Source of the DNA: Bdellovibrionota bacterium
GTDB lineage: Bacteria > Bdellovibrionota_C > UBA2361 > CALJRW01
Reading direction: 5' to 3'
Assembly: GCA_041740355.1 (NCBI GenBank)
Contig: JBGSMD010000015.1
Span: 32,001 to 96,000 of the forward strand
Length of the DNA stretch: 64,000 nt
In this document: one piece after another, positions 1 to 64,000 of the stretch
Position numbering within the stretch: position 1 is the first letter of the stretch
How the letters are laid out: each line of letters opens with the position of its first letter
Notes under the pieces: generated by a model
What the model was told of the DNA's origin: nothing
Databases searched by the model: none
What the model saw: only the letters and a program-made list of their open reading frames with translations
Made by a program: the position numbers and the translations under genes

Positions 1-1059
1 ACTCCAAACATCAGCCAATATCGTTTTACTCGCGCACTTTTAAATAATATTGGATTTTCCAAATCTCCCCCATATCAACAATTTGCTTTAATGAATACTG
101 GATCTGAAGCAGTATCAGTCGCGGCAAGAATCTCAGATGCTCACGCTAAGACTTTAACAGATCAAGGCAATCGTCATTTTGGAAAAGAAATAAAATACTT
201 AGCTTTAGTCGGTGGCTTTCATGGACGAACTTATGACGCCGCCCAAGCATCAAGCTCAAGTTATAAAGCGTATCAAGCTACCTTAGCTTCCTATCGAAAT
301 TCAAAAAAATTAGTAACAGTAATTCCGAACGATCTGGAATCTTTACATAAGGCTTTTGAGCAAGCAGAGAAAGATAACGTATATTTTGAAATGATGTTTA
401 TGGAGCCAGTAATGGGTGAAGGTCGTGCAGGTTTTTCCATTACTCCTGAATTTTATTCCTTAGCTCGTAAGTTAACAAAGGAACATCAAAGTTTATTATT
501 AGTAGATTCGATTCAGGCGGGACTGCGTTGTTATGGAGTTTTAAGCATTAATGATTATCCAGGCTTCGAAAAGTTAGAAGGTCCAGATTTAGAAACCTTT
601 GCCAAGGCAATTAATTGTGGACAATACCCACTGTCTGTCCTAGCTATGAATGCTTACTCTGCAAGTTTTTACAAAGCAGGTATCTACGGAAATACTATGA
701 CAGGTAATCCCCGTGGCCTAGATTTAGGATCGGCGGTTCTCGCTCAAATGACACCAGAAGTTCGAGCTAATATTATTGCCATGGGAGAAGAATTTAAAAA
801 ATCCTTATTGGCATTGCAAGTAGAATTTCCCGATATAATTGAAGAAGTCTTAGGACAAGGCCTCCTACTTTCGGCTAAAATTAATGCTAAATATCCAGTG
901 GAAGGCGAACATGGAATTGAAAATCAAATGAGATTAAATGGCGTGAATGTAATTCATAGTTCAGGTAATCGCCTTAGATTCACACCTTGGTTTTTAATTA
1001 ACAAAGAAGAAATTGATTTGATTCAATATTGCCTCAAAAAAGTAATTAAGAAACTATGA
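1..1059 (+). CDS. lat: Class III PLP aminotransferase, L-lysine 6-aminotransferase type (5'-truncated by window edge)
   Basis: Frame is open from base 1. Motifs GGFHGRT, MEPVMGEG, LLVDSIQAGLR and PLP lysine in ETFAKAIN. Overlaps the downstream ALDH7-type gene by 4 bp, as in lat-pcd pairs. Confidence 0.8.
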   Translation, partial: TPNISQYRFTRALLNNIGFSKSPPYQQFALMNTGSEAVSVAARISDAHAKTLTDQGNRHFGKEIKYLALVGGFHGRTYDAAQASSSSYKAYQATLASYRNSKKLVTVIPNDLESLHKAFEQAEKDNVYFEMMFMEPVMGEGRAGFSITPEFYSLARKLTKEHQSLLLVDSIQAGLRCYGVLSINDYPGFEKLEGPDLETFAKAINCGQYPLSVLAMNAYSASFYKAGIYGNTMTGNPRGLDLGSAVLAQMTPEVRANIIAMGEEFKKSLLALQVEFPDIIEEVLGQGLLLSAKINAKYPVEGEHGIENQMRLNGVNVIHSSGNRLRFTPWFLINKEEIDLIQYCLKKVIKKL

Positions 1060-2564
1060 ATATCAATCAATTTTTAACAGCAAAACATTTTGGAGCTTAT
1101 GGTGCGGAACCTTATGGTTTAGCAACACCAACCTTAAAATCGTTTTCACCAATCGATCACCGCTTACTAGCAACATTACCAGTTGCCTCCGCTGAGGATT
1201 ATGAAAAAGTTGTTAGTGACTTACAAAAAACTTTTCTACTTTGGAGAAGCCATCCTGCGCCGAAGCGCGGGTTAATCATCAGAGAGATTGGCGAAGAGTT
1301 GCGGCTCCTTAAAAATGAGTTAGCAGAACTAGTCAGCTTAGAAGTTGGAAAGTCCCTGGAACAGGCTAAAGGTGAAGTTCAAGAAGCAATCGATGTAATT
1401 GATTTTGCAGTAGGATTATCGCGACAGCTTTATGGCAACACGATGAAATCCGAACGTCCTGCTCATCGGATGATGGAGCAGTGGCATCCGCTTGGAATAA
1501 TTGGAGTAATCACAGCCTTTAATTTCCCAGTTGCCGTTTGGGCTTGGAACGCAATTATTGCCGCAGTTTGCGGCAATGTCATGTTCTGGAAACCGTCGGA
1601 ACTCGCGCCACTCACATCCATTGCCGTTAATAACATCGCTAATAAAATTACTAGCAAGCATGGATTCCCAGCTGTCTTTGGATTAATTATTGGAGATGGT
1701 CCGGAGCATGGTCAAAGAATTGCCGCCGATTCACGCGTAGCGCTTGTATCCGCTACTGGGTCCTGTGAGATGGGTAAATCAGTAGCCGAAACTGTAGGCA
1801 AAAGACTTGGTCGAACGCTTTTAGAACTTGGGGGAAACAATGCGATTATTGTAATGGATGATGCTGATTTAAAATTGGCTGTTCCGGCCATAGTGTTTAG
1901 TGCCGTGGCAACAGCGGGACAACGTTGTACAAGCGCTCGACGAATTTTAGTTCAAAAAAATATTCGCCTAGCATTAGAAGCAAAACTTATTGCTGCTTAT
2001 CAGCAAGTACGGATTGGAAACCCATTAGATCCAAAAACACTTATTGGACCACTAATTAATAAGAATGCTGTAAAAAATTATTTAAATACTGTCGAGCTTA
2101 GCACTGCACAGGGTGGACAGATTTTATTTGGTGGCAAAGTCTTGGAGAATTTACCTTCCGATCTTTATGTTCAACCTACTTTGATTGCGGCAAATAAAAA
2201 CATGTCGATTGTGCAAGAAGAAACTTTTGCCCCAATAGCCTATCTCATAGAGTTTAATGATTTAGCAGAAGCAATCGAATTACATAACTCCGTTCGCCAA
2301 GGTTTAAGTTCGGCAATTTTTACTACTAACTTAAAAAATGCCGAAATCTTTTTAGCTGAAGCAGGTTCGGATTGCGGTATTGCTAACGTAAATATCGGAA
2401 CATCGGGAGCAGAGATTGGAGGTGCTTTTGGTGGCGAAAAAGAAACAGGTGGTGGTCGGGAATCAGGATCCGATTCTTGGAAAAATTATATGCGACGCCA
2501 AACTAATACTATTAATTATAGTGATGAGCTTCCTCTCGCTCAGGGTATTAAATTTGAATTGTAA
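1056..2564 (+). CDS. pcd: Aldehyde dehydrogenase family 7 (piperideine-6-carboxylate / aminoadipate-semialdehyde dehydrogenase)
   Basis: ITAFNFPVAVWAWN, LLELGGNN, catalytic TAGQRCT, GAEIGGAFGGEKETGGGRESGSDSWK, and C-terminal LPLAQGIKF typical of ALDH7/AmaB. Confidence 0.9.
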   Translation: MNINQFLTAKHFGAYGAEPYGLATPTLKSFSPIDHRLLATLPVASAEDYEKVVSDLQKTFLLWRSHPAPKRGLIIREIGEELRLLKNELAELVSLEVGKSLEQAKGEVQEAIDVIDFAVGLSRQLYGNTMKSERPAHRMMEQWHPLGIIGVITAFNFPVAVWAWNAIIAAVCGNVMFWKPSELAPLTSIAVNNIANKITSKHGFPAVFGLIIGDGPEHGQRIAADSRVALVSATGSCEMGKSVAETVGKRLGRTLLELGGNNAIIVMDDADLKLAVPAIVFSAVATAGQRCTSARRILVQKNIRLALEAKLIAAYQQVRIGNPLDPKTLIGPLINKNAVKNYLNTVELSTAQGGQILFGGKVLENLPSDLYVQPTLIAANKNMSIVQEETFAPIAYLIEFNDLAEAIELHNSVRQGLSSAIFTTNLKNAEIFLAEAGSDCGIANVNIGTSGAEIGGAFGGEKETGGGRESGSDSWKNYMRRQTNTINYSDELPLAQGIKFEL

Positions 2565-2567
2565 ACT

Positions 2568-3731
2568 TTAGCGGAAAGCTGAGATTCCAGTTATACGTTC
2601 GCCAATTATCAGGGCATGAATATCATCGGTTCCTTCATAAGTTAAAACAGATTCCAAATTATTAGCATGGCGCATCGCTTGATATTCATCTGAAATTCCA
2701 TTAGCTCCTAAAATTTCTCTTGCTGTTCTGGCAATGTTAAGTGCTTCCCGCACATTATTACGCTTGGCCATCGAGACTTGTGAGTGATGCAGTAAATCTC
2801 GATCTTTTAACTTTCCAAGTTGATATACTAGACCTTGAGCTTTAGTAATTTCTGTAATCATGTCAGCTAATTTTTTTTGCACTAATTGAAATCCAGCAAT
2901 TGGCTTATCAAATTGCACCCGATTTAAAGAATAATTTAATGCTTCCTCATAACAAGCCATAGCCGCTCCAATTGCGCCCCAAGCGATTCCATAGCGTGCC
3001 TGATTTAAACATTTGAGTGGCGACTTTAACCCCATAGAATCTGGTAAAATATTTTCTTTGGGAATTAAACAATCATTAAAAACCAGTTCGCCCGTAATCG
3101 AAGCACGTAAAGACAATTTGCCTTTCATCTCAATTCCTAAAAATCCAGGAGTGCCTTTCTCTACTAAGAAGCCTCGCACTTCGCCATTTAGTTTAGCCCA
3201 AACTACTGCGACATCGGCGATCGAACCATTAGTTATCCACATCTTGGCGCCATTTAAGAGATAAGCATCATTAACTTCTTCTGCCGTCGTTATCATCCCA
3301 CTTGGATCGGAACCGTGATCAGGCTCAGTTAAACCGAAGCAACCAATCATTTCTCCAGTTGCTAAAAGTGGAAGCCACTTTAGCTTCTGTTCCTCTGAAC
3401 CAAAAGTATAAATGGGATACATAACTAAGGAACTTTGCACCGAGGCAAAACTACGAAGACCACTATCTCCCCTTTCTAACTCTTGCATGATTAAGCCATA
3501 AGCCACTGCACCAAGTCCGGCACCTCCATATTCTTCTGGTAAAGTTGAACCAAAAGCTCCAAGTGATCCAAGTTCCGCGACTATTTTTTTAGGAAAAGTT
3601 CCGGCACGATAATGCTCGGGAATAATATGCAGGATTTCTTTATCGACATAAGATCTAACCATGTCGCGAATTGAGCGCTCCTCTTCCGAAAGTAGCAGAT
3701 CAAAATTATAAAAATCAGCGCCATGAAACAT
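2568..3731 (-). CDS. gcdH: Glutaryl-CoA dehydrogenase
   Basis: ELERGDSGLRS, GCFGLTEPDHGSDP, KMWITNG, NLESVLTYEGT. ATG at 3731 follows a GAGGAG RBS. Confidence 0.9.
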   Translation of the reverse strand: MFHGADFYNFDLLLSEEERSIRDMVRSYVDKEILHIIPEHYRAGTFPKKIVAELGSLGAFGSTLPEEYGGAGLGAVAYGLIMQELERGDSGLRSFASVQSSLVMYPIYTFGSEEQKLKWLPLLATGEMIGCFGLTEPDHGSDPSGMITTAEEVNDAYLLNGAKMWITNGSIADVAVVWAKLNGEVRGFLVEKGTPGFLGIEMKGKLSLRASITGELVFNDCLIPKENILPDSMGLKSPLKCLNQARYGIAWGAIGAAMACYEEALNYSLNRVQFDKPIAGFQLVQKKLADMITEITKAQGLVYQLGKLKDRDLLHHSQVSMAKRNNVREALNIARTAREILGANGISDEYQAMRHANNLESVLTYEGTDDIHALIIGERITGISAFR

Positions 3732-3823
3732 TAGATACACTCCTCAATAAAGATGATCTCATATGTTGCTTAGAAAATGAAGCTATTATCTTTGATATCG
3801 TAATGACAAAAAATAATTTACTG

Positions 3824-3854
3824 CCTGCCTAGCCGAAGCTTCAGCGAAGGCTGG
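3824..3854 (-). repeat. REP-like ~30-bp palindromic repeat, family B
   Basis: Reverse complement ccagccttcgctgaagcttcggctaggcagg matches four other intergenic copies (consensus approximately TCCRCCTTCGCTAAAGCTTCGGCGGACAAG). Confidence 0.65.
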
Positions 3855-3933
3855 TTAGTAAATTAAACAAAGTCATTACGGCCAATGTAAATCTTGGATA
3901 AATCCCAAGTTTGCATAGCTAAAAACAACATAA

Positions 3934-3993
3934 ATAGTGAGTCCAAGCAAAATCCTTGGTTTTTTAAAGTAATTTATTTTTTGGACTCACTAT
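3934..3993. repeat. Single hairpin related to hairpin 1 of the 149-bp repeat (family A)
   Basis: Perfect 13-bp inverted repeat atagtgagtccaa...ttggactcactat resembles the atagtaagtcca...tggggcttactat arms of family A. Confidence 0.55.
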
Positions 3994-4127
3994 GTAAATC
4001 CTACTATAAATGAAACAAAGCATTTTAAAGACCTCGCTGGCTTCAAATCGACATAATTAAATACCTGCCTGTTTGACTCACTGATACACAAAATATATTA
4101 TTAGGGTAATATAAACTTGCCACTAAA

Positions 4128-4856
4128 ATGGAATTACCACTAACTAGTACATATTTTTTTGAACCAAAAAAACTGGAGATTCTTCCGACTAGAAACTATC
4201 TACCAAGTTGCCTATTAATTTCCTTTGCTGCTCATATCGCTTTATTTGCCTTCTTCTTATCTCCAGCAAAAAAGTTTCTTCTAGACGTTCCAAAAATTGC
4301 CCCGAGTTCTAGTGTTACTTTCCATATTTCACATCCAACCGTTACGATAGCTAAAACAAGCTCCCCAGTTATTAAGCAAGAATATTCTAAGCCTGTTTTG
4401 CCCAAAGCAATTACCAAGCCAGTTCCTATTCCCAGACCGGCAATTAAAGAGACCAAAGAAATCATTATTCCCGAACCACAAAGCGGAGCCTCTGAAGCGA
4501 CTTCAAGATCTACAAAAAAAGGTACTTCTGAGATTTCATCTGGGGGTATTGGACAAGTCGCATCTGAAGCAAAAACTAATTATGAAAGCGTCCTTGCTAA
4601 CTGGTTAGAGCGTTATCGTTCTTATCCTAGCCGAGCACTACGCCGAGGAATCACGGGTGAAGGACTGCTCTATGTAAAAATTAATCAAGACGGAAAAGTA
4701 TTAGAATTCAAATTAGAAAAATCTACCAACGAGCCAATGCTGGATGAAGCAATCTTTGCCATGTTAAAAAAAGCAGATCCACTTCCAGAAATTCCAGCTA
4801 TGTTTAATCTGACTCAATATGAATTTGCTGTTCCTGTTGATTTCAAAATAGACTAA
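4128..4856 (+). CDS. tonB: TonB family energy transducer
   Basis: N-terminal TM with SxxxH (SFAAH), Pro/Lys-rich spacer, C-terminal YPSRALRRGITG...LDEA TonB domain. Confidence 0.85.
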   Translation: MELPLTSTYFFEPKKLEILPTRNYLPSCLLISFAAHIALFAFFLSPAKKFLLDVPKIAPSSSVTFHISHPTVTIAKTSSPVIKQEYSKPVLPKAITKPVPIPRPAIKETKEIIIPEPQSGASEATSRSTKKGTSEISSGGIGQVASEAKTNYESVLANWLERYRSYPSRALRRGITGEGLLYVKINQDGKVLEFKLEKSTNEPMLDEAIFAMLKKADPLPEIPAMFNLTQYEFAVPVDFKID

Positions 4857-5131
4857 ACTTATTTATTTCAAAATGCCTTAGTTCAAAGTGGATACATTTT
4901 TCCAAGTAGTCATTTTAATTCTTAATTGTTTTAGGATATAGGCATTTCAGACAGAGCGACTTCCCGAATCGCGCTAACTGCATTGATCTCTTACTAGTAG
5001 ACTAATTTAAAACCGGTAATTTACAATCTCACCTGATATCTGAGCAGGTTCATTGTGGCATTGGGGAATATTTGTCATTATAGATCTAGTCTACTGTCAA
5101 AAGATCCATTTCTGATTTACAAATTATAATT

Positions 5132-5416
5132 ATGCTGAAAACTTTACTACTAAGTCTGACCTTACTATTTTCTTCTTGTGCTTACATGAATATTAAAACT
5201 CCTTTAGATACTGATGTCTCTAATACGGTGCTCGGAGATAAACAAGGATCTGCCAAAACTCACTCGATTATGTGGTTAGTTTCTTGGGGCGATGGAGGCA
5301 CGGCGGCAGCAGCGAAAGATGGCAACATTAAAAATATTACCCATTTGGATGTTAGGTACTATACGATACTTTTTGGTTTGTATGCCGAGCGAGAAACTAT
5401 TGCTTACGGCGAATAA
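5132..5416 (+). CDS. TRL-like family lipoprotein
   Basis: Lipobox (FSSC), KQGSA..HSIMWLVSWGDGGTAAAAKDGNI, C-terminal TIAYGE. Confidence 0.8.
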   Translation: MLKTLLLSLTLLFSSCAYMNIKTPLDTDVSNTVLGDKQGSAKTHSIMWLVSWGDGGTAAAAKDGNIKNITHLDVRYYTILFGLYAERETIAYGE

Positions 5417-5418
5417 GA

Positions 5419-5739
5419 ATGTTTCTAAAAAACTGCCTCGTTTTAGTGATAATATTGACTACCAGTGGCTGTACTACCGGAATTTTATATACCGATATTA
5501 CTGAGCCTTATTGTACTAACATGAATAATACACCCCTATTGGCCCAAGCGAACAGTGCCCCTCTAAAGCAAATCAGCATTCCACAAATGCCTGGTGCACG
5601 AATTAGATGGAATACCAATACAATCAATGACATTGCCAAGGAAGCAGGAATTAGCAAGATTGCTTTTTGCGATCGAAAAATTTACCGAATATTACTTGGT
5701 CTCTGGGAAGAAGATTCAATTATTGTCTATGGCGAGTAA
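5419..5739 (+). CDS. TRL-like family lipoprotein, tandem paralogue
   Basis: Lipobox (TSGC), GILYTDITEP, IAKEAGI, ILLGLW...IIVYGE. Starts 2 bp after the first TRL gene. Confidence 0.75.
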   Translation: MFLKNCLVLVIILTTSGCTTGILYTDITEPYCTNMNNTPLLAQANSAPLKQISIPQMPGARIRWNTNTINDIAKEAGISKIAFCDRKIYRILLGLWEEDSIIVYGE

Positions 5740-5791
5740 AGTATAATTATACCAATTAAGCATTACAGAGAAACTTGGTTCGCTTCAGATC

Positions 5792-6589
5792 TTAACCAAC
5801 TCGAGTAAATGTTTCCTGGTTAAAAGTCGCTAGCTGAACAATCTTATCCTTTTCCACTGGGGGCTGACATCTTGCAACAACTAAATCTAAGTGTTCTTTT
5901 AGTTCTAAAAAAAAGTGCGGAGCAAACTGATAGTTAGGTTTATACTTTAAGTCTTCACTCAGCAGAATAATTGCTTTTTCTGCATGAGTAGAAACATCTT
6001 GAATAGTTTTTCTAACTAATAGTTCAGCACTAGGGCACTCCATACTAATTTGACTACAAAGATCGATTACAGCATTTAACTGTCCCGCATTATTCGATTT
6101 AAATAATTTATAAGCAGCAAACTCCGTTAGTAATCCGAGCATTTCAGCTAATTCTGGCATTACCTTACTTAAATCTGTACCTTCAGGAAATAGTTGTTTT
6201 ACGTTAGGCAATTTACAAGCAGCATCTTTCCATTCTAAATCAGGATTTAAATCGACCAAGACTCCACAAGCAATGTAGCCTGCTCCTAGTAGTTGATCTC
6301 GATGAGTACGACTAATTTGATAGGCTTGATCCTCTAATTGACTGGTCAAGAGTGGTAAGCCTGCTTCCCGCATATTATTAAAAATAGAAAAGTTTCTTAG
6401 ATCAACTTCTGAAAAACTTTTTTGTAAATTAATATAGGCTCTTAAATCAGCAGGACTGTAAGTAAGACAGTCGGGGGCAATTGTTTTCAGGTTATTATCA
6501 GGCAAGGGCAAAGAGATGGTGGATTCCTCCTCCCTTCGAGAACGACGATCGATTACTGCATATTCTCGCTCGGCTATTAATGCTGGCAT
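5792..6589 (-). CDS. Hypothetical protein
   Basis: 265-aa ORF with ATG start filling an intergenic gap; no recognised motif. Confidence 0.6.
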   Translation of the reverse strand: MPALIAEREYAVIDRRSRREEESTISLPLPDNNLKTIAPDCLTYSPADLRAYINLQKSFSEVDLRNFSIFNNMREAGLPLLTSQLEDQAYQISRTHRDQLLGAGYIACGVLVDLNPDLEWKDAACKLPNVKQLFPEGTDLSKVMPELAEMLGLLTEFAAYKLFKSNNAGQLNAVIDLCSQISMECPSAELLVRKTIQDVSTHAEKAIILLSEDLKYKPNYQFAPHFFLELKEHLDLVVARCQPPVEKDKIVQLATFNQETFTRVG

Positions 6590-6884
6590 ATTTGCGGGAC
6601 AAAAACGACTTAAATTTGAAACTAACGGTAATTTGGATGTTAAGATAGCCCTAAGGATTTAATATTTAAAAATTAATTTTGATCTATTCTAAATAACTAA
6701 AGTAACTGACTAATATAAATTTAATATAATTCTAGAAAAATAATCTTTTGATCTTCTCTCCCTTACGTTTTTTCAGTAGTCTGAATCGAAAGCTAGCTAG
6801 CAAAAACCTAGTCGAACAATCTTTCCTAAATCAAATCTTTACTAGAACATTCATTCTAGATAGTTCTTATTTTTCACTCAGACT

Positions 6885-8015
6885 ATGAAACTCTCCACAA
6901 AATTCTTCTCATTTCTGATTCAAATACTCACATTTATAAGCCTTTCCCCAGTTTTAGGACTTACTCAAGTTCCAGATAATACTTTTAGTTCTGAGAATCA
7001 GACTTTTAGCTGGAAGACCATTATTAAAGACCCTGATGTCATTTGGGGAATGGATTTCCTTTCACCAGAAGAGTTAATTTACAGTACCAAACAGGGTAAA
7101 ATTAAGATTGTAAATTTAACTAGCAAAACAATTAAATCACTTGCGGGAGTCCCTGAAATTAATATCTTAGGACAAGGTGGCCTGTTAGATCTCCGTTATC
7201 ATCCGGAATCAAAATATTTATATTTTACCTATGCTAAGAAAAATCTTTTCGGCAAACATACTACAGTCTTAGGAAGAGGTAAGATCAAAGACTCTGAGTT
7301 ATTTAATCATGAAAATCTATTAATTGCTGACGCCTACAGTACTCATGGAGAACACTTTGGGTCGCGAATTGAATTTCAAGATCAATACCTATTTTTTTCA
7401 ATTGGAGATCGTGGACTGCGTGATGAAGCACAAAATTTAGCACTACATAACGGAAAGATTTTAAGGTTAACATTGAATGGCAAAGTACCTAAAGATAATC
7501 CTTTTCAAAAAGATTCTTTCGCCAAAGCAGAAATCTGGAGCTACGGTCATCGCAATCCTCAGGGGCTTGCGCTTAATCCAGTTACTAAGGAACTTTGGGA
7601 AGCTGAGTTTGGTCCCCAAGGTGGCGATGAAATTAATCTGATCTCAGCAGGAAAAAATTATGGTTGGCCAAAAATTACATATGGCGAAGAATATGGTGGA
7701 GGAAAAATCTCCGAAACTTCCGCGCTTGGCATGGAACAGCCAATCAAATATTGGGTCCCTTCTATTTCCCCCTCTGGCATTTCTTTCTACAATCATGACC
7801 GCATTCCTAACTGGAAAGGTAATTTATTTATGTCAACTCTTAGTGGACAACATCTAAGACGTCTTGTGATTAAAGATAATAAAGTTATTCGGGAGGAAAG
7901 TTTACTTCACAATTTAGGAATTCGTTTTCGCTGTATTCGAATAGCGCCAGATGGCCGATTATTTGTCTCCACAGATGATGGGCAAATTATCATAATTGCT
8001 AACCTTAATTCATAA
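6885..8015 (+). CDS. PQQ-dependent sugar (aldose) dehydrogenase, GSDH family
   Basis: Signal peptide; GQGGLLD, HFGSRI, HNGKILRL, IWSYGHRNPQG, GGDEIN, GKNYGWP. Confidence 0.9.
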   Translation: MKLSTKFFSFLIQILTFISLSPVLGLTQVPDNTFSSENQTFSWKTIIKDPDVIWGMDFLSPEELIYSTKQGKIKIVNLTSKTIKSLAGVPEINILGQGGLLDLRYHPESKYLYFTYAKKNLFGKHTTVLGRGKIKDSELFNHENLLIADAYSTHGEHFGSRIEFQDQYLFFSIGDRGLRDEAQNLALHNGKILRLTLNGKVPKDNPFQKDSFAKAEIWSYGHRNPQGLALNPVTKELWEAEFGPQGGDEINLISAGKNYGWPKITYGEEYGGGKISETSALGMEQPIKYWVPSISPSGISFYNHDRIPNWKGNLFMSTLSGQHLRRLVIKDNKVIREESLLHNLGIRFRCIRIAPDGRLFVSTDDGQIIIIANLNS

Positions 8016-8272
8016 GTATCCCTAATTATTTGGCTTTTAATAATAATAGCTTAGTTTTGCACCGAAAATACCCCAAAATAATCCTAATAAAGTCGATATC
8101 TCTAACTTTCGCGATCTTCGTATTGCAGTTATAATGCAAATAGAAATCTAAGCGATTGTTGCTTAGGTCTCAGGTTTTTTACTTAGGTCTCCGACAAATA
8201 AATTTAGAATTGATTGCACTGATGTGATCTATTCTAATAACCTTGGTCAAGGATTTAGATAAAGGTTTTATC

Positions 8273-9697
8273 ATGAAAATACTTAAACAACTCATCTTCG
8301 GATTAATCCCATTAATTGCTAACTTGGCCTACTCGGCACCAATTGATTACAATAATGATTCTTTTTCCGACCCTTCTGCCGTTACTGTGGAAAGTAAATT
8401 AAAATGGCTTTCAATTATCGATAATCAAAACGAAACTGTAATCGACTCCTTTGGTAAAGCTGGACAACATCTTGTCCCTGGCAAGTACAATTCACGAAAA
8501 ACCCAACCTGCAACTGTAGATTCTAGTGGTGTGTGGAGAATTAGCGATGAATCAAGTATTAACTTTGGAGATAGTGATTCAGTGTTTATCGCCGGTGCCG
8601 ACTTTGATGGTGACGATCGCACTGACCTAGCATACTCGTCTAATGCTTGCCTGAATGTTAAATCAAATTTTAGTATTTTAACAAATCCACTTGGAGAAAA
8701 TCCAATATATCGAGAATTCTCTTCAATTCGCGGCTCATACTTTAAAACCTACTTAGATTCTAATAACGATAATATCGATGAACTATGTTCCTTGATCCCT
8801 GTTAGGATTGCTCGACAATTTACTAATAAATTTAAGATTCGCTGCACTAATATTATAACAAGTTCCAAGAGTGTTAGCTTTAATTTGGGGCAAGTATTTA
8901 ACGCTCCAATTCGCGTCAAAGTAAAGAATCAAGCAGATCTCCTAATGATCTATACTCAGACTGCCAGTAAGACTAGAATCAGACTTCTAAACACACGTGG
9001 CCAGACAATAAGTAAAGCTGTGATTGAGGCAAATGGCACGATTGTCGTGGGCAATTTTACTTCTCAAGATTCTGAACAAATTGCTGTAGTGAAAGATGGA
9101 GTCGGAAAGGTATTTGATATTTTAACTCAGACTACTACCGATCTTGCTTTTCCAGATGGTATTCCATACGACCAAGTTAATATTATAAACTTTCAAGACA
9201 ATCAGGATTGTTTCTGTACTTCTCGTACTATTAATCAAAATGGGAATTGCAAAGGAAGCACTAAAAATCCTCAGGTTCCACCAGTAGAAGAAGTTAAGGA
9301 ATATTATATCCCTGACAACTGTAGTAATCCTCCAGAATATATCACTCCAAACGATGGTTTTAAGTGTATTGCTAGCGCCACTAGAAATGGAAGCATTGTC
9401 TGTATTTTACCTTACCAGTTTACCTGGGAACCTCGTCGTAATATTACTGATCATCATGGTTATACTTTTGGATGTAATAAAAATGATGAGCATTTCGATA
9501 AAGTAGAACTTGTTTTAAAAACGGGTGAGCGTATTCCCTTAGCTTTTGCTTACTGTGCTAACTATGTAGCTACTGCTGATGGACCAATTGGTCGACAGCA
9601 CTTTCGAAATGAAAACTATCAATGGAATAGTGTTGCCAATAGGGTTGTCACTTTAGAAATGGTCAAAGGCAATAAAAAAACTTGTTTGAAGTTTTAA
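8273..9697 (+). CDS. Secreted protein with FG-GAP/VCBS-like Ca-binding loops and a Cys-rich C-terminal domain
   Basis: Signal peptide from ATG 8273; DYNNDSFSD, DFDGDDRTD and DSNNDNIDE loops; many C-terminal Cys. Confidence 0.7.
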   Translation: MKILKQLIFGLIPLIANLAYSAPIDYNNDSFSDPSAVTVESKLKWLSIIDNQNETVIDSFGKAGQHLVPGKYNSRKTQPATVDSSGVWRISDESSINFGDSDSVFIAGADFDGDDRTDLAYSSNACLNVKSNFSILTNPLGENPIYREFSSIRGSYFKTYLDSNNDNIDELCSLIPVRIARQFTNKFKIRCTNIITSSKSVSFNLGQVFNAPIRVKVKNQADLLMIYTQTASKTRIRLLNTRGQTISKAVIEANGTIVVGNFTSQDSEQIAVVKDGVGKVFDILTQTTTDLAFPDGIPYDQVNIINFQDNQDCFCTSRTINQNGNCKGSTKNPQVPPVEEVKEYYIPDNCSNPPEYITPNDGFKCIASATRNGSIVCILPYQFTWEPRRNITDHHGYTFGCNKNDEHFDKVELVLKTGERIPLAFAYCANYVATADGPIGRQHFRNENYQWNSVANRVVTLEMVKGNKKTCLKF

Positions 9698-9729
9698 ATC
9701 CTTAAAGATAAGTAAGTAATTGTGGATTG

Positions 9730-9766
9730 CTGAGTTATAAGGAAACTATACTGCCTTGTAACTCAG
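9730..9766 (+). terminator. Stem-loop, probable terminator of the 8273-9697 gene
   Basis: ctgagttataagg...ccttgtaactcag followed by tgttt, ~30 bp after the stop codon. Confidence 0.45.
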
Positions 9767-9770
9767 TGTT

Positions 9771-9914
9771 TATAGTAAGCCACAAAAAGTAATTTCCTTT
9801 GGGAATTACTTTTTGGGGCTTACTATCCCCCGGAGGGATAATAAAATCATATAGTTATGACAAAAAACAAAACTTACTTTAAACATTCGAAAAATACTTT
9901 TTTTCATAACTATA
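9771..9914 (+). repeat. Double-hairpin dispersed repeat (family A, REPIN/MITE-like), copy 1, more diverged
   Basis: atagtaag...cttactat-ccccc-spacer-tagttatgacaaaaa...ttttcataacta; aligns with 18758-18906 and the reverse complement of 29757-29905. Confidence 0.85.
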
Positions 9915-10384
9915 TTCACACAGCTATTATCAGTCCTATATCTAAATTGTAACTTAGATCTAACCTAATATATCTCGTAAAGTCTCACTGTTTTTTGTTG
10001 ATGGAAAAGGCAAAAAGTTTATCAATAAATTTATGCCGATTACTAAACACTTTAACGGAATGTTTATTCTTCTAATTATTAACTACTTTTTGGGCACAAT
10101 CATTGCTTAAAGGCTTTATATCTAGATATTAAAAGCGAATATAATTTCTAAATACTAACCGTTAAAATCTTTCAAATATCAAAAAAAATTATTAAAATTT
10201 CTTGTTTATTATTATATAATAAACAAGTTATGGGTTTTTCATGTATGGTCTTCAACAAAGTAAATACTTTGTTATTTATGTATCGAATAAATTGGGCGGA
10301 AATCAATCTAATTTAATTAAGCAAAAGAAAAGCTTGAATATTTAAGAATTGTTTTTTGAAATAGTGATTATTAACTTTGGAGGC

Positions 10385-10564
10385 ATGATGAAAAAAAGGA
10401 ATTCCAATAGTATTCAAACCAAACTTATCTGGAAAGATTACTCCCCCAGAGAACTATACGAATTGTCAGTACGCATGATGGAGGAGAGGATTGCTATTAA
10501 TCGACACAATCGAATTATCAGTAATTTCAGTGATAATAACACCACAAAATATCGAGCCTCATAG
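10385..10564 (+). CDS. Small hypothetical protein
   Basis: GGAGG RBS just before ATGATG at 10385; 59 codons; no recognised family. Confidence 0.45.
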   Translation: MMKKRNSNSIQTKLIWKDYSPRELYELSVRMMEERIAINRHNRIISNFSDNNTTKYRAS

Positions 10565-10702
10565 ATTAAGCTAACTTTAGCATTGTCATACTAAATCAAA
10601 TTCCTTAGTATTGTAATAGTTCACATCACATGAAAGGGTTCAGAATACCTAAAAAATTGTGGGTGGGGAAACTATCCGTTCACAGAAATGGAATAAATCA
10701 TT

Positions 10703-10736
10703 TCCGCCGTTGCACTTGGTGCTATGGCGTGACAAG
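10703..10736 (+). repeat. REP-like repeat family B, variant
   Basis: tccgccgttgcacttggtgctatggcgtgacaag keeps the TCCGCC start and GGCG(T)GACAAG end of family B. Confidence 0.5.
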
Positions 10737-10833
10737 CAGATTTTGACCAAGGAACAAATTAACTTTTTGCTCTTTAAAAATCTTTGCAAAGCACTGTTGA
10801 CTTCTTTGTGAACGGATACCTAAGATTTAGCCT

Positions 10834-11451
10834 ATGTCAAAAAAACAAACAGCACTATGTGCACTCTTCCTACCCCTTGCCATTTTAATTGGATATTTTC
10901 TTTACGTTACAATAATTAGTGGTCAACCTTATACCTCGATCAACCTACTTCAAAATACAAAAGCACAACTTGGCAATTTCAGTTTTAGTTCCATAGATCA
11001 AAGCAGCACCAGCAAAATTGACCCGCTACCCTTATCTCCAAAAGGGAACCCTTACCGCATAAACCTTACCGTGGGATACACACATAAAGTGGGTCGTGCG
11101 AGCTTAAAGCAAACAGAGTATTCTCACCATTTAACAGTAAGAGATCCTAGTGGGCAGATTCTTAAGGAAAGTTCTAAAACCTATAAAAAGAAAAATAAGC
11201 TTGGCGGTAACACAAAACTAACAGTTAACACAGAATCCTTGGGTACTCTAAGGGTAACAAAAGATGATATTTATGATTTAGACTTAAAGGTTGACAGTGG
11301 GAATGCTGAAATTCACTCTATTCAGTTACATATAAGAAAGAATGTTGTAGAATTTAATCCAATAATTTTAATCCTGTTAATCTTAAGCATTTTTCCCGGA
11401 TTTATCTTAACAATAAAAAATTTCTCTAAAAAAGAAAGAATTATTAACTAG
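10834..11451 (+). CDS. Hypothetical membrane protein (N- and C-terminal TM, periplasmic beta-rich domain)
   Basis: Two hydrophobic segments flanking a soluble domain. Confidence 0.65.
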   Translation: MSKKQTALCALFLPLAILIGYFLYVTIISGQPYTSINLLQNTKAQLGNFSFSSIDQSSTSKIDPLPLSPKGNPYRINLTVGYTHKVGRASLKQTEYSHHLTVRDPSGQILKESSKTYKKKNKLGGNTKLTVNTESLGTLRVTKDDIYDLDLKVDSGNAEIHSIQLHIRKNVVEFNPIILILLILSIFPGFILTIKNFSKKERIIN

Positions 11452-11563
11452 TTAGTTAATCAGCTAAAAATATTGAGTATGCTAGTTAAACAAGTCGACA
11501 ACTAAACGGTCTTAAAAAAAATAGACAAAACAAGTAACAAATTGATTCTAAGAGCCATAACCT

Positions 11564-13786
11564 GTGGCAATGGACCCATTGTTTAACCAGAGAATTTTAC
11601 CTGCAAATTACGAGGCAAGTCCCTTAGCTGCTAGTAAAGCCTTGCTCGTAGCTTGTGACAAATGTGCAATTGAGGAACTACTTACTCTCGGTTTAAAGCC
11701 CAACTTAGAAGAACATCAACATTGGACAGATATCATTTTTTCTATTCCAAATGTCGACTGGATTCAAACTGGAAAACTCGTCTTATTCTTATTTGATCAT
11801 GTCAAAGCAGTTTCGGACTCTGGACTACCCTTTCCTACGGCAGAAGAGTTAACTCAAATTGCTGCTAGTAAATTCTCTAAATATTTTGACCAAGCAGGAG
11901 ATTTTGGTAGTAAATTCATATTTGAATACATGTCGGCTCCATGCGAACCAAGTAAGCGACTACTAGCAGGATTTGCACCCTCAATTATCCCTGACTACTT
12001 TGCTTGCAATTTAAATTCGATAGAATTAAATCCAGAAAATAAAGAAACGATTGTTAGTAATATTAATACGATTAGGCCATTTTTTGCTTTGCTAAAAATG
12101 GTAGCAGAAACCTTACCAGAACACTTTGAAGAAATATTTCAAGGAATAAAAACAGATGTATTAGAACATAAGTCTATTATGGCGTCGCGGGAAGATCATA
12201 ATGGTAGTTGGATCCAAATGATTTACTTTGGAATGCTTGTAAATCTTCATCAGCAATCCTTTGAAGTTCTTCAGGAAATTTGTATCGACCGTAAAGTTGC
12301 TGGCTCAGTTTACACTCTATATAAATCCTTATACTTAAACGAGCTACAGAATGATTTTCAACAAGCCTGCACTCATAAAGATATCATTTTTGATCTGCCG
12401 GCACGTGAGCAAAAAAAATTAGGAGATATTATTCAACATGTTAATGAGTCCGCTGTTGAGATTTTTAAATTTTATCTCGAAAATCCAAAATTAATTCCGC
12501 TACTAGAAAAAATTGCAAAATCTAATGTGGAAGAATTTCAGAAGCAGCAAGCAATAATTTCTTTTGTTCAACATCTCACAAATGGGTCTCCTGATCTCCA
12601 AAATTTAATATTGGCAGCGTCCACAGATCCGAAGAAATTGATTGCAATTTTAAACCCAGAATTCCTGTGTAATCTCAGTAGCGCAACTGCTGATTTTTGT
12701 AATAAAGTTCACGCTTTCTTACTTCTCTCCAAAGACCCGGCTCTTTACTCGCCATTAATAGTTGCAATTGAAAACGACGAACAAGATCGTGCCAGTATTA
12801 TGTTAGCGGGCATTAAATTCATTAATAAGCCTGGGGATCTAGCTAATCATTCGAAGCGAATTACTTATGTTGAACGAATAGCGCATCTTTCAGAATCAGA
12901 TTTACCAAACGTCATTGATGAGAATTTTGTTTTCCAGATAATTTCTCACAAATCCCCAAAGAATCTTAACGGATCAAACGAATCCGAATGCTTTTCAAAA
13001 TCTAAACGAAAGTTATTTAACTTTACCGATTCATCACTCAATAGTATCTATAATAGATTCCAAGCTTTAAAATCTGGCCGACTTTTTATTGACTTAGTAA
13101 ATAGTTTTGGCGAAAAATCAAAGTCAGTCCTAAAGGCTGTTGAACATATTGAGAAACACCTAGAGAATGATTTTTATAGATCATTCCTAAACGATCCAGA
13201 ACTTCGTCGCAACTATTTTCAGTCAATTTTAGTGAACTCTGATTTTCAACAAGAATTTGAAGAAAGAATGGTACTTAACAGAAGCCAAAAAGTGAATACA
13301 AAATCAGAAGTAGAGCTTTTTAAAAAGTGGTTTCAAAGTAAGATTCAAGAATCGAAGCTACCTCCAACAAATGGATCTGTGCTTCAAACTGAATCCGAAG
13401 AACCTTCCAATATTACCTCACATTTTAGACCTCCACCACCATTTAATAGAATAGTGATTGTTGCCCCAACTGAGAAAATTAGATTGGATTTAATTCGAAT
13501 TCGGGCAACAATCCCAAGCCTAAGTCCCAATATGATTCAAATTATTAACTCAGAGATGAGAACCCCGCTTTTGGATACCGCACGCCATTTGAAGCCAGAC
13601 CGCTTAATGCTTTTTATGGCTTCTAATTGCTCCCATTCCACTTACTATTCATTATTAGCTAACATTCCTGATTCCCGTCGGAATAATCTTTATAAGTTTT
13701 ATGGAGTTGGTGCGCTCAATAAACTTCTGGGCGAATTAGACTCTTGGAAGAAAATTTTTGATGATATTGAAACTAATAAAATATAA
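11564..13786 (+). CDS. Large hypothetical cytoplasmic protein
   Basis: 740-aa uninterrupted ORF, probably helical; no motif recognised. Confidence 0.7.
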   Translation: MAMDPLFNQRILPANYEASPLAASKALLVACDKCAIEELLTLGLKPNLEEHQHWTDIIFSIPNVDWIQTGKLVLFLFDHVKAVSDSGLPFPTAEELTQIAASKFSKYFDQAGDFGSKFIFEYMSAPCEPSKRLLAGFAPSIIPDYFACNLNSIELNPENKETIVSNINTIRPFFALLKMVAETLPEHFEEIFQGIKTDVLEHKSIMASREDHNGSWIQMIYFGMLVNLHQQSFEVLQEICIDRKVAGSVYTLYKSLYLNELQNDFQQACTHKDIIFDLPAREQKKLGDIIQHVNESAVEIFKFYLENPKLIPLLEKIAKSNVEEFQKQQAIISFVQHLTNGSPDLQNLILAASTDPKKLIAILNPEFLCNLSSATADFCNKVHAFLLLSKDPALYSPLIVAIENDEQDRASIMLAGIKFINKPGDLANHSKRITYVERIAHLSESDLPNVIDENFVFQIISHKSPKNLNGSNESECFSKSKRKLFNFTDSSLNSIYNRFQALKSGRLFIDLVNSFGEKSKSVLKAVEHIEKHLENDFYRSFLNDPELRRNYFQSILVNSDFQQEFEERMVLNRSQKVNTKSEVELFKKWFQSKIQESKLPPTNGSVLQTESEEPSNITSHFRPPPPFNRIVIVAPTEKIRLDLIRIRATIPSLSPNMIQIINSEMRTPLLDTARHLKPDRLMLFMASNCSHSTYYSLLANIPDSRRNNLYKFYGVGALNKLLGELDSWKKIFDDIETNKI

Positions 13787-14210
13787 GCTTAGCACCTAAG
13801 CTATCTTTATTTTTCTGGAGACGTCTAGCTAAATCAGCTCTTCTTTCGACTACTATCTTACGACGATTAGTTAATCCATCTAAACTATCAATTATAGCTT
13901 GATCTCCAGAAGTAAATGCCTGCTTATTTAAGTTGACTCTCAGAACTATCTCAGTGAAGATCCCTTGTCTTGCTTCTCCCAGAGATAATTTTTGATATTC
14001 ATTTTGAAGTTTACTAATTTCTTCATCCGCCAATCTTACGTTCTTTAGATTACCCAAAAACTTATTCTCTAAATTGGAAATTTCTTGATCGAATTTACTT
14101 AATTCATTAGTAAGTGATTGGATCTTTTGATTGGTATCATAGCCATAGGCAATCAATAAAATTACAAAAAACACACTCAAGAAAATTATCAGGATCTTTG
14201 TTTGTCGCAT
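13773..14210 (-). CDS. Membrane-anchored coiled-coil protein, possibly a divergent LemA-like protein
   Basis: N-terminal TM plus helical region (LDGLTNRRKIVVERR resembles the LemA ENRIAVER motif); lies downstream of lemA. Confidence 0.55.
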   Translation of the reverse strand: MRQTKILIIFLSVFFVILLIAYGYDTNQKIQSLTNELSKFDQEISNLENKFLGNLKNVRLADEEISKLQNEYQKLSLGEARQGIFTEIVLRVNLNKQAFTSGDQAIIDSLDGLTNRRKIVVERRADLARRLQKNKDSLGAKLIFY

Positions 14211-14284
14211 GATAGTATAAAGAAAATATTAAATTACCTAAGAATCATATTGCTCAAAATGTTTATCGTTTAGAAAAAGTAATT

Positions 14285-14842
14285 TTAGGACTCTAGATTT
14301 ACAATTGGAGTCTGGTTAACTTCATCAGGGGCATCAAAAAATATTCGCTTTTCAAAGCCACCTAACATCGATGCGAGGTTAGATGGAAAGATTAATTGTA
14401 AGTTTTGGTAAAGACTTACCGATTGGTTATAAGCATGACGTCTTTCAGCAATTAAATTTTCTGTATCACTAAGCTCAGTTTGCAGGGTTAAAAATTGCTC
14501 ACTAGCTTTAAGATCAGGGTAACTCTCCGCAATGGCCATTAACTGAAATACTGAGTTATTTAATTCTGGTAAAGCTTGATTAGCCTTTTCTGCCCTAGAA
14601 GAATCTATACCCTTAGTCCTGGCTTGAATTGTTTCCAAAAGTGTACTCTTTTCATGACTGGCATACCCTTTTGCTACAGACACAAGGTTTGCAATCAAAT
14701 CAAAGCGTCGCTTTAACTGCACTTCTACATTAGACCAAGCTTGATCAACACCTGTTCGCGCTGAAATTAATGCATTGAAAGTTAAGTAGTACCAATAAAG
14801 GATTACTAAACCAATAATTATTATTACACTTGTTATTACCAT
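14285..14842 (-). CDS. lemA: LemA family protein
   Basis: AWSNVEVQLKRRFDLIANLV, AESYPDLKAS, ELSDTENLIA.RR.YN. Confidence 0.92.
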   Translation of the reverse strand: MVITSVIIIIGLVILYWYYLTFNALISARTGVDQAWSNVEVQLKRRFDLIANLVSVAKGYASHEKSTLLETIQARTKGIDSSRAEKANQALPELNNSVFQLMAIAESYPDLKASEQFLTLQTELSDTENLIAERRHAYNQSVSLYQNLQLIFPSNLASMLGGFEKRIFFDAPDEVNQTPIVNLES

Positions 14843-16047
14843 CCTCTTGACGCTCCTCCTCCACCACTGGAACCACCTCCAAAACTTCCACCACCGCTAC
14901 TACCCGAGGAAGAACTACTGGAAGAACTAATTCTTGGAATTATTTGTTCCTTTGTGAAATTAAATTTACAATCCTGGCAAACAAATTCCTCCAAGCTTTT
15001 TCCTGAATTGCTTCGAGTTGCATGAACTAAGATTGTAGTTTTTTTATGCTTCCCAGTAAGCGCCTGACACTGTGGACATTTCTGAGCTCTTGTAAAAAAT
15101 GTTTTATACCCTTTTACTTCGTTATGCAGGCAAGCAGAACAATGCCAAACATCATAATCTACTGATTTGAATTTTTCCTCAGCTAATTGCGACTTATTCA
15201 AATGCTGATCATCAAGATCTTCAGCAAGTCGAACCATCGGAGAGGAGCAATGCTTACATTTTTTGGGAGCATTTCTTTTATATCGGCTTAGATTTAATAG
15301 GGTAGCAAAAAACCCTAGGATACCTGCGATGATATGAGTTACTGAATCTAGTTTTCCTGGGACTAAGGTGTAATAGTATTTGCCGCCTAAAAATAATGAT
15401 ACTAAGAGTAGTATAAAAAATATAAAAACCACAGGACTATAAGATTTACGACCAAATAATATAGCATACAAAAAGAAAGCTCCCGCAACTATAGCAAAGC
15501 CAAAGCTTAGATGTTGAAATTTTTTCCGTGCGCTGAGTAGGTACCAAGGCGTAGAGCTTGAAACGCCCTTGGCCATTTCCGGATTGTTGCGTAATGTACC
15601 AATAACTCTAAGTGTCGTTTGAGTTATCCCCTCCTGATAATTACCCTGCTTAAAAAATGGAATTGCCTTTTCATCTAAAATCTCTCCACATAAAGAATCA
15701 GTCAATAAATCTTCTAAGCCATAGCCAACATGAATTCTGGTTTTCCTGGTAAGAACTGCAACTATAATTAACACGCCATTATTAAACTCACGCTTACCAA
15801 TACCCCATTCATTAAATGTCTGCTGAGCAAAATCTTCTATTGAAGCTCCTCCTGTATCATCTACCGTTAATACTGCGACCTCCGCAGAAGTTTCTCTTTC
15901 TAGTTGAATTAATTGCTGATTAAGAGAATTTTCGGCTGCCTCAGTCAGCAGATTAGCACGATCGTAAACTGCTGGACCTGACTGAGCCAGAGAGGAACTG
16001 GAAACCAAGAAAAAGAAAGTTAAAAAAATGACTAGATATCGAATCAA
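14836..16047 (-). CDS. TPM domain (YgcG-like) membrane protein with CxxC zinc-ribbon region
   Basis: VYDRANLL, FNEWGIG...NNGVLI, VGYGLE; CxxC pairs (CKHC, CSAC, CPQC, CQDC); terminal SFGGGSSGGGGASRGW. Confidence 0.88.
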   Translation of the reverse strand: MIRYLVIFLTFFFLVSSSSLAQSGPAVYDRANLLTEAAENSLNQQLIQLERETSAEVAVLTVDDTGGASIEDFAQQTFNEWGIGKREFNNGVLIIVAVLTRKTRIHVGYGLEDLLTDSLCGEILDEKAIPFFKQGNYQEGITQTTLRVIGTLRNNPEMAKGVSSSTPWYLLSARKKFQHLSFGFAIVAGAFFLYAILFGRKSYSPVVFIFFILLLVSLFLGGKYYYTLVPGKLDSVTHIIAGILGFFATLLNLSRYKRNAPKKCKHCSSPMVRLAEDLDDQHLNKSQLAEEKFKSVDYDVWHCSACLHNEVKGYKTFFTRAQKCPQCQALTGKHKKTTILVHATRSNSGKSLEEFVCQDCKFNFTKEQIIPRISSSSSSSSGSSGGGSFGGGSSGGGGASRGW

Positions 16048-16205
16048 GTTAGACTTTAAAAAAACTATGCTTCAATATTTTAAACGTGAGCTAGGGCTGT
16101 TAGCAAGATATTGTTTGTGTTGCCCTAATCCGAGTAAACCATTTGCCTTTACCTAAAAAAACTGCCACAGTTATCCGCGCAAATCTTTTAATCTAAAAAT
16201 TAATT

Positions 16206-17159
16206 ATGACTATAACCTGGACTCTCTCTCAAGCCCAAGAAATTTTTAATTTGCCATTTAACGACCTGCTTTTCCAAGCCCAAACTGTCCATCGAGCAAA
16301 TTTTAAGCCAAATTCTTTACAAATTAGCACGCTCCTTAGTATTAAAACCGGAAGTTGCCCTGAAAACTGTTCCTATTGTCCGCAGTCGGCACATCATCAA
16401 ACTGGTTTAAAAAAAGAACCATTAATAAAAATTGATGAGGTTATTGAAGCCGCCAAACGAGCTAAAGCCGCTGGCAGTACTCGATTCTGTATGGGTGCTG
16501 CTTGGCGCGGACCTAAAGATCAGGACTTAGAAAAAGTCTGTGAAATGGTCAAAGAAGTTAAAAGCCTTGGACTAGAAACATGCGTCACTCTTGGACTATT
16601 AAAAGATCATCAAGCTTCAATGCTAAAAGAGGCTGGATTAGATTTCTATAATCATAATATTGATACATCCGAAGAGTATTACGAGAAGATTATTACAACC
16701 CGTACATTTGCGGATCGTTTACAAACGCTAGAAAATGTTCGCAACGCAAATCTAAAAGTTTGTTGTGGGGGCATTCTGGGAATGGGAGAAACCAATGACG
16801 ATCGTTTAAAAATGTTGTTAGAGTTGGCAAATCTAACTGAACAACCAGAATCAGTTCCTATAAACCAATTGATAAAAATTCCTGGCACACCGCTAGCAAA
16901 TGTGGCGGATGTCGATCCTTTTGATTTTGTAAGAACAATTGCTTTGGCCAGAATTTTAATGCCAAAATCCTATGTTCGCTTATCTGCGGGGCGAGAGCAA
17001 ATGTCTGATGAACTTCAAGCACTCTGCTTTATGGCTGGTGCTAATTCCATTTTCTACGGCGAGAAATTACTTACCGCTGACAATCCTGAACCCGAAGAAG
17101 ACAATCGTCTACTCCAAAGACTTGGATTAGAAAGAGAATCTTTAAATTTGATTAATTAA
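16206..17159 (+). CDS. bioB: Biotin synthase
   Basis: Radical SAM motif [37 protein letters not shown]. Confidence 0.97.
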
Positions 17160-17163
17160 GCAT

Positions 17164-17200
17164 AAAAAAAGGTTCGAGAAAAATCTTTTCTCGAACCCCT
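17164..17200. terminator. Intrinsic terminator between convergent bioB and helicase genes
   Basis: aaaaaaa-ggttcgagaaaa...ttttctcgaacc hairpin; the poly-U tail is on the minus strand. Confidence 0.75.
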
Positions 17201-17234
17201 TCTTAAGAGCAATCAGTAGAACAATACGTTCTGG

Positions 17235-18506
17235 TTAGTAAGAACGATTTCTTCCACCACCTCCACCACCAGCGCGAGAGAATCTTCTTCCACCACCACG
17301 TCTAGCAGTTCCGGCTGGCCGCTTTTCAGCACCACGAGATTCACCTTGTCTATTAAACGGCAATGAATGCTCCGACATATCAAACTTAATTGATGTTAAG
17401 TTTTCAATTTTACGAATATCTCTAGATTGTTGGGGAGATGCAAAGGAAATTGCCCGACCAGACTTACCAGCACGTCCAGTTCTACCAATACGGTGAACAT
17501 AATCCTCGGCCGCTTGAGGTAAGTCATAATTTACAACTAATTCAATGTCCGAAACATCAATTCCACGAGCAGCAATATCTGTTGCAATTAATACTTGATA
17601 TTTACCTTGACGAAAACCATCAAGTGCCTGACGACGTTGAGCCATCGAACGGTCGGAATGCAATTCCGCCGTGTCAAAACCCATATCGTAAACCATACGA
17701 GCTAACTTCTTCGTTCCGATTTTAGTTTTTGCAAAGACAATAGTTTGTCCCGTTGAACCATCAAGGATTTTTCCAAGCATGTTGGTCTTATCAGACTGAG
17801 CAACGACACAAAGTTCTTGACGAACAAGTTCCCCAGTAACTCCTTGTTTAGTAACTTCAATTTGTACTGGATTTATCAGATGGCGATTAGACAAATCACG
17901 AATCTCTTCAGGCATTGTGGCCGAAAACAACATTGTCTGCCGATCTTTAGGAGCCAAATTTAAGATTTCTTTGATCTGTGGTGCAAATCCGATATCAAAC
18001 ATTCGATCAGCTTCATCTAAAACGATAGTTTTACAATTGTTTAAGTTAAAAGTACGACGATTCAAATGATCTTGGAGTCGTCCAGGTGTTGCAATAATAA
18101 TTCGTGGAGTTTTTTTAAAGCGCATTCTTTGTCTTTCCATTGGTACACCACCAATTAAGGTTACAGATGACAATTGAAATTTAAGATGGTCCGAAATATT
18201 ACGGAAAGCTTCCTCAACCTGCCAAGCTAATTCTCTAGTCGGCACAATTACTAATGCTTGCTCAGAATTCATGGAAAGTTTTTGCATAATCGGCAAGGCA
18301 AAAGCTAATGTTTTACCAGTTCCAGTTTGAGCAATACCAATTAAGTCTTTTCCAGAAATCGCAACAGGGATTGCTTGCTCTTGAATTGCTGTTGGGATAG
18401 TAAAGTTTTTCTTAAGTAATACTTGGTTTAGTTCTGCTGAAACACCTAACGCGATAAACGCAGACGTATCAATAGGCTGTGGCACACAGCTCTCTTGCTG
18501 ATTCAT
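17235..18506 (-). CDS. rhlE: DEAD-box RNA helicase, RhlE-like
   Basis: Q motif, AQTGTGKT, PTRELA, LDEAD, SAT, ARGID, HRIGRTGR and an RGG-rich tail. ATG at 18506 follows an AGGAG RBS. Confidence 0.88.
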   Translation of the reverse strand: MNQQESCVPQPIDTSAFIALGVSAELNQVLLKKNFTIPTAIQEQAIPVAISGKDLIGIAQTGTGKTLAFALPIMQKLSMNSEQALVIVPTRELAWQVEEAFRNISDHLKFQLSSVTLIGGVPMERQRMRFKKTPRIIIATPGRLQDHLNRRTFNLNNCKTIVLDEADRMFDIGFAPQIKEILNLAPKDRQTMLFSATMPEEIRDLSNRHLINPVQIEVTKQGVTGELVRQELCVVAQSDKTNMLGKILDGSTGQTIVFAKTKIGTKKLARMVYDMGFDTAELHSDRSMAQRRQALDGFRQGKYQVLIATDIAARGIDVSDIELVVNYDLPQAAEDYVHRIGRTGRAGKSGRAISFASPQQSRDIRKIENLTSIKFDMSEHSLPFNRQGESRGAEKRPAGTARRGGGRRFSRAGGGGGGRNRSY

Positions 18507-18680
18507 TTTTTCTCCTGAGTAGCTAACCCAAAACAACTAATTCATTATGATTAATGCTTAGCGATGGGTATTCAATAGGGCAAAGCCGAATTGAAAAGTA
18601 AATAAACAATACTCTAGCTCTCAAAAGACAAAGGCAATTGTAAGATAGTGATTTGTTAGTACGAACGCACTTGGCGTCCA

Positions 18681-18715
18681 GGCGCGGACTATACAGTAGA
18701 TTCCTACATAGTCAA
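18681..18715 (-). promoter_or_regulatory. Sigma70-type promoter with GC-rich discriminator upstream of the helicase
   Basis: Minus strand reads TTGACT-16 bp-TATAGT-CCGCGCC. Confidence 0.6.
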
Positions 18716-18757
18716 CTGCAGATATGCTTGGCGACTAGTTTATGGGTTCAACTCTCA

Positions 18758-18906
18758 AATATAGTAAGTCCAGGAAGTACTTTCCAATAGGAATTACTTT
18801 CTGGGGCTTACTATCCCCCGCAAGCGTTATAAAATCATACGGTTATGACAAAAATCACAAAACTAACTTTTGAATCTTCGGAAATTAGTTTTTGTCATAA
18901 CTATAA
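18758..18906 (+). repeat. 149-bp double-hairpin dispersed repeat (family A), copy 2
   Basis: Seven mismatches over 149 nt against the reverse complement of 29757-29905 (manual alignment). Confidence 0.92.
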
Positions 18907-19000
18907 AATGCATATAAATCAATTACTACCAAAAAATTAAAGAATTTATTAGATTGGCCTAATAATTCTTTAGTAAACTTAATGATAGCTTTAAAAATTT

Positions 19001-20320
19001 TTAACCTGACCCTAATCTTACCTTTTTCATACCAACAAAGACCATCTTTAGTAACATTAGACCATGATAAAAGCGACGAATATTCGTCTTCCCATAGATT
19101 CGATTGCGATAATTAATAGGAAGATCTACTACCCCAAGGCCCAAAATAACTGCTGGAAAAAGTAAATTAAAGTCCCCAAAGGGATCGAATTCCCCAAAGT
19201 CTTGCCTCCACAATTGGAAACGCTGAAAGTCTGATTTTGTAAAAAGTTTTGTACCACAAAGTGAATCGCCAATTGGATATTCTAATACATGACTTAAGGC
19301 CTTAGCAAAAAAAACATTTCCAATTTGGTTTAAAAACATCATCGCCTTACCCTCCATCGGATAAACCAAACGATTGCCATTTATAAAATCCCCATGTCCC
19401 TGACAATAAGCGGCAAAGAATCTTGGTAATAGTTCAGGTGGCATAGTTAGGTCGGCATCTAGGATTGCAATCAAATTAAATTCGGCTTGTAAAACTCCCT
19501 CTTCCACGGCATTGGCCTTGCCTTCACCAGATTGCTGCACAGCTTTAATTGTAATCTGGCTTCCATACAATTCTTTTACTCTTAAAATCTCTTCCCAAGT
19601 CCGATCTTGGGAATGACCCTCAACAAAAATAACCTCAGAACAATCAAAAGATAAGGCTAATACTCGCTTAATTCCATTTTCAATATTACCATATTCATTA
19701 CGTGCAGGAATAATGATTGAAATTGCAGGAGGAGCTACTTCTTTAAGAATCGGTCTTAATATTACAATCGAGAGAAATGATAACTTTTTTATAAATGGGA
19801 TTGCAGGAAATAAGGAATTAACTAAAAAACTTATGCCAGGTATATTCACAGGCAGAAAAACTGTATTTCGAGATCTAACTATTTCAAAACCAGCTAGTTG
19901 AGTGAAATTCCTTAAATTTGTCATCGTTAAAAAATTCATTTCTGGTATTGCTTGACGCAAACCAAGCTTGCTTGCCAACTCAAAAAAGAATTTCAAGTAT
20001 GGATTATAAAGAACTAAGGCCACCCGAGATTCACGATTCATTCTACTATAAATTTGACCCAATAAGCCTAATAGATCCGAAGTGTGATTAGCATGCCCAT
20101 TAAGTAGGATTAAATTTGATTCGGAGCTATTACAACAATCGAGATCGCTAATTTGACTTAAAGTGACTTTGTCTGGAGCCTCTAATTTTCCAAAAAGAAT
20201 ATTACTGTCGTTTGCGACGGGTGGAAGTTGAATTAAGCGTGAGACATACTTGGAGATTCTGCTAATCTCCTTTGCCACAACTCCATATAAATAATCTTTA
20301 GAGTATAAATTGATAATCAT
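19001..20320 (-). CDS. GT2 glycosyltransferase (polyprenol-phosphate sugar synthase-like) with degenerate methyltransferase-like N-terminal domain
   Basis: ISIIIPARNE, VEGHSQD, ILDADLTMPPE, DSLCGTK, DPFGDF. Confidence 0.85.
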   Translation of the reverse strand: MIINLYSKDYLYGVVAKEISRISKYVSRLIQLPPVANDSNILFGKLEAPDKVTLSQISDLDCCNSSESNLILLNGHANHTSDLLGLLGQIYSRMNRESRVALVLYNPYLKFFFELASKLGLRQAIPEMNFLTMTNLRNFTQLAGFEIVRSRNTVFLPVNIPGISFLVNSLFPAIPFIKKLSFLSIVILRPILKEVAPPAISIIIPARNEYGNIENGIKRVLALSFDCSEVIFVEGHSQDRTWEEILRVKELYGSQITIKAVQQSGEGKANAVEEGVLQAEFNLIAILDADLTMPPELLPRFFAAYCQGHGDFINGNRLVYPMEGKAMMFLNQIGNVFFAKALSHVLEYPIGDSLCGTKLFTKSDFQRFQLWRQDFGEFDPFGDFNLLFPAVILGLGVVDLPINYRNRIYGKTNIRRFYHGLMLLKMVFVGMKKVRLGSG

Positions 20321-20415
20321 AAGAATTGCCGTGGAAAGTTTTTATTCCATTAAGTTTTGGTTTAGTCAGAGACAACAAACATCTAAGCACCTTTTATGAT
20401 TTACAACTAAGAAGA

Positions 20416-21369
20416 TTAAATTTTATTATTCTCAATCGCCCAGCGATAGGATTCTTCTAATCCAGCTTCTAATTCAATCTTTGGTTTCCAACCCAAATTA
20501 CTAATTCGACTAATATCCAAAACCTTGCGTGGTGTTCCATCAGGTTTAGTTAAATCGAAGACTACTTCTCCTTGATACCCAACCACCTTTTTTATTAACA
20601 ATGCTAATTCTTTTATTTCAATATCAACGCCTGATCCAATATTAATAATAGAATGAAAGGCGGTATCAGGTATAAAGTTTTTAGTATCAGTTTTAAGTAA
20701 CAAAATTAGCGCTTCAGCTAAATCATCAACATGTAAAAATTCACGCCGCGGAGCACCTGAACCCCAAATTTCAACTTCGGGTAAATTATTAATCTTAGCA
20801 TGATGTAAGCGATTTAATAAGCCTGGAATTACATGTGAATGTTCTGGGTGGTAATTATCTCCCGGTCCGTAAAGATTTGTTGGCATCACGGCAACAAAAT
20901 CTTTTCCATACTGCAATCTAAATTTCTCGCAAAGTTTAAGTCCGGCGATCTTGGCAATTGCATATCCTTCATTTGTCGGCTCTAGCGGGCCAGCTAAGAG
21001 ACATTCCTCTTTTATCGGTTGCGGCGCATGTTTTGGATAAATACATGAGCTTCCTAAATAGATTAATTTTTTAATATTAAATTCATGCGCAGCTTTGATC
21101 ACATTCCCTGCGATCATCATGTTTTCATAGAGAAAGTCTGCTTGATACTGAGAATTATAAAGAATTCCGCCGACCTTGGCTGCTGCTAAAAATACATAAT
21201 CTATCTGATTATTTGCAAAAAAGTCATTAACAGCCGATTGATTTATTAAATCTAATTCTTGATGGGTACGCACTAGGAGATTATAGTCCCCTAGTCCCGT
21301 CAATCTTCTGATAAGTGCCGAGCCTACAAGGCCACGATGTCCAGTTACAAAAATTGTGGCAGTACTCAT
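20416..21369 (-). CDS. fcl: GDP-L-fucose synthase
   Basis: GHRGLVGSA, AAAKVGGI, LGSSCIYPK, EPTNEGYAIAK, MPTNLYGP, KPDGTPRK. Confidence 0.95.
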   Translation of the reverse strand: MSTATIFVTGHRGLVGSALIRRLTGLGDYNLLVRTHQELDLINQSAVNDFFANNQIDYVFLAAAKVGGILYNSQYQADFLYENMMIAGNVIKAAHEFNIKKLIYLGSSCIYPKHAPQPIKEECLLAGPLEPTNEGYAIAKIAGLKLCEKFRLQYGKDFVAVMPTNLYGPGDNYHPEHSHVIPGLLNRLHHAKINNLPEVEIWGSGAPRREFLHVDDLAEALILLLKTDTKNFIPDTAFHSIINIGSGVDIEIKELALLIKKVVGYQGEVVFDLTKPDGTPRKVLDISRISNLGWKPKIELEAGLEESYRWAIENNKI

Positions 21370-21621
21370 TGCTTAAATTGAAAAAAGATAAAAATAATTA
21401 TTTTTCTGTTTGTGGTTATGACGAAGGGCGCAACTCACTTACTTAAAATCTTACTACTCAAGAATATAATATATACGATATTTATTGACGATAAAAGACT
21501 TTATTATACTTGTTTAGTTTCTGATATCTATTTGATACTAGGCGACATTGAAAAGTAACTTTATATAACTTGTCGCCTGCTATATGAAGCACAATGACTT
21601 AAGTGACAATTGGATCTTAAT

Positions 21622-23103
21622 TTAATAATTTATCGCCACATTCATGGATCTTTGATTATCAAAAAATTTTCTAAAATAGTTTTTATATTTTTTTAAAACA
21701 TCAAATATATTGGAAATTAATATTCCTAGCAAAGTAAGATACAAAAAATCAATCTCGAAACGATAGCGATTAAAATCGTCTGTAGATACACCTGCTGTAA
21801 TAACTGTAACGTATAAAATATTAAAAATTATGAAGCATAAAGTCAGCCAACAAATCAGATTATGGGGATCTTTTATATAAACATATAATGCTTTGATACT
21901 TCCAAATATGATTAATATGGGTAGGCCAAAAAGCAATGCCCAAGAAATATCTGAGGAGTCTGCTTTAAGTAGAAATAAACGATCATAGTGATCTGATAAT
22001 ATGCTAACAAAATTATTTTCATTAGCCTTTCTTGCATGAAAATCCTTACTAGCAGGATAAAAGTATTTTTTTGTTATTATGAAGCTCTTAAGATAAGCCA
22101 TTGGGTAGTGTTTCATTACCTCAAAAAACCCATCCATAAATGAATCAGAAATTTCTAAATATCCTAGATGATTAAAATTTTTTTTGCCCGTGCTTTTAAA
22201 CTCTTGGTCTAAAGCCGGGATACCAGTTTTAGTTAGTAACATTTCGCTTGAATATCTTGATATCTCATAATGAGGGCTGTGAAAAAAAAATGAAGGCAAA
22301 ACATTCAACTTCGATAAATTATCGCGCTCCTCTTTCGATAAAAATTTAACTACCCTAGATGGGATATTACGTCCTAGATATGAAGTGCTTGGATGTATCT
22401 TATCAAAAATGACATATTGTTTGATCGAATATAGCGTTAATATAATAAATGGCAGAATAAATGTCTGTAAAATTATCTTTCGATCGTTCTTACACAATAC
22501 TAGGAGAACTAAAAAGAAAAAACATAATATTTCCACTCTAAATGTAGCTCGAGTGAGAATTAATATTGTGAGCATAAAATAAAAGCCAAAAACATCTTTC
22601 CATTTTCTATATCTTAGAAAAACTACTAAATAGTATGCACTAGCACACAACAAAAAGGCAGCAGGATATGAATAAAAAAGCCAACTTTCATAGATTAATG
22701 TTGTTGGTGAAACAATAAAAATCACCGCCAAGCCAAGTGCTATATAGCGTTTAACGCCAATTTGCTTCATCAACTGAAAAAGATAGAGTGAGAAAAATAG
22801 ACCTAATAGGTGAAAGCTTAATTGGAAAGCAATAGCGTAATTGATGGGGAACAACTTTAAAACTAATCCTAGGTAAAGATTAAATAAAGGAGGTTGCTGA
22901 TGAAGGTAAAAGATACTGCGCAATAAATCTTCCCGTAAAAGTTTGGGGTCTAAATACTGCCAATAATAATCAATTGTTTGACTATCGAAATTAAGATTAA
23001 AGTAAATAGAATAGATAAACCGTGATAAAACAAAAATTAAAAAAATTAGAAACGTGTCTTTCTTTATTACCCTGTTATATGTCTGATGAAATAAAGTATG
23101 CAT
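21622..23103 (-). CDS. Polytopic membrane protein, GT-C-like
   Basis: About 10 TM segments; first loop WQYLD...LHQQPPLFN; C-terminal RYRF. Confidence 0.7.
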   Translation of the reverse strand: MHTLFHQTYNRVIKKDTFLIFLIFVLSRFIYSIYFNLNFDSQTIDYYWQYLDPKLLREDLLRSIFYLHQQPPLFNLYLGLVLKLFPINYAIAFQLSFHLLGLFFSLYLFQLMKQIGVKRYIALGLAVIFIVSPTTLIYESWLFYSYPAAFLLCASAYYLVVFLRYRKWKDVFGFYFMLTILILTRATFRVEILCFFFLVLLVLCKNDRKIILQTFILPFIILTLYSIKQYVIFDKIHPSTSYLGRNIPSRVVKFLSKEERDNLSKLNVLPSFFFHSPHYEISRYSSEMLLTKTGIPALDQEFKSTGKKNFNHLGYLEISDSFMDGFFEVMKHYPMAYLKSFIITKKYFYPASKDFHARKANENNFVSILSDHYDRLFLLKADSSDISWALLFGLPILIIFGSIKALYVYIKDPHNLICWLTLCFIIFNILYVTVITAGVSTDDFNRYRFEIDFLYLTLLGILISNIFDVLKKYKNYFRKFFDNQRSMNVAINY

Positions 23104-23138
23104 ATTAATCCAGGGTTGATTAAATAATAAATCCTATC

Positions 23139-23595
23139 TGAGCTTGCCCCAAATTTTCACCATTTGAGTTAATGTACAATTTGAGTTAATTTCTTAAATT
23201 CGTTGGGACCAATAGCTAATGTCAGAATGCATTCATTTTGCATTGTAGAATCTTTCTATCCACTGCCTAATACTAACAGCGGCAGATAATCTTAATTTGT
23301 ATCTGTTTCTATCAACAAGTTCAACCTATAAAGTATGGAAGAAACTTTCTGCTACTGCATTGTCATAGCAATTGCCGCTTCGACTCATACTAGGTTGAAT
23401 ACTATTTAAAATCATGACTAGCATAAATACTACCCCTGTCAGAATGATAAAATAGTTCTCTGGGTTGTTGTCTTCTCAGTAATACCATCCTAAAAACAGT
23501 AACTTCTAAAGTTGCATCATTACGATTACTAGAATAAAATCCAAAAAACTTTTTTGGGAAAATTACATCATGAGATTACTGTAATTAAACCTAAC
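23139..23595 (-). pseudogene. Decayed IS3-family element: right inverted repeat plus integrase-core remnant
   Basis: Minus strand reads ...ELFYHSDRGSIYASHDF / QPSMSRSGNCYDNAVAESFFHTL*VEL / WIERFYN with stops and frameshifts, and ends in ...TTTGGGGCAAGCTCA (IS3-type end). The 5' boundary is approximate. Confidence 0.85.
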
Positions 23596-23624
23596 CAAAA
23601 GCTTGAATGAAATATGCTTATGAA

Positions 23625-25184
23625 CTAGCCAGACCCATCAACAAATTTGAAACTAAAAACAAACAAATTCTTACTTACATCAATCCGGGAAAAGGAAATA
23701 GACTCAAGTGGCATTTCCCAAAACGTAGGGAAAAATGAACTCATCAGATAAGCATACCTTTTTCCAATAGCACTACTTCCTTCCGAATTAGCAAGTTGAT
23801 CAATACAAATCTTTACTCCTTTTTTTGTACTTAGTTGGAAAAGATCTATTTGACAGTAAAATTTGGGAATTTCTTGGTATAATTGGAAAAATTCTGGTGC
23901 AAGAAACTGATTCTTTTGGAAGAAATCTTCCATAAAAGTCGATGTAATTATTAAATCTATTGGAGGATTTTTAGCATTAATTAAATCTGATATCATACTA
24001 AAGCTTTGACTTGTAAGTCCCACCTCAAAAAAATCAGAATTTTTTATATTAAATTTTTCAGGATTGACAAACGAGATCCGAGGAGACTCCAAGTTGAAAA
24101 ACAGAGCAATCATTAAGATTAGTGAAATCAGTTTTAGTAAAATTAAATCAAACTCCACAAAACGCTTTATTGAGTAACAGATGATTATCAATAATATTAT
24201 TGAAAAAAGCGCCGTATGCCTCCCTGGGTATAGTGGGTAGAGTTCAAATTGTGCCATCAAAACGTAAGTAGTCAAAGGAATTAAAGCAAGCGCTAGGGTC
24301 CTCCACTCCTTTTTCCAAAAACTGAAAATTATACCAGAAACAAACAGGAACAAAATGACAAAGGGTGTATCGTAGGAATTGCTTAGATTCACTTGAAAAA
24401 CACGTCCAGTAGTCTTAATCAGCGATTCCATATTCAGACTCAGGTAATCTCGTATATATGCCGAACTTTCTGGCCGATAATGAGATTTCTGATAGACTAA
24501 ATAAATTTGAATTAAAAATAGACCTAGCTGAGCAATGCAAATTGATGCCCAGATCATGGCTGACTTTATCCTTCCACGATACAATAGCTGACAAAATCCA
24601 ATCAGCGAAATACTAAGAACTATCCCAATCACTCCATAATCTGTAAAGAATAGGAGGAAGCCCGAAATTAAAAACATCAAGAAATCTCTATTGCGCTCGG
24701 ATCTAATTATCGAGATCCAGTAGTAGAGATATAAAATCAAAATTATTGCTGCCAGCATATAGGGGCGGGTCCCCTGAGACGTAGAAATAAACAAATTACT
24801 GAATGTAATAATTGTAGCACCAGTGAGACCTGCAATCCTACTACTGTAAATATTTACAATAAAAAAATAGAAAGCTGGAATTAGAATAACACCTGGCAAT
24901 AAAGCAATTAATCGCGAAAGGTAGATACTATCAGAGGATCTTAAAATAACATTCAGAATTAGGTTTCTAAGCGGAGGATGCGCATCAAAATAAGAATTTA
25001 TAATAATGTTCCATGGGCTCCCTAATGACAGATCTATATGTCTGATGTCATCTAGTCCCAAACCATAATCCTTAATCCCATAAATTCTTAGGTATGAACC
25101 AAGAATAATTAAAATAGCTAGTGCGAAAATAAAAAACTTAGAACTATGTGTTCGCAGAAAACACTGGAGCATTTTAATTGTCAT
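23625..25184 (-). CDS. GT-C (GT39/ArnT-like) membrane glycosyltransferase
   Basis: LRIYGI...GLDD, DAHPPL, SQGTRPYM; multiple TM segments. Confidence 0.8.
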   Translation of the reverse strand: MTIKMLQCFLRTHSSKFFIFALAILIILGSYLRIYGIKDYGLGLDDIRHIDLSLGSPWNIIINSYFDAHPPLRNLILNVILRSSDSIYLSRLIALLPGVILIPAFYFFIVNIYSSRIAGLTGATIITFSNLFISTSQGTRPYMLAAIILILYLYYWISIIRSERNRDFLMFLISGFLLFFTDYGVIGIVLSISLIGFCQLLYRGRIKSAMIWASICIAQLGLFLIQIYLVYQKSHYRPESSAYIRDYLSLNMESLIKTTGRVFQVNLSNSYDTPFVILFLFVSGIIFSFWKKEWRTLALALIPLTTYVLMAQFELYPLYPGRHTALFSIILLIIICYSIKRFVEFDLILLKLISLILMIALFFNLESPRISFVNPEKFNIKNSDFFEVGLTSQSFSMISDLINAKNPPIDLIITSTFMEDFFQKNQFLAPEFFQLYQEIPKFYCQIDLFQLSTKKGVKICIDQLANSEGSSAIGKRYAYLMSSFFPTFWEMPLESISFSRIDVSKNLFVFSFKFVDGSG

Positions 25185-25342
25185 AACGAATCTGGAGAGT
25201 AACTAAACTGATATTAAACTTATCAAAAACAAGTTTAGTTGACTAGAACTTTAGGATGAGCATAACTAAGAATCGACACCAACAACTGACCACGATTATA
25301 TCTATCATTTAAACTTTTTCCAGTATATCTTGCGATCTATAA

Positions 25343-26251
25343 ATGAGTTACGGTTTATTAATTACAAAATTTGGAGGAAATCTGGGTGACGATATCCAAA
25401 GCTTAGCGGCCATGCGTTATCTACCCAAAATTGATTTCTATATTCATCGTGATAAAATCTCACAGGCTGTTGTTGCTCCACACACTCGCGTAATTATGAA
25501 TGGTTGGTTTATGCATAACATGCGATTTTGGCCACCACACCAAAATATAGACCCGCTATTCCTTTCCTTTCATGCTAGAATAGCCAAAGCTAGTAACAAA
25601 ATGGAGTGGCTCTCGGATCGACTCTTTGGTCCCGGTGCTGTGGGAAGTTGTTCTGATCAGAAATATGCCGAATATTATCAGCCCCATATTCCAATTGGGT
25701 GCCGCGACCAAACGACAAAAGAGGCATTCGATGCGATCGGAGTACCATCATATTTTTCAGGTTGTCTTACCTTAACCTTGCCTCAAAGCTCAAAACCTCG
25801 CACTGATGAGATTGTATTTGTTGATCCTTTTGGACCATTTCCCTTCACAAACTATCAACCTGATCTATGGTACAAAATACCAAAAGCTATCAGACGGAAT
25901 GCCACAAGACTCACTCATCTTAATTGTTCTTCAAATCTTGAAAAACGCTTTACTATTGCTCGTAATAATCTATCGATTTATCAAACTGCTTCTTTAGTCA
26001 TTACATCCAGATTACATGTCGCCTTACCATGTATAGCCTTTGGCACAGATGTAATTTTGATCTCTACTAATCACAGAGATTATCGTTTAAAAGGCTATGA
26101 AAAGTTATTACAAGCTCACTCTATTGATGATTTTTTGATAGCCTCTAGAAATGGAAGATTTAAGGAACTAATTTCAAATGCGGATCAAGGTATTCTTCAG
26201 AATTTAAAAAATAAACTTGAGGAGTCTTGCCAAAAATTTATTAGCCAATAA
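25343..26251 (+). CDS. Polysaccharide pyruvyltransferase family protein
   Basis: NLGDDIQSLAA, PIGCRD, SGCLTLTL, VITSRLHVALPC. Confidence 0.88.
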   Translation: MSYGLLITKFGGNLGDDIQSLAAMRYLPKIDFYIHRDKISQAVVAPHTRVIMNGWFMHNMRFWPPHQNIDPLFLSFHARIAKASNKMEWLSDRLFGPGAVGSCSDQKYAEYYQPHIPIGCRDQTTKEAFDAIGVPSYFSGCLTLTLPQSSKPRTDEIVFVDPFGPFPFTNYQPDLWYKIPKAIRRNATRLTHLNCSSNLEKRFTIARNNLSIYQTASLVITSRLHVALPCIAFGTDVILISTNHRDYRLKGYEKLLQAHSIDDFLIASRNGRFKELISNADQGILQNLKNKLEESCQKFISQ

Positions 26252-26403
26252 CTTTCTTACACAATTCAAATCAATATATATTAAAGAATATATTGTTTGC
26301 AATTTTTAGAGCGAGCCAATAAATTCAATTCGTTCTATAATAATTTTAACTACTATTAGATAACTAAATTTTAAATAGTAATTTTAAATATCGCCAATTA
26401 AAG

Positions 26404-27957
26404 ATGAATAATCTTCATTTAAATAATAAGGCTAATCTCCGATGTCTTAATCAAATAAGCGTATTCTGTGTATTTTTAATTTCAGCTCTTTTTCTAATCA
26501 ACATTTCAAACCTCCTCTCAAAAGGTTATGTATTAAGTGGAGACGAATTTCAATATGTTACACAAGCCGATCGCTTTTTAACAAATCAAATAGTCACTGA
26601 AAAAAAATATTACCTCCCAGAGATCGATTTCCATGCTTACAAGAACCATAATCATTTTGCCTCGAAATACCCTCCTGGTTTCTCTGCTTTTCTAGCTCTT
26701 GGTAAATTATTTGGCATAGAAACCTGGGTTAATCCCTTATTGGGAGCACTTACGGTAACATTATTTTATTGCATTTTGAGGAGATTCATGTCCCTTCAGA
26801 TGACTTTATTTTCTTCACTACTGCTACTATTAAATCCTATCTTTTGGGGCTATGCACAAAGCTACTATCCACACACACTAACGCAGGCAATTTTTCTATT
26901 AGTGATTTATCTCTTACTACACTGGATCTATAGAGAGAAATGTAATTTTTATAGTTTATTAATTTTTGCATTTTGTATTTTAGTGTTAACTCGAATCACT
27001 GATTCAATCTGCTTACTGGTTATTGTTGTAATTATATCAATAATCTTTAAAGCTTGGAAAATTTTAGCTTATTCTTTCTGCGGATTCATAATTGGTGGAT
27101 TAATCCTCCTAAACTATAATCACTTAATTTCTGGTATTTATCAGCTTAGTCTATACGGCCATAATGATTTTACATTATTAGGTCTATTAAAGGGAAAGTA
27201 TGAACTACTAAGTTATTTAACTTGGTATTTAGAAGGTTTAAAATTACGAACTGGAGATTTATTTCTCAATTGGTATATTGTCTTTAGTGGCTATATCTAT
27301 CCATTACTTGGGATATTAGGATTGGTAATTGCATTCACTAAGCTTAAGCAATACAAAATTCTTGTACTTATACTTTGCTTATCTATTATTACGATCACAG
27401 TATTTCATAGCTTTGCTCCCTATATGGGCTGGCCATTTTTTGGGGTTCGATATCAATCATTCTGGGTAATAGCATTTGGTGGATTTGTGGCATTACCAAT
27501 AATACATTTACCTTCCGGTATTATAAAAAAAATTGCTATTGTGTTTATTGTTTTTTGGCAATTATTTGTCTCTTATCAGCAATTTTCTGGATATCGCTTA
27601 AGATATCAATACCTTGATGACTTATATGGAAGTATCGCAGAATCCTGTAATGAGAACAACTTTGCAATTTATAAACGTGACTATCTCTTGTTGCCCTATA
27701 TGCTTAATTCTGAGCTTGGACGTGCCCCAATTCCTGGTTTAGAAATACCCGCCGTTCCTCTATTTAATATCCAAAATAAAAGGATAGCAGTAATAAAAGT
27801 AAGAAGTAAAAATTCGGAACGATTTAAAAACCTCAAACAATGCTTCTGGTCGCGTCAAGATACCAAGACATTTATTGCAAAATTTCATAGTGCTCAACAA
27901 TATTTTTTCGTACCTTTTAAAGGAGATAATAAATCATTTCCTCCACATAAAAAATGA
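26404..27957 (+). CDS. GT-C-like membrane glycosyltransferase
   Basis: SGDEFQY, SKYPPG, WVNPLLG; about 11 TM segments. Confidence 0.75.
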   Translation: MNNLHLNNKANLRCLNQISVFCVFLISALFLINISNLLSKGYVLSGDEFQYVTQADRFLTNQIVTEKKYYLPEIDFHAYKNHNHFASKYPPGFSAFLALGKLFGIETWVNPLLGALTVTLFYCILRRFMSLQMTLFSSLLLLLNPIFWGYAQSYYPHTLTQAIFLLVIYLLLHWIYREKCNFYSLLIFAFCILVLTRITDSICLLVIVVIISIIFKAWKILAYSFCGFIIGGLILLNYNHLISGIYQLSLYGHNDFTLLGLLKGKYELLSYLTWYLEGLKLRTGDLFLNWYIVFSGYIYPLLGILGLVIAFTKLKQYKILVLILCLSIITITVFHSFAPYMGWPFFGVRYQSFWVIAFGGFVALPIIHLPSGIIKKIAIVFIVFWQLFVSYQQFSGYRLRYQYLDDLYGSIAESCNENNFAIYKRDYLLLPYMLNSELGRAPIPGLEIPAVPLFNIQNKRIAVIKVRSKNSERFKNLKQCFWSRQDTKTFIAKFHSAQQYFFVPFKGDNKSFPPHKK

Positions 27958-27991
27958 ACAGGGATAATAATTTTCAAGCTAATTACTTGCT

Positions 27992-29719
27992 TCAGTCTCC
28001 CAGCTTTTCTAATTCCACCTTTAAGAAATCCATTAACTCACCAATATAAGTCTCACTAAAATCAAACTTAATCCCAGCAGCTTGATAGATCTGAGGAATA
28101 CTTTGCAATTGCCCTAAAGACAATGCTTTTAAGTATGCAGCTAAGCCTGATTTTTTATCTACCTTATAGTTTCTCCAAACAGCAATTGCTCCTAATTGAG
28201 CCATTCCATATTCGATATAATAAAATGGAACCTCATATAAATGTAACTGTTTCTGCCAAAGGTAATTCTTTTGATCAGCTAAGCCGTCCCAATTGGTAAT
28301 TGTATCACTAAATTCAGACAATATTCTTTCCCAATTCTGCTTACGCTCAATTAAGGAATGATTTGGATTTTCATAAATCCAATGTTGATATTTATCGATC
28401 AATGCTACCCAAGGTAGTGTGTCAATTAAACTTTCTAAGTGTTCGCGTTTGGCACGCTTTAATGTTTCTTGATCTTTAAAAAAGACATCCCAGTGATCCA
28501 TGGAAATTAATTCCATAGCCATTGAAGCTAACTCGGCAACCTCCGATGGAGTGGATTTGAAATCTTGCAATTCTAGATCCTTAGTAACAAAGCTGTGAAT
28601 AGCATGCCCGCCTTCGTGCATAAACGTAACTAAATCCCGTAACGTCGACGTGGCATTCATAAAAATAAATGGCACGCCAATTTCAGCAAGAGGATAATTA
28701 TATCCTCCAGGAGCCTTTCCTGGACGAGATTCCAAATCTAAATGACCGATTTCACGCATCGTGCCTAAACATTCACCTAAAAACGGATCTATTCTTTTAA
28801 AAACTTCAATCCCTTTGGTGGTTAAATCTTGGCCATCGGTAAACGCCTTTAAGGCCTCGCGTCCTTCTAGATCAACAATTTTATCCCATGGTCGCAACTC
28901 ACTTAATCCTAATTTCTTTTGACGATTACTAGCAAAGAAATTTAAAAGTGGCACTACTCGGGTAGAAATCGCTTGGTGAAATTTAAAACAATCATCAGGG
29001 GTATAATCAAATCGTGCTAAAGCTTTAAATTTATAATCACGGAAGTTAGCAAAGCCAGCATTTTCCGCAATCTGCTGACGAAGAGTAACTAACTTTGAAA
29101 ATAGTAAATCTAATTCTTGTCGATCCACCAACCTCCGTTCTGAAATTTGCCTATAAACGTTCTCTCTCATTTCCCTATCAAGATCCATCAATAAGACACC
29201 CGCCTGAGGCATCGTCATAGTCTTTCCATCAATCTCCACTACCATTGCCCCAATCAATTGTCCGTATTTTTGAGCTTCCGTAGTTATATCAGTAAACAGA
29301 GGAATGTTTTTATCACGAAAAATTTCAATTTCATTTTTAATATTACGAACCAAAAGATCATAGCCCGGAAATTTTGATAGCTGATCAATAAATTGGGATT
29401 CAACACATTTCTTATTTAAAGCATCTGAGTATGGGGCAATTTCTGGTTGTATCTGCTCTACGAAATATTGATAACTTTCCCGATAAGCTTTATCTTCTGT
29501 GAAACAGGTCATCTTTATGTAACGCCAGGCAAAGTCTTCAGATATTACCGACTCTAGTTCACTACGATCTTGAAACCATCTTCTTAACATTTCTAATGAT
29601 GAAATTTCTCTTGTAGTTAAAAGATCAAAATATTGTTTTAATTCAACCCAGGTTGTAATCTTAAAATCTTTTGGCAAATATTTACGTTCCGGCGTTTTAA
29701 TAGTTCTTTGGTCAGACAT
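27992..29719 (-). CDS. M3B oligoendopeptidase
   Basis: GKAPGGY, zinc motif HEGGHAIH, EVAELASM, PFYYIEY. Confidence 0.92.
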   Translation of the reverse strand: MSDQRTIKTPERKYLPKDFKITTWVELKQYFDLLTTREISSLEMLRRWFQDRSELESVISEDFAWRYIKMTCFTEDKAYRESYQYFVEQIQPEIAPYSDALNKKCVESQFIDQLSKFPGYDLLVRNIKNEIEIFRDKNIPLFTDITTEAQKYGQLIGAMVVEIDGKTMTMPQAGVLLMDLDREMRENVYRQISERRLVDRQELDLLFSKLVTLRQQIAENAGFANFRDYKFKALARFDYTPDDCFKFHQAISTRVVPLLNFFASNRQKKLGLSELRPWDKIVDLEGREALKAFTDGQDLTTKGIEVFKRIDPFLGECLGTMREIGHLDLESRPGKAPGGYNYPLAEIGVPFIFMNATSTLRDLVTFMHEGGHAIHSFVTKDLELQDFKSTPSEVAELASMAMELISMDHWDVFFKDQETLKRAKREHLESLIDTLPWVALIDKYQHWIYENPNHSLIERKQNWERILSEFSDTITNWDGLADQKNYLWQKQLHLYEVPFYYIEYGMAQLGAIAVWRNYKVDKKSGLAAYLKALSLGQLQSIPQIYQAAGIKFDFSETYIGELMDFLKVELEKLGD

Positions 29720-29756
29720 AGAAAGTTCTTAAAAATTGAATTTAGCTTTGTGGAGA

Positions 29757-29905
29757 TTATAGTTATGACAAAAACTAATATCCGAATATTCAAAAGTTAG
29801 TTTTGTGATTTTTGTCATAACCGTATGATTTTATAACGCTTGTGGGGGATAGTAAGCCCCAGCAAGTAATTCCTATTGGAAATTACTTGCTGAACTTACT
29901 ATATT
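29757..29905 (-). repeat. 149-bp double-hairpin dispersed repeat (family A), copy 3, inverted
   Basis: Reverse complement is nearly identical to 18758-18906; lies 37 bp upstream of the M3 peptidase start. Confidence 0.92.
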
Positions 29906-30097
29906 ATCAAATCTAATCACCGCAGATGCTAGCTGATTTTAATATTTTGCAAAAGCCAGCGAGATACATTAAGTGCCAAGCACTTAAGCAGACCTTAGGG
30001 GATCACGCAGGGGTAAATGTTAACTAAATAAGGACTGGCAGTCCAAAAAAAATATTTAGCTGCCCTAGAAAATATCATTCTTAAAAAACATTCAACT

Positions 30098-31030
30098 TTA
30101 TTCTTTTTGCTTTCTGGAACGCCAGCCATAATCATCTACTGGCTCAACATGAATTAAAACCTTGGTAATTTGTGGTAATTTCCCCTGAATAGTATCGACA
30201 ACATTGTGGGCAATTTCATGCCCTTTTCGGATAGAAAATTCTGGATCACAGAGGATATCTAAATCAACATAGTAGTCAAAGCCTACTTTTCGCACATAGC
30301 CCTGATCCGTTCCAAGAACATCTTCCACGGATTCTGCAATCTGGCGAATCTCAATTAAAAGTCGAGGGTCAGGTGCCGTATCGATCAATTCAAACAGTGC
30401 CGGTTTTAAAACTATGAAAGCGTTAATAGAAATAATACCAGCTGCTAATAATGCAGCAAAATCATCCGCCATTTCGTAACCTGGCCCTCCAATAATTGCA
30501 ATCGAAATTCCAATAAAAGCTGCCAGAGATGTAATCGCATCACTTCGATGATGCCAAGCATCAGATTTAACCACTAAGCTCTCCATCTCGTTTCCGACTT
30601 TAATTACATAGCGAAATAATGTTTCTTTAATAGCAATTACCGCAACTAAGACAATCAAAGTAAATGATGCCGGTGATTGATGTGGAGTATTAATTGCCTG
30701 AATACTTTCAACTGCAATCAAGATAGCTGCGGCAATTAAACTTAAAGCAACTAGAACTGAAGCTAATGGTTCAATCTTACCATGACCATAGGGATGGTTC
30801 CGATCCGCTGGTTTAACAGCAAGAATTAAGCCAAGCAAAACAATCAGAGAACTAAACACGTCTGCTAGTGATTCAATAGCATCCGCAATCAAGGCATAGG
30901 AGTTTCCAAAAATACCTGCTAATGCTTTGACAAAAGCCAGACAGGCATTTACAGCTATTCCAATGAAGGTACTTTTTATTCCAGCCTTGGTGGCAAGTTG
31001 TGCTTTTGTCTTTGTGATTGGCTGATTCAT
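30098..31030 (-). CDS. Cation diffusion facilitator (FieF-like) transporter
   Basis: ALIADAIES, HPYGHGKIE, DAWHHRSD, VLIHVEP. Confidence 0.93.
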   Translation of the reverse strand: MNQPITKTKAQLATKAGIKSTFIGIAVNACLAFVKALAGIFGNSYALIADAIESLADVFSSLIVLLGLILAVKPADRNHPYGHGKIEPLASVLVALSLIAAAILIAVESIQAINTPHQSPASFTLIVLVAVIAIKETLFRYVIKVGNEMESLVVKSDAWHHRSDAITSLAAFIGISIAIIGGPGYEMADDFAALLAAGIISINAFIVLKPALFELIDTAPDPRLLIEIRQIAESVEDVLGTDQGYVRKVGFDYYVDLDILCDPEFSIRKGHEIAHNVVDTIQGKLPQITKVLIHVEPVDDYGWRSRKQKE

Positions 31031-31065
31031 ATGAAGTTACTATACTGAAGAAAGGGACAAGTCGT

Positions 31066-31103
31066 CAAAAGTAATTTCCACAGGAAATTACTTTTTGTCA
31101 TAA
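31066..31103 (+). repeat. Partial family A repeat
   Basis: caaaagtaatttcc-aca-ggaaattactttttgtcataa joins the inner stem of hairpin 1 to the tttttgtcataa outer arm of hairpin 2. Confidence 0.6.
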
Positions 31104-31218
31104 TCATAATCATGGCGATTTTGCTTTCGATAGTAAATCTAAGACAGAATATTCGAAAAAATTTTGAAAAGCCTGTTGGCTTAACTATAATAGTTTTTTT
31201 AGGAATTTGAACTGGATA

Positions 31219-31248
31219 TCCGACACCGCTAAAGCTTTGGCGTGACAG
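31219..31248 (+). repeat. REP-like repeat family B
   Basis: tccgacaccgctaaagctttggcgtgacag. Confidence 0.55.
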
Positions 31249-31323
31249 TATTTCAAGATTTAAGGTAAAGCTCGAGTCTCAAAAAATAATTCCCCTTAGG
31301 ATAAACCTTGTTTAGATTCGCTA

Positions 31324-33585
31324 TTAATAAAATTGGAAAATTAGTTGATCTTCTTCACAGTCAATCTTAACTTCTCCGCCTTTTTTAAGTTTCCCAAAAA
31401 GTATCTCATCAGCTAGTGCATCCTTAATCTCTTTTTGAATTAAGCGACGCATTGGGCGAGCCCCAAGTTGTAGATCGAAACCTTTGCCCGCTAGGTACTT
31501 GCGAGCTTGGGCACTTAAATGTAATTTAATTTTCTTCTCAATTAATTTAATTGCCAAGTCCGCAACAAACTTATCCACAATATGTAAGACAACCTCTGTT
31601 GGTAAGGCTTGGAAGTAGATAGTTTCATCTAGTCTATTTCTAAATTCAGGACGAAACATTTGCTTTACGGCCTGTTCTCTTTTTGAATTAAATTGCGAAT
31701 TACCAAAACCAAGAGCATTTGAACTTTCTGACCCAACATTGCTGGTCATAATTAAAATACAATTTCTAAAATCAGCTTTGCGACCTTGCGCATCAGTTAA
31801 TGTTGCATCATCCATAATTTGTAAGAGGATATTAAAGACATCATAATGTGCTTTTTCAATCTCATCTAATAAAATTACAGCGTATGGTTGTTTGCGGACC
31901 AAATCGGTTAATATCCCACCTTCATCATAACCAACATATCCCGGAGGAGCCCCAACAAGCCTAGCAACTGCATGCTTTTCCATGTATTCACTCATATCAA
32001 AACGCTGAAATGGAACTTTCAGAACATTTGCTAATTCTTTTGCTAATTCAGTTTTTCCGACACCTGTAGGTCCAGCAAACAAAAATGACCCGATTGGTTT
32101 GCGATCGTCTTGTAAACTTGCACGGCTCCGTTTTATTGCTTTACAAACTGCATCAACTGCATCGTTTTGCCCAAAGACTCGTTCTTTTAAACAAATTTCA
32201 ATATTAGCTAAATGATCAGAATCTTGATCGTCTGGAACATCAACTGGAACGCCAGCAATCATCGAAACAACACTGGCAATTTCTTTTTCGCCAATAATTG
32301 CCCTACGTTTCTTCAGTGGTAACAAATTATTATTAGCGGCCGCTTCATCTAAAACATCAATTGCCTTATCAGGTAAAAAACGATCATTAATATGTTTAGC
32401 AGAAAGTTTGGCTGCCGCTTCAATTGCTACCTCACTAAATCTTACATTATGATATTCCTCGAAATGCTTCTTCAGGCCCTTTAAAATCTCGACTGTTTCG
32501 GGAACACTGGGCTCCTTTAAATTAATCTTTGAAAATCTACGATTTAATGCTCGGTCTTTCTCGAAGCTTTTTTTAAACTCATCATGTGTAGTACTACCGA
32601 TACATCGCAAAATACCCTTGGCTAAAGCAGGTTTTAATAAATTTGCAGCATCAAGTGAACCAGCGCCAGTTGAACCAGCGCCAACTAAAGTATGAATTTC
32701 ATCAATAAATAGAATCGGGTTTGGTAGCTCGGACAGATCTTTTAAGATCATCTGCAATCGCTCTTCTAATTCCCCACGAAATTTTGTCCCGGCAATTAAA
32801 GTTCCAACTTCTAAAACAAAAAGCTCTGACTTTTTCAAAACATCAGGAACCTCACCGCGAATAATTTTCTGCGCTAATCCCGCCGCCATGGCAGTTTTGC
32901 CAACACCAGGGTCTCCGATTAAAACTGGATTGTTTTTTTGCCTACGGCTTAGAATTTGAATCATTCGTTGAATTTCTGAATCTCTTCCGATTACCGGATC
33001 CAATTCACCTTTCTTTGCTGCATCAGTTAGGTTCTCGGTGTAAAGTTGCAAATACTTACCTGCTGATTTTTCTTGTTTCTTATTTTTTTCCCGCACGATC
33101 AACTGCTTATCAGAATTATCAAATAATGGCAGTTTACTAATTCCATGAGTAATATAATGGATTAAAGCAATCTTAGTTAATCCTTGTTTCTTTAAATAAT
33201 ATGCCGCATGTGAATCTGGCTCATCTAAAATTTGAACAAGTACTTCTTTCTCGGTAACTAAAGTTTTTCCGGCAGCCCGCATTTGGATAATTGCCCGCTC
33301 TAAAACATTCTGTACTGCTGTTGTTTGAATTGGAGCAATCTCCTCAACTTCTAATTCTTTTAGATCATTTCCAATAATTACAGTTTCAATGTTTTCATCA
33401 AAATATTTTTCTAAATCTGCTTTTAAGCTATCTACATCCCCACCTGCTTGAATAATAATATCACGTACATTATCATTGTGAATCAGGGCAAACAAAATAT
33501 GCTCTAAACAAAAGTACTGGTGCTTTCGACTGGAAGCCTCCTTGTAGGCTGCTTCTAACAAGTATGCAAATTCAGTACTAAACAT
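31324..33585 (-). CDS. clpA: ATP-dependent Clp protease ATPase subunit ClpA
   Basis: Clp N-domain, two AAA+ modules (GDPGVGKT, GPTGVGKT), no middle domain, LGF ClpP-docking loop; directly after clpS. Confidence 0.95.
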   Translation of the reverse strand: MFSTEFAYLLEAAYKEASSRKHQYFCLEHILFALIHNDNVRDIIIQAGGDVDSLKADLEKYFDENIETVIIGNDLKELEVEEIAPIQTTAVQNVLERAIIQMRAAGKTLVTEKEVLVQILDEPDSHAAYYLKKQGLTKIALIHYITHGISKLPLFDNSDKQLIVREKNKKQEKSAGKYLQLYTENLTDAAKKGELDPVIGRDSEIQRMIQILSRRQKNNPVLIGDPGVGKTAMAAGLAQKIIRGEVPDVLKKSELFVLEVGTLIAGTKFRGELEERLQMILKDLSELPNPILFIDEIHTLVGAGSTGAGSLDAANLLKPALAKGILRCIGSTTHDEFKKSFEKDRALNRRFSKINLKEPSVPETVEILKGLKKHFEEYHNVRFSEVAIEAAAKLSAKHINDRFLPDKAIDVLDEAAANNNLLPLKKRRAIIGEKEIASVVSMIAGVPVDVPDDQDSDHLANIEICLKERVFGQNDAVDAVCKAIKRSRASLQDDRKPIGSFLFAGPTGVGKTELAKELANVLKVPFQRFDMSEYMEKHAVARLVGAPPGYVGYDEGGILTDLVRKQPYAVILLDEIEKAHYDVFNILLQIMDDATLTDAQGRKADFRNCILIMTSNVGSESSNALGFGNSQFNSKREQAVKQMFRPEFRNRLDETIYFQALPTEVVLHIVDKFVADLAIKLIEKKIKLHLSAQARKYLAGKGFDLQLGARPMRRLIQKEIKDALADEILFGKLKKGGEVKIDCEEDQLIFQFY

Positions 33586-33909
33586 TTAAACTTCCTCCAT
33601 TTTTGCTTTTAAAGGATAATCATGTGCCTCAGCCATGAAGTGTACTTGGCGAACTTTTGTATCGGCAATCTCTCTAGCATAAATCCCACAGAGCCCCTGC
33701 CCCTCTTTGTGAATTTTCATCATAATTTGAACAGCTTCAGACGGATTCTTATTAAAAATTGTTTCTAAAACATCCACTACAAAATCCATGCTGGTATAGT
33801 CGTCGTTTAATAATAAAACCTTAAACATTTTTGGCTCTACCAAGTCAATTTTGTCAATGACGGCAACCTCACCATCAAAGTCAGTCTTTGTTTTTGTCTT
33901 ATTTCCCAT
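33586..33909 (-). CDS. clpS: ClpAP adaptor ClpS
   Basis: FKVLLLNDDYTSMDFVV...IH.EG.G...YPL. Confidence 0.96.
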   Translation of the reverse strand: MGNKTKTKTDFDGEVAVIDKIDLVEPKMFKVLLLNDDYTSMDFVVDVLETIFNKNPSEAVQIMMKIHKEGQGLCGIYAREIADTKVRQVHFMAEAHDYPLKAKMEEV

Positions 33910-34073
33910 TTTTCCTATTCTAAGAGAGTCGGCGTTCGAGCGAAAGCCCTTTGCTAGTTTAGCTGTATCATATCTGACTAGGATAATTTACACTTAAGCT
34001 TATTAATACTATCATAATTTACAAAATATTTGAATCAAGTATTCCAATAACATTAACAATTAAACCCTAAGAT

Positions 34074-34709
34074 ATGTCTTGTTTGCAATGTGGAATGGAA
34101 TCCCTACCAGGCTCCAAGATATGTTTAAATTGTGCGGAAGCGAGCATTAAAAATTATCAACTTTCTAATAGCTCAATTAAACTCGCAACTATTGGCCAGC
34201 GTGCCTCGGCACTAACGGTGGAAAGTTTAATTTGGATGGTAATCATCGGAATTGTGGTTTACTTTGTACTCTCTATAAATCTCAGTCCGCATCTACCGAT
34301 GCTGGAACAACTTGGAAATCTAATTTTAACACCCAAAAAGGATCTATTAATTAAAATTGCAATTCAACTAGTAGTTGGTATTAATCTTTTATCTATTATT
34401 TACATAGGTTTAATGTTTCAATATTTTGGAACAACTATTGGTAAACTTTGTCTTGGAATTACAATTATTAATCAAAAATCTGGTAAAAAACTAAATCTTC
34501 TTAATGGCATATTGCGTGATTGGGTCTGTAAATCTGGCTTAAACTTATTAGCCATGATTGCTACCTTTTATGCTTCTGCCTCAATTTCATCTTCCCTCTC
34601 CATATTAGTTACGCTAATTTCGATTGTGCAATACCTAACACCATTTATTGATCCTGACAAAAAAGCATTACATGATTATGTTGCAGGAACAATTGTTATC
34701 GAAAACTAA
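34074..34709 (+). CDS. RDD family membrane protein with N-terminal zinc ribbon
   Basis: CLQC...CLNC; QRASA, TIGKLCLGI, LHDYVAGT. Confidence 0.85.
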   Translation: MSCLQCGMESLPGSKICLNCAEASIKNYQLSNSSIKLATIGQRASALTVESLIWMVIIGIVVYFVLSINLSPHLPMLEQLGNLILTPKKDLLIKIAIQLVVGINLLSIIYIGLMFQYFGTTIGKLCLGITIINQKSGKKLNLLNGILRDWVCKSGLNLLAMIATFYASASISSSLSILVTLISIVQYLTPFIDPDKKALHDYVAGTIVIEN

Positions 34710-34827
34710 GGGAAGTAATTAATGAATTCGATAGTAAACCTATATAGTTTAATACTATTTTAAATTTCGCTTAGGTTTACCATCTCTATTTTTTTATAGG
34801 CATTTAACCTGGACGCCTCTTTTCCGA

Positions 34828-34857
34828 CTTATTCGCCGTAATTTCAGCGAAGGTGGA
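34828..34857 (-). repeat. REP-like repeat family B
   Basis: Reverse complement tccaccttcgctgaaattacggcgaataag; nested within a cctgga...tccagg inverted pair. Confidence 0.6.
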
Positions 34858-34889
34858 AATCCAGGATTTGAAAAGCCCATCAACTTACT

Positions 34890-35522
34890 ATGGCTATTAT
34901 CGCATTTCCGCCGCTAGAAACTGCTGACGAGCATGGGCTCTTAGCATTTGGTGGCGACCTAGAGATCGAATCCCTTTTGCTTGCCTATCAAAGTGGAATC
35001 TTCCCCTGGCCCCATGATCAGTTTGAACTTCTCTGGTTTGCTCCACCAATTCGGGCAATATTAGAAGTGGAAAATTTTCATATTAGTAAAAGCTTGTGCC
35101 GAGTTATCAACAAACAGAATTATCAGTTTTATAAAAACAAAGACTTTGCTTCTGTGATTAGTAACTGCGCCAGAGTCCCTCGTGCCGGGCAACCTGGAAC
35201 CTGGATTACAAAACGAATGATCAAAGCTTACATTGATTTACATTTAGCAGGCTATGCTGATTCTTTTGAGATTTATCAAGACTCAAAACTTGTGGGCGGA
35301 GTCTATGGTGTCCGAATCAAAAATTATTTTGCTGCGGAATCTATGTTTCACCTGACTGACAATGCTTCTAAATTAGCCCTATATCATTTAGTAGCAGATT
35401 TAAAATCCCATCAAATACCTTGGTTTGATTGCCAAGTTCAAAATCCGTTTTTGGAAAAAATGGGAGTTACAGAATTGTTACGTGACGATTTTTTAGTTAA
35501 ACTTTGCCAACAACTTCGTTAA
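34890..35522 (+). CDS. aat: Leucyl/phenylalanyl-tRNA-protein transferase
   Basis: GLLAFGGDL, AYQSGIFPW, GTWIT, LVGGVYG, ESMFH, ASKLAL, DCQ. Confidence 0.95.
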   Translation: MAIIAFPPLETADEHGLLAFGGDLEIESLLLAYQSGIFPWPHDQFELLWFAPPIRAILEVENFHISKSLCRVINKQNYQFYKNKDFASVISNCARVPRAGQPGTWITKRMIKAYIDLHLAGYADSFEIYQDSKLVGGVYGVRIKNYFAAESMFHLTDNASKLALYHLVADLKSHQIPWFDCQVQNPFLEKMGVTELLRDDFLVKLCQQLR

Positions 35523-36332
35523 TTATTTGGGAATCGGATTAGCGATGGACACCAGTCTTTGTGCGACTGGGATGGTAATACCATTCTTATCAAAACTTGT
35601 TTTCACTTTCTCCACTAAATCAAAATAGAAATCCCAATAATCTCCATTTAAAACCCAAGTACGTACATGAATGTTAACCGCACTTTCCGAAAGTTGCCCG
35701 ACTATTATTTGATTGTTTAGATCTTTGATAACACGCGAATCACTACTAACTAACTCCTGCAAAAGATTCTTAGCAATACTAATATCATCTTGATATGAGA
35801 TACTAAATGTTAGATCTACACGTCTGGTGTCCTGCGTAGTAAAATTTACCAAAGCTTGATTTGATAATTGCGCATTGGGAATAACAACTGTTTTATTATC
35901 GGGAGTAGTTAAAATTGTATTAAAAATCTGAATCTCCCTCACGGTACCACCTAAAGCTTGAGCTTCAATGTAATCACCGACCTTAAATGGCTTAAACGCT
36001 AGGATCACTAATCCACCAGCAAAGTTCTGCAAAGTTCCCGAGAGCGCCATACCAATTGCTACACCTGCACCTCCAAGCAACGCCACTAAGGAAGTCATTT
36101 CAACTCCTAATGTTCCAACTGCGATTAGAACCAACATCCCCTTAAGTCCAAAGTCAGAGAGATTAAGTAAGAAGCCTTTAAGCGAAGGTTCTAATTTGGA
36201 CCGATCAAAAAACTTAGCAAATACTTTATTTACAACCTTAATTACTTGCCAACCAATTAGCAGGATTAAGAGAGTAAAAAATGTTCGTAAAAGGTAAGGG
36301 GTTATTATTGTTGTAATCTGATCTAAATTCAT
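35523..36332 (-). CDS. mscS: Small-conductance mechanosensitive channel
   Basis: GGAGVAIGMALSGTLQNFAGG, KPFKVGD, IPN, RRVD. Confidence 0.93.
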   Translation of the reverse strand: MNLDQITTIITPYLLRTFFTLLILLIGWQVIKVVNKVFAKFFDRSKLEPSLKGFLLNLSDFGLKGMLVLIAVGTLGVEMTSLVALLGGAGVAIGMALSGTLQNFAGGLVILAFKPFKVGDYIEAQALGGTVREIQIFNTILTTPDNKTVVIPNAQLSNQALVNFTTQDTRRVDLTFSISYQDDISIAKNLLQELVSSDSRVIKDLNNQIIVGQLSESAVNIHVRTWVLNGDYWDFYFDLVEKVKTSFDKNGITIPVAQRLVSIANPIPK

Positions 36333-36477
36333 GGAAGTTATTAAAGTAAGTCTTAGGAATCTTATTCTACAATACTTAACTGGTATACTTATTTTCTTAC
36401 TTTGTCTCTATTTTTATTGGACTTTGCACATTTGCATTAATTCTCAACATATTTTAAATTCGCATTCCAAATGTTTT

Positions 36478-36550
<73 letters not shown>

Positions 36551-36633
36551 TTCGACTCGCGCAAAAGCGCTCGCTCATGGCAAGCCATGTTTACGAGGAG
36601 AATGCCCTGAGCGACCAAAGGGAGTCGAAGGGC
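36551..36633. repeat. Long imperfect palindrome abutting the tRNA 3' end (REP-like, next to GIY-YIG gene)
   Basis: ttcgactc pairs with gagtcgaa; tcgctcatggca pairs with tgccctgagcga. Confidence 0.75.
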
Positions 36634-36642
36634 AATATAAAT

Positions 36643-36909
36643 CTAACTATTCTTTAACCGCCTCAAATCTCCAACAATCAAAGCATCTTTTTTCTTCCTC
36701 GACCATCTTTTAAGTTGCGCTTCTCTCTTTAAGGCTTCTAACTTTGTAGAAAACATTTCAACGTATACAACTTCCCAAGGTTTATAACGAAAGGTATGGT
36801 TTGACTTCCCAGAATTATGCTCCACCATCCTCCTTCGCAAATCTTTTGTTAATCCAACATAGATTTGAGACGGGTCTGAAATACTTCTTAAAATATAAAC
36901 ATAAGTCAC
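36643..36909 (-). CDS. Stand-alone GIY-YIG nuclease (UPF0213/YhbQ-like)
   Basis: YVYIL...IYVG.T.DL.RR..EHN.G, ALKRE.QLK.WSR.KK. Confidence 0.9.
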   Translation of the reverse strand: MTYVYILRSISDPSQIYVGLTKDLRRRMVEHNSGKSNHTFRYKPWEVVYVEMFSTKLEALKREAQLKRWSRKKKDALIVGDLRRLKNS

Positions 36910-37039
36910 CTGAACTTATCGATGAAGAACAAGAATTGTTGTGTATTGTATAACCTTAGATAATTTGTAAAGTTTCCCTACACTTTCTATAGATTCATTT
37001 AATAAAATTATCCTATAATATATCAAAAAGAGACTAGCA

Positions 37040-38596
37040 CTAAAGGGAAAAAGAGGTCAGCGGTTCGAACCCTCTTAGCTCCACTCTTACATTATTGTGA
37101 TCTCCAAAACCCTGAAATACTTTATAACTTAAAGTAGTTAAGACGGTTCCAAATCCACTTTCTTTGCTAAAGGATAGTTTGTCAGCGAAAATTAATTTTA
37201 AGATTAATCTCTTTGCTTTGAAGTCTCCTTTTTCCCATATTTTATCAGGGTTCCCGATATAGTTTGCTATTTTCTTTAGTACGGTTCCAACATCTAATCT
37301 ATTAGTATCGGTTACTTGCAAATCTGCTTCCAATTTAACTTTCTCATTATTTAAATCCAGTATTTTCTTCTCATACATTGAGATTACAGTTGAATTTGAA
37401 CAATTAGTCATTTGGTTAAAGATTAACTCTATCTTACAATCAAGCTCTTTTAGAGATTGTTCTTTAACCTTATTTTCTTTTGAGATTTCGACAATCTTTT
37501 TTTGCCACACCTCTTTCATTACTTCTTGTGCCAAGTCACAAATTCCCTTTTTTGGCTTTAGGAAGCTTAACAGTGAATAGAATTTCTCTTCTAATTCAAA
37601 TCTTTTAATACTTTTACCATAAACAGTGCATTCTTTATTTCGACAATGATAATACGGATGTAAGCAATTTCTCCCCTTACTCCAACTAGCGGTCAAAGAA
37701 GTTCGACAACAGCTACAAGAAATAAAGCCTCTCAAGACAAAATCCTCATTAATATCTGCTCTCTTTGGTAAATGACTTTTTTGCTTTAGCTTTGCTTGGG
37801 CTTTGAAGAATATATTTGGTGACACAATGGCTTGATGTTCCCCTTTTTGCATTTTGATACCCCAATCAGGTTTATGGATAAATCCCGCATAAAGTGGATT
37901 GCTAAGCAATTTTCCAGTGAATTGATGATAGATAGTACCCTTGGAATTCTTGGGGAAATTAGGATTTTTAATTAAGAAATTTTGAACATCTGATATGCTT
38001 TCAAAGCGTCCAGAAACTAGTCCCTCAAAGGCCTCCTTGATTACATCGCTACTTGGTAGAACTGGAACTATTATTTTATGTTTCTTCTCGTTTACAATCC
38101 TCTTATATCCTAATGGAATAGGAAGCACCCAATGACCTTGCTCCATTCTAGCCTGCATTCTACTTTTAACTTGAATTGCATTCATCTCTCGTTGAAACTG
38201 AGCAATTATCACTTGTACACCTTCTGTGAGGTGGTTTATTGGCGTATCCTCAAGTTCTAAAGATACACTCTCTAGCCTACCACTAAATGAGACTATTATG
38301 TTTTTAAATTGATAGTGGAGTACGGTTCGCCTTGCAAGTCTACTAACATCATCTACGATTACAACAACAGAAATTTTTTGCCTATGATAGGAAGCAATGC
38401 AGGATAATAGCTCTTGGAATCCCTTTCTTATCTCTGTTTTTCCAGAGACTGCTCCATCTCGAAAGACACCCACTACTTCATAATTTTTTGATTGTGCATA
38501 TTTCCGACAACTCTGTTCTTGAGAACTAAGACCATTTCCTTCTTGGACTTGTTTTTGGCTCGAAACTCTACAATAAATTATCGCCTTTTGAATCAT
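37040..38596 (-). CDS. Large serine recombinase (resolvase + recombinase + zinc ribbon + coiled coil)
   Basis: Catalytic YCRVSS, DVSRLAR, LLSNPLYAG, HQAIVS, CSCC...YYHC...C zinc ribbon. Confidence 0.95.
   Translation of the reverse strand: MIQKAIIYCRVSSQKQVQEGNGLSSQEQSCRKYAQSKNYEVVGVFRDGAVSGKTEIRKGFQELLSCIASYHRQKISVVVIVDDVSRLARRTVLHYQFKNIIVSFSGRLESVSLELEDTPINHLTEGVQVIIAQFQREMNAIQVKSRMQARMEQGHWVLPIPLGYKRIVNEKKHKIIVPVLPSSDVIKEAFEGLVSGRFESISDVQNFLIKNPNFPKNSKGTIYHQFTGKLLSNPLYAGFIHKPDWGIKMQKGEHQAIVSPNIFFKAQAKLKQKSHLPKRADINEDFVLRGFISCSCCRTSLTASWSKGRNCLHPYYHCRNKECTVYGKSIKRFELEEKFYSLLSFLKPKKGICDLAQEVMKEVWQKKIVEISKENKVKEQSLKELDCKIELIFNQMTNCSNSTVISMYEKKILDLNNEKVKLEADLQVTDTNRLDVGTVLKKIANYIGNPDKIWEKGDFKAKRLILKLIFADKLSFSKESGFGTVLTTLSYKVFQGFGDHNNVRVELRGFEPLTSFSL
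37051..37083 (+). repeat. Duplicated tRNA-Ala 3' half (att-like site)
   Basis: AAGAGGTCAGCGGTTCGA is identical (18 bp) to 36518-36535; 29 of 33 nt match through the terminal ...CCA. Confidence 0.88.
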
Positions 38597-38738
38597 CGTC
38601 TCTATTCTCCGCCTTTAAGTTTGAAAAATAATCATCGATGATCTGTTCAGCAATAGTTTTTAATGAGCATACTAGTAATTCTAGTTCACTTTCATTAATA
38701 CTTAAATTTTTACAATATTTTTCTTTATCCAAAGCCAC
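38568..38738 (-). CDS. Small 56-aa ORF overlapping the recombinase start (candidate directionality factor)
   Basis: Read manually: GTG-ALDKEKYCKNLSINESELELLVCSLKTIAEQIIDDYFSNLKAENRDDDSKGDNLL-TAG; not in the supplied ORF track. Confidence 0.5.
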   Translation of the reverse strand: MALDKEKYCKNLSINESELELLVCSLKTIAEQIIDDYFSNLKAENRDDDSKGDNLL

Positions 38739-38861
38739 GACACTACGCCTTTAAAAGCAATATGCCTGACTTTGGTGCTTCCAATCATCAGTTATCTAAA
38801 TACATTCATTACTAAATAATTTTCTTACTGTGGGATCTCCACTCATAAAAAAATCGTTCTA

Positions 38862-39698
38862 TTAAAATTTTTTTGTTTTAGTAACCTCTAAATAAGTTAA
38901 TACTCCATCATTTAACTTACCTTCAAAACTACCGTGAGAAAAATTAGCAATTGTTTTGGCTAATTTTTGTAATTCTCTCAAATCTTTGGGCTTTTCTGTT
39001 GTCTTAATTTGAGCAATCTCTCCATTCTTTTTTACAATATTAATATCCTTTATCTTTGGATCTCTTAGGTTTGCCAACAGTTCCATTTCAGATGCTTTCA
39101 TTTTAACTGAGTACATTTCAGATTCTGTTTGTGGATAACTATTTATATCAAAGTATTGAGAAACAATATTTCGTAAATCTAGAAGGATAAATGAGGGCTG
39201 AGAATGAGTATTGAAAATGAAATAATAATTAGAAAGACAAGTACGAGAAATTGGCTGACAATACCCATCAGAAAAAACTAATATGTAAACTGGCCTATTT
39301 AACATAGCCAGAGTCACAGTAGCTTCAAACTGGGGAAAATCTGTATTTCCATTTGGAGCAATGTGCATACTTGAATAACTTCTCTGTAGCTTGCTTACTG
39401 ATAGTCCATAAAGCCTTAACTCTGAAACTATATCAATCCAAAGAATATCCAACATTGTGAATGTTCGCCAACCCTTGTCATTAGCACTTTTGTTATTGGC
39501 AATTATTCCACAATCTGCCCAACTTGATAGAACTCGTGCACTCTGTTTTGTACACTTTAAATTTTTAGTTTTACTAGCAAGGATTGATTTGTTTTGTGAG
39601 TGACTAACCTTGGAGTAATAAATTTGAAGTGCATTCTCAAACTCCTCAGATATTGGAATGAAATTTGTTGGATATGAATATTGATTTATTTCGGCCAT
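38862..39698 (-). CDS. MerR-like HTH protein of a mobile element
   Basis: ARVLSSWADCGII...GWRTFT..DILWI.I..ELR.YGLS..KL fits a MerR HTH. Confidence 0.65.
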   Translation of the reverse strand: MAEINQYSYPTNFIPISEEFENALQIYYSKVSHSQNKSILASKTKNLKCTKQSARVLSSWADCGIIANNKSANDKGWRTFTMLDILWIDIVSELRLYGLSVSKLQRSYSSMHIAPNGNTDFPQFEATVTLAMLNRPVYILVFSDGYCQPISRTCLSNYYFIFNTHSQPSFILLDLRNIVSQYFDINSYPQTESEMYSVKMKASEMELLANLRDPKIKDINIVKKNGEIAQIKTTEKPKDLRELQKLAKTIANFSHGSFEGKLNDGVLTYLEVTKTKKF

Positions 39699-39766
39699 TC
39701 CCTTATATTACATACTAGTAATCATTTTGCAATGACTAGTTACTCATATGTAATAGTTTTAATCAA

Positions 39767-40009
39767 CTATTTGTTTTTATTATATTTTTTTAGGTTATTA
39801 ATTAATGTATTTGGGGAAAGGCCTAAGCATTCAGCTATTAGTATAAATTCAATCACATCTAATCTTCTTTCCCCAGATTCAAATTTCGAGACATAGGACT
39901 GGGGTTTGTCTAACTTTTTGGCAAGCTGAGCCTGAGTAATACCCTTCGCCCTTCTTGATTCTGCGAGAAGAGTAATAAAGTTTTTGTATAGTTCCCTATG
40001 CTGTTGCAT
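39767..40009 (-). CDS. XRE-family HTH transcriptional regulator
   Basis: GITQAQLAKKLDKPQSYVSKFESGERRLDVIEF. Confidence 0.92.
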   Translation of the reverse strand: MQQHRELYKNFITLLAESRRAKGITQAQLAKKLDKPQSYVSKFESGERRLDVIEFILIAECLGLSPNTLINNLKKYNKNK

Positions 40010-40072
40010 AGAGAATTATTGACTCAATCACATTAATATCCCAAAATAGGATATTCTATTTTGGGATATAGT

Positions 40073-40579
40073 ATGTTTTGTTCTTCTTGTGGAAATAAAC
40101 TTCTGGATAATAGCCAATTTTGTAGTAAATGTGGCACCGATCTACAGACTACTGATAAGCCAGAACCAAAGAAAAAGCTTCTTCAACAACCCCTTTCTGA
40201 GCTTAAAATGCATAAAGGATTAATTGTTGTTCTTGTTTTTGTAGTATTCTTTATTGTCTTTAAAGCCTGTTCTCCTGGACAACCAGTAGTAATTGATGAA
40301 AATACTAAGATTGAAAATGCTTGCAAAAAGAAAACAATTGAAGCCAAGGTAATGGCAGAAAGCTTTTTAAAAGATAAGCTTGTTTCTCCTAGTACGGCTG
40401 AATTTTCAGGGATTTTAGATACAAAGATTGCCCCAATCGAGGACTGCTCATACAAAGTTATTGGATTTGTTGATTCTCAGAATAGTTTTGGTGGCCAAAT
40501 CAGAAGCAGTTACATTGCCATTGTTCAATACAATTTAGAAAAAGATTCTTGGAACTTAAAAGATAGTTTGATCAAATAG
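40073..40579 (+). CDS. Zinc-ribbon, single-TM prophage-type membrane protein
   Basis: MFCSSCG...FCSKCG, one TM, then LVSPSTAEF and VDSQNSFGG motifs seen in prophage-associated membrane proteins. Confidence 0.75.
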   Translation: MFCSSCGNKLLDNSQFCSKCGTDLQTTDKPEPKKKLLQQPLSELKMHKGLIVVLVFVVFFIVFKACSPGQPVVIDENTKIENACKKKTIEAKVMAESFLKDKLVSPSTAEFSGILDTKIAPIEDCSYKVIGFVDSQNSFGGQIRSSYIAIVQYNLEKDSWNLKDSLIK

Positions 40580-40580
40580 T

Positions 40581-41084
40581 TCAATGCAAATTACGAATTT
40601 TGATCGCTTCTTCTACGGCTGAGGAAAGATATTTTGCTATCCAATCATATCTTTCCTTACTAGTATAACCTTGAGGATCATAACATTTAACTACATCAGA
40701 TAATTTTATTGGGCTTTTTCCACCATCAAAACTAAGGAGCTCAAAGGGATTTTCACCCTTAACTGATACATTTCCTTGTTTATCTTTAAGCCCGTGTATG
40801 TGTATGCCAACTACACCCTTCTTTCTATGCCAAGATTTTTTTATCTCCTCAAGAACCCAAGGCCTTTGGGAAGTTTCTGAACCAATCAAAACGACAGTGC
40901 ACGAACAGCCTAACATTTGATTATCAATCCAATTTGAGATGGAACTCTTGCCTCCTCTTTTTACCTCCTCCCAATCATTATCAAACAGGAGTGCACTTCT
41001 ATCGACTGAGCCAATATTTCGAATCTGTGCCACTCTCCAATTATCGAGATTATAATGAAAACTGTAAAAACATTTCCGCTTCAC
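40581..41084 (-). CDS. TIR-domain protein, Thoeris ThsB-like (DUF1863/MTH538)
   Basis: KRKCFYSFHY..DNWR, CTVVLIG.ET..RPWV.EEI (putative catalytic Glu), KGVVGIHIH. GTG start at 41084 follows AGGAAG. Confidence 0.88.
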   Translation of the reverse strand: MKRKCFYSFHYNLDNWRVAQIRNIGSVDRSALLFDNDWEEVKRGGKSSISNWIDNQMLGCSCTVVLIGSETSQRPWVLEEIKKSWHRKKGVVGIHIHGLKDKQGNVSVKGENPFELLSFDGGKSPIKLSDVVKCYDPQGYTSKERYDWIAKYLSSAVEEAIKIRNLH

Positions 41085-41094
41085 GCCATTCTTC

Positions 41095-41487
41095 CTATGT
41101 ACTAAATATAATTGCAATTAGACCAATGGACACAATCAAGATGCCGTGAAAGATCATTAATGTCTTTGAGAAGATAGAAGCAAATAGATGAGTTTTTAAA
41201 TCACTGGCATTCATACAAAAATCAATTTCATCGGGGTTCTTTGTTCTTACACGATTATAATGTTTGCGATACGCCCGCTCTAATGAAAGGAAATAACCAT
41301 CAAGCCCCCAAAAGACAATGGCAGGAATCAAGGCAAGTAATACAATTGAATTACTTGCACCCTTTTCCATTAATGCAATTAATGCCGAAATGATTACAAC
41401 ACTCCAACCTTTCAGTAAAAATGAATTGGTAGAAAGACGATTTACTACTCCTTGAATAAATTCTAAATGTTTAATTTTACTATCCAT
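41095..41487 (-). CDS. Small 3-TM membrane protein (HLEFIQ...NSFLLKGW family), candidate effector
   Basis: HLEFIQGVVNRLSTNSFLLKGWSV, FWGLDGYFL..ER.YR..Y; three hydrophobic helices; 10 bp upstream of the TIR gene. Confidence 0.8.
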   Translation of the reverse strand: MDSKIKHLEFIQGVVNRLSTNSFLLKGWSVVIISALIALMEKGASNSIVLLALIPAIVFWGLDGYFLSLERAYRKHYNRVRTKNPDEIDFCMNASDLKTHLFASIFSKTLMIFHGILIVSIGLIAIIFST

Positions 41488-41489
41488 AG

Positions 41490-42014
41490 CTAGTACTCAG
41501 CATTTAAAATTTCAAGTATTTCCTCTTTTGTGAATTCCATCGCCGTATTTTTAAATTTATGTAATCTTCTGTAAGTATCAACCATTGCTTTATATTTTTC
41601 TCTCATCTCACTGTGACTATTTAAATCAACATTTGGAGTCTGGCCAAACAAAGCTTTGTATTTCTTTTGAGTATTGATTACGAATTCGACAAAGCGGTAA
41701 TGATCCGTCTCGTTATTACCATCATAACCTTGAAATTTTGCATTGTAATGTTTTGTTACTTCCTGATCAGCAGGATTCTCCCTAATATGATTGTCAATAA
41801 CTTGAAATACTGTAAGTGTATCAAAAACCTCTTTAGAAACATCAAGGCTTAGGGTAGGTAATAACTCATAACCAACTGATTCGTAATAGACCTCATACCC
41901 ATCTGATAATATTTCAATATCTTGGTCATATTTTTCGGAATTCTTAGGATCTAGTGTTTTAAGAATTAAAAATTGGTTAATTAGTATTTTACGCTCTTGA
42001 TCTGAATAGGACAT
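41490..42014 (-). CDS. YfbU family protein
   Basis: ERKILINQF.IL..LDP, EILSDGYE..Y, FQGYDGNNE, NSH..M..KY..M. Confidence 0.85.
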   Translation of the reverse strand: MSYSDQERKILINQFLILKTLDPKNSEKYDQDIEILSDGYEVYYESVGYELLPTLSLDVSKEVFDTLTVFQVIDNHIRENPADQEVTKHYNAKFQGYDGNNETDHYRFVEFVINTQKKYKALFGQTPNVDLNSHSEMREKYKAMVDTYRRLHKFKNTAMEFTKEEILEILNAEY

Positions 42015-42346
42015 TTGATAATTTTTTAAAAAACAAAAGATGAATTTTTGAAGTAATCATCATCTTGAACATTTTCAAGTCCTTCAAATCATTAATTTTA
42101 AGAATATTGTTAAAAGTTTTGAATTTAGTAAATTTTGATTACTATCGGAAACTAGCATTAGATTAGATGTAGCGGTGTCAGGGCACTGACCTTAGAGATT
42201 TTACACCCCCCTCTCTTTAAATCTGGTAAATTAACTATTTAAATATAGAAAATCCTAGTTTATTTTTGAATTTTTGGAGATTAATCATAATATTTGTGAT
42301 AATCACTAGATTTGAATTTTTAAAAATCACCCCCGTACCCAACATT

Positions 42347-43180
42347 ATGTGCTTCTTTACTCCAGTTACAACTATCTTATCTAACTCTGATTTAATCGAA
42401 ATAATTGCCATATTTGTTGGAATTATTATCGTTATTTACCAAGTTGATAAGGGTTTTAAAGACAACCGTACTCTCCAAAATCAACAGTTTCAAAAACAAA
42501 TTCAAATTGATCTACATAAGATCCTAGGTGAGTTAATTTCCCTTTCCTCCAGTAGTTTATCTGAACTTAATGCCAAACTTTGGTTTCTACCTGTCAATAT
42601 TAAGAAATATGCGAATGATATCAAGGGCAATCAAAATGCTTTATTGCCCGATTTAAGCCCACATCAACTTAATGAACTTTATTATGAAGCAATCAGAACA
42701 ACTAGCCGTGTTGCGGATCTACTTGATGGGCATCAACTTACTAACAGTGCATATCCTGTCTTTAAAAAAATAATTTATATCAAAATAGATGAGGTAAGAA
42801 AATTTTACGCTAAATATTCCTCTGCTATCTTTGACTTTCTTCCATTTGATAAGACTATAGCGACGCCCACTGGAGAACTTGAGTCCATCAAGATAGTAAA
42901 AAACCACGCTAACGAGGTGCAATGCGAAAACATTGAGAAATTAACTAATGAGTTTATCCACCTAGTATTTGATTTACTAGGATACTTGTCGGATATTCAA
43001 ATTGAATCACAAAATATTGCACTTGGTGACCTTTTTGATCAATCCAAACTTGAATCTAGAATACCTAGTGACCCTTCGATATTAGTTCTCAAATCGGATC
43101 CTAAAACTTTACAGGAACTCAGTGACTATATAACTAAAGTCCAAGAAGAGCGAAAAGTAAAAAAGAACTCCCACACTTAA
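42347..43180 (+). CDS. Hypothetical protein with N-terminal TM and helical domain (island cargo)
   Basis: Single TM (IIAIFVGIIIVIY) followed by a Gln-rich helix; start uncertain (42266 or 42347). Confidence 0.6.
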   Translation: MCFFTPVTTILSNSDLIEIIAIFVGIIIVIYQVDKGFKDNRTLQNQQFQKQIQIDLHKILGELISLSSSSLSELNAKLWFLPVNIKKYANDIKGNQNALLPDLSPHQLNELYYEAIRTTSRVADLLDGHQLTNSAYPVFKKIIYIKIDEVRKFYAKYSSAIFDFLPFDKTIATPTGELESIKIVKNHANEVQCENIEKLTNEFIHLVFDLLGYLSDIQIESQNIALGDLFDQSKLESRIPSDPSILVLKSDPKTLQELSDYITKVQEERKVKKNSHT

Positions 43181-43376
43181 TTCGCCCGCATATTCTTTCA
43201 CTATCTTAGTGTTTAATAATGTTATGGTGTGATAATTTACTAATCTTTAATCGGCTAACTATATATAATCTCAGGCTTATTTTCTTTGTCCATAATATTT
43301 TCATAACTAATAATTAGATTATAAAATTCTAAAATCTCATTTTCGTATTGATTCCAACTTTCTAAGCTATAGTCCA

Positions 43377-44270
43377 CTATTTATGTCCTTCTAACCACCG
43401 CAGCAAACTCCATATTTGCCTAGTCAATCTACCTATAAATAATCCAAGGAAACCTAGCTTGGGCGTTGTCGTCGTTTCAATGATACATTCCAATGCTGCT
43501 TTTAGATCGCTTAGATACTCAGGTCTTAATAGCGAACCACCTAATCGAGGATTTATTTCAAAAATAACTATCTCACCCTGATCATTAAATTTATAATCAA
43601 TATTACAGGGACCAGAAAACAATAAAGGCTCAAGAAATCTTCTAGCTACTTTTAAAAAATTATCGGAGGTAGCAACCTTAAGCAATGTTTTCGGACTCTG
43701 CATATTATTTTTGTCCACAAGCTGATACTTATAAGTAACATCCCAAAGAATCTTACCATTCTTACAGATGCAATGTGTCACATACTCAATATTTCCAGGA
43801 ACAAATTTCTGTAAAATGAAAGGATGATTCAGAAAGGTTACATCCTTCAACTCCGTAGATAGATCTTCACTGGAAGAAACTAAACGAATTCCATACCCTG
43901 CATTTAAATTGGTACGTTTTAAAACACAAGGAAATTCTACTGCATTAAGATCTTTGTATTTTAGGGGACAATAACTTGTAAGCTTTTGGCGTTCGACATA
44001 ATTCGAAAATTGCAACTTGTCTCTTAAAATAGCCAATGCTCTTTCGCTTGGAATTAAGCAAAGGGATTTTTTTGGACAATCAAAGATATGATCTTCTAGT
44101 AAAGGAATTACAATTGTATTTTGATTAATCAAAGGAAATTCTTCTTTGCTAACAACGTGGACAACAGATTTATCCTTTTGCAGCAATTTCCACACTTCGG
44201 CATCAGCACCTAAAGCCTCCATCCAGTCTTGGCTATGCTTGCCAAATATAATTATGCTATTTAAATACAA
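43377..44270 (-). CDS. ATP-grasp domain protein
   Basis: DKLQF, FPCVLK...AGYGIRLV, ILQKFVPG, NIDYK, IFEINPRLGGS. Confidence 0.85.
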   Translation of the reverse strand: MYLNSIIIFGKHSQDWMEALGADAEVWKLLQKDKSVVHVVSKEEFPLINQNTIVIPLLEDHIFDCPKKSLCLIPSERALAILRDKLQFSNYVERQKLTSYCPLKYKDLNAVEFPCVLKRTNLNAGYGIRLVSSSEDLSTELKDVTFLNHPFILQKFVPGNIEYVTHCICKNGKILWDVTYKYQLVDKNNMQSPKTLLKVATSDNFLKVARRFLEPLLFSGPCNIDYKFNDQGEIVIFEINPRLGGSLLRPEYLSDLKAALECIIETTTTPKLGFLGLFIGRLTRQIWSLLRWLEGHK

Positions 44271-44593
44271 ATTAGTCCTTCAGTAAATATTGAGAGTCCA
44301 AAAACAATTTATCCTATTTAATTTTTACTAAATTTATTTTTTGTCATCACTAGATACTCCCTGAGAATGTCAAATACATACAAGTGGAGCAAGTATAAAA
44401 AGCTTTTTACGAATTGTAATCAAATTGATAACAAGGATTTTAGCTTTGAATAAATTCAAACATTTCCTGAGTATCTTTAGATAGATTTATATTATTTTAG
44501 AGTTGAAATAAAGAAATTATCTTAGGACAGGATTAATCAGATTTTCCTAAATTAAATAATAATCTTTAGTCCAAGCATCTTGATCTAAATCAA

Positions 44594-47500
44594 TTACTTA
44601 TTACTTATATGGTTATCCCACATATCTCTGACGAAAAATTCAATACCGTTACCGTCCCCTGAGTAGGGTCCATTTAAGTTTGGAGCAGGTCTATACTTTG
44701 GATAATACCTTTCGATAAAATATCTAAAATATGCCTCATGATTAACTTGGGCCCTTCCTCCCATCAATAAGATAGTTGCGACAGTTCCCGCGCCGCCTGC
44801 GCCATTAATAAATCTATAACCACTTCCACCTTCCCAAGCTGAAGAATTATCAGGATGTCCCGACCAACCATACTCCGGAAGTCCAATCATCTCATCAGTA
44901 TATGGAACACGACCTGGAGATCGAGCAGTATCAACGTCTTTTTTACTTATGAAAAAATGAAAAGTTAGATCTTGAAATGGAGACCCATTTTTTGCCTTGT
45001 TGTTAAGATCTGAATCATTTAGCAATCTTCCAGCGATGAACAATGGAAGTAATCTTCCAAGATTATGCCCACCATTAGGTGCCCAAACCATACCGTTTTG
45101 TAATAGTCCGTAGATGTCTATGCCCCACTGAACCATGTGAATAGCTAATTTTTCTTTTTGTTTATTAGATAAATTAGAGTTCAACATTAATCCAGCACCG
45201 CCCACTATCTGACCTACCTCACGCCCATAAGTTCGACGAGTATAACCACCAGACTTAGTTTCAGCCCATGCCGCTTTAAAGTTAGAATTAACATGCCCAG
45301 CCGCCACTTCAATCAATGGCCGTTTCGTTGCTTTCTCCAACCAAGACATTGAAGGTGCATTTGAGGGAACAGGAATAGTAAGGCTACGCAATGCTGAATA
45401 ATGAAGTTCTGAAACTTTCCAATTAGGTTTTATAGTTTTATCAGAGCCTGCATATGGCGGACGGAAACTACCAGCTGCTGGAGCAGAACCAAGAACTGTC
45501 AGAACAGCAGTTTCTTTAAACCAGGTCTTCTCTGCCTCTGGATCTAAGACATAGTTTCCATCTTTATTTACATGACCTTTCCAAGTATGAGGATTATTCA
45601 TGGTAGAATACACAGAACTTCCTGATGCTACTTTAATTGGTAACTGTAATGATATATTTTTGGTTAGATCATATTTTGGTAGATTTTCAGGATTTTTATC
45701 ATCTCCATTCAGATAAAGTCCCTGAGTTTCTGCCGGCATAAAATTTATCATAGATCCATTGCTGTAGTTGACCCCACCATCTCCAGTTTTTGGATCAATG
45801 TTGGTTATTTTTACTTTATTCTCATTCACTCCCTGTATTGGAGTCACCCAGTAGTCACCGTTCGCGAAGCGTCCGCAAGGATAAGCTCTGTCAAAATACC
45901 ATGTAATTCCGTACTGTGTAATTTTATCTGTAGTACCTGAGGGACAATAGTTCACTCCGCCATCAGGCTCACAGAAATCAAATTGATAAGTGCCACTCCA
46001 GTTTGTAAAGTTACCATTACTACAGCTTCTAGTTTGCTGCTCTGATTGACATGACTGCCCAGTAGGAACCTCAGATGTCAGATTCATAATCCTTCTCTCA
46101 ATTGTACCATTTGGCACAAGACCACATGATCCAACAGGAACTCTAGAAGCAGAACAGTTAGTGCTTGTTCCACCATCATTTCCATTACAGCTCCAAGAAA
46201 CTGATTGTCCAGCCGCAGGAAAATTTACTGAGACTGGCGATGCTGTCCCTTTGGCACAGAAGTTTCCACTAAATTGATTTTCTGTAGTTAAATATACTTT
46301 AGCATTTGTTCCACACGCTCCATTAATGGCACTGTTTGCTTGAGCAGTAAAAGAAATCAATGCCTGAGCACTGTAACTAGTGCCTACACTGTAATCAAAG
46401 CTACTTTTTTTTGCATGCACCCAAAATTCATATTTATGAGCATCTGTAATTGGAAACTTAAAGCTTGGACTTGAAGCTGAGTAATAAGTATCCCGAGATG
46501 TCGGATAGGCATCCACATAAACATAGTGTCCATTGGCACTGTAGCCATTATAAATAGCAGACGGCTGTGTTAAATCTTTAACTCGGATTAAATATCCAGC
46601 GGCTCCCTCAACAGCCGACCATTTAATTTCTACTTTCTGATCAAGATCAGATTTGTATGAAAACGACTGAATCACAGGAGCGGCAATTCCTCCAGCAATA
46701 CTAAAATTGGCTACTACCTCTTTGGTTCTGTTGACCTGAATCGAACAACTGAGCCCAGAGCAAGCTCCACCCCAACCTGAGAAAACCCAACCACTTGCGG
46801 GCTGAGCAATCAAGTTGACTGTAGTTGTCGAAGTAAAAGTTTCAGAACAATCAGCACCGCAATTAATACCTGTCCCACTAACTGTTCCATTTCCCTGTTT
46901 CTTGATATTCAAGGTTAAATTAGTTCCATTACAACCTTCTGCATAATATCCATTGCAACTTGCCGGTGGAGTTGGAGTCGCAGGGGGTGGTAATGTTGGG
47001 GATGATGTAGGAGTTAAAGTTGGAGTCGGAGTTGGAGTTGGAGAAGCATGGGCGTCAAAAATCACATCACTAACTTCGCTAAAGGTACTATTATCATTGC
47101 GATCATAAGTAGCTTTTCTAGCTCTGACCCAGAATCTATATTTTTTTGCGTCAGAAACGCTTAAATCGTAAGTAGTGTTTGTATAATTTTCTTCATATAG
47201 AAGATCTAGATCCTTGGCAGGATTAGTCTGATCAACAGCACCAATTAAATAACCGCTAGCTCCAGTTACATTTGCCCATTCAACCCTAATCTTTCCATTT
47301 ACAATTCTAGTGTTTGGATTTTTAATATTTGGAGCAGCTAGCCGACCTGTTTGAGTAAAATTAGCTACAACTGTCTTGTTAGAATTTAATATGATACTAC
47401 AGCTATTACCACTACAATCTCCGCCCCAACCAGAAAATAGATATCCTTCACTGGCAAATGCACTTAATACAACGCTCGTTCCCTTTACATAACTCTTGCT

Positions 47501-48295
47501 GCATTCAGTACCACAGCTAATCCCATTTCCACTTACTTTTCCAGATCCCTTTTTACTAACAGTGAGCTTATAGCTTAAAATATTGGTATCGGGTGTTGGT
47601 AGTGGCTTCACTGGCGATTCGGTATTTACCGAAGTATCTACGACTCTAAACTTAAAACTAATCTCTCTACCAGGGAAACCTAAACCTTTATCCTTGGTGT
47701 ATGGAGTTAATTTAATTTCATATTCTCCAATTGGTAATTTTCCGAGCACTACTTCATATGGAGACGCATCTAAGAGATAAACTCCTTTATTCAGTTCAAT
47801 TTTTATACTACCAATCTTAATCGGATACTTAACTACTAACTTTAAATCATTGCGATTAACGGAAACCGAGGTCCCTTCGCTTAGCACTTTAATAATTTGA
47901 CTATTAGCTACATCAACTAAACTGAAGATGCTTTCATTTTTATTTTCTGCTTCGACCTTAGCAGTTTTACATAATTGCTCTATTAAGTTCTTCTCTTTCT
48001 GAATCTTTTTGGCCTGCTTTACGTTGCCTTTGTTCTTTTGTATTTCAACTCTCTTGGTATATTGTTTACTTAAAGAATTAAACACATATCCTATTTCTTT
48101 TTCTTGTAAATTTCCAAAATGGATTTTTTCATTAATTTCATAACAATCATAATTCTTATCTTTAAAAATGATTGAGTACGTTTCATTTAGGACTTTTTCG
48201 TTGCTAATTACATAGTCCCTGCTAGGTATGCCTATCATTGCAAAGACATAGACAAAAAATAGTATAGATAAGATTAATTTTCTTGAATTTTTCAA
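44594..48295 (-). CDS. Large secreted multidomain protein: two divergent InlB-B/Flg_new-like repeats, two FN3-like domains, PT linker, Cys-rich modules and a C-terminal domain
   Basis: Signal sequence; repeated LTV.K.G.G.V.G.GI.CG..C...FSGWGG.C; W..V.GA.GY FN3-like strands; ITQYGITWYFD...GRFANGDYWV domain start. Confidence 0.8.
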   Translation of the reverse strand: MKNSRKLILSILFFVYVFAMIGIPSRDYVISNEKVLNETYSIIFKDKNYDCYEINEKIHFGNLQEKEIGYVFNSLSKQYTKRVEIQKNKGNVKQAKKIQKEKNLIEQLCKTAKVEAENKNESIFSLVDVANSQIIKVLSEGTSVSVNRNDLKLVVKYPIKIGSIKIELNKGVYLLDASPYEVVLGKLPIGEYEIKLTPYTKDKGLGFPGREISFKFRVVDTSVNTESPVKPLPTPDTNILSYKLTVSKKGSGKVSGNGISCGTECSKSYVKGTSVVLSAFASEGYLFSGWGGDCSGNSCSIILNSNKTVVANFTQTGRLAAPNIKNPNTRIVNGKIRVEWANVTGASGYLIGAVDQTNPAKDLDLLYEENYTNTTYDLSVSDAKKYRFWVRARKATYDRNDNSTFSEVSDVIFDAHASPTPTPTPTLTPTSSPTLPPPATPTPPASCNGYYAEGCNGTNLTLNIKKQGNGTVSGTGINCGADCSETFTSTTTVNLIAQPASGWVFSGWGGACSGLSCSIQVNRTKEVVANFSIAGGIAAPVIQSFSYKSDLDQKVEIKWSAVEGAAGYLIRVKDLTQPSAIYNGYSANGHYVYVDAYPTSRDTYYSASSPSFKFPITDAHKYEFWVHAKKSSFDYSVGTSYSAQALISFTAQANSAINGACGTNAKVYLTTENQFSGNFCAKGTASPVSVNFPAAGQSVSWSCNGNDGGTSTNCSASRVPVGSCGLVPNGTIERRIMNLTSEVPTGQSCQSEQQTRSCSNGNFTNWSGTYQFDFCEPDGGVNYCPSGTTDKITQYGITWYFDRAYPCGRFANGDYWVTPIQGVNENKVKITNIDPKTGDGGVNYSNGSMINFMPAETQGLYLNGDDKNPENLPKYDLTKNISLQLPIKVASGSSVYSTMNNPHTWKGHVNKDGNYVLDPEAEKTWFKETAVLTVLGSAPAAGSFRPPYAGSDKTIKPNWKVSELHYSALRSLTIPVPSNAPSMSWLEKATKRPLIEVAAGHVNSNFKAAWAETKSGGYTRRTYGREVGQIVGGAGLMLNSNLSNKQKEKLAIHMVQWGIDIYGLLQNGMVWAPNGGHNLGRLLPLFIAGRLLNDSDLNNKAKNGSPFQDLTFHFFISKKDVDTARSPGRVPYTDEMIGLPEYGWSGHPDNSSAWEGGSGYRFINGAGGAGTVATILLMGGRAQVNHEAYFRYFIERYYPKYRPAPNLNGPYSGDGNGIEFFVRDMWDNHISNK

Positions 48296-48534
48296 AACGC
48301 GTCATCCTGAAGATAGATGTAAACTTTAAGATGAACTAATGTTAATAAAAGTTTCAAGTATACAATCAAAGCCAGCAAAAGGAGAATCTAACCTAATTTG
48401 AATTCATATTTCGAGAAAATTATAAGAGCACACTCAGAATTACTGACCCAAAAAGGGGGTTTTCTATTTTAAAGCGAATAAATTAAATTTATAGGTAGAA
48501 ATTAGATCAATTCAAGATTAAAGGAATAAACATG

Positions 48535-49071
48535 CTATTTCCCCCTAACTTTCTCTAACACCATGGCTTCTCCATCAGGAGTAGTGATTAATCCAGCATT
48601 AACAAAACCAGCTTTTTGATATGATTTAATCGCACTTAAGTTTTTAGGCGATGGATCCGTAATAATTTTTTTGACACCTTTTTGTTCTAATAACCAATCA
48701 GTAAATACAACTAAGTATGAAGCACCAAGACCTTTGCCTAATAAAGACTCCTCACCAATCAGCAGATCAACACCAAGAGTCCCATCCTCTTCTTCTTCCC
48801 ACCAAGCACCGCCAACCTTATTGGCAATATAAACGCTAATGTAACCAATAAAATCTTGCTGCTGTTTTACAAAATATGCTCTTTCAGTATTTAAATGAAT
48901 TTTATGATCATATTTACCAATCACTTCCGACATAGAAACAGCTCCGTCCCAGAACTTCGCTACATGCGGAGTATTTAACCATCGATGCAATAGCTGATAA
49001 TGTTCAGGACGAACAACATGGAACTCATATTGGGATGTTATAATTTTATCTGGAAATAATTTAGTTGACAT
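48535..49071 (-). CDS. GNAT acetyltransferase, AAC(6')-like/Acetyltransf_8 type
   Basis: LHRWLN.PHV..FW, GVDLLIGE..LLGKGLG, TDPSPKN..AI..YQKAGF. Confidence 0.8.
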   Translation of the reverse strand: MSTKLFPDKIITSQYEFHVVRPEHYQLLHRWLNTPHVAKFWDGAVSMSEVIGKYDHKIHLNTERAYFVKQQQDFIGYISVYIANKVGGAWWEEEEDGTLGVDLLIGEESLLGKGLGASYLVVFTDWLLEQKGVKKIITDPSPKNLSAIKSYQKAGFVNAGLITTPDGEAMVLEKVRGK

Positions 49072-49350
49072 ATGTTTTAACCATTTGCTTCATACTACTA
49101 CTTTTTTGAAACAATAGTCGAAAAGTATGAGTTATTGCCAACTTAAATAGCTTTAATTAAGGATTAATTAGAATAAAAGTAAATTGTGATCATCAGTAGA
49201 AAGGGCTGCTACTCACTTAGGCACTCTTCACTCTTGTTCGTGATAAGCTTGAAACCATTAAAGATTTTAAGTCTGTCTATCTTGGATCCTACTGAAGTAT
49301 TTAATTATAAAAAAATGAAATTGCTAAATTGAAGCGATCTAAAAGTTTAA

Positions 49351-49866
49351 TTAGATTTCTTCTAATTTACCATTTTCAAATTGAAAAAAAGTAGTTTCAT
49401 CGATTTCATCAAGATTATTATCTAACCCATGAAACCTTCTGCTGCAAAGTAATTTGCCATCCTTACCGATCTCAGCTTTCCAATCATGACGATATTCTGC
49501 CCAAAGGCCTTCGCGCTGGAAAACCTTTGTGAAATTAATACCATTAGAATGAAGTTGGCTTAATAAACTTGCTAATAGGGCACCTGATTGATTTCCATTT
49601 AGGCTAGCGACAGCCTCTAGCGCAGCTGCTCTTGCTGTCACTATTGCGATTGGAATATCTATATTCATATGGCGTTGTGGAAAGTTAATCGCTCTTTCAT
49701 CTTTTGTCGCAACTATTGAAGCTATGCTCACCTCTTGAGGTAACAAGGCAACATGAGTTACTTCCTTTCCTTGTTCGCGAGAAGTTGCAATTACTAGTTT
49801 GCCTGCTTCAACTGGATATGTTTCGGTAGCAATTATTTGGATGCCCCGCTCGGATGTGACTGACAT
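49351..49866 (-). CDS. Hypothetical protein
   Basis: 171-aa ORF with ATG start; no motif recognised. Confidence 0.55.
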   Translation of the reverse strand: MSVTSERGIQIIATETYPVEAGKLVIATSREQGKEVTHVALLPQEVSIASIVATKDERAINFPQRHMNIDIPIAIVTARAAALEAVASLNGNQSGALLASLLSQLHSNGINFTKVFQREGLWAEYRHDWKAEIGKDGKLLCSRRFHGLDNNLDEIDETTFFQFENGKLEEI

Positions 49867-50033
49867 AAATTATAATTAAAAAATAAATTTCTAAAGTTAT
49901 GACGATCAAAAGCTGAAGATAGATTCAAAAAATTAAAGGAACTCTATTCTATTAATTAGAGCAAATTCTTAATAGTTAAGTATCTGTAAATACTGTTTTT
50001 GTTTAGAAATATCATTTAGGTTATATTGGCCAA

Positions 50034-51044
50034 ATGTCAGCACAACGTTTTATTCCAACAGCTAGTTCAGAGATTCTCCACTCAACATCATTGCCTACTC
50101 ATGATTTAGCAAAAGAAGCCCAGCGTCTTAATACAATCGCGCAAGACATTATTACTCCCGAGGAGCGGCTAATTCAATTAGCAAGCTTAGCTGACCGGAC
50201 GATATTATTAACTTCAGGGGGGCGTAATGCCCCTCAAAGTATTGCATATTTAGCTAAGGCAATTCAAAACTCACCCAAAGTAATAGCGGAACAACTAATT
50301 CAAATACCAATTGTTTTTTTAGATTTACAAAATCATCCTGTCGAAACCTATAAACTTTTATTAGATTTAAAACTTCGCTATCCTGATTTAAATTTTAGAC
50401 GATTTACCTATGACTTTGAGAATGATTCGGAATTAAAACAAGCTATTAATTTTCAAGTCGGTAGTCAGGTCATAATTCAGAACACAGAAGATCCCAGAAA
50501 AGGATTAAAAGAAAATCTGATTTCAGCCTTTTTTCAGCAAACAAAAATTCCTTTAATTTATAGTTTATTAATAGATGCTAATGTTGGACTTCCTAAAGCA
50601 GAATACATCATCGGCGGAAACAGGAGATCGCAATCTAAAAGTCGCAATACTTTACCGTTTGCCCAAGAAAGTTTTTATAAAGATCGTGGATTTATTCATG
50701 TTTATCCACTATTTGATCAAACTAATGCGCAAGTAACTCAACATGAGTCTCAAGCCATGCTACCTGTTCACCAACTTGATGCTAATAAATATCCTTCTGT
50801 TGGGATTTGGTATGAAATGTTTTCCGTTGATGAAGTTGATTTAGCTCAAAAAGCCTTAACAAAATCTAACCGTCCCGATGAATGTGGAATTCATCGTCCC
50901 CAGACTGAAATTCAACATATTCCAATCCGCGAAGTCACTGACTGGAGCGAAGAATTAAATATCGCCAAACGTTATCCAAATACTCATCAGTGGATGTTGG
51001 AAGAATTAGCTAAAATTGGTAGATACAATGATTTCCAAATTTAA
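50034..51044 (+). CDS. Divergent PAPS-reductase (CysH)-like protein
   Basis: IPIVFLD...PVETY, GNRRSQS.SR, VYPLFD, YPSVG and ECGIH; no Fe-S CC/CxxC cysteines. Confidence 0.7.
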   Translation: MSAQRFIPTASSEILHSTSLPTHDLAKEAQRLNTIAQDIITPEERLIQLASLADRTILLTSGGRNAPQSIAYLAKAIQNSPKVIAEQLIQIPIVFLDLQNHPVETYKLLLDLKLRYPDLNFRRFTYDFENDSELKQAINFQVGSQVIIQNTEDPRKGLKENLISAFFQQTKIPLIYSLLIDANVGLPKAEYIIGGNRRSQSKSRNTLPFAQESFYKDRGFIHVYPLFDQTNAQVTQHESQAMLPVHQLDANKYPSVGIWYEMFSVDEVDLAQKALTKSNRPDECGIHRPQTEIQHIPIREVTDWSEELNIAKRYPNTHQWMLEELAKIGRYNDFQI

Positions 51045-51055
51045 GTTCGAGAATA

Positions 51056-51589
51056 TTATTCGATATCTCGACCCATAACTGTTTTACGACCAGCCAACTC
51101 TGCCTTCTTAATTCCTTTTAAACATTCTTCGATGACTTTCTTTGTGAGTCGATCGATACAACACTGACTAGTATTAAAATCAGCTTGATCACTTACCAGT
51201 TTTTTTACCTTAGACACAACTACTAAACAGTCGGTCTGAATACCATTAGCTTGAAATGCGATTGGTTTATCAAAATTAGCATTACCAGAATTTTCTGAGC
51301 TGCGCATCTCACCAACTATTTTTCTAACGGGAGCTCTTTCGCTATTTTCAACTAAGATTTTTGCAGATTCAAAAGCAGGCGACTTAGTCTCAATGGCATA
51401 AGTTTCACTACGATGAGTTACATATCCTAAATGAGCATCCCAACAAATAGAAGAACAAAACCGCATCCCAGTCCGCTCATTGCGACAAGTGCTTATATTG
51501 CAAAGATAGTAAAGACTGCTATACCCAATCGGTTTTTTACAAATACTACATTTTTTCCAGAACTCGGAAGGATTATCAGAACTAGTCAT
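51056..51589 (-). CDS. Bacterial histone-fold protein with N-terminal Zn-binding (ZZ/PHD-like) domain, Bd3044-like
   Basis: C-terminal LVVVSKVKKLV...FNTS...D.L...CLKG...A..AGRKTVMGRD closely resembles Bdellovibrio histone Bd0055; N-terminal CSIC...C....C...FCS..CW..H. Confidence 0.88.
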   Translation of the reverse strand: MTSSDNPSEFWKKCSICKKPIGYSSLYYLCNISTCRNERTGMRFCSSICWDAHLGYVTHRSETYAIETKSPAFESAKILVENSERAPVRKIVGEMRSSENSGNANFDKPIAFQANGIQTDCLVVVSKVKKLVSDQADFNTSQCCIDRLTKKVIEECLKGIKKAELAGRKTVMGRDIE

Positions 51590-51735
51590 ATTTATTTCAA
51601 TTGCAAACGGGTTCAAATTAACCTAGCTGATCGTCAAACTCAAGCTATAATCATGAATAAATTAATTTCAGATAATTTATTTGACTAAGAACCTATCCCT
51701 TCGTATCTTCATATTGAATTATTTACACTTAAATT

Positions 51736-52428
51736 ATGTCTCAATTAAGAGTAGCTAAGGACGATCACAATCTCCTACAAAATGATCTTAGTAGAGATTC
51801 AAAAAGATTAATTCGCCTAGATTTATTCTCACAGATCCCAGAACCCCTAATCTTTCAGGATAAAGTAATTGGATTATTAGAACTAAAAAGATTAGCAGCC
51901 GTCATCGATCAATCTATTCCGATGAGAGGTAGAGTTACTGACAATGATCTAATGCTACTTAAAATTTCCACAATGTTAGAAGTAGGTGATTTAGGAATCT
52001 TCTCTCGGGAAATGCAACTTCATCCAAAGATTTTTCAAAAATATCCAAAAGTGGAAAGAACAATTACTAAACTTTTTGGTGCAATTGAAAAAATAGCGGA
52101 TCAATTAGCAACAATCGCTGATTTCGATCAAAGACTTTTAAAGGCAGAGCCAGAATACCTTTTAGCCATCTCCCAAGAACTTCAAAGAAGAAACAAAGAA
52201 TATGGGGCTAAAAGTATTTCTAATTCAGCTGCACCAAACAATAATGCTTGTTACTGTATTTCACAATTATCAGCTGCGCTTGAAAAGGGAGATTTACGTC
52301 ATGCTATTGTTATTAGACTTTGCGAGGGGGATAAAATGCGAGGCAAAGGTCAACTTACTGAATATATAGAAAATATATTTGGCACTGGTTTTAGATTAGA
52401 AAGGGCTTGGGCCAAGCTTGATACCTAA
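51736..52428 (+). CDS. Hypothetical protein
   Basis: 230-aa ORF, divergent from the histone gene; no motif recognised. Confidence 0.6.
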   Translation: MSQLRVAKDDHNLLQNDLSRDSKRLIRLDLFSQIPEPLIFQDKVIGLLELKRLAAVIDQSIPMRGRVTDNDLMLLKISTMLEVGDLGIFSREMQLHPKIFQKYPKVERTITKLFGAIEKIADQLATIADFDQRLLKAEPEYLLAISQELQRRNKEYGAKSISNSAAPNNNACYCISQLSAALEKGDLRHAIVIRLCEGDKMRGKGQLTEYIENIFGTGFRLERAWAKLDT

Positions 52429-52446
52429 AGATACCTAGTTTCATAC

Positions 52447-53739
52447 TTAACGATTTCCACTATTTCGATTTGTCCGTTGCGCTGAATGACTTTGATTGCG
52501 ATCACGAGAGTTTCTACCTCTAAAGCCACCACCGCGAGAATTATTGCCACCACCAAAATTTCTGGAAGCTACAGTAGCAGGATTTGTGGATGGATCAGAA
52601 ATATCTTTTTCATAAGTGAACCCCTGCAGTTCTCTTCTTTGCAATGGTTCTCCAAGTAATTTTTCTATTGCCTTAATCATCTTGGCGTCTTCATTACCAA
52701 CTAAGGTATAGGCTTCGCCACTACGAGATGCTCGACCAGTTCTGCCAATTCGGTGAGTGTAAGTTTCTGGAGTACCGGGAATATCATAATTAATTACATG
52801 AGAGATTGAAGAAATATCAATTCCTCTAGCCGCGATATCTGTTGCTACTAAGATTTTATATTTCCCTTCCTTGAAACCATTCATGGCTTCCACCCTTCTA
52901 TTTTGTGAAAGATTGCCTTGAAGGGAAGTCACAGAAAAACCAGAGCTAACTAAATGTTCGGCTAGTCTTTTAGCGCGATGCTTAGTACGCGTGAAAATTA
53001 ACATCGACTGAATTTCAATTTGATTACAAAGTGCTTTCAAGAAATCATTCTTTTGATGTGGGGCTACTGGGTAAAGCGCATGATCAATAGTTTGTGGCGG
53101 TGCAATTCGGCCAACCTCTACAGTTACCGGCTTAGTTAATACTTCACTAGCAAGTGCCCGAATGTCATTTGGCATAGTTGCGGAAAACAACATAGTCTGT
53201 CGAGTAGTGGGTAGCGATTTTATAATTTGTCGGATATTTGGAAGAAATCCCATATCAAACATTTGATCGGCTTCATCTAGCACTAACATTTCAATTGCAG
53301 ATAAATTAATTGTTTTTCTTTCGATATGATCTAGTAATCTTCCCGGACAGGCAACAACAACATCAACTCCACGATCTAGCGCTTTGATTTGTGGTCCGAT
53401 ATTAACCCCACCAAAAATCAGCGCACTTTTAATATCTAGTTGGCTACCAAGTTCTCTTAGTACTTCGTCAATTTGAATTGCTAACTCACGTGTTGGAGCA
53501 ATGATTAATGCCCGAACTTTACCATGAACATTCCCTTTGGCACGTTGCATTAATCTCTCTAAAATTGGCAATACAAATGCTGCCGTTTTTCCAGTCCCAG
53601 TTTGAGCAATGCCAAGTAAATCTTTTTTAGCAATTAAATGCGGAATGGCTTGCTCTTGAATCGGAGTGGGAGTTGTAAAATTTAAGGCTTTTATGCCTGC
53701 TGAAATTTTAGGATGGAAATTAAAGGAATCAAAATTCAT
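52447..53739 (-). CDS. rhlE: DEAD-box RNA helicase, RhlE-like (second paralogue)
   Basis: TPTPIQ, AQTGTGKT, PTRELA, LDEAD.M.DMGF, SAT, ARGID, HRIGRTGR; Gly/Arg-rich tail. Confidence 0.9.
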   Translation of the reverse strand: MNFDSFNFHPKISAGIKALNFTTPTPIQEQAIPHLIAKKDLLGIAQTGTGKTAAFVLPILERLMQRAKGNVHGKVRALIIAPTRELAIQIDEVLRELGSQLDIKSALIFGGVNIGPQIKALDRGVDVVVACPGRLLDHIERKTINLSAIEMLVLDEADQMFDMGFLPNIRQIIKSLPTTRQTMLFSATMPNDIRALASEVLTKPVTVEVGRIAPPQTIDHALYPVAPHQKNDFLKALCNQIEIQSMLIFTRTKHRAKRLAEHLVSSGFSVTSLQGNLSQNRRVEAMNGFKEGKYKILVATDIAARGIDISSISHVINYDIPGTPETYTHRIGRTGRASRSGEAYTLVGNEDAKMIKAIEKLLGEPLQRRELQGFTYEKDISDPSTNPATVASRNFGGGNNSRGGGFRGRNSRDRNQSHSAQRTNRNSGNR

Positions 53740-53823
53740 ATTGTACTAAATGGTAAACGTGACTTATCACGGGCGCAGTGTAGTACAATATGAGAATTAA
53801 GCCAGTCGGCACTATAATTACTT

Positions 53824-55659
53824 CTAATAAAGAAATAATGGTACATTTCCCGCACTTGATGGAAATTCATTATCCCCAACACTATTTGTATTACCGTATC
53901 CAAGTTGACCAGCTGAGCCATAACCCCAACAGCGAACCTGACCAGTCGTTAATACTGCGCAAGTATGCGAACCTCCGGCAGAAATTTTACTAACTTCCCC
54001 TCCAACGTTTACGGTTCCTGCAAAGTTTGGAAACTGACTATCAGAAAAGGTTGTCTCATTACCATATCCTAATTTTCCATCAGATCCATCACCCCAACAG
54101 ATAACATCATTTCCAGCTATTCTTGCACATGTGTGCTGTGAACCAGCCGAAACGCTAAGTGCACTGTTCCCAAGATTGATAAAATTCACCACAGCTGGAA
54201 CTTCGTCGTCTCCAATGTCGCTAATATTGGCATAACCTAAGCGGCCATTTTGGCCTCGACCCCAACAATATATCTGATTAGAGCCTTCCATTAAGGCACA
54301 GGAGTGTTGAATCCCCGATGTGATTTGAGAAGCTACTCCATTATTTAAGTTAAGAGTTCCAACGTCAGATGGCAAATTAGATAACCCCACAGAGGAGCTA
54401 TTGCCATACCCTAAAATGCCTAAGCCTCCATCACCCCAACACTTAACTCCACCAGTTACTAATCTAGCGCAAGTGAAATAGCGCCCAGCAGAAATTTCAG
54501 CTACTTCGGCTCCAATACTAACGTCCCCTGCTGTAGCTGGATCTTCATCATCTCCAATACTATTACCATTTCCATATCCAAGATATCCAAAACCCCAACA
54601 ACGCACATTGCCATTTGTGAGCAGCGCACAAGTATGAAACTGTCCGGCGGCAACTTGCTTAACAGTGCTGCCAACATTCACATCACCTATACTAGCTGGT
54701 GTTTCGTTATCTCCGATTAAATTGGTATTTGAGTACCCAAGTTGTCCAAAATCATTGTATCCCCAACAGCGAACATTTCCAGTATCCATAAGGGCACAAG
54801 CATGAATGCCTCCTGCAGCAATAGAAATTTGGACCGCTTTACCTCCCAGCGGAACATTGCCGACGCTTGCTGGAGTTTCGTCATCACCGATTATCTCAGT
54901 ATTCCCATAACCTAACTGTCCATAGGTGTTACTTCCCCAACAACGGACTGCCCCAGATTCCAGAAGTGCACACGAAAAATCTGTACCTGTCTGGACATCA
55001 ACGGCAAGATCTCGAAGACATTGATTGCAGTCTAAATTGTCATCACACTCTTCGCCGGAATCGACAATTCCATCTCCACAAACAGGGACAACACAATTGT
55101 TTCGACAAGAATCAGTGTTAATAGAATTACTATCGTCGCACTCATCCCCTGCATCAACAATTCCATCTCCACAAAGTGGAATCACACAAGTATTCCGACA
55201 AGCGTCCGAATTATTCGTATTGCCGTCGTCACAGGCTTCCCCCGGATTTGTAACCCCATCTCCACAAAACGGCTGCAATAAACAGGCGACGCTACAAGAA
55301 TCAGCATCACTTAAATTACCATCATCACAGGCTTCTCCCGTATCAATGACTGCATTCCCACAAAATGACTTACAAGCGAGCTTGCCTTTCTTTTTTAAAC
55401 GAATAAATTTTGTAGCGAGACGGCTAAACTTGGCATCACCGGTCTCTTCAAATTTCTTTTTATTTGCTTTAACTAGTTTTTGAAAAAAAATAAAATTGGA
55501 TTTCTTATCAACTTTACCTGCCATCCAAACTTGGCGAGGTGTCTTGGAACATTTATAGGTTTTATTCTGATAATTAACTTCGAAAATCTGAGCAACTAAG
55601 ACGTGCGGAATAAGTAATATCAAGATTGAAGCTAGAGCTAATTTTTGTAATCTTTTCAT
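53824..55659 (-). CDS. Secreted protein: DUF4215 (Myxococcus Cys-rich) repeats plus RCC1 beta-propeller
   Basis: Four CG.G.VD.GE.CDD.N repeats; seven HTCA...G.VRCWG....GQLGYG RCC1 repeats. Confidence 0.9.
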   Translation of the reverse strand: MKRLQKLALASILILLIPHVLVAQIFEVNYQNKTYKCSKTPRQVWMAGKVDKKSNFIFFQKLVKANKKKFEETGDAKFSRLATKFIRLKKKGKLACKSFCGNAVIDTGEACDDGNLSDADSCSVACLLQPFCGDGVTNPGEACDDGNTNNSDACRNTCVIPLCGDGIVDAGDECDDSNSINTDSCRNNCVVPVCGDGIVDSGEECDDNLDCNQCLRDLAVDVQTGTDFSCALLESGAVRCWGSNTYGQLGYGNTEIIGDDETPASVGNVPLGGKAVQISIAAGGIHACALMDTGNVRCWGYNDFGQLGYSNTNLIGDNETPASIGDVNVGSTVKQVAAGQFHTCALLTNGNVRCWGFGYLGYGNGNSIGDDEDPATAGDVSIGAEVAEISAGRYFTCARLVTGGVKCWGDGGLGILGYGNSSSVGLSNLPSDVGTLNLNNGVASQITSGIQHSCALMEGSNQIYCWGRGQNGRLGYANISDIGDDEVPAVVNFINLGNSALSVSAGSQHTCARIAGNDVICWGDGSDGKLGYGNETTFSDSQFPNFAGTVNVGGEVSKISAGGSHTCAVLTTGQVRCWGYGSAGQLGYGNTNSVGDNEFPSSAGNVPLFLY

Positions 55660-55851
55660 TAGTTTTAAGTTAAAGTTTAATTTAATCTAAATAAATTAAT
55701 ATCTTTTATCTAGTTAAGAAGCTAGCAAAAAATTAGTTAAATAATGATAATTGACTAAAATCTCAGTTTTAAAAGCTCTAGATTATACCTCTCCACATCA
55801 ATTTGAAAACTGTCATAATATGAGAACCTCCGCTTTTTTAAAGATCCGCTA

Positions 55852-56769
55852 CTAGTGTTCTTTGGGTTCATTCTTTTTCAATGTTACAACTAGGACACCT
55901 GATAAAACTAGAATTGTCCCAAGAAGCTGAAGCAAGCCAAATGATTCTCCCAAGAAAATATAAGCAAGTATAATTGTTGAAATGGGGCCAACACTAGCCA
56001 CGATTGAAGCTTGACCAGCTCCTAATATACGAACTCCCTCTGCTATAAAAAAAGTTGGAATAACTGTTGCAATGATTGCCATATAGAATGCCAGCCACAA
56101 GATATCGGAAGAGACAAATAGGCTAGAAATATTTTTAAAACATAAAAAATGTATAAAAACTGCAACCGAAGAAATCACCATTGCTAATGCCGTAAAGTTA
56201 ATAGAACCAAATTTGGGAATTAACTCTCCGGAACCTATTTGATAGAAGGCATATGCTAGGGCTGCACTAAAAACAAAGAAGGTCCCAATCCAAATATTAG
56301 CTTGCGTAGCAATCGAATTTTCAAAGAAGACAATAATAATTCCAATATATGTTAATCCCAAAGAGAGACATTCAATTGAAGAAATTTTTTTCTTTAAAAA
56401 AATTGCCGACAGAACAACAACCAAAGTTGGATATATAAATAAGATCAATCGCTCCAAACTTGCTGTAATATATTGTAAGCCAATGAAATCGAAAATACTT
56501 GCAAGGTAGTAACCAACAAAACCCATAATCAGGATATTAAACCAGTCTTTACTGGCTAGGGATCCGCTGACAATCTTTAATCTGCGACGATTCAAGTAGA
56601 GAACGAATAGGTAAATCGGAAGAGCAAAAAGCATTCGTAAAGTTAGAATTGTAATCGCATCAACAGATCCGAGATAGGACAATTTAACTAAAACTGCCTT
56701 AGAGGAAAAACCAATTGCACCAATAAAGACTAAGATTGCTCCTTTTAAATTCTTCATCCTTTCTACCAT
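55852..56769 (-). CDS. DMT/EamA family transporter
   Basis: Two EamA-type halves, about 10 TM; LERLILFIYP, LGESFG. Confidence 0.9.
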   Translation of the reverse strand: MVERMKNLKGAILVFIGAIGFSSKAVLVKLSYLGSVDAITILTLRMLFALPIYLFVLYLNRRRLKIVSGSLASKDWFNILIMGFVGYYLASIFDFIGLQYITASLERLILFIYPTLVVVLSAIFLKKKISSIECLSLGLTYIGIIIVFFENSIATQANIWIGTFFVFSAALAYAFYQIGSGELIPKFGSINFTALAMVISSVAVFIHFLCFKNISSLFVSSDILWLAFYMAIIATVIPTFFIAEGVRILGAGQASIVASVGPISTIILAYIFLGESFGLLQLLGTILVLSGVLVVTLKKNEPKEH

Positions 56770-56905
56770 AAACTACTACCACCAAATTCAGTCATTTGAC
56801 CTAAATGTTTTTGGAAATTTTATCAGCAATTACCAGGCATAAATTCTAATAGTTCTAGTGTCATATTAACAAGGTTGGTCAATAATATAAAAAATAGAAA
56901 TTAGA

Positions 56906-58519
56906 TTAATTATTTCGCCTCCAATAACCCCAACGGGTCGGAGTATAATTCTGTTGAATATAATTTTTAGCTTCCTTCGACATAACTTTAAATAATCCAG
57001 CTCTAGTATGCAGCGTTGGTGCAGATTTTCCGTTAATTAAATTATCCTCATATTTTTTAATATCATCTTTAGATAACATCCTAAGTATTGCTCCATGAGT
57101 ACACCAATAATAGGAGGTATGTTTGCGAAATACTCCGTACATAGGCCAGTCGTCAACTACAGAATCTTGAACAGAGGTATTTTTCATCAGCCATTCAATT
57201 TTATCTAACGCACGCTTATTTGTTGCAACTTTAGATAAATGCAAACTATTTAATATCGGTGTCTGATAATAAACTAAGCAGCATTGTAGTATTGCCACAA
57301 TAGTAAGTACTTCTGCAGCTTGAAACTTAATAATTAATTTGTTGGAAGACCTTAACGCCAAAATATAGTTAAGCGTATTTAGGATTACATGAACGATACT
57401 GTAAATAACTGTAGTTATTAAAGTTGCTGCAAAAAGTGCAATAAAAGGTAAGAAATATTGGTAGGATTGCAAATAGGGTTCTGGATTAAGCCAAATGCTG
57501 GCAAAAGCACTGCCTGCAATCAGCAAAAGTAGTGCATCTCTGCGTTGTCTTGCTAGGTTAGTCGCACAGAAAATCCACAAAATAATATATCCAATCGCAG
57601 CCAAAATAACAGTAACATTACTATTTTCCCATAGTCCCTTTAAATAATTATAAGGATAAAACTTTGTTTGCCAATTAAAGTTAAAAGTTAAATTATAATA
57701 ATAAAATTCAAAGAGTGCGTTATGATAAGCAAAGTATGCCGAGATTAAAATTATCGGGACGAAGAATCCAAAAGCTATAGAACAAAACTGCAATATTCTT
57801 TTTTTATAGTTTAGCCCCCAGCGAGGATCTGATACATACCATATCCAGAACAAAGCCATTCCAGGCCCGACAAATAAAATCTTTTGTGTATGAAGAACTG
57901 CTATCGAAATAAGGAAGCCAGCTAAAAATAGTATTATTAGACTAGATTTGAATTTATTATGTTTATTTTTATGTTTATTTTTAATATTAAAACTAGTTTT
58001 CAGTCCAATTAAGAACAATAAAATTGCTGCTAGATAAAAAGTTACCGCGGGCACGTCTGGTCGAATCTCAATCATTTTACTCCAGAAGTACTCCATATTT
58101 GCTAACATTGCAGCAGCACTAACTCCTACTAAAAGACCTCGTCTTCCACCAATCCAAACCCAGCCTATTGTGATCACTAATATAAAAATACAGGCTACCC
58201 AAATTGACATTAGCTGTCGCAATAATAAAAATGTTGATTTAGCAGCTTCAAAGGAAATTTCTGGCTTTAAATAAGATAAGATAGGAGCGAGCTGAAAATA
58301 TAACAAAGGTGTGTGGTGCTCAAAATAGTCGCGATATGGCAAATGACCTTTTGATAAATACCAAGCAATATGAGTATGCTGAAATTCATCCGGATTAAAA
58401 TCTCTTATTTTTAAAATATTTCTACTTTGTAACCAAGGCTGAGTGACTCTTTGATACAATAAAAATGTAAGTGACAATATTAATACTATTGTTAATAAAG
58501 ATTTAATTTTAGTATTCAT
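56906..58519 (-). CDS. GT-C (GT39-like) membrane glycosyltransferase
   Basis: PDEFQHTH, G.LPYRDYFEHHTPL, EIRPD; many TM segments. Confidence 0.8.
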   Translation of the reverse strand: MNTKIKSLLTIVLILSLTFLLYQRVTQPWLQSRNILKIRDFNPDEFQHTHIAWYLSKGHLPYRDYFEHHTPLLYFQLAPILSYLKPEISFEAAKSTFLLLRQLMSIWVACIFILVITIGWVWIGGRRGLLVGVSAAAMLANMEYFWSKMIEIRPDVPAVTFYLAAILLFLIGLKTSFNIKNKHKNKHNKFKSSLIILFLAGFLISIAVLHTQKILFVGPGMALFWIWYVSDPRWGLNYKKRILQFCSIAFGFFVPIILISAYFAYHNALFEFYYYNLTFNFNWQTKFYPYNYLKGLWENSNVTVILAAIGYIILWIFCATNLARQRRDALLLLIAGSAFASIWLNPEPYLQSYQYFLPFIALFAATLITTVIYSIVHVILNTLNYILALRSSNKLIIKFQAAEVLTIVAILQCCLVYYQTPILNSLHLSKVATNKRALDKIEWLMKNTSVQDSVVDDWPMYGVFRKHTSYYWCTHGAILRMLSKDDIKKYEDNLINGKSAPTLHTRAGLFKVMSKEAKNYIQQNYTPTRWGYWRRNN

Positions 58520-58606
58520 GAAGTCAAGAGTCGTAGTCGTGCGTTTTGGAGGTAGCACTAATATACTAAAAACGATTAAAATTTACGGAGCTGCTTTGAA
58601 AAAACT

Positions 58607-58635
58607 TCCACCTGCGTAAAGCTTCGCCGGACAAG
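58607..58635 (+). repeat. REP-like repeat family B
   Basis: tccacctgcgtaaagcttcgccggacaag. Confidence 0.6.
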
Positions 58636-58833
58636 TACTGCTTTTTTCGTACATCAGGTTTTAGTATATTTGTTTTCCCTAGTATTAAACCTAACTTTAT
58701 AAGGGTTAATACCTTTGTGCCCCCCCTTGGGTCGCACCAAGTGCTTTGAACTTGATATAATATATTTTTCATATATCAATCCACACAAAGAAACTTCTAC
58801 CATAAAATTTAGTTTCATCTTATAAGTACAATT

Positions 58834-60300
58834 ATGACTAATTACTATAGAAAAAGTTTTAAATCACTTCAAAACGAAGCAGCGGATCAAGGGGATAGAA
58901 CTTTAAAACGCTCGCTAGGTGCATTCAATCTTGTCTTCCTCGGAATTGGAGTTATTATTGGCGCAGGGCTGTTTTCCCTTACTGGTATTGCCGCTGCCGA
59001 AAATGCTGGGCCAGCAGTAAGCATCTCCTTTATGATGGCGGCTGTAGCCTGTGCCTTTGCTGGAATTTGCTATTCCGAATTTGCTTCCATCATTCCAGTT
59101 GCAGGAAGTGCTTATACTTATACTTATGCTACGATGGGTGAATTCCTCGCCTGGATTATTGGTTGGGACTTAGTTTTGGAATACGCCTTAGGTGCAGCAA
59201 CTGTTTCGGTTAGTTGGTCGAGGTATCTATTAGAATTTTTAACCAAATTTGGCATCGAACTCCCCCACAGCTTAATCGTTTCTCCTTGGGAAACATTAAA
59301 ATTAAGTAATGGTGTTGTTATTGAAGGAGGAATTATTAACCTTCCAGCAGTATTTATTGTTATCTGTACCTCTCTCCTATTAATTAAGGGGACAAAAGAA
59401 TCGGTAATTCTCAATAACATTCTAGTAATTTTAAAATTAATTGTCGTGGCAACTTTTATTATTATCGGTTGGGGATATATCGATCCTGCTAACCACATTC
59501 CTTACATTCCAGAAAACACTGGCGTTTATGAGCATTTTGGTTGGACTGGTATTGCCACGGGTGCTGCTGTGGTTTTCTTTGCTTATGTCGGATTTGATGC
59601 AGTGTCTACTGCTGCCCAAGAATCCAAGAACCCCCAACGAGATATGCCAATCGGAATTTTAGGTTCACTAGTTATTTGCACAATTTTATATGTTCTTTTT
59701 TCTCACGTAATGACTGGCTTAGTTCATTACTCAGAATTTGAAGGCAATGCAAAACCAGTCGCTACAGCATTTGCCGTTACTGGATATACTAAACTACAAG
59801 ACTTGCTTGTACTCGCAATTCTTGCCGGTTATACCTCAGTGATCATGGTACTACTCATGGGACAATCACGCGTATTTTACGCTATGGCTAAGGATGGTTT
59901 ATTACCAAAAGTATTTTCTGAAATACATCCAAAATTTAGAACTCCTTGGAAGACTAATTTCTTTTTTATGATTTTTGTATCTGCTTTTGCCGGACTAGTG
60001 CCAGTATCTGATTTAGGTCATATGGTTAGCATTGGAACACTCTTTGCGTTTCTCTTGGTCTGTATTGCCGTAATCGTGCTTAGAAAAACAATGCCAGATT
60101 TACATCGTCCGTTTAAGACACCTTTTGTTCCAGTTGTTCCAATCTTAGGAGTGCTTTCTTGTTTATACTTAATGTATTCTCTGCCAATTGAGAGTTGGTA
60201 TAGATTAGCTATCTGGATGGCACTTGGAGTCTTCTTGTATTTTGTTTATGGAATTAAAAATTCTGTGGTAAGAAAACAGGCAGCTGCTTCTAAAGAATAA
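58834..60300 (+). CDS. Amino acid permease (APC, cationic amino acid transporter-like)
   Basis: GVIIGAGLF, YSEFAS..PVAGSAYTY, FFAYVGFD.VST.AQE.KNPQR. Confidence 0.93.
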   Translation: MTNYYRKSFKSLQNEAADQGDRTLKRSLGAFNLVFLGIGVIIGAGLFSLTGIAAAENAGPAVSISFMMAAVACAFAGICYSEFASIIPVAGSAYTYTYATMGEFLAWIIGWDLVLEYALGAATVSVSWSRYLLEFLTKFGIELPHSLIVSPWETLKLSNGVVIEGGIINLPAVFIVICTSLLLIKGTKESVILNNILVILKLIVVATFIIIGWGYIDPANHIPYIPENTGVYEHFGWTGIATGAAVVFFAYVGFDAVSTAAQESKNPQRDMPIGILGSLVICTILYVLFSHVMTGLVHYSEFEGNAKPVATAFAVTGYTKLQDLLVLAILAGYTSVIMVLLMGQSRVFYAMAKDGLLPKVFSEIHPKFRTPWKTNFFFMIFVSAFAGLVPVSDLGHMVSIGTLFAFLLVCIAVIVLRKTMPDLHRPFKTPFVPVVPILGVLSCLYLMYSLPIESWYRLAIWMALGVFLYFVYGIKNSVVRKQAAASKE

Positions 60301-60449
60301 GCATAGTGTCATAAGCGGTTTATTGTTTGATTTCAAAATTTCTTGCCGTAAATGCCTTGCCTAATCTATCAAACAACTTCTAGATGTTTGCCTAATTATT
60401 TTTAGAGCAATTGTCAGATGATGGTAGGGGGGATTAAATTGTAGCTAAG

Positions 60450-61736
60450 ATGAAAAGTAAATTTCTAAATTTCTGGTTTCTCTGGCCCTTAGCTCACCTA
60501 TTCCATTTCCAATGGGGCTACTACTTTCACGTTAATCAGGATTATTCCGTATTTTTCTTGGCAATCCTAATAAATTTTACAGCTATGCTTTGCCTCCTAA
60601 AGCCTAGCAAAGCAGCCCTGTTATCCCTAGCCTCCTTTCAATTAGCACAAGTATTAATTCTTCTTCCCGATGTTCCCAATCACTGGCTATTGATTAGTCT
60701 GATCAATTTGAATCTCCTTTTTAATTTTACTCTAGCTAAGTTAAAAAAAGAAACAGAGCTAACTTTCTGGGAAAACTTTCGCCAAAGCACCTGCTGGTCT
60801 GTAATAATTTTTTACTCCTGGGCTATGTTTTGGAAACTGAATCATGGATTTACAAACTATGAAACAAGCTGTGCGGTAAAATTTGCCTTAATGGGCTTAA
60901 CTATCCCCACCTCACTGCAAAAAATCATCCCACATTTAGTTCTACTGGTGGAATTACTTATTCCCCTAACTCTATTAGTTTCGAGGTTTAGAAAAGTTGG
61001 GGTGCTCTTAGCAATCCTTTTTCATGCCGCTCTATTACTACCTGCTGAAAAATTTTTCCTCAATTTTTCATTTACAATGATGGCCTTAGTATTATTGTTT
61101 ATTAATCAGAATCACTTAAAATTCTTCCATACTGATTACGAAAAATACTCTAAGTCATCATTAATTATCATCTCGATCTTTCTAGTGATTATAATTACTG
61201 CTACAAATCAAACGGGAAGTTGGTTCTACTTAAGACAACTATTTGCCTTAATTCTATATTCTGCTGCCATTTTTCATTTTCTAAGATCATTTCGCTCAAT
61301 TACCACCACTCAACTAAAATTGCCCCAATTAAGCTTGGTCTTGGTTCCCGCAATTGTACTAATCAATGGCCTAAGCCCAATTGTTGGATTAAAATCCTCT
61401 TCGGCTTGGCAGATGTATAGCAATTTAAATTTATCAGAGAAATCATCGAACCATTACTTAATTAGTCGCAGTCTGGGGATAGGTGGATATCTTGAAGACC
61501 GCATCAAAATTATCTCTAGTAGAGATCTTAATCCAAGCGAAGAATACCCTTATTTTTTATTAACAAAGTATTGTCATCAAAATAAATGCCATAATTTAAA
61601 CTATGACAGGAATGGGGTCAGAATTCAAACAAATGGTGAAGCCGAAAAAAAAGATTACTTATCACGAAGCATTCTTGAAAAAAAACTCCTTACCTTTAAT
61701 ACCTTTAATGTTTCCGGAAAAGATTGTCGGTGGTAG
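60450..61736 (+). CDS. HTTM-like (vitamin K-dependent carboxylase-related) membrane protein
   Basis: PNHWLL, Y.WA.FWKLN.GF....SCA, VELLIP, ILFH, WQMYSNL. Confidence 0.65.
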   Translation: MKSKFLNFWFLWPLAHLFHFQWGYYFHVNQDYSVFFLAILINFTAMLCLLKPSKAALLSLASFQLAQVLILLPDVPNHWLLISLINLNLLFNFTLAKLKKETELTFWENFRQSTCWSVIIFYSWAMFWKLNHGFTNYETSCAVKFALMGLTIPTSLQKIIPHLVLLVELLIPLTLLVSRFRKVGVLLAILFHAALLLPAEKFFLNFSFTMMALVLLFINQNHLKFFHTDYEKYSKSSLIIISIFLVIIITATNQTGSWFYLRQLFALILYSAAIFHFLRSFRSITTTQLKLPQLSLVLVPAIVLINGLSPIVGLKSSSAWQMYSNLNLSEKSSNHYLISRSLGIGGYLEDRIKIISSRDLNPSEEYPYFLLTKYCHQNKCHNLNYDRNGVRIQTNGEAEKKDYLSRSILEKKLLTFNTFNVSGKDCRW

Positions 61737-61750
61737 CTAGGAAATTAAAG

Positions 61751-62431
61751 TTACTTAACTTTGTTCAAAATACTATCCCCTAGAATCCGCATTGTGGCTT
61801 CTAGGTATAATTTTGATTCTATCTCACTTAAACGACTACTATTAGACAAATTTGCTTGGTGAACTTGTGACAAATCTCCAAAATCTCCTCCCAGATCAAA
61901 CCAAGCCTTCATTGTTTGAACTCGAAGTTCTACAGTTCCATTAGTTGCAGCAAAGCGAAAAAAATGTCCTCCAATTTGACTAGAAGCAACTTGATAACTT
62001 GGCGCAAGTTGCTCTAAAAATTTTTGGTAGAACTGGGACCACTCTTTGGGAACATTAATTAAATTTTGCCGAGTCTCATCAGTTAGTAAAAATTTATATA
62101 AAGTTGGATTATTTTTCGGATCCATCAGTAAAACCTGAAAAGCAGCAAATTTTTCATTACTACCTGCTGTTGTAGAATGTAAAATTTTAAGATGATCAAT
62201 CACAGGTAAGGTTGACTCAAGGAAGGAAGAAACAACAGGTAATGGTTTGGAAATATCAGGTAATACGATGTTATTAGAACTAAGACTCAGAGACTTGGAA
62301 TTCGAGCCGCTTCCTGAAAGCTTTTCCTGCGTTTCGGTATTAACAAGAAGCAAGCCTAAAGATGCGAGGCCAACCCCTAAATTTCTGAATCTGAATTTAC
62401 TAATACTACTACCATCTTGAACAATCGGCAT
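61751..62431 (-). CDS. Hypothetical protein with N-terminal hydrophobic segment
   Basis: 226-aa ORF; no motif recognised. Confidence 0.55.
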   Translation of the reverse strand: MPIVQDGSSISKFRFRNLGVGLASLGLLLVNTETQEKLSGSGSNSKSLSLSSNNIVLPDISKPLPVVSSFLESTLPVIDHLKILHSTTAGSNEKFAAFQVLLMDPKNNPTLYKFLLTDETRQNLINVPKEWSQFYQKFLEQLAPSYQVASSQIGGHFFRFAATNGTVELRVQTMKAWFDLGGDFGDLSQVHQANLSNSSRLSEIESKLYLEATMRILGDSILNKVK

Positions 62432-62751
62432 ATACTCAATAATCTAAAAACAAAGATGTTGAATGATCAGGTAAGATCATTTTAATCAAATTAAAAATTT
62501 AATCCAGAACTATTTTAATATTAATCACATTGAAATAGTGAAGTCCTGTTAAATGAGATTTCTACAAATTTCTTAGAAAGTAGCTTCTGCTAGTCGACCT
62601 TCTAATTTTATCACTTTCGCTGCCTGCTTCGCAAAAACAAAGTATAGTTTGGACTATTTGTTTTAACTCACCTTTTATATATCAGATAAGTGTTCATCAG
62701 AACTTCCTCCTTGCGCCTGATTTAAGGCAAAGGTCATACTTAGAATTTAGC

Positions 62752-63258
62752 TTAGTCTACGACTTCTATTAGCCAGTAATATCGCCCCTCCGTTCGCGTA
62801 GAAGTTTTACAAGACGTTAACTCGGAGAGAAGTTCTTGAGAATCTTTGCTGTAATAAGCCAAGCAATAGTTTTCAGAACGATAATGAACTCCATATACCC
62901 GATAGCGTTTATTTACCGCTAGCTCTGGGAAAATTGGTTTAATCTCTGAACAATACCATTTATCTATCGGGAAACTTATTTGCGTCGGCTCATGTTGCCG
63001 CTCGCCCTTAATCCACTTTTCGATGTTTAATCTGGCAGTTTTTTGCTTCGCAATTTGCGAACCCCCTTTGCCATAATCTGGAACAATCACATCTACCTCA
63101 TCAAGATATGTAACAAGAACCTCAAAAACAAAATCAGATTTGGCGGAACATTCCTGACTTTTTATACAAGGATTGGGATAATCATCACAGACTGTAGCGC
63201 TTGCTATACTGGCTAGTGTTAGAGATATAAGTAGCGTGGACAGGATCTGTTTAAGCAT
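62752..63258 (-). CDS. Secreted Cys-containing hypothetical protein (possibly TIMP/NTR-like fold)
   Basis: Signal peptide MLKQILSTLL...ASA; SDFVFEVLV...IEKWIKG...C...KRYRVYG pattern. Confidence 0.55.
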   Translation of the reverse strand: MLKQILSTLLISLTLASIASATVCDDYPNPCIKSQECSAKSDFVFEVLVTYLDEVDVIVPDYGKGGSQIAKQKTARLNIEKWIKGERQHEPTQISFPIDKWYCSEIKPIFPELAVNKRYRVYGVHYRSENYCLAYYSKDSQELLSELTSCKTSTRTEGRYYWLIEVVD

Positions 63259-63413
63259 ATACTGATTTAGCTTACTAAATAGGACTCGGATTGCAAAGAT
63301 TGTTTCCTTCACCAACTTGTATAGCTCGCTTATTCTGCTATTCTAGCTTTACTTTAAGGCTGTTCAATACAACTATTTGTGGTGAATATAACCACTTACG
63401 TGACGAAAAATTA

Positions 63414-64000
63414 ATGAAACACATCATATACACTCTAATTACTTGGAGCATCTTACTTCAACCCATTCACGCTCAAGTAATTTTCACTTCTCCAGAACAA
63501 ATTAGTACCTCAGCTACTGGAATTAGCGGCTCAGAAACCAGTACACGCTGTCAATTGAATAGTGATGGAAACCTTGTTGTTTTTGATTCGCTGGCAACAA
63601 ACCTTCGACCGATAACACCAAGTAATGTTAACCAAGTATATTTAAAGAATCGTGCAACCCAAGCGATTGAACTACTCAGTTCTAACCCTCTTACAAGTTT
63701 ACCGGGAGATGGTAACAGTGAATTTGCAAATCTTTCTGATGATGGCCGTTTTGTAGTTTATCATTCTGCTGCAACAAACTTAGTTACGGCTGATACCAAT
63801 AGTAAAATTGATGTATTCATTTACGATCGAGAATCTCCCACCACAATTAAAAAAGTGAGCCTCGGGGCTGAAAATATTAGTTTTGCTCAGGGGGATAACG
63901 ACTCCTATTATCCAGATATCTCTGATAATGGACAAAGGATTGTATTTCTCTCTCTAGCATCGAACTTAATTACTACAGATAGCGATGTTTACTCGGATAT
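63414..64000 (+). CDS. Secreted TolB-like/PD40 beta-propeller protein (3'-truncated by window edge)
   Basis: Read manually: signal peptide, then SDGNLVVFDSLATNL, SDDGRFVVYHSAATNLVTADTNSKIDVFIYDR, ISDNGQRIVFLSLASNL. Confidence 0.85.
   Translation, partial: MKHIIYTLITWSILLQPIHAQVIFTSPEQISTSATGISGSETSTRCQLNSDGNLVVFDSLATNLRPITPSNVNQVYLKNRATQAIELLSSNPLTSLPGDGNSEFANLSDDGRFVVYHSAATNLVTADTNSKIDVFIYDRESPTTIKKVSLGAENISFAQGDNDSYYPDISDNGQRIVFLSLASNLITTDSDVYSD

What the first reader, a model, noticed from the sequence alone, without database searches (positions are those of the whole stretch)
40581..42014. Candidate new anti-phage system: YfbU + small 3-TM protein + ThsB-like TIR, with no ThsA
Seen: three co-oriented genes separated by only 2 bp and 10 bp, inside a serine-recombinase island at a tRNA. 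The TIR keeps the FxSFHY and WVxxEI (putative catalytic Glu) motifs. Established: Thoeris ThsB TIRs make NAD-derived signals read by effectors such as SIR2-STALD, TM-Macro or caspase proteins. None of these is present here. Inference: the 130-aa membrane protein is a minimal signal-gated pore effector, and YfbU is a sensor, regulator or second effector. This would be a Thoeris-like architecture I do not recognise as characterised.
Basis: partly seen in the sequence, partly recalled or inferred. Interest (0 to 1): 0.85.

Follow-up and report, generated by a model that had tools for sequence, protein, structure and literature searches.

The report
Thoeris-like TIR pair beside YfbU gene
The three genes are real, but they look like two separate anti-phage modules packed together: a TIR enzyme with its small membrane partner (a pair already listed as a defence candidate) and a stand-alone YfbU gene of a kind already shown to block phages.

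Summary
Three minus-strand genes lie at 40581-42014, 2 bp and 10 bp apart, in a strain-specific serine-recombinase island beside tRNA-Ala.

The three-gene interpretation holds only in part.
- The 130-aa three-helix membrane protein and the ThsB-type TIR are a conserved pair. A TIR gene accompanies the membrane gene in 87 of 104 loci from many phyla.
- PADLOC already lists this pair as the unpublished candidate PDC-M50 (A 3e-45, B 1e-57).
- YfbU is not part of that pair: 0 of 104 loci have it. Elsewhere YfbU sits alone on plasmids. A single-gene YfbU system, Kamadhenu, is already validated.
- The membrane protein has no Pfam family. It shows weak but specific reciprocal similarity to DUF2270, which is ThsF, the three-helix effector of type V Thoeris.

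My reading is a Thoeris-like signalling pair in which the TIR makes a signal that opens a membrane effector. A Kamadhenu-like gene is packed upstream and is probably co-transcribed. The finding is a new member of a known kind, of modest interest. Nothing here is tested experimentally.

The parts
40581..41084 (-). ThsB-type TIR protein, 167 aa from the GTG at 41084. It is the predicted NAD-derived signal synthase. The putative catalytic Glu is residue 80 (WVLEEI).
   Evidence: Pfam ThsB_TIR 6e-24. PADLOC ThsB1 PDLC00433 2.7e-64 and PDC-M50B 1.4e-57. PDB 8wcf_A 5.6e-34; 9b7d ThsB1 and 6lhy 2.8e-20. Glu80 is kept in 60 of 61 membrane-gene-linked TIRs.
41095..41487 (-). 130-aa three-helix membrane protein of family PDC-M50A. 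It is the predicted signal-gated membrane effector and may be a compact distant relative of DUF2270/ThsF.
   Evidence: PADLOC PDC-M50A 3.2e-45. No Pfam match even at E<=10. 2814 clusters of relatives of about 132 aa. Model pLDDT 88.4 with helices 2-41, 53-82 and 108-129. Hydropathy and charge. DUF2270 comparisons.
41490..42014 (-). YfbU-domain protein, 174 aa. It is probably a separate Kamadhenu-like single-gene module, 2 bp upstream of the membrane gene.
   Evidence: Pfam YfbU 3e-35 over 1-166/166. NCBIfam NF003936 3e-32. PDB 4lr3/1wpb 3e-10. No PADLOC match. Absent from 104 related loci.
42015..42265 (-). AT-rich 251-bp region upstream of YfbU. It is the only sizeable intergenic space that could hold a promoter for the three genes.
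   Evidence: Read directly. Promoter-like match 42123-42095 (9 of 12). That scan was not above chance overall (25 found, 18.0 +/- 4.9 expected).
37040..38596 (-). Large serine recombinase of the island.
   Evidence: Resolvase 5e-23, plus weaker Recombinase and Zn_ribbon_recom matches. A 67%-identical gene sits at the same tRNA in the same-genus genome G001.
36477..36551 (+). tRNA-Ala(GGC), the left edge of the variable region.
   Evidence: ARAGORN. Synteny with G001 runs up to this gene.
37051..37086 (.). 36-nt copy (86%) of the tRNA 3' end, lying inside the 3' end of the recombinase gene. It is a likely attachment-site remnant.
   Evidence: the repeat finder family D2.

Best explanation
Two anti-phage modules sit head to tail in one small operon on a strain-specific integrative island.

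**Module 1 (41487..40581): a Thoeris-like two-gene signalling system.**
- The ThsB-type TIR senses infection and makes an NAD-derived nucleotide signal. A cADPR isomer is likely. 3'cADPR is my first guess, held at low confidence.
- The 130-aa protein sits in the inner membrane with its N-terminus inside. It probably forms a ring of subunits.
- Its nearly invariant cytoplasmic N-terminal helix, and the Arg/Tyr-rich stretch after helix 2 (E70, Y73, R74, Y77, R81), would bind the signal.
- Binding would open or disrupt the membrane, aborting the infection.
- This is the PADLOC candidate PDC-M50. Its effector is probably a shortened, divergent relative of ThsF (DUF2270) of type V Thoeris.

**Module 2 (42014..41490): a YfbU-domain gene of the Kamadhenu kind.** It is a stand-alone abortive-infection gene that happens to be packed 2 bp upstream and is probably transcribed with module 1.

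**Shown here:** gene structure, family matches, conserved membrane-TIR linkage, absence of YfbU from that linkage, the conserved Glu, and the topology.

**Inferred:** defence function, signal identity, oligomeric pore, and the independence of YfbU.
For: **The pair is a catalogued candidate.** PADLOC gives PDC-M50A 3.2e-45, PDC-M50B 1.4e-57 and ThsB1 2.7e-64.

**Membrane-TIR linkage.**
- In 80 loci from species-representative genomes, phmmer with the window TIR finds a TIR in 56. In 47 of these it lies directly downstream on the same strand.
- Pfam adds 8 more loci with TIR_2 or ThsB_TIR neighbours, giving 64 of 80.
- In 24 metagenome loci the count is 20 by phmmer plus 3 by Pfam, giving 23 of 24.
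- Several loci have TIR genes on both sides of the membrane gene. One search scanned 78 upstream ORFs and found a TIR domain in 9 (L002, L003, L005, L009, L019, L022, L042, L051, L075). Multiple TIRs in one locus are a known Thoeris trait.
- Other neighbours are restriction-modification methylases, MmeI-like enzymes, SNF2/NOV_C helicases, Abi_C and integrases. These are defence-island surroundings.

**The TIR.** Glu80 is kept in 60 of 61 linked TIRs. It aligns with the Glu of the WVRYEI stretch in the solved ThsB 9b7d.

**The membrane protein.**
- It is under strong constraint: 41 invariant columns and 65% mean column identity across 30 sequences. The few that carry a source name are Chlorobaculum, Gemmatimonadota and Pseudobdellovibrionaceae.
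- Positive charges lie on the N-terminus (4 K/R) and on residues 71-107 (7 K/R).

**ThsF/DUF2270 relationship.**
- Reciprocal HMM searches: the membrane-family HMM against 150 DUF2270 proteins gives 22 hits at E<0.1. The DUF2270 HMM against 202 membrane-family proteins gives 57. Reversed and shuffled controls give 0 in every case.
- The DUF2270 HMM against all 4632 ORFs of the 104 loci ranks membrane-family ORFs 1 to 14, 19 of the top 20 and 35 of the top 40. The base rate is 107 of 4632.
- Of 5027 PADLOC models, PDC-M50A is the only one hit by more than one of 41 DUF2270 proteins (2 hits, best 1.7e-4).
- Every alignment covers the same stretch: W-x-V in helix 1, then FL-x-E-x-R-YR..Y..VR.

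**Type V precedent.** Type V Thoeris is a TIR plus a three-helix DUF2270 effector driven by 3'cADPR. It is validated in bioRxiv 10.64898/2025.12.03.692087 (section 6 read).

**YfbU is separate.**
- 0 of 104 loci by phmmer.
- 0 of 78 and 0 of 24 upstream ORFs by Pfam.
- A 5-sequence YfbU profile against 4632 ORFs gives a best E of 7.4.
- All 4 plasmid contexts I inspected, of 176 plasmid records with a match, have no annotated TIR gene. The YfbU gene lies beside Abi, recombinase, IS or DUF2971 genes.
- Kamadhenu is a 180-aa YfbU-only protein that gives abortive-infection defence on its own (PMC11381338, Table 1 and section 23 passages).
- Two defence systems sharing one operon has a precedent in Pycsar plus type IV Thoeris (PMC13069673, passages).
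Against: **Against membership of DUF2270.**
- PF10028 does not match the window protein at E<=10.
- It matches only 2 of 30 family members, best E 0.15. DUF3278 matches 8 of 30 (best 0.0037) and DUF3623 matches 7 of 30 (best 0.0015).
- PF10028 finds nothing in 5 of 5 genomes that carry the membrane family.
- hhalign probability is only 6.5% and 16%.
- The protein-atlas nearest named clusters are a DUF3278-like cluster (0.94) and RipA/8xMP (0.85), not DUF2270.
- The one DUF2270 seed I used lies in a housekeeping context, beside malate dehydrogenase and BacA, not beside a TIR.

**Against YfbU being independent.**
- The 2-bp gap leaves no room for a separate promoter for the membrane and TIR genes, so the three are probably expressed together.
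- GC content is uniform across the three genes at 0.316, 0.333 and 0.375. This gives no sign of separate origin.
- This YfbU is very divergent. It has no word-sharing relative among 5.8 billion proteins, so its own natural contexts could not be sampled.
- I inspected only 4 of 176 plasmid contexts.

**General gaps.**
- 17 of 104 loci show no TIR gene. Some are truncated or have a broken membrane gene, but not all.
- No experiment exists for PDC-M50 by that name (0 papers).
- The signal cannot be read from the TIR family. According to the preprint (section 5), one TIR cluster serves types I, IV and V.
Confidence: 0.6

Rival explanations
1. One reading: one integrated three-gene system. YfbU would act with the TIR pathway as sensor, regulator or second effector.
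For: - The gaps are 2 bp and 10 bp, all three genes share a strand, and the only sizeable upstream region lies in front of YfbU.
- GC content is uniform across the three genes.
- Some Thoeris operons do carry ancillary genes such as Cap2/Cap3 or Cap9-11 (bioRxiv 10.64898/2025.12.03.692087, section 9).
- YfbU has been tied to cell death (PMC13064643, passage).
Against: - YfbU is absent from 104 of 104 loci that carry the membrane family.
- The pair is conserved without it.
- YfbU has no annotated TIR neighbour in the 4 plasmid contexts inspected.
- The word YfbU does not occur in the Thoeris survey text.
- YfbU works alone as Kamadhenu (PMC11381338).
Confidence: 0.12
2. There is no diffusible signal. 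The TIR is itself the NAD-depleting effector. The membrane protein is its sensor, anchor or regulator, or a second toxin.
For: - The authors of the Thoeris survey state that in unverified configurations the TIR may be the effector (bioRxiv 10.64898/2025.12.03.692087, Limitations).
- The membrane protein has no recognisable ligand-binding domain.
Against: - The TIR is of the ThsB1 type (2.7e-64), whose solved relatives are signal synthases (9b7d is named a cyclic ADP-D-ribose synthase).
- Loci with two or three TIRs around one membrane gene fit a many-sensors, one-effector layout.
- The similarity to ThsF points to an effector role.
Confidence: 0.13
3. It is not a phage-defence unit. The genes would serve the island itself, for example as an addiction or stabilisation module, or have another membrane function.
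For: - The location is inside an integrative element beside a recombinase.
- There is no experimental evidence for PDC-M50.
Against: - The neighbours in other genomes are mostly restriction-modification, Abi, helicase and extra TIR genes.
- The TIR family and the catalytic Glu are those of Thoeris.
Confidence: 0.05

Closest known systems
PADLOC candidate system PDC-M50 (A+B)
   Same: Both proteins match its models over their full length (A 3.2e-45, B 1.4e-57), and the genes are adjacent in the order A then B.
   Different: PDC-M50 is an unpublished candidate. A search for the name found no paper. PDC-x systems are described as unpublished in PMC11811056 (passages). The window adds a YfbU gene 2 bp upstream, which is not part of PDC-M50.
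Type V Thoeris (ThsB + ThsF/DUF2270), bioRxiv 10.64898/2025.12.03.692087
   Same: It is a two-gene TIR plus small effector with three membrane helices. It has charged cytoplasmic stretches. There is weak but specific reciprocal sequence similarity over helix 1, helix 2 and the following Arg/Tyr motif.
   Different: The effector is 130 aa against a 184-position DUF2270 profile. It does not reach Pfam PF10028. Ring assembly and 3'cADPR dependence are untested. I could not see the preprint's Figure 1C or Table S1, so I cannot say whether this effector is among its 29 putative types.
Type I Thoeris (ThsA SIR2-SLOG + ThsB)
   Same: The TIR is of the ThsB1 type (PADLOC 2.7e-64). It matches solved ThsB structures 9b7d and 6lhy at 2.8e-20.
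   Different: No ThsA is present. No island protein hits a ThsA model. The genome's only SIR2_2 gene is on another contig and hits generic SIR2 models.
Kamadhenu (single-gene YfbU defence, Lactococcus plasmid; PMC11381338)
   Same: The protein consists of one full YfbU domain and has a similar length (174 against 180 aa). It lies on a mobile element.
   Different: I had no Kamadhenu sequence to compare. The window protein is a very divergent YfbU: at most 37% identity to any plasmid copy and no word-sharing relative. Here it is fused into an operon with a TIR pair.
Pycsar + type IV Thoeris hybrid operon (PMC13069673)
   Same: Two self-sufficient defence modules share one operon. This is a precedent for tight packing without the modules being a single machine.
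   Different: [quoted passage not shown] It was shown to be synergistic. The YfbU pairing here was seen once.

Membership tests
PADLOC PDC-M50 | A protein matching a PDC-M50A model | tested here: met
   PDLC04686 3.2e-45, covering 1-127 of 130 aa.
PADLOC PDC-M50 | An adjacent protein matching the PDC-M50B model | tested here: met
   PDLC04688 1.4e-57. The gene starts 10 bp downstream.
Thoeris (TIR signalling defence) | ThsB-type TIR with the conserved catalytic Glu | tested here: met
   PF08937 6e-24. Glu80 aligns with the Glu of ThsB 9b7d and is kept in 60 of 61 linked TIRs. That this Glu is catalytic is recalled knowledge.
Thoeris (TIR signalling defence) | Conserved operon partner that can act as effector | tested here: met
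   A TIR gene lies beside the membrane gene in 87 of 104 loci.
Thoeris (TIR signalling defence) | Infection-dependent NAD-derived signal that activates the effector, and phage protection | not testable with these tools
   This needs plaque assays, LC-MS and toxicity assays.
Type V Thoeris effector ThsF (DUF2270, PF10028) | Match to PF10028 above its cut-off | tested here: not met
   No match at E<=10 for the window protein. 2 of 30 relatives match, best E 0.15. 0 of 5 genomes that carry the membrane family match.
Type V Thoeris effector ThsF (DUF2270, PF10028) | Three membrane-spanning helices | tested here: met
   Hydropathy segments at about 22-41, 43-69 and 102-130. Model helices at 2-41, 53-82 and 108-129.
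Type V Thoeris effector ThsF (DUF2270, PF10028) | Distant homology at profile level | tested here: inconclusive
   hhalign gives 6.5% and 16%. Against that, reciprocal HMM hits stand far above reversed and shuffled controls, the DUF2270 HMM ranks the family at places 1-14 of 4632 ORFs, and there is a PADLOC cross-hit.
Type V Thoeris effector ThsF (DUF2270, PF10028) | Ring homo-oligomer with charged pockets between subunits | not tested
   No usable oligomer model was obtained.
Type I Thoeris | ThsA (SIR2-SLOG) next to ThsB | tested here: not met
   None of the 9 island proteins hits a ThsA model. The only SIR2_2 gene is on contig C51 and has no ThsA hit.
Kamadhenu | Protein made of a single full YfbU domain, about 180 aa | tested here: met
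   174 aa; PF03887 covers 1-166 of 166 positions.
Kamadhenu | Sequence relationship to the validated Kamadhenu protein | not tested
   No Kamadhenu sequence was on hand. Lactococcus is not among the 10 organism names listed for the plasmid matches (7 more are unnamed).
Kamadhenu | Protects on its own by abortive infection | not testable with these tools
   Indirect evidence only: YfbU has no annotated TIR partner in 4 of 4 inspected plasmid contexts.

The most novel reading that the evidence does not exclude
In this lineage a Kamadhenu-type YfbU gene has been welded 2 bp upstream of a ThsF-like/ThsB pair, and the three work as one hybrid system. YfbU would either respond to the TIR signal as a second, cytoplasmic effector or feed an infection cue to the TIR. 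That would make it the first link between the YfbU death pathway and TIR signalling.
Probability: 0.1. Interest if true: 0.6.

Novelty: new member of a known kind. Interest (0 to 1): 0.3.

Why it matters
- **An untested, widespread effector.** The membrane family is large: 2814 clusters at 90% identity, about 132 aa each, with no Pfam family. It is very strongly conserved, yet I found no experiment on it. If it is a minimal ThsF-like effector, it is among the smallest signal-gated membrane effectors. It would be a convenient object for working out how a cADPR-type signal opens a membrane.
- **An annotation gap.** Pfam-based Thoeris typing would miss this pair.
- **The YfbU junction.** It matters mainly as an example that very tight gene spacing in defence islands does not show that genes form one system.

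Tried and rejected
- **Homo-oligomer prediction.** Four copies of the membrane protein with alignment A1 gave no verdict (score 0.23, mark 0.42). This is evidence neither way.
- **Fold searches with the membrane-protein model.** Foldseek against the PDB gave nothing at E<=0.001. VIA-align wide gave only generic helical-hairpin matches, with best Z 9.7, under the noise level stated for helical proteins.
- **Protein atlas.** The 30 nearest clusters are unnamed. Named leads were a DUF3278-like cluster (0.94) and RipA/8xMP (0.85). I did not follow these further.
- **Fused forms.** 9 longer relatives against 2814 of normal length. One (P0272) has only a partial ThsB_TIR match (profile 40-99) and may be a frameshift artefact. 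I do not use it as evidence.
- **Promoter and terminator scan.** Not above chance: 25 promoter-like sites against 18.0 +/- 4.9 expected, and no terminator between the genes.
- **GC content per gene.** Uniform, so uninformative about origin.
- **YfbU relatives.**
  - No word-sharing relative.
  - 0 of 40 relatives, and 1 of 124 genomes of the phylum (the window's own), carry YfbU.
  - Its natural partners could therefore not be surveyed beyond plasmids.
  - Phages gave 2 partial matches.
- **Sequencing runs.** No RNA holder is listed. Run X2 holds scattered identical pieces at low depth, and X3 holds only the tRNA.
- **Right border of the island.** Synteny with G001 does not resume on the same contig, so the border is unresolved.
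- **Literature searches that led nowhere.** 'PDC-M50' gave 0 papers. '8WCF' gave no relevant paper. The '8xMP / RipA' search was swamped by unrelated words.
Full report
**1. What is there**

Three ORFs lie on the minus strand:
- 42014..41490, 174 aa;
- 41487..41095, 130 aa;
- 41117..40581.

Reading the DNA shows the spacing. The first gene ends in TAG. Two bases later comes the ATG of the second gene. That gene ends in TAG. Ten bases later comes a GTG at 41084, where the family matches to the third protein begin. The third protein is therefore 167 aa.

Family matches:
- The first protein is a complete YfbU domain: PF03887, 1-166 of 166 positions, E 3e-35; NCBIfam NF003936, 3e-32; PDB 4lr3 and 1wpb, about 3e-10.
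- The third protein is a ThsB-type TIR: PF08937, 6e-24.
- The second protein has no Pfam match even at E<=10 and no NCBIfam match.

The second protein has three hydrophobic segments. Positive charge is concentrated on the N-terminal 26 residues (4 K/R) and on residues 71-107 (7 K/R). This places the N-terminus and the loop after helix 2 in the cytoplasm. An AlphaFold2 model built from a 30-sequence alignment is confident (pLDDT 88.4), with long helices at 2-41, 53-82 and 108-129.

**2. Surroundings**

- tRNA-Ala(GGC) lies at 36477-36551.
- A 36-nt copy of its 3' end (86% identical) lies at 37051-37086, inside the end of a 518-aa large serine recombinase gene. A GIY-YIG gene lies between the two copies.
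- The same-genus genome G001 is syntenic up to the tRNA and has a 67%-identical recombinase there. It has nothing matching window 38208-43256.
- The right flank of the window maps to other G001 contigs, so the right border of the island is open.
- YfbU was not found in 40 relatives with the window protein. With the Pfam family it was found in 1 of 124 genomes of the phylum, which is the window's own genome.
- The genome has one ThsB_TIR gene and no TIR_2 gene.
- Its one SIR2_2 gene is on another contig. That gene hits generic SIR2 models, not ThsA.

So the cassette is strain-specific cargo of an integrative element, and there is no ThsA.

**3. Membrane protein and TIR are a conserved pair**

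PADLOC recognises both proteins as the two parts of candidate system PDC-M50 (A 3.2e-45, B 1.4e-57). The TIR also matches ThsB1 at 2.7e-64. YfbU matches nothing in PADLOC.

The membrane family is large and tightly conserved:
- 2814 clusters at E<=0.001, nearly all about 132 aa, none with a Pfam domain.
- 41 invariant columns and 65% mean column identity in 30 sequences. The few with a source name are Chlorobaculum, Gemmatimonadota and Pseudobdellovibrionaceae.

I fetched 80 loci from species-representative genomes (the best 80 of 142 confirmed) and 24 from metagenomes.

| Locus set | TIR by phmmer with the window TIR | Added by Pfam | Total with a TIR gene |
|---|---|---|---|
| 80 genome loci | 56, of which 47 directly downstream on the same strand | 8 (L017, L021, L022, L031, L070 downstream; L003, L042, L051 upstream) | 64 of 80 |
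| 24 metagenome loci | 20 | 3 (L109, L110, L113 upstream) | 23 of 24 |

Together 87 of 104 loci have a TIR gene. Of the 17 without one, several are cut by a contig end (L046, L107) or have a split or truncated membrane gene (L049, L059, L073). The others have unexplained neighbours.

Several loci have TIR genes on both sides of the membrane gene, for example L005, L009, L019, L022, L031 and L075. Other upstream neighbours are restriction-modification methylases, MmeI-like enzymes, SNF2/NOV_C helicases, Abi_C, integrases, PIN and NYN genes. These are defence-island surroundings.

**4. YfbU is not part of that pair**

- phmmer with the window YfbU: 0 of 80 and 0 of 24 loci.
- Pfam on the upstream ORFs: 0 of 78. 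In one search, 0 of the 24 upstream ORFs scanned, from 18 of the 24 metagenome loci.
- A 5-sequence YfbU profile against all 4632 ORFs of the 104 loci: best E 7.4.

The window YfbU is very divergent. It has no word-sharing relative among 5.8 billion proteins. tblastn finds YfbU genes on 176 plasmids, all below 60% identity, 141 of them in Enterococcus.

I inspected four of those contexts: Photobacterium, Acinetobacter, Acidisarcina and Enterococcus. In each, no TIR gene is annotated nearby. The YfbU gene lies beside Abi, recombinase, IS or DUF2971 genes. In Photobacterium an unannotated 160-aa gene with no Pfam match follows it.

A 180-aa protein consisting only of a YfbU domain, Kamadhenu, confers abortive-infection defence alone from a lactococcal plasmid (PMC11381338, Table 1 and section 23 passages; PMC13064643, passage).

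**5. Relation to known Thoeris types**

The preprint 10.64898/2025.12.03.692087 (outline and sections 5-10 and 14 read; figures and tables not seen) extends Thoeris to eleven validated types and 29 putative effector types. Type V pairs a TIR with ThsF, a three-helix DUF2270 protein. ThsF is modelled there as a ring with charged pockets and is triggered by 3'cADPR.

By Pfam, the window protein is not DUF2270:
- PF10028 gives no match for the window protein.
- It matches 2 of 30 relatives at best E 0.15. DUF3278 matches 8 of 30 and DUF3623 matches 7 of 30.
- It finds nothing in 5 of 5 genomes that carry the membrane family.

I then built a DUF2270 set from a genome hit and compared profiles.
- hhalign gives low probability: 6.5%, and 16% with larger alignments. 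It always aligns the same stretch: W-x-V in helix 1, then FL-x-E-x-R-YR..Y..VR after helix 2. This pairs invariant residues of both families.
- Reciprocal hmmsearch without filters gives 22 of 150 and 57 of 202 hits at E<0.1. Reversed and shuffled controls give 0 in all four runs.
- The DUF2270 profile, run against all 4632 ORFs of the 104 loci, puts membrane-family ORFs at ranks 1-14, at 19 of the top 20 and at 35 of the top 40. The base rate is 107 of 4632.
- Of 5027 PADLOC models, PDC-M50A is the only one hit by more than one of 41 DUF2270 proteins (2 hits, best 1.7e-4).

I read this as probable distant kinship, about 60% likely. It is not proven. The seed DUF2270 lies in a housekeeping context, and the atlas's nearest named clusters are other small membrane families.

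**6. The TIR**

The closest solved chains are 8wcf_A (5.6e-34) and the ThsB structures 9b7d and 6lhy (2.8e-20). Glu80 in WVLEEI aligns with the Glu of WVRYEI in ThsB. It is kept in 60 of 61 membrane-linked TIRs. That this Glu is the catalytic residue is recalled knowledge, not a call.

The preprint reports one TIR cluster serving types I, IV and V (section 5). The signal therefore cannot be read from the TIR family. 3'cADPR is a guess that rests on the ThsF-like effector.

**7. Mechanism proposed**

1. Infection activates the TIR.
2. The TIR converts NAD+ into a nucleotide signal.
3. The signal binds the cytoplasmic face of an oligomer of the 130-aa protein. The likely contacts are the near-invariant helix at residues 7-26 and the E70/Y73/R74/Y77/R81 stretch.
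4. The membrane is breached and the infected cell stops supporting the phage.

Gene structure, linkage, the Glu and the topology are shown here. All the rest is inferred by analogy.

YfbU most likely acts on its own as a Kamadhenu-like gene. The 2-bp junction and the lack of room for a separate promoter suggest that it shares a transcript with the pair. Two complete systems sharing one operon has a precedent in Pycsar plus type IV Thoeris, where the two were synergistic (PMC13069673, passages).

**8. Novelty and verdict**

- The pair is a member of an already catalogued but unpublished candidate. PDC-x systems are called unpublished in PMC11811056. The name PDC-M50 occurs in 0 papers. Other PDC candidates, but not M50, were validated in 10.1101/2024.09.26.614923.
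- Its architecture is that of validated TIR-plus-membrane-effector Thoeris types.
- YfbU as a defence gene is also known.
- What is particular to this window is the fusion of the two modules into one operon, seen once.

I rate it a new member of a known kind, with interest 0.3. The supplements of the Thoeris preprint, which I could not see, may already list this effector family.

Noticed in passing
window 39767-40579: An 80-aa Xre-type HTH gene (40009..39767, minus strand) is divergent from a 172-aa zinc-ribbon protein with one hydrophobic segment (40061..40579, plus strand). A 15-bp-stem palindrome at 40036-40069 lies across the short gap and the start of the plus-strand gene, like an operator. 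The pair may be another small module of the island. The zinc-ribbon gene ends 1 bp from the convergent TIR gene.
   Followed up: partly
window 36518-36553 and 37051-37086: The 3' end of tRNA-Ala is repeated (86%) inside the last codons of the serine recombinase gene, with a GIY-YIG gene (36909..36643) between the copies. Contigs in runs X1 and X2 join 36502 to 37056 through 20 other letters. X2's depth for that form (24.8) is much higher than its depth of at most about 5 over the rest of the island outside the tRNA bin. This looks like another tRNA gene, not an excision product.
   Followed up: partly
G000 contig C51, locus L119 1-3489: The same genome has a second defence cluster: a 406-aa SIR2 protein (generic PADLOC SIR2 models), a type I restriction enzyme piece and a ZorA-like MotA/ExbB protein.
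   Followed up: partly
L066 2865-3914 and L071 2828-3508: In two loci where no TIR gene was found, the gene upstream of the membrane-family gene encodes a Macro domain (L066) or a SLOG domain (L071). Both are nucleotide-signal-binding domains known from other Thoeris effectors.
   Followed up: no
window 44300-44361 and 58553-58762: Short stretches match many contigs of the same-genus genome G001 at 70-87% identity. The second stretch matches more than 25 places. This is a dispersed repeat of unknown kind.
   Followed up: no
window 42266-43180 and 38862-39698: Two island genes have no match above cut-off in Pfam (the 278-aa protein has two weak sub-threshold hits, to a herpesvirus tegument domain and MerR HTH) and none in PADLOC or NCBIfam. 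One is a 304-aa protein with a hydrophobic N-terminus (plus strand). The other is a 278-aa protein (minus strand).
   Followed up: partly
window 44594-48295: A 1233-aa protein has internally repeated modules and a Pro/Thr-rich linker. Its GC content (0.386) is higher than that of the island genes.
   Followed up: no
L084 4498-4980: On a Photobacterium plasmid the YfbU gene is followed, with a 1-bp overlap, by a 160-aa gene with no Pfam match. It may be a partner specific to that YfbU lineage.
   Followed up: partly
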